Assembly: GCF_000143415.4 (NCBI RefSeq)
Contig: NW_003314346.1
Location: forward strand, 778,589 to 822,832
Length of the DNA stretch: 44,244 nt
Source of the DNA: Selaginella moellendorffii
Taxonomy: Eukaryota > Plantae > Lycopodiophyta
Direction of reading: 5' to 3'
Shown here: positions 1 to 44,244 of the stretch, in pieces
Layout of the letters: each line of letters begins with the position of its first letter
Numbering within the stretch: position 1 is the stretch's first letter
The notes under the pieces: model-generated
What the model was told of the DNA's origin: nothing
Seen by the model: only the letters and a program-made list of their open reading frames with translations
The model's database searches: none
Translations under genes and position numbers: made by a program

Positions 1-262
1 GGTAATGACTGAGTTCGCAGTGCGGCAAAGGTGAATGGGCATGGCCTTAGCATAACGGGCTGATATGTCAGTGGTACCTTTGGGTGTCGATTTTGGGACT
101 AGACGCATGGAGCACTTGGACCAAGTGTAAAGGATGAGTGGCATGGATGCCATTCTCGAGACTAACAAGTCCCAAATCTTGAATTGGATTTAAGGAGGTT
201 GTGAATGAGACTCCTCCAAGTGGTTAGAGGTGTGGTTAAGTGACTAAAATAGAATGGAAAAT

Positions 263-732
263 TTAGTCGCCTACAACAAGATTTTGAGGAAGTGCTGGCC
301 ACAACATTCCTAGCTTGATCCGCTCTAACATATTTAATTCTGCACGAAGCAAAAGGCTTTGGAAACGAACGCCAAATTGCATCACCGACTCATATGGCCC
401 TTGACGAAGATGTTGCAATTGCTGGAAGGCATCATCACAATCGTCGGCATATCCAAATGCATGTTTGAAGACATCCGGGAGAACACTCCAATCCCCATGA
501 GTGGCTACACTCAAACCATTGTACCACTATAGCACCGTCCCTTGGAGACATGAGGAAACTCACACAAACGTCGAGCATCATTCCAAATATGATATGTGGC
601 AATCACTGTGAAGTGATTGAACCAATGGTACACATTATCCCCAAAATTCTCACGAAAGAACTTTGGCCAAACGCGAAGATTGGCACCAAAAGTAGGAGGA
701 GCTGGACCATATGCCGTGAATGCTGTCATCAA
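263..732 (-). pseudogene. Retrotransposon gag (Retrotrans_gag-like) remnant
   Basis: Two adjacent frameshifted ORFs read PKFFRENFGDNVYHWFNHF...W..F.HAFG...DAFQQLQHLRQGPYESVMQFGVRFQSLL, the typical capsid 'L+Q..ESV..F..RF..L' pattern. The element probably continues off the left end. Confidence 0.7.
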
Positions 733-1455
733 TTGAGTTTAGTTGTTCAATTGCAATAGCATCAAGCAATTGTACTAATTGCTACTCCAAAGCTAGAGGA
801 GGAAACTATTACTTTACCATAAAGATAAATGAAAAGGAAAGAGCAAAAGAAGAGAAATGAGAAAAAACTAGAAGGAAAAGGAGATCTAGACAATGGAAAA
901 GGTCTGAAAGGAAAGAACAAAAAAAAAGAAATGGAAAAAGCTAAATTTTGACAATGCAAAAGTTAGATTTAAACCAAAATCCCAAATTCAAGCATTCCTC
1001 AGGGATAATGAAAATTGCTTTTCACCTCCACTAATGTGAGTGTTTGGAATATGGACAGAAAATATGCATATCAATTAGCTTAAAAACTTTAACTTATATA
1101 CAAAAGCGAGTGGTTAGAATTAAAACCAATCCAATGGCTACCAAAATCCCATTACGCTAATATTAGTATATAACATCATAACCGTATATTTGGCCCTATA
1201 TGTTATAAAATTAGTAAATGATATACTTTATTTTCCTGGAATATAGATAAAAAACAGTGCTAGCAAGAGTAGCAGCGCTAGCAGCCATGGCTGCTGGAGG
1301 TTCGTCTCTCTACACTACACACAGGCATCCTTGACAAGTGATTGAATCTGGAGGAAATCTTGGACAGCACAAAAACTCGAACAAGCAATTCTGGCGCGTC
1401 CATGAAACTAAAAGATGCTCCCTATAAGTGAAGGAGAATTTTTCTAAATAAGAGA

Positions 1456-2580
1456 ATGGGGAAATGGAGCGCAGGTCTCTGCGGGAATTTCGAGTGCGTC
1501 ACGGAGCCATCGCTAGTGCTGCACATCTTGAGCTTCCTGGACGTCCCAGACTTGTTCACATTGCAGGCGGTGTGCAAGTCTTGGCACGATCCTGTGCTCT
1601 CTCCTCGTTTCGTGCAGCTCTACAAGCCACCGCTGGAGCCCTGGGCCGTGTTCAGGGTGCGCACGGGCCAGCCGGTCACGAGTCAAAGGACGCATTCGCA
1701 GGTGTCGTGGCTGTAGGCAGCGTCGTTACATGTACACTGACGATCGTTTTGACTATGGCATGACACTGGAGAATCACGCCGAGCTATGGCGTCCACACAG
1801 ATCCCAGCGCAAGAGGTGCATCCTTCCACTAGGCCCTCCGGGATCGTGTTTCGTGGGCTTGTGCTCGTCCAACGGGCTCGTCTGTGGGATGCTCGTGGAA
1901 CACTCGGAATCGACGACTTTGGCTGTGGGGAATCCAATCTGGAAGGCGCTTCCGCCAGTTCCATTTCTTTTTAAAAGTCGTCTACATACATCCAGCCCTT
2001 CTTTGCATTGACAGCGAAAGAGATGTCACCAGTCACATTGTCATACTTTACGAACTGCAAGATCGAATTGTCCGCATGCAGCATCTTCTTGGCACGAGGG
2101 CCCCTTCTTCAGCAGGTCAAGCTCACTGGGATCACCTCTACGGGGCTGACCTTTCTTCTACACCACTAGGCGGGAGATACTCCCAACTTACGATCCGCAT
2201 TCCAGAGCTTGGTCTCACGTGGACAACGCGCGACCAGCACTATGTAACCAGCTTCTTCAACACATTCGTCCCTTCATCTACAAGGGGAAATGCTACTGGG
2301 TAATGAACATGTTTGATCTAGAGAAACAATTGTTGAAAGCAATGCAGCAGCAATCTGGGAGATGAACTCAACATCGGTGTTGGTGTAGGGAGCTGTGTGG
2401 ACCTAATTCTTTTACGGATTGGGCAGTGAGACTTGTAGAGGACACCGTCTTCATCTCGGCCTTCTCTGCGGTTGCATACGACTTTGCTCTCTCATGGAGG
2501 GTGAGGATATTGAGTGCAGATATGTGGTGCGCTTGTCTGCCCAGCCTTAAACAAAATATTCAGTCAAACTCATGAATCAC
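1456..2580 (+). pseudogene. F-box protein (F-box plus associated beta-propeller-type domain), disrupted
   Basis: EPSLVLHILSFLDVPDLFTLQAVCKSWHD is an F-box motif. LCSSNGLVCGML...AVGNPIWKALPPVP is typical of plant F-box-associated regions. In-frame stop at 1714-1716 and later frameshifts. The 3' end is approximate. Confidence 0.75.
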
Positions 2581-2748
2581 TAGAATTTGAGTTATTCTCA
2601 GCAATTGTTATTAGTTTTAAATCTTCGCTCCTCCGATGTTTCCAATGTTTCTATGACTTTCCAGGTATCCAGTAGCTCAAAGTCATGTTCTTTTGAGTCA
2701 CTAAAATGACTAATCCGTGGGTCTTGCAGATTCAAAATTTGGGATTGG

Positions 2749-3142
2749 TGTTAAGATCCTATCCCTTACACCCTAAGCCAACTGGCTAAAGGGGTGATCA
2801 CTTGATTGTAGGGCCCTTTCCTTATCCTATTATCCTGATCTGGTGCCTAACAATCCTCCCCCTCGTCAGGGAATGATCGTCCACGATCATACTTAGGCCA
2901 CCTTCCCGTCACCATGGTCCTTCTCTTAGGGTCTACCAAACCTTGGTTCTCCCTCTAGATCCACCATGTTGAATATTCCTTTCAAATATTCCTGCCCCAC
3001 TCGTCAACCACGAGAATCGAACTAGGCTCCGATACCAATGTTAGGATCCTATCCCTTACACCCTAAGCCAACTGGCTAAAGAGGTGATCACTTGATTGTA
3101 GGGCCCTTTCCTTATCCTATTATCCTGACCTGGTGCCTAACA
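2749..3142 (-). mobile_element. TRIM-1 (terminal-repeat retrotransposon in miniature), 394 bp, complete
   Basis: 104-bp LTRs at 2749-2852 and 3039-3142 (TG...CA, 3 mismatches). 5-bp TSD ATTGG at 2744-2748 and 3143-3147. tRNA-Met(i) PBS (TGGTATCGGAGC on minus, 3026-3037). PPT on minus next to 2853. No coding capacity. Confidence 0.95.
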
Positions 3143-3557
3143 ATTGGGAACGAAGAAGTCAAACACGGCACTAAAAGAGACAACCACGTTGTAACTGAGG
3201 ACACGGCACTGAAAAGAAACAACCGTACGAAAGAAGAAAGCCTACTTTGTTGTGAGAATGCTCGCTTTAGTGATTTCAAGGATCCCACGGCCATATTCTC
3301 CCATGGGAAAATTGGTCCAAATGGTAATAGTCTTGAATTTCTCTGTCAAAAATCTATTGCTGTTTTCCAGTATCACACTATGCATCCAGGACTAGGTGAG
3401 AACGTTCACTTTGATCATTCCGTTCAAAGTCATGTGGCGATACTCTAAGACCCAGGTTTTTCCAAAGAGCCTTTGAAAGCACTTTCAAGGCTGCAAAATA
3501 TATATGATATGGTAAGACTTGAACCATTCATTATTCATTTCTTGCTGTTTCTTTCAA

Positions 3558-5804
3558 ATGGATGCGTGGAAGTTACTTGCTGTTTTCTTACTTTCTATCA
3601 GGCTCGTCGATCATGCAGATGCTGGAGATTTAGAAGTTGAAGCACTCTTGAATTTTAGGAAATCTGTACATGATCCTTTATTGTCGCTGAATAGCTGGAA
3701 CAGAGGAACAGATGTTTGCCAATGGAATGGTATCAATTGTTCCTCAGCACTGCCAGGCCAGATTTCTAGCATACAGCTCAACGATCTCTCACTTTCAGGA
3801 CCTCTTCCGATTTTTACAATCCAAGCCCTACCTCAGCTACGCAACTTTTCTGTTTCAGGGAACAACCTCACAGAAATCAACATATCCTCTTCGCAGGAAT
3901 GCTCTCTGGAGGTTCTTGACTTGTCAAGGAACCATTTCACTGGGGATTTTCTCGACACTCTTACTCTTTCATGCAAAGGCATGAGGATTTTGAACTTCTC
4001 ACACAACAAGCTACAACACATTTCAGTGAAAAGATCAATTGGGAATTCAATGGTTTCCGTCGATCTATCCTACAACGAAATGAGTGGTTCAATGCCTTCT
4101 TCTTTCTTCACATCATGCAAGAGCTTGCAGTTTCTAGACGTTTCGAGCAATCAGCTGGTTGGAGAGATCCCTGAAGATATGTTCAAAAACTGCAAAAGTC
4201 TACGACATCTTAATGTTTCATCTAACTTCTTCACAACATTTCGGATTGAGCATTGTACTAGTCTGCAGGAGTTGGACGTCTCGTTTAACAACATTTCTGA
4301 AACAGTTTTTTGGAACGATTGTGATGCTTTGAAGGTGCTCAACCTGTCAGATAATCACTTCTCTGGACCATTTCTCTCGGTATTTGCCAATCGAAGTTTA
4401 CCTCAGGTTTTCAAGTCCCTGAAGGTTCTTCGAGCCGACCACAACAGTTTCACGGGTGAACTCCCTACAGTTCCTCAAACCCTCGAGGCTCTAGACTTGA
4501 GCTGCAACATGTTCATCAGTAGCAACACAAACATCTGCCTCCTAAACTCCAGACTCGAGTCTTTGGTGTTGGTATACAACAGATTGCATGGTCCGGTTTT
4601 GAGCTTTCACTGTGATAACCTACAAATGCTCGATCTGAGTCTCAACTCCATGACAGGATCACTTCCAGAGGATATATGCAGCAGACTTCCAAAGCTTCAA
4701 CACCTCATCCTTTGGGGCAACAATCTCGAAGGCAGGATACCACCTACAATCGGCGACTGCAGTGAGTTGGTGACCCTGCATCTCAGTCACAACAATCTCT
4801 CCGGTGTTATACCAGAGGAGATATCTCGCTTGAAGAAAATGTACACGCTAGTTCTTAGCAACAACATGCTATCTGGATCAATCCCGGCATCTGTGGTACA
4901 GATACCAAGTCTTCGAGGTCTTCTACTTGGGCACAACAAGCTAGAGGGTGGTCTTCCAGTGGAGCTAAAAAACACCAGCAATCTAATCCAGCTTTCACTG
5001 AACGACAACCAGATGGCGGGAGAAATTCCAAGCTGGGTCGGCTGCTCAGTTAAAGAGACGCGGTATAATAATGATGTAACATTCCCCTACTTGATGGTGT
5101 TGCTGTTCAACATAGAGCCATCCATCTGCAAAGGTTACAACGAGGCCATGTTCATACTCCAGGGGATACGTTTCCATGAGTTTGAGCAACTTCCCATTGC
5201 AACCAGATGCCAAACTTGGTTCTACCTAGCACCTCCGGGTTTCAACATTTATTTAACTCCAAATCATACTAGCCACTGGTGCATCGATATCTCATTCAAC
5301 AGCTTCACAGGAACAATCCCAACAGAATTCCGTGCGACTCAGAATTTGTATTGGCTGAACCTTGCACACAACTTGCTCACAGGGGCTATTCCTTCCACAA
5401 TGGGCAACCTCAAGAACATTGAGTGGCTAGATCTCTCACAAAACCAGCTCGAATCACAGATCCCGGGCTCGCTTGCCGACCTCACCTTTTTGAAGTACTT
5501 CAACATCTCACACAACAGGCTTCTTGGACGGATTCCACAGGCAGGGCAGCTTCCAGTTTTCCCAGCAAGCAGCTACGAAGGAAATCCGGGGCTGTGTGGC
5601 ATCCCACTTGCAGAATGTCAACGTGCTGCTCCTGATGACCATAATTTGGATAATCATTCTGGTGGGAAGGATGAAGATGGAAGGATGCTGGCTGGCATTG
5701 TTGCTGCTGTTGTTTCATGTGTTTTATGGAGCTGTGCAGTATTCTTCAGCAAGAGTTGGGAAAGATTACTTCAACGGGTTTTGATGTCTTGGTTATATTA
5801 TTGA
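3558..5804 (+). CDS. LRR receptor-like protein (no kinase), 748 aa, with BRI1/BRL-like island domain
   Basis: Uninterrupted ORF from ATG 3558. Signal peptide, LRRNT cap (ALLNFRKS..DP..L.SW....C.W.GINC), many plant LxxLxLxxNxLxGxIP repeats, a non-LRR island at ~5040-5282, 4 further LRRs, GNPGLCG cap, acidic juxtamembrane, TM helix and an ~18-aa tail. Confidence 0.92.
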   Translation: MDAWKLLAVFLLSIRLVDHADAGDLEVEALLNFRKSVHDPLLSLNSWNRGTDVCQWNGINCSSALPGQISSIQLNDLSLSGPLPIFTIQALPQLRNFSVSGNNLTEINISSSQECSLEVLDLSRNHFTGDFLDTLTLSCKGMRILNFSHNKLQHISVKRSIGNSMVSVDLSYNEMSGSMPSSFFTSCKSLQFLDVSSNQLVGEIPEDMFKNCKSLRHLNVSSNFFTTFRIEHCTSLQELDVSFNNISETVFWNDCDALKVLNLSDNHFSGPFLSVFANRSLPQVFKSLKVLRADHNSFTGELPTVPQTLEALDLSCNMFISSNTNICLLNSRLESLVLVYNRLHGPVLSFHCDNLQMLDLSLNSMTGSLPEDICSRLPKLQHLILWGNNLEGRIPPTIGDCSELVTLHLSHNNLSGVIPEEISRLKKMYTLVLSNNMLSGSIPASVVQIPSLRGLLLGHNKLEGGLPVELKNTSNLIQLSLNDNQMAGEIPSWVGCSVKETRYNNDVTFPYLMVLLFNIEPSICKGYNEAMFILQGIRFHEFEQLPIATRCQTWFYLAPPGFNIYLTPNHTSHWCIDISFNSFTGTIPTEFRATQNLYWLNLAHNLLTGAIPSTMGNLKNIEWLDLSQNQLESQIPGSLADLTFLKYFNISHNRLLGRIPQAGQLPVFPASSYEGNPGLCGIPLAECQRAAPDDHNLDNHSGGKDEDGRMLAGIVAAVVSCVLWSCAVFFSKSWERLLQRVLMSWLYY

Positions 5805-6229
5805 GTTAAATTCAAACTGTAGTCAATAAAAGTGAAGATAATGTAGTCTATAAAAGTGAATACAAACTTTCAAGATTTCTAGCTTACATACTTGCATTAG
5901 CAATGGTCATATGAGTGGTTTAGCAATGAAGAGCTTGTTGCTGATTTGCATTAATCCCTACTTTTTCATGTCATGTGTTCATGACTTTGTTTCTGTACTA
6001 TATGTAAGGATATAGATATGCATTAGTTGCATTTTCACTGTTGACACATCCAAAATATAACACAATCTCCGAGGTTCCAGAAAATCTAACTTGTCCAGGC
6101 TCAATTTCTTTAGCAATTAACACATATGTCAAAACTTGATTTTTATACTTACCCATCTTTATCTACTGTTCTCTTCTTAGGTTGCTTTAGTGCTAATAGT
6201 CAAGATGAAAGATAGTATATAGTGTCTTT

Positions 6230-9200
6230 GCATGAACTACAAAAGATTGAATGATAAGATACTGAAAAATATGTTCTCAATCCCTCATATCAATGATTTG
6301 GTGTATTGTGGTGCTTGCTACTTTTCAAAGATTGATTTGAGATAATGATATCATCAAATTATTATTAAGCTGGAGGATGTTCCAAAGACAATATTTCAAA
6401 CAAGGACAAGTCACTACAAATTATTGGTGATGCCATTTGGTTTGACAAATATGCTTGCAACTTTTCAAAGGTTTAATGAATCAAATTTTGCAACCTTACT
6501 TGGGGAATTTTGTGATTGATTATTTTGATTGTAGTGCACCTTATCTCTTTCCCTTTAAGCCAACTGGAAAAGGGGCAATTGTTTGATGAGAGAGCCTTTA
6601 GTGGCTATTTTATTTCTATTTATCCCTCAAAGTTCCAAGGATCCATGATGACAGTATATCTAAATCTCATCCTATGATCACATGCGCTACACTCACCCCC
6701 CCTTTAAAGATGTTAATGTCCTTATTGACTATTGACTAACAACCTTTACTAAGCCAAGGGGAACCAACACCTCCATTTCCGCATTGAATCTATTAATCTT
6801 TCCATTATGTAAACTGGCTATTCCATGTGAGGCAATTAGTCATCCACCCGTACCACAGTCCTATGGTGGATACTTTCGTCCGTGGATACTCCACACAAGA
6901 GGAAAGACATATGCATAGATGCCCAATACGTACGATTTCAAATCTAGAGGTAGGAATATACCTTGCTCAAGGGTATATTGTATTTTTTAAGTAACCACTA
7001 ATCAATAGGAATCAAACTTGTGTCATTTGCTCCGATACCACATGTAGCGCACTTTATCTCTCTCCCCTTAAGTCAACTGGGTAATTGTTTGATGAAAGAG
7101 CTCTTAGTGGCTATTTTATCCCTATTTATCCCCCAAGGTTCCAAAGATCCATGGTGACAGTATATCCAAATCTCATCCCATGATCACATACACTATATTG
7201 ATGATATCTTGGTATTTAGTGTTACCTTAGAAAAGCATGAAATGCATGTGAAACAAGTGTTGGAATTCTTGAAAGACAATAGGAAATTGGATATCTTAAG
7301 CATTTGATTTTAATGCATGGATTGAGAGTTGATCTAGCAAAGATCAAGGTTGTGGTTGAGTAGTATATATTGCCTACTCCCTTAACTAATCTTCTCCAAA
7401 ACACATTGAATCATACTATTATATATAATTGGGATGCAAAATGTCAAATGGCATTTACACAGTGGAAATAGTATTGTATTTCTACTTTGGTGTTGAATAT
7501 CTTTGATTCTAAGAAGTCACTTGTGGTTGAGATAGATGCAAATGACATTGCTATTGGAGTAGTATTGTTTTAAATTGGGCATATTCTTGACACAACAGAA
7601 TTAGCTGACTTGTGACAAGGAGTTATATGATATAGTTAATGCTGTGAAGAAATGATGATATTATTTATATGGATTGGAGTTCTATATAGATTTAGACTAT
7701 TAGTCTCTCCAATATTTTATTTATCAAACAAATCTTCAAGACCACTTTGCATGTTGGTAAGAGTTCTTGTAAGAAATGTTAGTTAAGATCCAATATCGAT
7801 GAGGGGTGACAATAAGGTGGTTGATGCATTATCTAGAATAGTGAATTATATCTCATTTGTGAAATTATATAGTGATCTTTTGGATGAGCTTAAGGAGTTT
7901 GTTGACTTCAACTCCTTTATCGTTAATATGCACATGAAGATTTGAAGAGGGATGCCTCTATTGTTGTGAAGCCCCGACAATTTTATGTCATTTGAGATAT
8001 AAGATGGAATCTTGGTGAAGAAGGGTTATACAGTGGTTCCTTATGTTGATAAGCTCATCAAAAGGATTTTGGTGGAGTGTCATGATATGCCAAGTGTTGG
8101 GCATCCAAGGGTATTAAGGACGTATGTGTTGGTAAAAACACATTTTTTTTGGCTTGGGATGAAGTTAGATGTAGAAAAGTACATATACAATTGTTTGACC
8201 TGCTAGGCAATTAAATCTGATCACTAGAAGCTCATTGACCTTTACCATCCTCTATATATACTTGAGCATAAGTGGGATAACATCTTGATGGACTTTATCA
8301 TTAATTTGCCCAAAACCTTTCAAGAAAATGATATTATTTGGATTGATATGGATTGTTTGATGAAAATTGGCTCACTTTTTCCCATGAAGACAAATGTTAA
8401 AGCTTTTGATCTTCCTTAGTTATTTGTAAACTAATTATTTAGTCTGTATGGTTTGCTAGGTGATATTATGAGTGATTGGGATCTCAAATTCATGTCAAAG
8501 TTCTAGCAAATAGTATTTGAAAAATTAGAGACTAAGTTGAACATGAGTAGAGGTGAGCATCCACAATTTGATAGATAGACAAAGGGCATAAATCAACTAT
8601 TGGAAGATATGCTATGATCATTTGTGGGGAGCTTGACTAGGCAAGGTGTATGGGAGAAGTATTTACCTTTGCTTCAGTTTGCTCACAATAGACTCAATAA
8701 TTAGCTATTGACATATCCTTATTTATGGTGATATATAGCTTCAAGCCATGGTCTCTTGTGGGTTTGAGTTTAGCTTTAGATCAAGTGCTTTTTGCTTGTG
8801 ATTTCCTAGAGGATATACAAGACAAACTTAAGTTGGCAAAGTTGAATATAAGGCAAACTCAAGATCAAGACAAGAGATTAACTGATGAGTATTATCATCA
8901 TTAGGAGTAAAAAGTTGGTGATAAGGTTTTTCTTAAGTTGTCTAATATGCTCAGGTCTCTCAAAGGAGGTAGTAATATTAAGTTGTCTTTGTAGTATTAT
9001 AGGCTTTGTGCAATTTTGCAATGTGTGGGAGATCTTCCTTACATTTTAGACTTGCTAGCTAGCTCTAAAATTCATTTGAAGTTCCATGTGAGCAAGTTAA
9101 AAACATGTTCATACTTTAGCAATATCTTAGATTAGCTCATCATCCAGGTTCTAGAGATTGATGCTGAGAAAGCTAGTTTAGCATATATTCTTGTTCAAAG

Positions 9201-9357
9201 GTTGGTGAAAATATGCTATAAAACAACTCAGGAATTGTTGATTCAATAGAATGGCTATTCTAGTGATGAAACTACATAGGAAACTAAAGATGAGATGAAA
9301 AGAGTATTTCCAAGTTTTGACTATGATTTGGACAATATTCCTAAGGAAGGGGAGAAG
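6230..9357 (+). mobile_element. Decayed Ty3/gypsy chromovirus-type pol (RT-RNaseH-integrase-chromodomain)
   Basis: Degenerate motifs: IP.I.DL (~6280), LVMPFGLTN (~6425), YFDDILVF (split by TRIM-2), E.DA....IGVVL RNase H (~7530), ECHD....GH.....T......FFW.GM..DV..Y...C..C integrase zinc finger (8075-8205), MDFI..LPKT core, and a chromodomain-like LIQ*NGY...ETT*E (~9240-9285). PPT AAGGAAGGGGAGAAG at ~9343-9357. Many stops. Confidence 0.88.
6530..7197 (-). mobile_element. TRIM-2, 668 bp, nested in the RT gene
   Basis: LTRs at 6530-6691 and 7043-7197, more diverged than those of TRIM-1. TSD TTGAT at 6525-6529 and 7198-7202. Met PBS (gctccgatacca on plus, 7029-7040). PPT (ctcacccccccttt on plus) directly after 6691. 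Confidence 0.92.
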
Positions 9358-9853
9358 TAATTTTTATACCATATAAGTCATTTTACTCTTGTTATTTCTC
9401 TTGTTTTTATGACTGTATTATCATACTTGCCATTTCCCTCTATATTTACTGGAGGTATATTTGGCCGTATTTGCTTCTTATGGGATTCAAACCNNNNNNN
9501 NNNNNNNNNNNNNNNNNNNNNNNNNNNNNNNNNNNNNNNNNNNNNNNNNNNNNNNNNNNNNNNNNNNNNNNNNNNNNNNNNNNNNNNNNNNNNTCGAACC
9601 CAAGATCTACCATGCATGTGCATATATACATGGGCATCCAAGATTGGTATGGACCCATGCCTAAATTAGTTTCCTGGATTAGCTCAAGAATTGATCAGAT
9701 TAGTTTCCAAGGACTCTATAAAAGTAGAGTTTTTAGGACTTTGTATTTAGAGTGTTCAACATAAACTTTTTTTCCTTAATCTTTTCCTTTGTATTTGTCT
9801 TTTGATTTTGTCTTTTTCTTATCATCTCTTTCTCTCACTGACGAGTTCCTAAC
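9358..9853 (+). repeat. Probable LTR sequence, interrupted by an N gap
   Basis: Starts right after the PPT, contains TATAAAA at ~9717 and a T-rich U5-like tract, and ends in ...CCTAACA just before a gag remnant. No second copy is present to confirm it. Confidence 0.45.
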
Positions 9854-9874
9854 AGTTTGAACACTCTGATATCC

Positions 9875-10748
9875 ATGGCTTCCTCTTGTTCAGCTTCAAT
9901 CATATCTTAATATTCTACGGAAGTCATATCAAATGTTAAAACAATCCAACACTACTCTTCAGTCATAACTCTAGCAAGTTCTTCAACACCAACAATGGCT
10001 CCCTTCCTTAGAATTGAAGATTGGTATGCCAACAAAATTTGATGGTATATGATCTAAGTTTCATAGATTTCTCAACCAAGTGAAGCTTCGAATTGTTATG
10101 TAGCTTGCTTGCTATTTCATTGCAACTTCTTGTGTAGGATTGATCAGATCTCTTCTCACTGGAACTCCTCTTTCTTGGTTCTCCGCTCTTTTTAAGAAGA
10201 ATAATCCTGTCCTCCAAGATTTTAATCTTTTTATTCAATGCTTCACCAGTATGTTCAGTGATACTGATTGAGAGTACATCACCATCAACAATTTACAGCA
10301 ATTATGCCAAGGCTCTAAGTCTACATCCACCTATGCTTCTGAGTTCTAGATGGTTGCCACCGACATCTTGTGGGATGATGCAACTCTCAAAGAACACTTC
10401 CGGCTTGGTTTGTGTGATGATATGAAAGATTTGATGCTTTCTCATCCAGATCCTACATCTCTCATGATGGGCATCAGTCTTGCTGTTTGGTGTGATAATT
10501 GACTTCAAAAATGTCGGCTGGAATGACATCCAAATTTTGTTTCATGTCCAGCACCCCTGGTTTTTGAGAACCCTATACATGAGCTAGGTGCAGTTCCAAT
10601 GGAGATTGGAGCTACCCGACGGTGACGTCTTTCTCATGCAGAGACAACATTGGATTGAGAACCACTTATGTATGTATTATGGAGATGTGGATCACATCCA
10701 GCAACAGTGTCCTCATCTTCCATCAAGATCACAAGCACAAAGACCCCA
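9875..10748 (+). pseudogene. Ty3/gypsy gag remnant
   Basis: LKIGMPTKFDG near the start, VPMEIGA motif (~10593) and degenerate zinc knuckle CMYYGDVDHIQQQC (~10670-10710). Stops and frameshifts. Confidence 0.75.
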
Positions 10749-11366
10749 GGATTTTCTCTGTTCTCTACACTAGCATCTCCCTCTAACATTATAACTGAGT
10801 CTGTGTTTAGGAAGTTCTTCCCATCCAACTTTGAGTCCTTTCTAAACATACATTGATTTCATTGTGCAACAAAATACTATCCCACGTTTGGAAGCTCAGG
10901 GAGTTTTGATGTTCAAAAGAGGGAACTGGCTGCCTACTTTGCAAATGTGAAGCAGGAAACTGGAAGTAAACTCACATAGCATTTATCCATTAATCTCATA
11001 CTACGGAAGAGGACATTTGCAGCTCACCTGGTAAGTTGGAAATGTTATATTCAAAATTTAAAGAGTATATATATACAGGAATTACAATTACGATGCTTTT
11101 GGAAAGGCTTTCAACATGAACCTCCTCCAAAATCTAGACCAGGTTGCTCAGAATGGCGTCCTTTAGTGGAGGTCATCAATGTGGTTTTGGATGCAAAATT
11201 CGAATTGCCACACCGCAATAACATAGAACCAAGGATTTGGAGCTACAATTCGAGCCATCAGTGGAGGTCAGGATTGTGGCAAGGGCAGTGAGACACACGC
11301 ACAGAACCATATCAATCATTACAAGGACTTTGCTCACAGTTGGGTGTTTCACTAGGCTGTGCTTAA
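10749..11366 (+). pseudogene. GH19 chitinase pseudogene (start lost, exon 2 partly deleted)
   Basis: Close copy of the intact gene at 23156-23934, with frameshifts, stops and deletion of most of exon 2. Confidence 0.9.
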
Positions 11367-11613
11367 ACAAATGTTTTTAAAAGTTATTATTAATCAACTA
11401 ATTAGTAATTAATTATAAGTTATGATGATGCTTTTCAACCTATGAAGGACAAGAAGACTTAGCGAGAGAGGGGGATAGAGCATGTATACCAAGCTGTGGC
11501 AATAAAGAGACTTATTTGGAGATCATCTTTGAGTTTTAAGACAACGATCATATCGTTTCTGCAGCTCTAGAAACGATCAGCGACATCAAGTGCTCACTCA
11601 ACAGTTGATTATC

Positions 11614-12325
11614 ATGGATGTCAATTGTGGCAGTTCTAGTGATTGCTGAGTTATTTGCTCCAGGCTTGGGTTTCCAGTGTCCAAAAGCCATGTTCTGGTT
11701 TGAGGATTCTATTGTCGATACAGAGAATGTTCAAGCAGCAGCTCCATTTATTAGTGCCGCAGAGTATAAGCCTTATGGCATGACTTTCTTCAGTAAGCCA
11801 TCGAAGAGATACTCGGATGGTCGTGTGGTTGTCGACTTTTTTGGTAATTGTATGTGTTGATTAAACAGCATTTGATGTTATTTGTGAATGTTTTTGCAGC
11901 GGAGGCTTTTGAGTATGATAGATTCCTGGATCCCATTTTGCAAAGTATTAACTTGAATTATGCCAATGGGGTGAATTTTACGGTCTCTGGAGCGACTGCT
12001 TTGAACACCACCCTCGAAGTCCCACTGTACCTTCTAGTTCAGATTGACCAGTTTCTGAGGTTCAAGCAAGATGCTTATGACAGCAGGCATGGTAAAGGTA
12101 ATGATTCTTCTCAAACTTTGCAAAGGTAGTGTCATTCATGGATTCCTCTGTAGGGATGCAAAAGCTAGTTCTTTATTATCATCATCTAAAGACTGCTTTG
12201 TATGTGGTTGGCATAAGTACTAACGATCTTCTCAATTCCTACTTGTTGAAGCATAGAAGCCCTGAGAATGTAACAGTTGTGGTTGTTCCATACGTTGTGA
12301 GAGCCATCTTTCACGCATTATAGAT
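11614..12325 (+). pseudogene. GDSL esterase/lipase, 5' half only
   Basis: FWFEDSIVDTEN (mutated block I), PYGMTFF..PS.RYSDGR, GVNF.VSGATA (block II) and STNDLL (block III). Short introns. The C-terminal DxxH region is absent. Confidence 0.85.
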
Positions 12326-13309
12326 ACACAAATTCCAGGTTCCAAATGTATAGTAGAAATAGTGGGTAGGTCAGGTATGGCCAACCAACCTGATGCATAG
12401 TTTAGCTCCCGCTTGCATTCATGTCTTTGTTCTGTGTCTGACTTAGGTCTAAACTCAAGTTTCACACTATATTAGTTGGTGGAGTACTCATATCCTTGCA
12501 TTAAGCTACCAATATGTTGAAATAGTGCCATATTTTATTTGACTCTGTTTTACGTGTTAGTTTTGGCATTAGAATGCTAAATGCTCTAAAACTATTCTAA
12601 ATCGCTCTGTGCTTTTGTCCCTTCGTTCCTTAGACTATACACTCAAGAATCACTTTGTGCTTCAGTTCTTTCGCTCATTAGTTTTATATTTAAGAGTTTG
12701 GCTCCATTCTTTCGTTCAATGGCCCAAAACCCTAAAACTTGGGTTCTGCTCCACTATCCTTAGACATGTGACATATGACATGTAGCATATAAAGGGTTTA
12801 GGTTTTGCTTTATGGTTATTCTATAGTAAATCACTATAGGATAAAGGGTGAAACCATATATGTTACAACTTTATTGTTGCCTCTATACTTATATTAGATC
12901 TTAGCACACATTTCCTACAAGAACTTCTGCCAATGAGTAATGTGGCTTTGAAGGTCCTTTTAATGATTGAAATACTGAAGAGACTAATGGTTTGAATCCA
13001 CAATAATTGTTATACTGATAAATGTAAAATTAATATAAATAAAAACCTGTGTTGAATATTTAGTAGTTTTTAAACCTTTTCACTATTTTAGTGGAAGTCT
13101 AATCCATACAAATAATGTTGCCATTCCTTCACAACAACAATCACAACATACAACTCCTTATCTCAAGTAGGCCAATTTCACTGTATAATATCAAACTTTG
13201 TGGCTCATGACTATGAAAGAATGCCTAACTTGAAACAACACAACCCTAATAACAATATCACTTATCATTATTTATTAATCACTTTAGCATTTGTTAACCC
13301 ATTTAGAAT

Positions 13310-14260
13310 AATCCTTGCTTTGATGCTGAGTCTTGTGGCAATGAAAACAATTGCCCTTTACCTTGTCCATTTCTCCTTGGTCCAAATGAAATTTCTTAGC
13401 CTTATTGCCATCTCCATACTTTGAGCCATGCAATGGGTATTTCTTCCCTGAATATAAAACATTGGTAGGCTGGTCATCACATTGACTACCCCATAGACTA
13501 TACCATTGACCTGAGTTGACTGAGTTAACTAATGGTTTTGGCGAAAAGATCTAAACCTTAATAATAGCATCAGTCAATGTTTTTAGAAAATCCTTCTTGA
13601 CCTTTTGGTACACATCTATTGAACTCAAACTTTTGATAAAACATTGCACCTTTAACAATTTATTAAAGGTACTTATAAAACTAAGGTAAAGATCATAGAA
13701 TTGATGGGCATATGCATCCAAAGATAGAGTTCTTTGCCTGATCTCTAGTAGCTAGTTTATGAGATCAACCTCTTTAAACTTCTTAACAAATGAAGCGTAA
13801 AATTAAGAAGTTCGCTTAGAATTAACTTTGATATAATTCTTCCACCACAAAGAAGCATGGCTTGTCAGCTTTGTCATAAAAAAAAAAATTCACCTTATCC
13901 TCACAAGGATTGTGAGAGCAACAACTTTCCCACAATGTCAACCAAGAATCAACTTCTTATCTATCACAAATATCTGGTGATAACTTCCATTCCACAATAC
14001 TATAATCCTTGATATATTTAATGTACCAATGGTAATCATGAATATGAGATTGATTCAACCCTTCAAGGTTCATATGAAATAAGAAATCTTTAATGAAATT
14101 GATGGAATCCTTAACCTTCTTAATGATATTTTGAACCTCAATAATCTAGTGACTATACTATACTACAACACCATCAAAAGTTTTTTCCTCATCATCATGA
14201 TTGTCATCACTAACACCATACACCTCATCAAAATCTATATCCCACTCATTTGCCATCCCC
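13310..14260 (-). pseudogene. gag-like remnant with CCHC knuckle (mirror of 19372-20340)
   Basis: Reverse-complement match to 19372-20340. Confidence 0.6.
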
Positions 14261-14536
14261 AAAAAACATGTTATTCCAATACCAAGGAGTAAACCCTAGG
14301 CCAACCTCCCAACCCTTAATGCATTACAGCCTTAAAGCCATAAAATATTCTTGGAATATTCATGTGGTTTGTGTCATGTGTTTTGGCAAATTGTAAATGT
14401 AATTGCTCTTGGGGATTGGATCAGCCTCTGCAGAAACATCCCATCGAGTAGGTACGGACAGTAAACATAAACCTGTTGGTAACCAATTTGCTATATGCTC
14501 TAAAAATATAATACTTATATAGTGAATATTCCATTA

Positions 14537-15292
14537 TCAATTTGTACATACCAAAGTTACCATCAGATTTGAGCTTGCTGTTGCCCACAGATGTCCAAAT
14601 ACTCTCATCTGTTCATTGGAGGCTCCAATCACCTGGGTGAGTAGAGCAAGGACAATGAATACACAGGCAAACCTTGAGCTCACTAGCACTAAATTATGAT
14701 CCCAATAGTGAAGGGACAGCACTTTCGTTGCCGAAGCAATCTGACAGGTCGAAAATAACAAACACAACTTAGAGCACACAAGCACAAACTAAATCAGCAT
14801 TGATTACCCAGAATATCGTTTGGTGAATCTCCTCTGTAGAACCAATCGTTTATGCTCAGAGTGAGGTCACTTTGACAACATTTCTCACCGTTGATTCAAA
14901 TATGAGAGTAATTGTTTGGCCTCTGCAATAAAGAGCTTTGAACCAGTGACCAAAGGACCAGAAAATCATGTGGACTAAACACAAAAAGTAAGGAAAATAT
15001 AAGTTCAAAAATCGCCGCCAGCCCACGTACCTTGTCCACAAAGAGCTTCGTGATGTGATCTCCAAATCTGTTTACTTGAAGACACAGCAAAAATTCCAAC
15101 GCGTTTAAGCTCACCTGCACATTATTGATTACTTAGTGTTGGATTTTTCTGTTAAGAGAGCTTACCGCAAATGTATCCCTTTCAGCTCTTTCGTGGTCTC
15201 CCCATATACGGGTGTCAAATATGCGTAGCACGTTCTCAGCTGGACCACCCTCTAGATGACAAAGCTCTAAATGCCACCAGTTATGACTATGC
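14537..15292 (-). pseudogene. TTC38: TTC38-like (tetratricopeptide repeat protein 38) 3' exons
   Basis: Spliced pieces HSHNWWHLELCHLEGG, VSLNALEFLLCLQV, DFLVLWSLV and VIGASNEQMRVF match plant TTC38 motifs as I recall them (HNWWHVALCYLEG, VYLNALGLL, GASDEQIDVF). Confidence 0.75.
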
Positions 15293-15562
15293 CTGCAAGA
15301 GAAAAAACAGAAACCAGAAGTGAGTTCGTATCACATCTATTTGAAAGAAGATCTTCTCAATCGTTAGATTCCAATGGAAACATTCAGCCCTTCATCTTCC
15401 AATCTAAAGCAGATTCCTTGGAACGCAATCCTTCCTTTAAGGTGAGCGATGTTCCACGAGGCATAGCGCTACAAGTGAGTCATTCTATCTCAACCATTGC
15501 CTTGTGGACGTTCTCACCAAGTCTGGAGGGCTGGAGGAGGCCGAGGAGCTCATGCATAGCGT

Positions 15563-16270
15563 GCCTGGCATCCGAGAGAATAAGAAACCAGGCCACCTGT
15601 TGCTCGGACAAGCAATCTCCCGGACCCTTGGCTTCGACCAGTTTTGCCCTCCTTGGTTTTCTGCAAGAAGCATATGAATCACTGACAATCCCGTAATTGT
15701 GTGGAGGTCTTCATTCTCCCAGTTAACCTCCCAGAGTGCTTCCACGACGAGTTGCCTAGCTCCACCATCGCATATGGCTTGAAGAGGAGATTCAATAAGC
15801 GAGCTTCGGACTGGATAGAAAGAAATCCATGCACAAGTCCAATGGTGCAGTCTCTGCGAAATAACACAAAACAAGGTTTTTTCAACACAAAGAGCCTCTT
15901 GCAATGCGCAAACAAGAAGAGCAGAAGAAGTCCACAAGAAAATGAAACAAGAACCTGAAGTGTGTCTGGAAGACATCTAGAACGAGTTTTTCTTCCCACT
16001 TGGCAGGCAAGTATCTGGACAAGACAAACCATCGATCAACCTGCTTGAATCAAAACAGAGCAAACTATGGCAACTGACAAGAAGTTCATTCCCGCGTTTG
16101 CTTCCCACACACAGGGCAGTCACAACAAGCTAAGCTGTTTGACATCACAGCACTGCAAGAAAACGATTACAAGCTCGATCACTCACCTGAGCTGGCGGAG
16201 CGTCCTGGAGTGACACACTGCGTTGCTGCTTCCCTACAACCCGAATCAAGCTCTCGCGGCCCTGGAGCAT
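15563..16270 (-). pseudogene. FAN1: Internally deleted mini-FAN1 (N-terminus/UBZ joined to VRR-NUC exons)
   Basis: ATG 16270 gives MLQGRESLIRVVGKQQR, then a CPVCGK exon and TCL.SGKK, then jumps directly to DVFQT/TAPLDLC...KGPG..LSEQQVAWF. Out of frame. Confidence 0.85.
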
Positions 16271-16444
16271 TGTAATGCCGCCTTAGCGGACCGGCCGCTT
16301 CCTCCTTGCCCTCCCAATAGACCTCAACCGTACGCTCACAAAAAAAAAACATTTCATAGAACTTTTCATCTGCAAACACGACATCCTTGTAGATAACTTA
16401 TTCATCTTTAGCTAGTAGCTCATCTAAGCTCGAAGAATCTGAAC

Positions 16445-16809
16445 GGGATTGACGCTGGATGCTTGGCCTTGCAATTCGCCGAGACTGCCCAGATGTTCTT
16501 CTGGCAGCTCACAGCGCGGAAGAAAAACTTGTGATCGGTGGAAGAAGCGGTCGTCAGCTGCACATAAGTTCTTGCCTCCACACAATGATCCGGCCATGTC
16601 GTTCCATAGGTGTACAAAGTAGTGGTGCCGGGGCAATCCAGTCACCACCTCCCAGGAAAGATCTTGGGCTGCGAAAACAAGCGTCTGTCCGGCACCACCG
16701 GGCGAGCTTAAGATCACCTGCTTGTGAGAAGATTTCGTTTCCTGCGGTGGAGAACGCAGCATTGGTGCTGCGGAGCTCCATCGATTCTTGCGAAGACGCT
16801 CACCGATTT
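16445..16809 (+). pseudogene. PPR-gene-derived fragment (partial copies at 18200-18300 on minus and 18460-18650 on plus)
   Basis: Continuous in sequence with the 5' end of the PPR remnant at 17422-18300. Only weak motif remnants. Confidence 0.4.
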
Positions 16810-17421
16810 GAGGCGGCTGGAAAGGAGTCCATTCAGAAGTGGCATATGGCTGACATTGTTCGGGCTGTTCATGTGGGATGTTATCTTTTCAGACGTTCCA
16901 GATGTCTTCCAGACACCTTTTCAGGTTCTTGTTTCATTTTCTCGTGGTTGCTCTACAGTTCTTGTTTGCAGACTGCACCATTGGACTTGTGCACGGATTC
17001 ATTCTATCCAGTCCGAAGCTCGCTTATTGAATCTCGTCTTCAAGCCATACGCGATGGTGGAGCTAGGCAACTCGTGGCTGAGACTTGGGCAGAGCACTAC
17101 GGGACATCATGTAGCGGGGTAAACTGGGAGAAGTACTCGCTTGAAGACCTTCAAACAATAACGGTCTGTATCGGAGGTCCAGGATTGTCGGTGATTTGCA
17201 AGCTTCTTGCAGAAGACCACAGTAACTGGACGGCTGGAGTGCCTGATCTTCTGCTGTGGAAGGAGAAAGAGGCAAAGCTGGCGGAAGTCAAGGGTCCAGG
17301 GGATCTCTTGTCCGAGCAACAGGTGGCCTGGTTTCTTATTCTCTCGGACGCTAATGTTCCTGTGGAACTTTGCAAGGTCTTCAAGACGGTGAATGATCGA
17401 TCCTTCGGCTACTCCGAGTAG
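16810..17421 (+). pseudogene. FAN1: FAN1 C-terminal VRR-NUC exons (5'-truncated duplicate)
   Basis: GIWLTLFGLFMWDVIFSDVPDVFQTPFQ, intron, then TAPLDL...GVPDLLLW...LAEVKGPGDLLSEQQVAWF (PD-(D/E)xK nuclease), stop at 17421. Confidence 0.92.
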
Positions 17422-18300
17422 TGCCGGGCCCGAGACGGCTGCGCAGGCCTCTGCAACTTGCTCCGCCTTGCTTGAAGTCATAAGAACCGGTAAGCAACTC
17501 CGCCATTCCATCCCGCTGTGGACTGCGAAGAATCCATTGCGCGCTACACACATCCAGTTCCAAGTCCTCAGTGTCACCGTCTCAAGAGCTCTTCGATCAG
17601 GACCGCGAGGTGATAGAATCACCACTCGGCCTCCACCATCATCTTAAAGATCCTCTCGGTGGAGGATCAGGAAATACGAGTTCCAAAGAGATGAATCACG
17701 AGGGATTCCATGCACCTTAAAGAACACCCCCCGCGACTCTGTCATCCTATCCTATCGAACAATGCAGTTGCTTGCTCCATATCCCCATTGTGGGCATGGA
17801 GTCCTAGAGACTAAACCATCATCGCACTGGGGCATCCCAAAGAAGATTTGGCTGGCGTGATGCATGTCTCGGCCCGAGCCAAGCCCGAAGAGCTCGTTGC
17901 GGCATTTGCCTCGTCATGATGCCCAATCGGGGCATATGTGCTCACTATTGTCGTCCAGGTCACCACGTCCTGGCCTTCCTCGCATCAGCAACGCGATTTT
18001 CTTCGCAAAGAACCCGTAATAGGATGTTCCGAGGGAAGGGGAGTGGAAAACCTTGATCGCCTCGTCAAGATGCCCAAAGTGGGCATATGTGATAGCAGAA
18101 TGTGCATTGCTGGTACTTGCTCGCCAGGATGAGCCCAACACGGGAGGATTCGAGTGCAGGGCTCTGGGTCCCAAGCTCTATCTCCTTGCAATTCGGTGAG
18201 CGTCTTCGATGCACGCAAGAATCGATGGAGCTTCGCAGCACCAATGCTGCGTTCTCCACCGCAGGAAACGAAATCTTTTCACAACCAGGTGATCTTGAGC
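17422..18300 (-). pseudogene. PLS-type PPR pseudogene, convergent with the FAN1 3' end
   Basis: TYAHFGHLDEAIKVF, MHHASQIFFGMPQCD..LVS and AHNGDMEQATALFDR lie in different frames. Confidence 0.7.
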
Positions 18301-18851
18301 TCGTTCTCAGCTGGACCACCCTCTAGATGAAAAAGCTCTAAATGCCACCAGTTATGACTATGTCTGCAAGAGAAAAAACAGAAACCAGAAGTGAGTTCGT
18401 ATCACATCTATTTGAAAGAAGATCTTCTCAATCGTTAGATTCCAATGCAAACATTCATCACAAAGTAGTGGCGCCGGGGCAATCCAGTCGCCACTTGCGA
18501 GGAAAGATCTTGGGCTGCGTCTGTCCGGCACCACCGGGCGAGCTCAAGATCACCTGGTTGTGAAAGGATTTCGTTTCCTGCGGTGGAGAACGCAGCATTG
18601 GTGCTGCGAAGTTCCATCGATTCTTGCATGCATCGCAGACGCTCACCGAAGTCCTCTGTAGAACCGATCGCTTATGCTCTGATGAGAATCAGAGTGAGGT
18701 CACTTTGACAACATTTCTCACCGTTATTCAAATATGAGAGTAATTGTTTGGCCTCTGCAATAAAGAGCTTCGAACCAGTGACCAAAGGACCAGAAAATCA
18801 TGTGGACTAAACACAAAAAGTGCTCTAAAATGTGTTCGTTATTTTCGACCT

Positions 18852-19052
18852 GTCAGATTGCTTCGGCATTGTACAAGTATGGCTCCGGCAATGAAAGTGC
18901 TGTCTCTTCACTCTTGGGATCAAACTTTAGTGCTAGGGAGCTCAAGGTTTGCCTGTGTATTCATTGTCCTTGCTCTCTCCCAGGTGATTGGAGCCTTGAA
19001 TGAACAGATAGAGTATTTGGACATCTGTGGGCAACAGCAAGCTCAAATCTGA
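18852..19052 (+). pseudogene. TTC38: TTC38-like last exons
   Basis: IASALYKYGSGNESAVSSLLGSNFSARELK, intron, VIGALNEQI. Confidence 0.65.
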
Positions 19053-19371
19053 TGGTAACTTTGGTATGTACAGATTGATAATGGAATATTCACTATATAA
19101 GTATTATATTTTTAGAGCATATAGCAAATTGGTTACCAACAGGTTTATGTTTACTGTCCATATGGGACGTTTCTATTCAGCAGAGGCTGATCCAATCCTC
19201 AAGGGCAATTACATTTACAATCTGCCATAACATATGACACAAACCACAGAAATATTCCAAAAATATTTCTTGGTTTTAAAGCTGTAAAGCATTAATGGTT
19301 GGGAGGTTGGCCTAGGGTTTATTCCTTTTTCATTTCATTAGTATTGGAGTAACATGTTCTTTTGGGGATGG

Positions 19372-20340
19372 CAAATGAGTGGGATATAAATTTTGATGAG
19401 GAGTATGGCATTAGTGATGATGGTCATGACAATGAGGAAAAAACTCTTGATGGTGTTGTAGTGCAGCATAGTCACTAGATTATTGAGGTTCAGAATGTCA
19501 TTAAGGAGGTTAAAGATTCCATCAATCCCATTAACAATTTCTTATTTCATATGGACTTTCAAGGGTTGAATTAATCTCATATCCATGATTACCATTGGTA
19601 CATCAAACATGTCAAAGATTATAGTATTGTGGAATGGAAATCATCACCAAATATCTAAAAAGTGGATTCTTAGTTGAAATTGTGGGAAAGTTTTTGATCT
19701 CACAATCCTTGTGAGGACAAGGTGAAGATTTATTTTTTTATGACAAAGCTGATGGGTACATACTTCTTTGTGGTGGAAAAACTACATCAAAACTAATTCT
19801 AAGTGAACTTTTTAAAATGATTTGAAAAAGATTTTCTACACTTCATTTGTCAAGAAGTTTAAAGAAGTTGATTTTATAAACCAATTACTACAGAGCAAAC
19901 AAAGGACTTTATCATATGCCCATCAGTTCCATGGTCTTTGCCCTAGTTTCAGAGGTACCATTAATGAACTGTTAAAAGTGCAATGTTTTATCAAAGGTTT
20001 GAGAGTAATGGATGTGCACCAAAAGGTCAAAAAGGATTTTCTAAAATGTTGATTGATGTTATCATTAAGGCTCATATCTTTTTGCTAAAATCGTTACTCA
20101 ACTTTATTCAACAGAATGGTCTATAGGGTAGTCAACGTGATGACCAGCCCGCAAATGTTTCATATTTAGGGAAGAAATAGCCATTGCTATGTCATGGCTC
20201 AAAGTATGAAGATGGCAATGAGACTAAAAAAATTTCATTTAGACCAAGAAGAAATAGACGAGGTAAAGGGCAATTGTGTTCATTGCCACAAGGCTGGACA
20301 TCAAAGCAAAAATTGTTTTGAAGGGGTTAACAAATGCTAA
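19372..20340 (+). pseudogene. gag-like remnant
   Basis: Zinc knuckle CVHCHKAGHQSKNC at ~20274-20317, preceded by a decayed capsid-like region (VQCFIKGL). Confidence 0.65.
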
Positions 20341-21271
20341 AGTGACTATGGTGGAATTTATAAATAATGATAAGAAATAATGTGAGTGATATTGTTATTA
20401 GGGTTATATTGCTTCAAGTTAGGCATTCTTTCACGGTCATGAGCCACAAGTTTGATATTATATAGTGGAATTGGCCTATGTAAGCTCTTGAGTTTGGACT
20501 TTCCTGGAAGTCCTCCAGCCAAGTATCATTCAAACCCAAAGACGCTTAACTCCAATTATCCTAAAATAGTGAAAAGGTTTAAAAACTATTAAATATTCAA
20601 CACAATTTTTTATTTATATTAATTCTACATTTATTAGTATAACAATTATTGTAGATTCAAACCATCAGGCTCTCCAATATTTCAATCATTAAAAGGACCT
20701 TCAAGGCCACTTTACTCATTGGCAAGAGTTTTTGTAAGAAATGTTTGTTAAGATCTAATACAAGTATAAAGGCAACAATAAAGTTGTAATGCATATGGTT
20801 TTCACCCTTTATCCTATGGTGATTTACCATAGGATAACCACAAAGCAAAACCCAAACTTTCTATATGCCACATGTTATATATCACATGTCTAAGGATAGT
20901 GGAGTGGAACCCAAGTTTCAAGGCCTTAAGCCATTGAACGAAAGAACAAAGCCAAACTCCTAGGAATGACTTTTGAGCATACAACCCAAGGAACAAAGGG
21001 ATAGAAGCATAGAGCGACTTCGAATAATCCTAAAGCATCTAGCATTCTAATGCTAAAATTAAAATGGAACTAAACAGAGTTTAGAGCTATTTCAGCATAT
21101 TAGTGGCATAATGTAAGAATATGCCAAGTAGCATGGAACTTGGGCTTAGACCAAAGCCAGATACAAAACAAAAACATACACGCAAGCAAAAGCTAGACTA
21201 TGCATTATGTTGGTTGGCCATACTTAACCTCACTATCCCTAATATACATTTGGAACCTGGAATTTGTATGC

Positions 21272-21986
21272 TTATAATGTGTGAGAGATGGCTCTCACAA
21301 CATATGGAACAACCTCAACTGTTACATTCTCAAGGCTTCTTTGCTCCAACAAGTAGGAATTGAGAAGGTCGTTAGTACTCATGACAATTGCATACAGAGC
21401 AGTCTTTAGATGATGATAATAATAAGGAACTAGCTTTTGCATCCCTACAGAGGAATCCATGAATGACACTACCTTTGCAAAGTCTGAGAATCATTACCTT
21501 TACCATGTCTGCTGTAGTAAGCATCCTGCTTGAACCTCAGAAACTGGTCAATCTGAACCAGAAGGTACAGTGGGACTTTGAGACTGGTGTTTAAAGCAGT
21601 CGCTCCAGAGACCGCAAAATTCACCCCATTGGCATAATTCGAGTTAATACTTTGCAAAATGGGATCCAGGAATCTATCATACTCAAAAGCCTCCGCTGCA
21701 AAAAAATTCACGAATAGCATCAAACGCTGTTTAATCAACACAAACAATTACCAAAAAAGTTGACAACCACGCAACCATCCGAGTATCTCTTCGATGGCTT
21801 ACTGAAGAAAGTCATGCCATAAGGCTTATACTCTGCAGCACTAATAAACGGAGCTGCTGCTTGAACATTCCCTGTATCGACAATAGAATCCCCAAACCAG
21901 AACATGGCTTTTGGACACTGGAAACCCAAGCCTGGAGCAAATAACTCAGCAATCACTAGAACTGCCACAATTGACAAGAACTCCAT
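21272..21986 (-). pseudogene. GDSL esterase/lipase, 5' half only
   Basis: Signal peptide, FWFGDSIVDTGN (block I), GVNFAVSGATA and STNDLL. Truncated after the third exon. Confidence 0.88.
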
Positions 21987-22244
21987 GATAATCAACTGTT
22001 GAGCGAGCACTTGATGTCGCTGATCGTTTCTAGAGCTGCAGAAACGATGTGATCGTTGTCTTAAAACTCAAAGATGATCTCCAAATAAGTCTCTTTATTG
22101 CCACACCTTGGTATACATGCTCTATCCCCCTCTCTCGCTAAGTCTTCTTGTCCTTCATGTTCTAGCAGGGAAACTTGACCAAGGAACAGCTTTAAGGAGG
22201 TTGAACTAATTAGTTGATTAATAATTACTTTTTAAAACATTTGT

Positions 22245-22657
22245 TTAAGCATATACGGTTCTGTGCGTGTGTCTCACTGCCCTTGCCACACTCCTGACCT
22301 CCATTGATGGCTCAAATTGTAGCTCCAAATCCTTGGTTCTGTGTTATTGCGGTGTGGCAATTCATCCAAAACCACACTGATGACCTCCACGAAAGGACGC
22401 CATTCTGAGCAACCTGGTCTAGATTTTGGAGGAGGTTCATGTTGAAAGCCTTTCCAGAAGGATCGTAATTGTAATTCCTGTATATATATACTCTTTAAAT
22501 TTTGAATATAACATTTCCAACTTACCAGGTGAGCTGCAAAGTTCCTCTTCCGTAGTATGAGATTAATGGATAAATGCTATGTGAGTTTACTTCCAGCTTC
22601 CTGCTTCACATTTGCAAAGTAGGCAGCCAATTCCCTCTTTTGAACATCAAGACTCCC
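22245..22657 (-). pseudogene. GH19 chitinase pseudogene fragment
   Basis: Same exon-2 deletion as the copy at 10749-11366. Confidence 0.88.
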
Positions 22658-23155
22658 GATAATATCATACTGAGACAGTATTTTGCTTAGCTATTTTAAG
22701 TCGTTGTTTTAACGAAATTCCCCCGCAGGTTAATTTATCACACTCGCCATGCTAAACAAGTAGCAACTTGGATATCGAGAGTGGGATGGAACCGATGGTG
22801 GCAAGAAAGCAAGTACTTAGAGTTTCCGTTTAAAACGAACGAGAAGAATGTGAGTAGACTTGGCTAGGGTTTAGGTCTGCGCTGACCTCTCTCCCTCACA
22901 TGTCTCATGTGGTAATATCAGCAATGCTTTTTAGATACCAAAATTGTTTTCATCTTACAACTTTACCCATTTTATAAGTAGACTGATAGGCAAGATATTA
23001 CTATCGGATTTATTATACATGACTTTTCAGCATTCTCCTCTAGTAATTCTTGCTATTGTAAAGATTGCAATCATCAACAACCAGATTTATTATTTGTTTT
23101 TATTAATACATACTCAGTCGTTAATTACTTATTCATTACTTTTAAAAACATTTGA

Positions 23156-23934
23156 TTAAGCACAGCCAAGGTTCCCACCTGGTGAAACACCCAACTGTGA
23201 GCAAAAGTCCTTGTAATAATTGATGCGGTTCTGTGCGGGTTGTGTCTCACTGCCCTTGCCACACTCCTGACCTCCATTGATGGCTCGAATTGTAGCTCCA
23301 AATCCTTGGTTCTGTGTTATTGCGGTGTGGCAATTCGAATTTTGCATCCAAAACCACACTGATGACCTCCATGAAAGGACGCCATTCTGAGCAACCTGGT
23401 CTGGATTTTGGAGGAGGTTCATGTTGAAAGCCTTTCCAGCAGCATCGTAATTGTAATTCCTGTATATATACACTTTAAATATTGAATATAACATTTTCAG
23501 CTTACCAGGTGAGCTGCAAAGGTCCTCTTCCATAGTAAGCCTTTGTACCTGCAGGACATGGGATCCCACGGCTAGTGTCACAATAGACGTTGTTTCGGTT
23601 GATCTCTCGAATGTATTGCAGTGCTACAATCAAAGACATTAGTGAAATTAATGGATAAATACTAAGCGAGTTTACTTCCAGTCTCCTGCTTCACATTTGC
23701 AAAGTAGGCAGCCAGTTCCCTCTTTTGAACATCAAGACTCCCCGAGCTTCCAAACGTGGGATAGTATTTTGTTGCCGCAATGAAATCATTGTATGTGTAG
23801 AAAGGATTCGCGATGTTGGATGGGAAGAACTTCCTAAACACAGACACAGTTATAATACTAGAGGGAGATGCCAGTGTAGAGAACGGAGAAAATCCTAAAA
23901 GGCATAGCATAAACATTATCATGACTAATGCCAT
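23156..23934 (-). CDS. Secreted GH19 chitinase without chitin-binding domain, 226 aa; exons 23934-23676, 23623-23506, 23459-23156
   Basis: GT-AG introns give 259+118+304=681 nt in frame. Signal peptide, KRELAAYFANVKQETG (catalytic Glu), YIREI, YYGRGPLQLTWNYNY, SVWFW, GFGATIRAINGGQEC and PGGNLGC. Confidence 0.95.
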
Positions 23935-23990
23935 GGAACTTAAATTGATAGTGTGAGCACTCGTGGTTGTGCAATGGAATTTTGGGGCTG

Positions 23991-23998
23991 TTTTTATA
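23991..23998 (-). promoter_or_regulatory. TATA box of the chitinase
   Basis: TATAAAAA on minus, ~57 nt upstream of the ATG. Confidence 0.7.
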
Positions 23999-24142
23999 GC
24001 CTTGAGGAGTGGGATTGCGATTTATATTGACTTCATAGTCTTGAAGTGCCGTGTAGATATTAACTTCTCCCCTTGGTCGAAGCACGCTAAGAAGATCTCT
24101 TTGTGTTTGCTTGTAATACAGGTGACCAAACTTTGAAGGACT

Positions 24143-24216
24143 TTGACCTTGACTTTGACCTTGACTTTGCTTGTAACGAACTTTGAAGGACTTTGACCTT
24201 GACTTTGACCTTGACT
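24143..24216. promoter_or_regulatory. Array of 8 perfect W-boxes (2 x TTGACC-TTGACT-TTGACC-TTGACT) within a 50-bp tandem duplication
   Basis: TTGACY at 24143, 24149, 24155, 24161, 24193, 24199, 24205 and 24211. A further TTGACT lies at 24027. Confidence 0.8.
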
Positions 24217-24294
24217 TTGCTTGTAATACAGGTGACTGCGAAGAGGAAGCGTCCTACACACAGCTCGGCGGTGTTCAATGCGGTAATCTCAGCA

Positions 24295-27246
24295 ATGCTC
24301 CGGGGCCGTGAGAGCTTGATTCGGCTTGTTGGGAAGCGGCAGCGCAATGTGTCACTCCCAGCTCGGGTGAGTGATCGAGCTTCTATTTCTTCGGTGGATC
24401 TGTGATCGTTTTCCTGCAGGAAGAGTTGGAGTGCGGTGATGTTTCACTGGAAATAAAAGGAGGCCTGAGCTTAGCTTGTTGTGACTGGGTGGAATGCCCT
24501 GTGTGTGGGAAGCAAATACGCGGGAATGAACTTCTCGTCAACTGCCATCTTGGTTTGGATTTTGCTCTGTTTTGATTCAAGCACGCTGATCGATGGTGTC
24601 TCTTGTCCAGATACTTGCCTGCAAAGTGGGAAGAAAAAGAAGAACAATGTCCAGCATACACTCTTTCACTTCAACTTGTCGAAAAAGATAGAGTACGAGG
24701 AAAGTGGAAACTGCGTACTAGAAATCCAGCAGTCTCCTCCGCTCGAGACTGGGGTCGACTGTAACACGGCGGCAGGGTCTCCGAAACCGGAAGTTTCTTC
24801 TACTCTTGAATGCTTTGAGGAGCCCGACGTGGCCAACAGCGTCCTTCCAGCAGAGCGTTATTTGTCTCCTCTCATGGAAAAAGGCGTGGTAGACGTTCAG
24901 GTAATTAATCTCTGGGGCGTTTTCCAATTGTTCACAAAGCGTTCAGGGATATGTCTCCGAGAGTACATTGGAAGCTGCACGCCTCAAGCTTGATTTGCGT
25001 GAGATCCAGAATCGGACTATTGGAAGTCTCTCAGAAGAAAAAGTGCTGGCTGTCAAATGGAGCCGTCTGATGGATGCAGCTGATAAGGGACAAGACCGCG
25101 GCTGTCAATACCAACAGAATTTTCTCTACATGCTCCAAGTGGTATTGGAACGGGATCTCCATCTCTTTACTCCAGACGAGATCGAACTTCTCGAGGCATT
25201 TCGTTCAATCTCGTCTGATGGACAGCGCCTTGGCTCAACGAAAGGGTAAGCTAAACGCCGTCGGACAAACTATGACTCAAGGGAGACAGTGGTTTTGCAG
25301 GGCCATGGTTCCGTCTTCAGAACATTTTCTATGAAAATATTGGTGACACAAACTCTGCAGTCCATGATTTAGTCGGTACTCAATTTCTTTCATCGTGTAC
25401 TTCATAATATGTTTGCTCCCTTGTAACAGAGGGACGCTACTTAGTTTTCGACGTGACGTGAATTCGTCTGAGTTACTTGAACATCTGACTGTACGGGAGC
25501 TCAAAGATTTGGCAGTTAACAGCAAAATCATGGTAGTTACTTCTAAGACTTTCTTCCTTGTTTTTATTTCTGTTCCTGCTTACAGATCAAAAGTGCTATG
25601 CTAAGTTTGAAAAAGATTCAGCTTATTACAGCAATTCGAGATGCATTGATTTCGCTGCATTTGTAAGTAGCAAGTGATCATTGGTTTTTTATACAAGCGT
25701 GAAATACTTGGCGGCAGTAATCTAACGGCTTTAATTCGTGAAGCAACCGGCCCATGCATTCGAATAGCCGAAACAGTTGAAGTTCTACTTTGGCATTTAC
25801 AGGTCAGTTGACATCTTCTCCAAAGTGTTACACTGCTGAGCAATTTATTTATTTATTTATTTATTCAGAGGCTGTTCTTTCTAAACGGTGAGCAGGAGTT
25901 CCATGTTTTTCTTCTTGTGGATATTGGAAGGATCAAGTATCCAGGCTATAGGTGCGCTAGAACAATGCCAGTTTTTTCTTCTCGAGAGGACTTTCTGGCG
26001 TATGAGCAGGTCCGTTCCTACTTTGTTATAAAATTTGTCTGACCGTCGAGTTTTCAGGCATTGTAATTGGCTCAGGTGGTTGATGGCCATTCCATCATTA
26101 CTTTGGAGGAAATTGGATCCCTGGAAGCTGGTAATTCTGAGGCTGTAAACTCCTCCTTTCGAAAAGCAAGGACTACACTCGAATTGATCAATGCACACAC
26201 CGAGATCAAGCATCCATTTTTAGCACGATTTTCGGCTGCATGGGTGTATGCAACAACTGTGGCTGCATCTTTTCTGGAGAAAGAACGCAGGTACGCTCTT
26301 TCACCAATGGCGGACAATGCTTTTGAACGAAAACTGGCTCTTGAACAGATACGCTGAAGCTGTAAACCTCTTCAAGCAGCTCCTTAGCATGCAGTATTGT
26401 CCTGGACGGAGAGGATACTGGACTCTCCGGCAATCTATTGACTTGGAGCACTTACAGCGTTTAGAAGAGAGCCTGCTCGTTGCAGAAAACGGATTAAACG
26501 ATTTCAACGTCCGAGGAGGGGATCGTATCGCTTTGCAACGGAGGGTTCTCCGACTAGGTAAACCTCCTAGAAGGTGGACAGTACCTCCATATGCAGCGCT
26601 TTTAAAGAAAAAACACAAGGTGGTACGTACTGTGTCTTCCAGATATTTGGCCTTCAGCTACAACTCTGTTTCTGAAGGTGACGATTATGGGAAGGCCGCT
26701 AAACAATGCCAATGGAATGAAGAGCAGATTTTATGGCTACGATGGGCAACAATGCAGTGTGGAGGACCTGGCACTTCAATACTATGCCGGAGAAGATGGA
26801 GGCGGCTGGAAAGGAGTCCATTTCAGACGTTCCAGATGTCTTCCAGACACCTTTTCAGGTTCTTGTTTCATTTTCCAGTGGTTGCTCTACAGTTCTTGTT
26901 TGCAGACTGCACCTTGTTTCATTTTCTCGTGGTTGCTCTACAGTTCTTGTTTGCAGACTGCACCATTGGACTTGTGCACGGATTCATTCTATCCAGTCCG
27001 AAGCTCGCTTATTGAATCTCGTCTTCAAGCCATACGCGATGGCGGAGCTAGGCAACTCGTGGCTGAGACTTGGGCAGAGCACTACGGGACATCATGTAGC
27101 GGGGTAAACTGGGAGAAGTACTCGCTTGAAGACCTTCAAACAATAACGGTCTGTATCGGAGGTCCAGGATTGTCGGTGATTTGCAAGCTTCTTGCAGAAG
27201 ACCACAGTAACTGGACGGCTGGAATGCCTGATCTTCTGCTGTGGAA
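24295..27246 (+). pseudogene. FAN1: Fanconi-associated nuclease 1, multi-exon, disrupted; 3' end in N gap
   Basis: MLRGRESLIRLVGKR start, UBZ CPVC...HLDTC, YQQNF...GQRL, GPWFR, RLFFLNGEQ, RRGYWTLR.SIDLEHL, RLGKPPRRW, SVEDLALQYYA and GMPDLLLW. Lesions: deletion/frameshift at ~25228, TAA at ~26064 and ~54-bp deletion at ~26820. Confidence 0.92.
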
Positions 27247-27537
27247 NNNNNNNNNNNNNNNNNNNNNNNNNNNNNNNNNNNNNNNNNNNNNNNNNNNNNN
27301 NNNNNNNNNNNNNNNNNNNNNNNNNNNNNNNNNNNNNNNNNNNNNNNNNNNNNNNNNNNNNNNNNNNNNNNNNNNNNNNNNNNNNNNNNNNNNNNNNNNN
27401 NNNNNNNNNNNNNNNNNNNNNNNNNNNNNNNNNNNNNNNNNNNNNNNNNNNNNNNNNNNNNNNNNNNNNNNNNNNNNNNNNNNNNNNNNNNNNNNNNNNN
27501 NNNNNNNNNNNNNNNNNNNNNNNNNNNNNNNNNNNNN

Positions 27538-28245
27538 TCAGTGTCACCGTCTCAAGAGCTCTTCGATCGGGACCGCGAGGTGATAGAATCACCACGGCCT
27601 CCACCGTCATCTTAAAGAATCCTCTCGGCGGAGGATCAGGAAATGCGAGTTCCAAAGAGATGAATCACGAGGGATTCCATGCACCTTAAAGAACATCCCC
27701 CGCGACTCTGTCATCCTTGATGAGTATCCTATCGAACAATGCAGTTGCTTGCTCCATATCCCCATTGTGGGCATGGAGTCCGTTGGGAGAACACGTAGAG
27801 ACTAAACCATCATCGCACTGGGGCATCCCAAAGAAGATTTGGCTGGCGTGATGCATGTCTCGGCCCGAGCCAAGCCAGAACAGCTCGTTGCGGCATTTGC
27901 CTCGTCATTATGCCCAATCGGGGCATATGTGCTCACTATTGTCGTCCAGGTCACCACGTCCTGGCTTTCCTCGCATCAGCAACGCGATTTTCTTCGCAAA
28001 GGACCCGTAATAGGATGTTCCGAGAGAAGGGGAGTGGAAAACCTTGATCGCCTCGTCAAGATGCCCAAAGTGGGCATATGTGATAGCAGAATGTGCATTG
28101 CTGGTACTTGCTCGCCAGGATGAGCCCAACACGGGAGGATTCGAGTGCAGGGCTCTGGGTCCCAAACTCTATCTCCTTGCAAATCGGTGAGCGCCTTCGA
28201 TGCACGCAAGGATCGAAGCAAGCATCCAGCGTCAATCCCATAAGC
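27538..28245 (-). pseudogene. PPR pseudogene (duplicate of 17422-18230)
   Basis: Direct repeat of 17570-18230 with the same PPR motifs. Confidence 0.7.
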
Positions 28246-30215
28246 TTCGCCCTTCAGATTCTTCGAGCTTAGATGAGCTACTAGCGGATGAATAAGTTAT
28301 CTACTAGGATGTCGTGTTTGCAGATGAAAAGTTCTCTATGAAATGTTTTTACNNNNNNNNNNNNNNNNNNNNNNNNNNNNNNNNNNNNNNNNNNNNNNNN
28401 NNNNNNNNNNNNNNNNNNNNNNNNNNNNNNNNNNNNNNNNNNNNNNNNNNNNNNNNNNNNNNNNNNNNNNNNNNNNNNNNNNNNNNNNNNNNNNNNNNNN
28501 NNNNNNNNNNNNNNNNNNNNNNNNNNNNNNNNNNNNNNNNNNNNNNNNNNNNNNNNNNNNNNNNNNNNNNNNNACTTCCCTGTGTGTGGGAAGCTCATCG
28601 ATAGTTTGCTCTTTTTTGTTTCAGCAGGTTGATCATTGGTTTGTCTTGTACTGATACTTGCCTGCCAAGTGGGAAGAAAAACTCGTTCTAGATGTCTTCC
28701 AGACACACTTCAGGTTCTTGTTTCATTTTCTTGTGGACTTCTTCTGCTCTTCTTGTTTGCGCATTGCAAGAGGCTCTTTGTGTTGAAAAAAACCTTGTTT
28801 TGTGTTATTTCGCAGAGACTGCACCATTGGACTTGTGCATGGATTTCTTTCTATCCAGTCCGAAGCTCGCTTATTGAATCTCCTCTTCAAGCCATATGCG
28901 ATGGTGGAGCTAGGCAACTCGTCGTGGAAGCACTCTGGGAGGGTTAACTGGGAGAATGAAGACCTCCACACAATTACGGGATTGTCAGTGATTCATATGC
29001 TTCTTGCAGAAAACCAAGGAGGGCAAAACTGGTCGAAGCCAAGGGTCCGGGAGATTGCTTGTCCGAGCAACAGGTGGCCTGGTTTCTTATTCTCTCGGAT
29101 GCCAGGCACGCTATGCATGAGCTCCTCGGCCTCCTCCAGCCCTCCAGACTTGGTGAGAACGTCCACAAGGCAATGGTTGAGATAGAATGACTCACTTGTA
29201 GCGCTATGCCTCGTGGAACATCGCTCACCTTAAAGGAAGGATTGCGTTCCAAGGAATCTGCTTTAGATTGGAAGATGAATGGCTGAATGTTTCCATTGGA
29301 ATCTAACGATTGAGAAGATCTTCTTTCAAATAGATGTGATACGAACTCACTTCTGGTTTCTGTTTTTTCTCTTGCAGGCATAGTCATAACTGGTGGCATT
29401 TAGAGCTTTGTCATCTAGAGGGTGGTCCAGCTGAGAACGTGCTACGCATATTTGACACCCGTATATGGGGAGACCACGAAAGAGCTGAAAGGGATACATT
29501 TGCGGTAAGCTCTCTTAACAGAAAAATCCAACACTAAGTAATCAATAATGTGCAGGTGAGCTTAAACGCGTTGGAATTTTTGCTGTGTCTTCAAGTAAAC
29601 AGATTTGGAGATCACATCACGAAGCTCTTTGTGGACAAGGTACGTGGGCTGGCGGCGATTTTTGAACTTATATTTTCCTTACTTTTTGTGTTTAGTCCAC
29701 ATGATTTTCTGGTCCTTTGGTCACTGGTTCAAAGCTCTTTATTGCAGAGGCCAAACAATTACTCTCATATTTGAATCAACGGTGAGAAATGTTGTCAAAG
29801 TGACCTCACTCTGAGCATAAACGATCGGTTCTACAGAGGAGATTCACCAAACGATAGTCTCGGTAATCAATGCTGATTTAGTTTGTGTTTGTGTGCTCTA
29901 AGTTGCCTGTCAGATTGCTTCGGCATTGTACAAGTATGGCTCCGGCAATGAAAGTGCTATCTCTTCACTCTTGGGATCAAACTTTAGTGCTAGGGAGCTC
30001 AAGGTTTGCCTGTGTATTCATTGTCCTTGCTCTGCTCTCCCAGGTGATTGGAGCCTCGAATGAACAGATGAGAGTATTTGGACATCTGTGGGCAATAGCA
30101 AGCTCAAATCTGATGGTAGCTTTGTACAGATTGATAATGGAATATTCACTATATAAGTATTATATTTTTAGAGCATATAGCAAATTGGTTACCAACAAGT
30201 TTATGTTTACTATCC
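28222..30215 (+). repeat. Arm of inverted duplication B (mini-FAN1 28574-29107 plus TTC38-like exons 29378-30130)
   Basis: Reverse complement of 14455-16460. Confidence 0.92.
29378..30130 (+). pseudogene. TTC38: TTC38-like 3' exons
   Basis: HSHNWWHLELCHLEGGPAENVLRIFDTRIW, VSLNALEFLLCLQV, IASALYKYGSGN and VIGASNEQMRVFGHLW, separated by short introns. Confidence 0.78.
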
Positions 30216-30770
30216 GTAGACAAGGTAAAGGGCAATTGTTATCATTGCCATAAGGCTAGACATTGAAGGGGTTAACAAATGCTAAAGTGACTATGGTGGA
30301 ATCTATAAACAATGATATGCAATAATGTGAGTGATAATGTTATTAGGGTTGTATTGCTTCAAGTTAGGTATTCTTTCACGGTCACAAGCCACAAGTTCAA
30401 TATTATATAGTGGAATTGGCCTACTTGAGATAAAGAGTTGTAAGTTGTGATTGTTGTTGTGAATGAATGGCAACATTATTTGTATGGATTAAACTTCCAC
30501 TAAAATAGTGAAAAGGTTTAAAAACTACTAAATATTCAACACAGTTAATTATTTATATTAATTCTACATTTATTAGTATAACAATTATTATAGATTCAAA
30601 CCATAAATCTCTCTAGTATTTCAATCATTAAAAGGACCTTCAAGGACACCTTACTCATTGGCAAAAGTTTTTGTAGGAAATGTCTGTTAAGATCCAATAC
30701 AAGTATAAAGGCAACAATAAAGTTCCTTTATCCTATGGTGATTTACCATAGGATAACTATAAAATAGAAC

Positions 30771-31045
30771 TGTCTCAACCAAAAACAAGGTTCAGGGGAC
30801 TCTGACCTTGAACCCAGGGCTGCATCGAAGCCATAGATTAAATCATGCACAACATATAGTATATGCTAGCAGTTAGAACTGCTAGCCTTTCAAAAGGGGG
30901 AATCCAAATTGTGGATCCCTATCTCTAAATACACATCATTCTTTTACTCGTGCTTCTTCTCTACCCTTGGAGATCGGGCCCTTTTCTCTTTTGTTTTCTT
31001 ACTAACAATAGATTTCCAGTGAAGAGGAGTTTTCACACCTTTTCA
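30771..31045 (+). repeat. 5' LTR (275 bp)
   Basis: Direct repeat of 41068-41349. Confidence 0.95.
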
Positions 31046-31211
31046 TTTGGCGACCATGGCTTTTGAATTCCCCTTTAGGTTCACAAATTCTTCCATTCTT
31101 TCTCCATTCTCTATGTGTAGATAACAAGAACGATCTAGAAATCTACCCATCTTGCCCAAATTCACCCAAATTACGCCCTAATTCGTACATTCACCCAAAT
31201 TCAACAAGAAA

Positions 31212-32123
31212 ATGCAACTGCCAACATGGATCAACAGCGTCTAAGCGGTTGCTGCCCAACGCAGTAAAGACAGACACTTTCCAGAAGAGATCTTTGAAGA
31301 ATCTGAAAGCTCTCTCTCAAGATCTCCAAGTCCAATCACTGACGAAGAACACCAACGACCCTCTTTGACAAGAAACTCCAATCTACCAGCACCTTCATCA
31401 GCAGACACCCTTAGCAGCTTCATTGGTGAACTCCATCTCCGAGCACAAGACCACCCACTCCAAGCTCGAGACCTCAACCAGCACGCTCGACACAAACCGA
31501 CACCACTGCCGAAACGAACCCATCTTCCATGCAGTCGTCGACCCGGCAATCCTAGTGCTTCGACACGATTCCAGTTCCTGCGCCCAGTCCCAATATCAAA
31601 GCACATCCTCAGAACCTATACCAACGACGAACCCATCACTTTGTTACCCGGTATCGGACAACTTGTCAAGGGACAACTTCACAACGCACCACCGATTTTT
31701 CGACAACCCCTCCGACAAAGTCAGCAGCTCAGCACCGAAACAACAGTCCGAACTTGGTTCGAAATCAACACGTTTGCTGCAACAACTCTTGCCAATCACG
31801 CCATCGCCCAATCCGGACTCAAACAACTTGACGACATTATCGAAGAAATCATTCCAGACAAACCCGAATATCTGAAACTCTTCATCGAACTCCATCTCAG
31901 CACCAGCAAGTGGAAGACCAATTTGCATACTGCACACTGGACCCAACACAACTCGGCTGAACACAACCCAACCCAACACGTACCACCGTCGATATTTGCA
32001 TTGAAAAGAAAGAATAAGCTCACAATGACTTTATCGACAATTGACCAGCCAACAGTCTTCTTGAAGTTCTGCCCGAACTGCATGATTGACTCCAGACACG
32101 AATCTGACACCAACAACCAGTAG
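31212..32123 (+). pseudogene. 5' accessory ORF of the retrotransposon (~303 codons, one premature TAA), function unknown
   Basis: ATG 31212 is in frame with ORF 31365-32123, with a single TAA at codon 11. Ends in CPNC....H. Confidence 0.6.
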
Positions 32124-32131
32124 AAGAATGC

Positions 32132-35100
32132 ATGTATCCAAAACCACGAAGAACATCCAGCAAGTCGGAAGAAGACCAACAATGGCTTATCCGACGTTTA
32201 GATAGAGATTTGAAGAATTTAGAAATAAAGAGAAAGAAACACCAAGAGAAGTTGAATCAAGTTGTTAGACCCTCCAAGAGAGAGAATTACATCCGACATG
32301 AATTATTACCGCGAGCTAACTCCGACAAACCAGTATCGGACATCCGCAAAGAATACGAGGACTACACAACACCACCGGACACACCACCGGCAGCACTCTC
32401 AACGACACCCACCAAACTACCCAAACCTGAATCAACACCCTTGACAGCACCCACTGAAGTGCCTGCGCTTGAATCAACACCCTCGACGACACCCACCAAA
32501 GTGCCCGAGCCCGACCAAACATTCGAGCAGTCGACACAGACTACGCCCAAGAAACAAAACATTTTTCAAGCAACATACAACCACTTCAAAGGTACATTCA
32601 CCAACCCCATCTACAGTGTCAACAAACGGCCAAGTTTCCCGCCCAGCTTCACAGACTTCACCAGACCAGCACCATTTTCGCCATACCGACCGATCTTCAC
32701 AACACCAATATATCCCACATTTGCTTCCAACATCTACCGAAGCCCGCTATCAGCAAGACCTTTCGAACACGCTTTCGACTTCAACGCGCTGATGAGACAA
32801 CAACTCGACTTCACCAATTACAGTTGCACTCCAATATACCCAGTCAGCAGTCCACGTAAAAGACTCGAACAACCCGAATCGTCCANNNNNNNNNNNNNNN
32901 NNNNNNNNNNNNNNNNNNNNNNNNNNNNNNNNNNNNNNNNNNNNNNNNNNNNNNNNNNNNNNNNNNNNNNNNNNNNNNNNNNNNNNNNNNNNNNNNNNNN
33001 NNNNNNNNNNNNNNNNNNNNNNNNNNNNNNNNNNNNNNNNNNNNNNNNNNNNNNNNNNNNNNNNNNNNNNNNNNNNNNNNNNNNNNNNNNNNNNNNNNNN
33101 NNNNNNNNNNNNNNNNNNNNNNNNNNNNNNNNNNNNNNNNNNNNNNNNNNNNNNNNNNNNNNNNNNNNNNNNNNNNNNNNNNACAGTCCCAACACAGAAG
33201 AAAAAAGAAAGAAGAGTTCACTAAACAACAACAACAATTCACCACCTTCCTCTTACACCAACTTTGCCGTCAACCCCGACAACCCCTTGCTACAAATCAC
33301 CTTAGGACTCCATAGTGACAACCTGACAAAACAACCTCGACAATACCGACATTACTACCAACAGCAAATGGCAGTCACTACTGCCGTTGCCAACATACCT
33401 GTCGGAAGACACGTCTCCTATCCACTATTTCATGGTCTGAAGTCAGAAGATGCCGAGAAACATGTTGAACAGTTCCGAGAAGCAATCCGACTCAACGGCC
33501 AGACGACCGAACTTCCATACTACTTCCGATGTACCCTTCGAAAGAGAGCCAACGAATGGGCTCAAACGCTTCCTCAAAATACAAGTTTTGACGACCTCAC
33601 ACTCAAGCTTGTAGACCAATTCAAGTCTTCCCTCACTCAAAGCCAACGACTTCACAAGATCCAAAAACTCAAGCACAAGTCCGGTCAATCCATCGACGAC
33701 TACACTCAAACCTTCACTCGACATGCTAGCAAATGTGGCAACAGTGCCACCGAAACATTACTTTACTAATGGTACATGCATGGACTCTGACGATCCCTCC
33801 GAGAAGCGGCAACACACATTAACGTTGCCACTTACCTCGAACTCGCAAGAGCCCTTCAAGATGTTCAAGCTCGACGAATGACAGCACAAGTAGACGACAT
33901 GGATAACTCAGATTCTGACAGTAGTTCCGATGACGACTCCGACGATGAACTCGGAGAGAGCACCAAGTCAAAACTTCGGAAACTCAAAAAAACAATCGAC
34001 AAGCTCAAGGGAAAAGCCAAGGTCGACATCAAAGAATTTCGATCTGGAATTTGGTGTACTAAGTGCAAGAACGAAGGACATCCAACAAGTGACTGCAAGC
34101 TCCAAATCTCCAAATGCCAGATCTGTACCAAAGAAGGTCATGACGCCAAGACTTGCAGATTTTGAAATTCTCCAGAAGTTCAACAAGTTTCGAACTATCC
34201 CCGACAGCAGTTTTGACAACCATATCCAAATCAATACTTTGACAATTACCAGCCACCACCTCTGACAAACTGGAGACCACCAAGAAACAACTTCCAACAC
34301 CAGAGTCAACAATGGAATGATCAACCTCGCTACAACAACTACAACAATTAAAACAACGACTACAACAACAACTACAACGATCGACAACACCCGCCGAACC
34401 GGAACTACCCAGCAAACCGAGACAATTACAACCAAGGATACCAACAATACCCAAGATACCAGAACCGAAGATACCAAGGCCAAGGTTATCAAGACTAGGC
34501 CTACCAAGGCAACTACAAAAACCGACCATGGCAACCTCGACTTCAACACCAAGGCTGTCTGCCGAGACTTGGTCCACCGCCTCCTCGACAACAAGATCAG
34601 AACCAGCAGCAACCACCAACAACAAGGATGGTCGAGACCGACAAACTACCTTATGCCGACAATAATGACTCAGATCCTCAAGTCATGGCAGTACAAACCC
34701 GAGCACAAATTCGAGCAGAAAAACAACAACAACCGGATAGAGATTCTGGAGATAGTGAAGAGAAAGGCCCTGAGAGCCCAACAAAACTCCAGGAATGGAA
34801 AAAGAAGCAAAAGTTAGCCGCCAAGATACAACGGCAACTCTCTCTACAACCACCCGAATTAGTGATTTTAAACTCCGACAATGAAGCTCAACCATCACCA
34901 GCTCGACAACAATGCCAAGACTCAATACCAGAAAACCGACAGACAAATCGTCCAACATCGACACCGACACCAGAACACAATTTGGCAAACTTCGACAAAA
35001 TCCAAGCAGTAGCAGAGAGTATCCTCAACCAAAATATTCAAATCACCATCGGCCAACTGCTGAAGATTGCACCCTACCTCACCAAACAACTCACCGATCT

Positions 35101-38100
35101 AACATCTGCACTGACCAACACTTTGACAGACTTGCCCACACTCAACTCGACACAGACAGCTGTTGACACATTTCGAACCGAGATTCAACCAGGCGATTGT
35201 GACAATGATGTTCCGACAATCGACCTACGACTCGACAAACACCTTGTTCGAGGAGCCATAATTGACGGCGGCTCCAATGTTAATATTATTGAAGAAAGTC
35301 TTGTTCAACAACTCAACATCGGCCCAGTCCACCCAGCACCTTTCAATGTCCAAATGGCTGACCACCGATCTGTTCAACCCAAAGGCATCATCCGAAAAGT
35401 CAAAACCACCATTCAAGGCGTCGAAATACCAGTCAACTATGTCGTCCTCAAACTACCGGAGCAGACCAACAAATACTCGATTCTCCTCAGTTGACCTTGG
35501 CTCCGAACTGCCCAAGTTTATCAAGATTGGCCCAATGACAATCTTATCCTTCGCGGACCAGATGGACCGACCACTGTGTCGACAAAAGCGACCAAATCGC
35601 TGTCCAGCCACAACCGACCTATTGACTTGGAAGAATATAATCTCAAAGATGGCCTCGACGACTATCAAGAACAACAAATTCTCAAAGCCTACCCCGATCT
35701 TGAACCTTTGGCCGAGATCGACCTGTTTCGAATCATCGCAGACTTCCAACGAGAACGACCCCCGATTACATCAGCACTGAAAAATCCAGTCACTCGAGAT
35801 ACAAAACTCGAAGCGCCACTGGCATTCACAGTCGACAACCACAACAAAGTTGCCTACATTCCATCCATTCCAGCCGACCAAAAACTCGAAAAAGTCAGCC
35901 TTGCCGACGACGGCAACGAACACTACATTGTACTCGCCACCGACATCTCGGCAAGTTTTCGAGACAACAGCATCAATCTTCTCCGAAAGAAGAAACACTT
36001 GTTTGCTTGGAGTTATCGAGACCTTAAGGGAGTTTCACCAAAACTCAGCCTTCACACCATCACCCTTCTTCCAGACTCAAAACCAAGAAGACAAGCAGCC
36101 TACTGGATGAATCCGAATCTGATGGAACAAGTAAAGAAAGAACTCGACAAGCTTCTCCAAGTCGAGTACATCTACCCAATTCAGAATCCGATATGGCTTT
36201 CACCACTGGTGGTTGTGCCAAAGAAAAATGGCAAACTTCGAATCTGCGTCAACTATAAACAGCTCAACGGCGCCACCGAAAAAGATGTCTTCCCGATACC
36301 ATTTACCGACGAAGTTCTTGACGCAGTCGCCGGACATGAAATGTATTCCTTCCTCGATGGTTTCTCCGGCTACAACCAAATTCACATCGCCGAAGAAGAT
36401 CAGCACAAGACAGCATTCATCAGTCCATGGGGAGCCTATGCCTATCGACAAATGCCTTTTGGACTCTGCAACGCCCCATTCACCTTCCAAAGGCTTGTCA
36501 CCAACACTTTCCGAGACTACCTCACTGACTTCATGAGAGTCTTCATGGACGACTTCAGCATTTTCAGCTCGGAAGATCGACATCTTGAATGCCTGGAGAA
36601 ATGCCTCAACAAGTGCGAGGAGAACAACATAGCACTCAACCCCGACAAATGCGCTTTCTATGTCAAATCTGGAGTACTTCTCGGCCACATCTGCAAAGAC
36701 GGCATTCTCATCGACAAGGACAAAGTTGACGTCATCTCCAAACTCGAACCGCCGAAGAATCAGAAAGAACTTCGGTGCTTCCTCGGCAAAGTCGGATATC
36801 ACCGACGATTCATCCACAAGTATGCTCACATCGCCAAACCACTCACCGATGGACTGAAACAAGATGCCCAATGGACATGGACGTCCGAACAGCAACAAGC
36901 ATTCGACAATCTCCGACTCAAACTAACAACAGCACCAATCCTTGCCAAACCCGACTGGACACAAGAGTTCCACATTCATGTTGACACTTCCGACGTCGCC
37001 ACTGGTGCAATTCTCAGCCAAACTCAACACGACAACCGAGATCAACCGATCTACTACGCCAGCTGACTACTCAACCCAGCTGAACGAAATTACACCACCA
37101 CCGAGAAAGAAGCTCTATGGTATGATCTACTCACTTCAGAAGTTCCGACACTACATACTGTCAACCAAAGTCGTCCTTTTNNNNNNNNNNNNNNNNNNNN
37201 NNNNNNNNNNNNNNNNNNNNNNNNNNNNNNNNNNNNNNNNNNNNNNNNNNNNNNNNNNNNNNNNNNNNNNNNNNNNNNNNNNNNNNNNNNNNNNNNNNNN
37301 NNNNNNNNNNNNNNNNNNNNNNNNNNNNNNNNNNNNNNNNNNNNNNNNNNNNNNNNNNNNNNNNNNNNNNNNNNNNNNNNNNNNNNNNNNNNNNNNNNNN
37401 NNNNNNNNNNNNNNNNATGACGTCTTCAGTTACCTCAACTCAGCAAAAGTTCCAGATCAGTACACTACGTCCGACCAAAAGAAGACTTTGGTTGCTAAAA
37501 CCTGACGATACTCAATCATTGGAGGCACTCTCTACAAACTCGGAATTGACAACATTCTTCGCCGATGCATCAAGCAGCCAAACACAACTCAAATCATCAA
37601 GGAAGCTCATGATGGACCTTCCAGCAGACACTTTGCCGCTGACACCACCACTCGGAAGATTCTTCAAGCCGGCCTCTGGTGGCCAACACTCTGGCACGAC
37701 ATTGAAGAATTCTGCAAACGCTGCGACACATGTCAAAGACACCGATTACCACCAAAAACTTAGACTCAACAACTCAACCCAACATTCCCAATGGCACCAT
37801 TTCAGAAATGGGGACTCGACTTTGTCAGACCCCAAGTCAGCACCCGTCGACGAAATCAGTACATCATCATCGCCACAGATTACACTACCAACTGGGCCGA
37901 AGCAATACCTCTCCGACATGCCACAGCGAAAGCAACAGCAACCTTCATCTATGAAAATATCATCACTCGTTTCGGCACACCACTCAAACTCATCACTGAC
38001 AGAGGCACCCACTTCATCAACGAAACAATCGAATATCTCGCCACCAAGTTCAAAATCCAACACAAAACGTCAACACCATACTATCCTCAAGGCAACGGTC

Positions 38101-38345
38101 AAGCAGAAGCAACAAACAAAACACTGAAGACCATCCTCAAAAAAGTCATCAACGATTCCAGCAAAGACTGGGACGACAAACTTCTTGACGTACTTTGGGC
38201 CTATCGAACTGCGTATAAAGTCACCACCAACATGACGCCATTCAAACTCGCCTTCGGAACAGAAGCCATCACGCCAATCGAATTCATCGTCCCAAGCATG
38301 CGAGTCACCGTCAAGTATAATCTCGACACCCGACATGCAGTTTGA
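32132..38345 (+). pseudogene. gag-pol polyprotein with premature stops
   Basis: Capsid (PLFHGLKSEDAEKHVEQF), two CCHC knuckles, protease IIDGGSNVN, RT (KLRICVNYKQLN, MPFGLCNAP, VFMDDF), RNase H (HVDTSD..TGAILSQ) and integrase (WGLDFV, ITDRGTHF, YYPQGNGQAE). 33183-37066 is a single frame broken only by point stops. Confidence 0.95.
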
Positions 38346-39081
38346 GNNNNNNNNNNNNNNNNNNNNNNNNNNNNNNNNNNNNNNNNNNNNNNNNNNNNNN
38401 NNNNNNNNNNNNNNNNNNNNNNNNNNNNNNNNNNNNNNNNNNNNNNNNNNNNNNNNNNNNNNNNNNNNNNNNNNNNNNNNNNNNNNNNNNNNNNNNNNNN
38501 NNNNNNNNNNNNNNNNNNNNNNNNNNNNNNNNNNNNNNNNNNNNNNNNNNNNNNNNNNNNNNNNNNNNNNNNNNNNNNNNNNNNNNNNNNNNNNNNNNNN
38601 NNNNNNNNNNNNNNNNNNNNNNNNNNNNNNNNNNNNNNNNNNNNNNNNNNNNNNNNNNNNNNNNNNNNNNNNNNNNNNNNNNNNNNNNNNNNNNNNNNNN
38701 NNNNNNNNNNNNNNNNNNNNNNNNNNNNNNNNNNNNNNNNNNNNNNNNNNNNNNNNNNNNNNNNNNNNNNNNNNNNNNNNNNNNNNNNNNNNNNNNNNNN
38801 NNNNNNNNNNNNNNNNNNNNNNNNNNNNNNNNNNNNNNNNNNNNNNNNNNNNNNNNNNNNNNNNNNNNNNNNNNNNNNNNNNNNNNNNNNNNNNNNNNNN
38901 NNNNNNNNNNNNNNNNNNNNNNNNNNNNNNNNNNNNNNNNNNNNNNNNNNNNNNNNNNNNNNNNNNNNNNNNNNNNNNNNNTCATCACCAGCAATCGAGC
39001 GCCGCACGATCAGCCAACCAGTTACAGGTTTCAAGAACCCTAACGGGGTGAGCACTTTGATCGCAGAAAATGAAGAGAAAG

Positions 39082-39852
39082 ATGCCAGCTCATCCACCCC
39101 GGCACCTCAGATACGTCATACACCATATTCCTAGGCTTCCTAGCAACGACACAACCACCTGGCTCAAGGACCACGGATTCGAGCTCCTCCACAAGGCCTT
39201 TTCAACACACCCTGATCAAAAACTAGCGAGGAAACTGGCCGCCTCCTTCAACACCAAGAACAGCACCATAACTGACGGCACCAACGAGATCACCCTCAGC
39301 CTAGCAAGAATCACCTCTGTTTTCAAAATCTCCAACAAGGGACTGCTCAAATTTTCAGGAGAAGTTCCAGAGCAAATCATCAAGGCCAATCGAGAAATTA
39401 CCGGTGAGCTCACATGGGAGGACATCGAGGAGCAGCATATGGATCGCCTCAAAGCCCTCCTTCTCTACTACGAACTTCGCCCAACAGATCGCACCATCAG
39501 CAAGCGCACAGCAGAAGTCTACGGAGCTCTACTCGACGGCAAATGTGTGAACGTGGCTCATCATCTCCACGAACTCCTTCTCAAGCTTCTCGACCGCGCC
39601 GTCCTCACCACACTCAACAAGAAGACCATGCGGACAGTAATCTTCCCACTGCTCATCGCTCTACACCAAGCTCTTCCCAACAAGCTACCATGGACAACCC
39701 AAACAAACTCCACAGAACAAAGTGACAGCTCCGAAGAACACTCAGAATCAGAAGCAGCAACTCCCAACAAGAAACCGAAGCCAGCATCTCAACAATCAGG
39801 CTCAACTCACTCCAACAACACCAGCTCGAGCAACAAACACTCCCACGATTAA
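39082..39852 (+). CDS. 3' accessory ORF A (resembles Athila/plant-transposon-type extra ORFs)
   Basis: Open ~256 codons with a globular-looking N-terminal part (WLKDHGF...LAASFN....I......ITLS..RI..VFKI...G) and an S/T/P-rich tail. It may extend past a mutated stop. Confidence 0.6.
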   Translation: MPAHPPRHLRYVIHHIPRLPSNDTTTWLKDHGFELLHKAFSTHPDQKLARKLAASFNTKNSTITDGTNEITLSLARITSVFKISNKGLLKFSGEVPEQIIKANREITGELTWEDIEEQHMDRLKALLLYYELRPTDRTISKRTAEVYGALLDGKCVNVAHHLHELLLKLLDRAVLTTLNKKTMRTVIFPLLIALHQALPNKLPWTTQTNSTEQSDSSEEHSESEAATPNKKPKPASQQSGSTHSNNTSSSNKHSHD

Positions 39853-40366
39853 ACTCCACTTCGCCGCCGCCTCACACACAAAACACCAACGAATCCAGCT
39901 CCAAAACCGCTGATCCAAGAGCACCTCGTCATCAGCGACAATAAAGACAACTCACACCAGTTTCCACACTCACCCCAGAGCCCAAATCCACTCGAATCAG
40001 CCCCAAAACCGACAACTTCTCACAAACACATCAACATCGCCAAAGCAAAACATCAGCTGCTCGCCCAGAACTCAGTTTCTCCACCAGCTAAGAACAACAT
40101 TCTCACTGCCCCAACCTCCTCAACACGTTCCACAAAAGAAAACATCAACTACCTTCGCCAATCACTTGCAGAACATGGAACCATGCCTACTCCAGCAAAT
40201 GCCACGACCAGCATTATCTGCCCCTTCAACAAAATTCCAAGAGAAAAATTTGCCAACAGATACATTAATTTGAGCGCCACATCTAGGCCGTTCATCCAGC
40301 ATCAAACCGAAAAGCTCCTCTCCACCCACCTCAAAGAATCCAGCCCAACCACGTCACCCACATCCA

Positions 40367-41149
40367 ATGAAGCAGATTAAGCCTCCAGCAACTTCAACTC
40401 CTAGCAAGAACACAGCGAACCCTAGCGAGATACACCAGGATCACGGAGTAGGAGTAGGAGCAGCAGCCATGCCTCAGCCACAGAGCCAGGTATGCCGTGA
40501 TTACGATGAGATCAGGAAGGAATACAAGGATAAACTCCGCAACCCAAGCTACTGCACCCGCAAGTTGTTCGAAGCCCTCGATCAACACATGTACCGCGAG
40601 CAAGCGAACCACTTCCCAACACCAGCTGACATTGCACAGCATCTTCTCAAGCAAGATTCCTTCATATACACCTGGGGAGTAGTCAAGAAGGAGTTTTACA
40701 AGCCTTTAAACCACCAACTAGAAACTCAGCTCGAGGAGATGAAGCAAATCCGCACTGACCTCCGGGACATTAGGAAGATCATCTCCAAACAGCCATCAAC
40801 CCCATCAGCAGCTCATGAATTCACCTACAAATTCAAATATGAAGAGTTCAACACCCGCTACCGGAAGCTCGAGGATGATCATACCGCCCTCTTGGCTGAG
40901 GTAGCCGACCTCCAGGAAGATGGGACAGATCCACCAGACAGTGTCCCCAACCACGAGCTTACACTCCCACAGCAAAAACGTCGCCTCTATCGACTGGAGC
41001 AGCAGCAACAACAAGCGATGGAGACTGACTATGTTCGCACGTGTCTAGTTCTGTCAGGGGAGCAGAGTGTCTCAACCAAAAACAAGGTTCAGGGGACTCC
41101 GACCTTGAACCTAGGGTTGTATCGGAGCCATAGATTAAATCATGCATAG
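40367..41149 (+). CDS. 3' accessory ORF B, coiled-coil, reading through the PPT into the 3' LTR
   Basis: Open 260 codons with heptad-like segments (LETQLEEMKQIRTDLRDIRKII; YRKLEDDHTALLAEVADLQE). The stop lies ~80 nt inside the LTR. Confidence 0.6.
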   Translation: MKQIKPPATSTPSKNTANPSEIHQDHGVGVGAAAMPQPQSQVCRDYDEIRKEYKDKLRNPSYCTRKLFEALDQHMYREQANHFPTPADIAQHLLKQDSFIYTWGVVKKEFYKPLNHQLETQLEEMKQIRTDLRDIRKIISKQPSTPSAAHEFTYKFKYEEFNTRYRKLEDDHTALLAEVADLQEDGTDPPDSVPNHELTLPQQKRRLYRLEQQQQQAMETDYVRTCLVLSGEQSVSTKNKVQGTPTLNLGLYRSHRLNHA

Positions 41150-41349
41150 CATATAGTATAGAACCGCTAGCCTTTCAAAAGGGGGAATCCGAATTGTGGA
41201 TCCCTATCTCCATTCCATCGTTTTTCTTATCAATACACAGCATTCTTTTACTCGTGCTTCTTCTCTACCCTTGGAGATCGGGCCCTTTTCTCTTTTGTTT
41301 TCATACTAACAATAGATTTCCAGCGAAGAGGAGTTTTCACACCTCTTCA
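41068..41349 (+). repeat. 3' LTR (282 bp)
   Basis: Direct repeat of 30771-31045. Confidence 0.95.
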
Positions 41350-41809
41350 AGAATGTAAACCTTTTATATGCCATGTCACATATCCAAGGATAGTAGAGCA
41401 GAACCCAAGTTTCAAGGCCTTGTGCAATTGAATAAAGAACGGAGCCAAACTTCTAAATATGGAGCTAAGGAGCAAAAGAACTAGAGAACGGAGTGACTCT
41501 TGTCTTGAGCATACAGCTCAAGGAGCGAAGGGACAGAAGCATGGAGTGACATAAAACATAATGCCAGAACTAACACGTGAAACGAAGCCAAACGGAGTTT
41601 GGTGTTATTTCAATATACTAGTGACCTAATGCAAGGATATGAGTACTCCACCAACTAGCATAATATGAAACTTGGGCTTAGACTTAAGCCAGACACAAAA
41701 CAAGGACATGCATGCAAACGAAAGTTAAATTATTCATCAAGTTAGTTGGCCATACCTAACCTACCCACTATCCCTACTATACATTTGGAACCTAAAATTT
41801 ATATACCTA

Positions 41810-42196
41810 TAATGTGTAAGAGATGGCTCTCACAACATATAGAACAACCTCAACTGTTACATTCTTAGAGCTTCTATGCTCCAACAAGTAGGAATTGAGA
41901 AGGTCATTAGTACTTATGACAACCACATATAGAGCAGTCTTTAGATGATGATAATAAGGAACTAGCTTTTGCGTCCCTACAGAGGAAACTACACTAACCT
42001 TTGCAAAGTCTGAGAAGAATCATTACCTTTACCATGTCCGCTGTCGTAAGCATCCTGCTTGAACCTTAGAAACTGGTCAATCTGAACCGAAAGGTACAGT
42101 GGGACTTCGAGGCTGGTGTTCAAAGCAGTCACTCCAGAGACCGCAAAATTCACCCCATTGGCATAATTCGAGTTAATACTTTGCAAAATGGGATCA
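41810..42196 (-). pseudogene. GDSL lipase fragment (third copy, exon 1 deleted)
   Basis: ANGVNFAVSGVTALNTSLEVPLYL; direct duplicate of 21272-21670. Confidence 0.85.
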
Positions 42197-42439
42197 ATTG
42201 TTGGGCGAGCAGAATGTCGACTTGATGTCGCTGATCATGCAGAAACGATGTGATCGTTGTCTTAAAACTCGAAGATGATCTCCAAATAAGTCTCTTTATT
42301 GCCACACCTTGGTATACATGCTCTATCCCCCTTCCTCGCTAAGTCTTCTTGTCCTTCATGTTCTAGCAGGGAAACTTGACCAAGGAACAGCTTTAGGGAG
42401 GTTGAACTAATTAGTTGATTAATAATTACTTTTAAAAAC

Positions 42440-42853
42440 AGATACGGTTCTGTGTGTGTGTCTCACTGCCCTTGCCACACTCCTGACCTCCATTGATGGC
42501 TCGAATTGTAGCTCCAAATCCTTGGTTCTATGTGTGGCAATTCGAATTTTGCATCCAAAACCACACTGATGACCTCCACGAAAGGATGCCATTCTGAGCA
42601 ACCTGGTCTAGATTTTGGAGGAGGTTCATGTTGAAAGCCTTTCCAGCAGCATCGTAATTGTAATTCCTGCATATATATACTCTTTAAATTTTGAATATAA
42701 CATTTCCAGCTTACCAGGTGAGCTGCAAAGACCCTCTTCTGTAGTATGAGATTAATGGATAAATGCTATGTGAGTTTACTGTCGGGGAGTCTTGATGTTC
42801 AAAAGAGGGAACTGGCTGCCTACTTTGCAAATGTGAAGCAGGAAACTGGAAGT
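42440..42853 (-). pseudogene. GH19 chitinase pseudogene fragment with micro-inversion
   Basis: Duplicate of 22255-22657, with 42781-42853 inverted. Confidence 0.85.
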
Positions 42854-43696
42854 ATCATACTGAGACAGTATTTTGCTTAGCTATTTTAAGTCGTTGTTTT
42901 AACGACAATCCCGCGCAGGTTAATTTATCACACTCCAGCTTCGAGAGTGGGATGGAACCGATGGTGGCAACAAAGCAAGTACTTAGAGTTTCCATTTAAA
43001 ACGAACGAGAAGAAGGGTTTAGGTCTGACCTCTCTCCCTCACATGTCTCATGTGGTAATATCAGNNNNNNNNNNNNNNNNNNNNNNNNNNNNNNNNNNNN
43101 NNNNNNNNNNNNNNNNNNNNNNNNNNNNNNNNNNNNNNNNNNNNNNNNNNNNNNNNNNNNNNNNNNNNNNNNNNNNNNNNNNNNNNNNNNNNNNNNNNNN
43201 NNNNNNNNNNNNNNNNNNNNNNNNNNNNNNNNNNNNNNNNNNNNNNNNNNNNNNNNNNNNNNNNNNNNNNNNNNNNNNNNNNNNNNNAGACAGTATTTTG
43301 CTTAGCTATTTCAAGTCGTTGTTTTAACGACAATCCCCCCCACAGGTTAATTTATCACACTGGATACCTCGATCAGCTTCAAGAGTGGGATAGAACCGAT
43401 GGTAGCAACAAAGCAAGTACTTAGAATTTCTGTTTAAAATGAACATGCAGTAATATCAGCAATGCTTTTTAGATACCAAATTTTTTTAGATATCCATCAT
43501 CTTACAACTTTACCCATTTTGTAAGTAGACTGATAGGCAAGATATTATTATCGGCTTTATTATAGACTTTTCAGCATTCTCCTCTAGTAATTCTTGCTAC
43601 TGTAAAGATTAAAATCATCAACGACCAATTTCCAGATTTATTATTTGTTTTTATTCAGTAGTTAATTACTTATTCATTACTTTTAAAAACATTTGT

Positions 43697-44244
43697 TTAA
43701 GCACAGCCAAGGTTCCCACCTGGTGAAACACCCAACTGTGAGCAAAAGTCCTTGTAATAATTGATGCGGTTCTGTGCGGGTTGTGTCTCACTGCCCTTGC
43801 CACACTCCTGGCCTCCATTGATGGCTCGGATTGTAGCTCCAAATCCTTGGTTCTGCGTTATTGCGGTGTGGCAATTCGAATTTTGCATCCAAAACCACAC
43901 TGATGACCTCCATGAAAGGACGCCATTCTGAGCAACCTGGTCTGGATTTTGGAGGAGGTTCATGTTGAAAGCCTTTCCAGCAGCATCGTAATTGTAATTC
44001 CTGTATATATACACTTTAAATATTGAATATAACATTTTCAGCTTACCAAGTGAGCTGCAAAGGTCCTCTTCCATAGTAAGCCTTTGTACCTGCAGGACAT
44101 GGGATTCCACGACTAGTGTCACAATAGACGTTGTTTCGGTTGATCTCTCGAATGTATTGCAGTGCTACAATCAAAGACATTAGTGAGATTAATGGATAAA
44201 TACTATGCGAGTTTACTTCCAGTCTCCTGCTTCACATTTGCAAA
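43697..44244 (-). CDS. GH19 chitinase, second apparently intact copy (5' part outside window)
   Basis: Near-identical to 23156-23703. Exon 3 translation identical and splice sites retained. Confidence 0.88.

What the first reader, a model, noticed from the sequence alone, without database searches (positions are those of the whole stretch)
3558..5804. Kinase-less receptor-like protein with a BRI1/BRL-type steroid-binding island domain
Seen: an intact RLP with an island followed by exactly 4 LRRs, reading ...FNIEPSICKGYNEAMFILQGIRFHEFEQLPIATRCQTWFY...NHTSHWCIDISFN. Recalled: the Arabidopsis BRI1 island reads KECHGAGNLLEFQGIRSEQLNRLSTRNPC...NNGSMMFLDMSYN. The C-x-G, QGIR and second Cys are all conserved, with the same 13-residue R-to-C spacing. 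The C-cap (GQLPVFPASSYEGNPGLCGIPL..C) is also BRI1/BRL-like. The protein ends in an RLP-type acidic stalk, TM helix and short tail, with AATAAA after the stop and no kinase downstream. Canonical BRI1 receptors are generally regarded as absent from lycophytes. Inference: this may be a BRI1-class ectodomain deployed as an RLP (signalling through an adaptor kinase, or acting as a decoy), which bears on how the brassinosteroid receptor arose by ectodomain/kinase shuffling.
Basis: partly seen in the sequence, partly recalled or inferred. Interest (0 to 1): 0.85.

Follow-up and report, generated by a model that had tools for sequence, protein, structure and literature searches.

The report
Kinase-less BRI1-like receptor in Selaginella
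A spikemoss (Selaginella moellendorffii) gene encodes a transcribed, intact cell-surface protein whose outer part descends from the plant steroid-receptor (BRI1-like) family but which has no kinase and lacks the residues that family needs to bind the steroid, so it corrects the statement that Selaginella has no BRI1-like genes but is probably not a classical steroid receptor.

Summary
Window 3558-5804 (+) is an intact, intronless 748-codon ORF. It encodes a signal peptide, LRRNT, about 18 LRRs, a 79-residue island, exactly 4 LRRs, a C-cap, an acidic stalk, a TM helix and a 17-residue tail. AATAAA lies at 5825-5830, and no kinase is found anywhere in the 44 kb.

The organism is Selaginella moellendorffii. 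NCBI auto-names the gene 'BRI1-like 3' on a chimeric model.

The ectodomain is BRI1-like:
- It is colinear with BRL3 and a fern BRL across the island.
- An island-only profile comparison gives P about 1e-3.
- It groups with BRLs at 100/99 support, as sister to fern and seed-plant BRLs and apart from 17 RLPs. Support is 93/85 without the island columns.

It belongs to a small Selaginella-only paralog family with the same short tail. dN/dS is about 0.3, and the gene is transcribed.

'Steroid-binding' is not supported. Trp564 and Lys/Arg601 are invariant in 51 BRLs but are Q/H/L and F/I here, and Pfam's island model does not match.

BRL-like kinase-less RLPs were already described (Ngou 2024), so this is a new member of a known kind. 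It does contradict papers stating that Selaginella lacks BRL or island genes. The scan flagged two sister loci in this genome.

The parts
3511..3600 (+). Optional GT..AG intron that covers the start codon and the signal-peptide codons. When spliced, an upstream ATG at 3503 reads M-I-W then LVDHADAG..., giving a protein without a signal peptide.
   Evidence: joint 3510->3601 in one X1 RNA contig at depth 41. Unspliced contigs across the same place have depth 26-29. The spliced form matches the N-terminus of NCBI model P0002.
3558..5804 (+). Intronless coding sequence of the 748-aa kinase-less BRL-type receptor-like protein, stop codon included.
   Evidence: 100% identical to the matching part of S. 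moellendorffii P0001. RNA contigs cover 3294-5843 continuously.
3558..3626 (+). Signal peptide (about residues 1-23). The start MDxW(K/R)LLA is conserved in the paralogs.
   Evidence: Sequence. No signal-peptide predictor was run.
3627..3761 (+). N-terminal cap (LRRNT_2), with the Cys54/Cys61 pair.
   Evidence: Pfam PF08263, E = 5.5e-11, residues 26-62.
3762..5042 (+). About 18 plant-type LRRs (residues 69-495), colinear with BRL LRRs but roughly 2-3 repeats shorter than BRL3 in the middle.
   Evidence: Q478 (nt 4989-4991) occupies the position of BRI1 Trp564.
5043..5279 (+). Island domain (residues 496-574). It keeps the BRL-type scaffold (C524, G536-I-R538, Q-L-P, C551) but has diverged pocket residues.
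   Evidence: dN/dS is 0.17-0.38. It has no Kx5Y or Yx8KG RLP-type motif. AF2 pLDDT is only 54-74.
5280..5561 (+). Four LRRs after the island (the C3 region, residues 575-668). In BRI1, PSKR1 and RLPs this is the SERK co-receptor docking region.
   Evidence: up to 54% identity to BRL2 C3. dN/dS is 0.23-0.26. The role is inferred from PMC10834447.
5562..5618 (+). C-terminal cap, GQLPVFPASSYEGNPGLCGIPLAEC (residues 664-687), BRL-like.
5619..5684 (+). Acidic extracellular juxtamembrane stalk (6 D/E in 22 residues).
5685..5750 (+). Transmembrane helix with small-xxx-small motifs (AGIVA, GIVAA, AAVVS) but no strict GxxxG.
5751..5804 (+). 17-residue cytoplasmic tail plus stop codon. Tails of the same type (FFSKRWEALLKRLI) end the paralogs.
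5825..5830 (+). AATAAA poly(A) signal. RNA contigs end at about 5843.

Best explanation
This is a lycophyte descendant of the BRI1-like (BRL) receptor lineage that has lost its kinase. It persists in Selaginella moellendorffii as a small family of expressed receptor-like proteins under selective constraint.

Shown here:
- The whole ectodomain, island included, is BRL-type.
- The family is sister to fern and seed-plant BRLs.
- The protein ends in an acidic stalk, a single TM helix and a short tail conserved among paralogs.
- No kinase is encoded nearby, and no evidence was found of splicing to one.

Inferred mechanism:
- The secreted-pathway isoform sits in the plasma membrane.
- It binds a small ligand in the groove between the island and the inner LRR surface.
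- It recruits a SERK co-receptor through the conserved last four LRRs.
- Lacking a kinase, it either signals through a partner kinase (SOBIR1-type adaptor, as LRR-RLPs do) or sequesters ligand or SERK as a modulator.

Two pocket positions are invariant in all 51 BRLs compared here (Trp564 and Lys/Arg601 in BRI1 numbering), and both are replaced. The ligand is therefore probably not brassinolide or castasterone bound in the BRI1 manner.
For: Identity:
- 100% match to S. moellendorffii proteins.

BRL homology:
- phmmer aligns 24-226 and 330-690 colinearly with BRL3, through the island.
- A fern BRL ectodomain gives one 664-aa HSP, E = 9e-81.
- The family profile crosses the island only with BRI1 and BRL1-3 among PDB chains. 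PSKR1 and RXEG1 match only after the island.
- Every ectodomain segment scores best against BRLs.
- Island-only hhalign gives P = 0.0011, above all 300 column shuffles.
- The ML tree gives Sm+BRL at 100/99*, with Sm sister to all fern and seed-plant BRLs. RLPs form a separate clade at 97/96*. Sm+BRL stays at 93/85 without the island columns.
- The top 22 Foldseek hits are all BRI1-family ectodomains, E 1e-43 to 1e-33. The next hit, HAESA, is at 6e-30.

RLP architecture and function:
- No kinase is found in 44 kb.
- The paralogs end in the same TM helix and tail.
- dN/dS is 0.32-0.35 overall, 0.17-0.38 in the island and 0.23-0.26 in C3.
- RNA contigs cover 3294-5843 and none cover 5900-8890. 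One contig runs unspliced through the stop codon.

Pocket divergence: read against the mutational data in PMC13481262.

SERKs and SOBIR1 occur across embryophytes (PMC10834447), and BAK1-like genes occur in Selaginella (PMC3862569).
Against: - No binding, localisation or interaction data exist. SERK docking and adaptor use are inferred by analogy.
- Pfam's island model PF20141 does not match, although fern and angiosperm BRLs match it.
- The island is only moderately confident in the AF2 model (pLDDT 54-74). That model used BRLs in its alignment. With paralogs alone the island did not fold.
- The tree lacks PSKR, PSY1R, EMS1, NILR1 and bryophyte BRLs, because no tool-derived sequences of them were available.
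- A substantial share of transcripts in one run splice out the signal peptide.
- One paralog (L002) has an N-terminal frameshift.
- Two 2026 RNA-seq runs show no reads on the gene.
- The TM helix has no strict GxxxG, so SOBIR1-type pairing is uncertain.
Confidence: 0.7

Rival explanations
1. It is a working brassinosteroid (or BR-precursor) sensor or decoy. The BRL-type pocket still binds a Selaginella steroid. The protein then either signals with SERK plus another kinase or buffers the hormone. This would fill the gap left by the reported absence of BRI1 in a plant that responds to BRs.
For: - The ectodomain is BRL-derived, with the island scaffold and hydrophobic pocket positions kept (M513 equals Met557 of BRL2; an aromatic residue lies at or next to the Tyr642 position).
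- BRL2, long thought a non-binder, binds C28 BRs, and the pocket tolerates many substitutions (PMC13481262).
- Selaginella grows in response to BR and makes CYP90 enzymes, but no receptor is known (PMC3862569).
- The island is under purifying selection.
Against: - Trp564 is Q/H/L/L here. It is invariant in 51 BRLs, and W564H cut binding about 100-fold and phenocopied a null.
- Lys/Arg601 is F/I, and K601L compromised SERK1 binding.
- The positions of Met657 and Phe658 are W/C or L/A.
- Pfam's island model does not match.
- There is no kinase to feed the BSK/BIN2 pathway.
Confidence: 0.13
2. It is a decaying remnant: truncated copies of a former BRL kinase gene that are transcribed but no longer make a useful receptor.
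For: - The kinase is missing, and degenerate retrotransposon pieces start about 500 bp after the stop codon.
- One paralog is frameshifted.
- A splice form removes the signal peptide.
- Expression is absent in some RNA-seq runs.
- The stem branch is long (0.92).
Against: - Intact ORFs of 748 and 766 codons exist at two dispersed loci, and the other haplotype's model (P0002) is 99% identical over the region compared.
- dN/dS is about 0.3, with the lowest values in the island and C3.
- The TM helix and tail are conserved between paralogs that differ by dS 0.44-0.66. The kinase-less form is therefore old and has been maintained.
Confidence: 0.12
3. It is an ordinary immune-type LRR-RLP of the ID+4LRR clade, and its island only resembles BRI1 by chance.
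For: - ID+4LRR, an acidic stalk and a short tail are the generic RLP layout (PMC10834447).
- RLPs gave the highest summed scores in the first database search.
Against: - Those scores were sums over many repeats.
- The tree separates 17 RLPs (97/96*) from Sm+BRL (100/99*).
- The N-terminal LRRs score 92 (median) against BRLs versus 62 against RLPs.
- The pattern C-x-[GA]...G-[IVL]-R matched the island of no RLP or non-BRL kinase receptor among the 239 proteins.
- The island lacks the Kx5Y and Yx8KG motifs found in more than 75% of RLP islands.
Confidence: 0.03

Closest known systems
BRI1-like receptor kinases (BRI1, BRL1, BRL2, BRL3; LRR-RLK subgroup Xb), especially fern and seed-plant BRLs
   Same: - The LRR ectodomain is colinear, at 33-37% identity over about 660-700 residues.
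- An island of about 70-79 residues lies before the last four LRRs, with the same Cys pair, G-I-R, Q-x-P and spacing.
- The cap is BRL-type.
- The coding sequence is intronless.
- The family is the phylogenetic sister of these receptors.
   Different: - There is no juxtamembrane or kinase domain.
- It has about 22 rather than 24-25 LRRs.
- Trp564 and Lys/Arg601, invariant in BRLs, are replaced.
- Pfam PF20141 does not match.
- The stalk is acidic and the tail short.
- The stem branch is long.
BRL-like LRR-RLPs reported by Ngou et al. 2024 (Nat Commun 15:308, PMC10834447)
   Same: These are also kinase-less membrane proteins whose ectodomains fall in the BRI1/BRL ectodomain clade. Their function is unknown.
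   Different: Those are described as highly similar to BRL1/BRL3 and as keeping the BR-binding residues. This family is a deep lycophyte branch with a diverged pocket. It is not discussed in that paper, although the species was in its data set.
Immune LRR-RLPs of the ID+4LRR clade (Cf-9, RLP23, EIX2, RXEG1) working with SOBIR1 and SERKs
   Same: - The overall layout: island, four LRRs, acidic stalk, single TM helix and short tail.
- A likely need for partner kinases.
   Different: - It sits in a separate clade.
- The island is not alignable.
- It has no Kx5Y or Yx8KG motif.
- It has no strict GxxxG in the TM helix.
PSKR1/PSY1R and their RLP counterparts (e.g. AtRLP3)
   Same: An Xb-type ID+4LRR ectodomain. 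AtRLP3/PSY1R is a precedent for a kinase receptor and a kinase-less twin sharing one ectodomain type.
   Different: PSKR1 aligns only after the island. No PSKR sequences could be placed in the tree.

Membership tests
BRI1/BRL receptor kinases | LRR ectodomain homologous and colinear with BRI1/BRL, grouping with them in a tree | tested here: met
   Tree support is 100/99*, and 93/85 without the island columns. PSKR, EMS1 and NILR1 were not in the tree.
BRI1/BRL receptor kinases | Island domain of BRL type inserted before the last four LRRs | tested here: met
   Position and length were confirmed. C524, G536, I537 and C551 are invariant with 51 BRLs. hhalign on the island alone gives P = 0.0011, with 0 of 300 shuffles reaching the score. 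However, Pfam PF20141 gives no match and phmmer on the island alone gives none.
BRI1/BRL receptor kinases | Cytoplasmic Ser/Thr kinase domain | tested here: not met
   The ORF stops 17 residues after the TM helix. tblastn finds no kinase in the 44 kb. RNA ends at about 5843. The paralogs also lack kinase Pfam domains.
BRI1/BRL receptor kinases | Conserved steroid-pocket residues (Trp564, Tyr/Phe599, Lys/Arg601, Leu615) | tested here: not met
   W564 is Q/H/L/L against W in 51 of 51 BRLs. K/R601 is F/F/I/I against R in 51 of 51. Position 599 is L/L/F/F, and L615 is M/V/V/V. Functional weight comes from PMC13481262.
BRI1/BRL receptor kinases | Binds brassinosteroids and then a SERK | not testable with these tools
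   This needs binding assays on the recombinant ectodomain.
LRR receptor-like proteins (ID+4LRR type) | Signal peptide, LRR ectodomain, single TM helix, short tail, no kinase | tested here: met
   The signal peptide was judged by eye and by conservation in the paralogs.
LRR receptor-like proteins (ID+4LRR type) | Negatively charged extracellular juxtamembrane region | tested here: met
   6 D/E against 3 K/R in 22 residues. The paralogs have D/E-rich stalks too.
LRR receptor-like proteins (ID+4LRR type) | GxxxG motif(s) in the TM helix for SOBIR1 pairing | tested here: inconclusive
   Only small-xxx-small motifs are present (AGIVA, GIVAA, AAVVS).
LRR receptor-like proteins (ID+4LRR type) | RLP-type island motifs Kx5Y or Yx8KG, and placement in the RLP clade | tested here: not met
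   No such motif occurs in any of the five family members. The tree places the family with BRLs, not with the 17 RLPs.
BRL-like LRR-RLPs (Ngou et al. 2024) | Kinase-less protein whose ectodomain lies in the BRI1/BRL ectodomain clade | tested here: met
   The definition is taken from PMC10834447.
BRL-like LRR-RLPs (Ngou et al. 2024) | Retains the residues essential for BR binding | tested here: not met

The most novel reading that the evidence does not exclude
These kinase-less BRL-type proteins are the missing steroid-perception module of Selaginella. They would bind a lycophyte brassinosteroid or related sterol in a remodelled island pocket and signal through SERK plus a separate kinase. This would be an ancient, split-receptor form of steroid sensing in vascular plants.
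Probability: 0.1. Interest if true: 0.85.

Novelty: new member of a known kind. Interest (0 to 1): 0.5.

Why it matters
Papers on brassinosteroid evolution state that Selaginella has no BRI1/BRL homologue and no island domain (PMC3862569, PMC9223546, PMC6744412, PMC4926431). At least some of those screens required a kinase domain or looked only at the closest full-length match.

This locus and its paralogs show that the BRL ectodomain lineage, island included, is present in a lycophyte in kinase-less form. That has three consequences:
- It places the BRL ectodomain in the common ancestor of vascular plants.
- It gives a concrete example of old, maintained kinase loss in the Xb/RLP continuum proposed by Ngou et al. 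2024.
- It supplies testable candidates for how a BR-responsive plant without BRI1 might sense steroids, or for what else a BRL-type pocket can bind.

Tried and rejected
- **Island alone against PDB (phmmer).** Only a chance racemase hit.
- **Pfam at E <= 10 on the island piece.** No PF20141 match.
- **Island-only HMM against 111 fetched proteins.** BRLs took 3 of the top 4 ranks, but at only 3-4 bits.
- **Exhaustive representative search with the 357-position family profile.** It was swamped by giant multi-LRR proteins whose scores sum over repeats. It showed only that nothing outside Selaginella matches the full length above about 490 bits.
- **AF2 with the five paralogs only.** Island pLDDT was below 35, so it was unusable.
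- **TM-scores.** They do not discriminate among LRR solenoids: PSKR1 has the highest TM-score but a much worse Foldseek E-value.
- **Chimera idea (BRL front, RLP back).** Rejected: the C3 and cap segment is at least as close to BRL2s as to the best RLPs, and the cap ends in the BRL-type Cys.
- **NCBI's 1009-aa and 906-aa models.** They replace the signal peptide and join the TM region to downstream retroelement and GDSL-lipase-like ORFs. I treat them as chimeric. An RNA contig runs unspliced through the stop codon. However, one X1 contig ends at 5720, next to the predicted donor, so a minor read-through isoform is not excluded.
- **Island-word search of 5.8 billion proteins.** Only S. moellendorffii proteins were found.
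Full report
**Observation.** The window's longest ORF runs 3519..5804 on the + strand, and the Met at 3558 gives 748 residues. Pfam finds LRRNT_2 and many LRRs but no kinase.

Mapping the repeats gives this layout:
- about 18 LRRs up to residue 495;
- a 79-residue non-LRR island, residues 496-574;
- exactly four LRRs, starting at 574/575, 597, 621 and 645;
- a Cys-capped C-terminal cap;
- an acidic stretch;
- a hydrophobic helix, residues 710-731;
- a 17-residue tail.

AATAAA lies 21 nt after the stop codon.

**Organism and annotation.** The protein is 100% identical to the matching part of Selaginella moellendorffii entries that NCBI names 'receptor-like protein kinase BRI1-like 3' (P0001, 1009 aa; P0002, 906 aa, probably the other haplotype). 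Neither entry has a kinase Pfam domain. Both models replace the signal peptide and join the TM region to downstream ORFs of retroelement or GDSL-lipase type.

There are further S. moellendorffii paralogs at 59-76% identity (P0003-P0008, P0031), and all are kinase-less. Several end in the same TM helix and short tail. Two paralog loci lie on other scaffolds among unrelated genes.

**Is the ectodomain really BRI1-like?** Several independent tests agree.
1. phmmer against PDB aligns residues 24-226 and 330-690 colinearly with BRL3, straight through the island. tblastn with a fern BRL ectodomain gives one 664-residue HSP, E = 9e-81.
2. With a profile of five family members, only BRI1, BRL1, BRL2 and BRL3 chains align across the island. 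PSKR1 and the RLP RXEG1 match only the post-island repeats.
3. Segment by segment (N-terminal LRRs, pre-island LRRs, C3 plus cap), BRLs score as well as or better than RLPs. This holds even though the RLP set had been pre-selected for similarity to this protein.
4. The island alone is too diverged for single-sequence or Pfam detection. A profile-profile comparison of island-only alignments (5 Selaginella, 17 BRLs) aligns 38 columns in register, with P = 0.0011 and score 21.6. The column-shuffled null is 10.7 +/- 2.4, and 0 of 300 shuffles reached the observed score.
5. In a 55-sequence alignment both Cys, the G-I of G-I-R and the following D-x-S-x-N are invariant.
6. An ML tree of the last 360 ectodomain residues was built from 44 sequences under LG+C20. 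It unites the Selaginella family with BRLs at 100/99, as sister to all fern, gymnosperm and angiosperm BRLs (91/92). The 17 RLPs form their own clade at 97/96. Dropping the island columns keeps Sm+BRL at 93/85.
7. An AF2 model built with a BRL-containing alignment has mean pLDDT 87. Its best 22 Foldseek PDB hits are all BRI1-family ectodomains (E 1e-43 to 1e-33), and the next hit, HAESA, is at 6e-30. This last test is partly circular, and the island has only pLDDT 54-74.

Limitation: no tool-derived PSKR, PSY1R, EMS1, NILR1 or bryophyte BRL sequences were available for the tree.

**Is it really an RLP, and is it alive?**
- No kinase-like sequence exists anywhere in the 44 kb.
- RNA contigs from two runs cover 3294-5843 and nothing from 5900 to 8890. 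The signal is therefore RNA and not DNA carry-over, and the 3' end fits the AATAAA. One contig crosses the stop codon unspliced.
- Against the two paralog loci, dN/dS is 0.32-0.35 overall, 0.17-0.38 in the island and 0.23-0.26 in the last four LRRs plus cap, at dS 0.44-0.66. The kinase-less form is old and has been maintained.

Caveats:
- One paralog copy is frameshifted near its N-terminus.
- Two deep 2026 RNA-seq runs show no reads on the gene.
- In run X1 a GT..AG intron (3511-3600) that removes the start codon and signal peptide is spliced at depth 41, against 26-29 for the unspliced form.

**Steroid pocket.** I mapped BRI1 positions through the alignment, using the 2026 mutational map of Caregnato et al. 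(PMC13481262).
- **Trp564.** It is W in all 51 BRLs compared but Q478 here, and H, L, L in the paralogs. In BRI1, W564H lowered brassinolide binding about 100-fold and phenocopied a null.
- **Lys601.** It is R in 51 of 51 BRLs but F/F/I/I here. K601L compromised SERK1 binding.
- **Phe/Tyr599.** L/L/F/F here.
- **Leu615.** M/V here.
- **Met657/Phe658.** W-C or L-A here.
- **Tyr597.** Met here, as in BRL2.
- **Tyr642.** An aromatic residue sits at or next to this position.

The scaffold is kept, but the two most conserved pocket positions are not. I therefore do not file the island as 'steroid-binding'. The reported plasticity of the pocket and the newly found BR binding by BRL2 keep a minority chance open.

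**Mechanism (inferred).** The protein is a surface receptor-like protein that binds a small ligand at the interface of the island and the LRR surface. It then recruits a SERK through the C3 repeats, which are the most constrained segment. Output would go through a partner kinase, or the protein would act as a sink for ligand or co-receptor. SERKs and SOBIR1 occur across land plants (PMC10834447), and BAK1-like genes occur in Selaginella (PMC3862569). The TM helix has only small-xxx-small motifs, not GxxxG.

**Comparison with what is known.** Ngou et al. 2024 showed that ID+4LRR RLPs and Xb kinases share ectodomain ancestry. They also reported 'BRL-like LRR-RLPs' of unknown function. Selaginella was among their 350 genomes but is not discussed. 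The kind is therefore known.

What is new is the member: a deep lycophyte branch with a remodelled pocket, in a species for which several papers state that no BRL or island exists. BRLs are reported from some mosses (PMC9223546), and the family is sister to euphyllophyte BRLs. Kinase loss in the Selaginella lineage is therefore more likely than an ancestral RLP state.

An island-word search of 5.8 billion proteins found this island type only in S. moellendorffii. The scan's own index lists two similar first-reader notes on other pieces of this genome, consistent with the paralogs found here.

**Verdict.** The 'BRL ectodomain as an RLP' reading is supported, and the 'steroid-binding' reading is not. 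Secondary kinase loss is favoured over origin by domain shuffling. This is a new member of a known kind, of moderate interest, and directly testable by ectodomain binding assays.

Noticed in passing
window 3503-3601: A 90-nt GT..AG intron lies inside the 5' end of the gene. When retained, ATG 3503 is a 3-codon uORF (M-I-W-stop), and ATG 3558 gives the signal peptide. When spliced, ATG 3503 reads into the mature protein without a signal peptide. Both forms occur in one RNA run (depth 41 against 26-29).
   Followed up: partly
window 3049-3142: A short exon-like block is covered by 2026 RNA-seq reads at 95-99% identity, with loose ends on both sides. It is probably an exon of a repeated or paralogous transcript, unrelated to the receptor ORF, which had no reads in those runs.
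   Followed up: no
window 6290-8210: Degenerate Ty3/gypsy-like pieces lie just downstream of the gene: a reverse-transcriptase-like stretch with stop codons near 6300-6540, and an integrase zinc-finger-like ORF at 8012-8206. GC drops from 0.44 to 0.33. A run of N follows at about 9490-9600.
   Followed up: no
window 11618-12323: Short ORFs look like exons of a GDSL esterase/lipase gene (judged by eye). NCBI's 1009-aa and 906-aa models fuse them to the receptor's TM region. I read those models as chimeric.
   Followed up: partly
L002 10222-12610 (GL377593.1): The closest paralog (79% identity over the last ~355 ectodomain residues) has its N-terminal LRR region in another reading frame relative to the window gene. 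This is either a frameshifted pseudogene copy or an assembly error. Its TM helix and tail are intact.
   Followed up: partly
P0005 and P0031 (paralog gene models): Two database models of paralogs lack the middle of the island, as if an intron had been predicted inside it. No such splice is seen in RNA contigs of the window gene (one contig runs continuously over 4392-5720).
   Followed up: no
runs X2 and X6: RNA runs filed under two other organism labels hold 37-50% of the gene's 31-mers. The one that was laid (X2) matches at about 99% identity. This suggests another accession or haplotype, or mislabelled or mixed samples.
   Followed up: no
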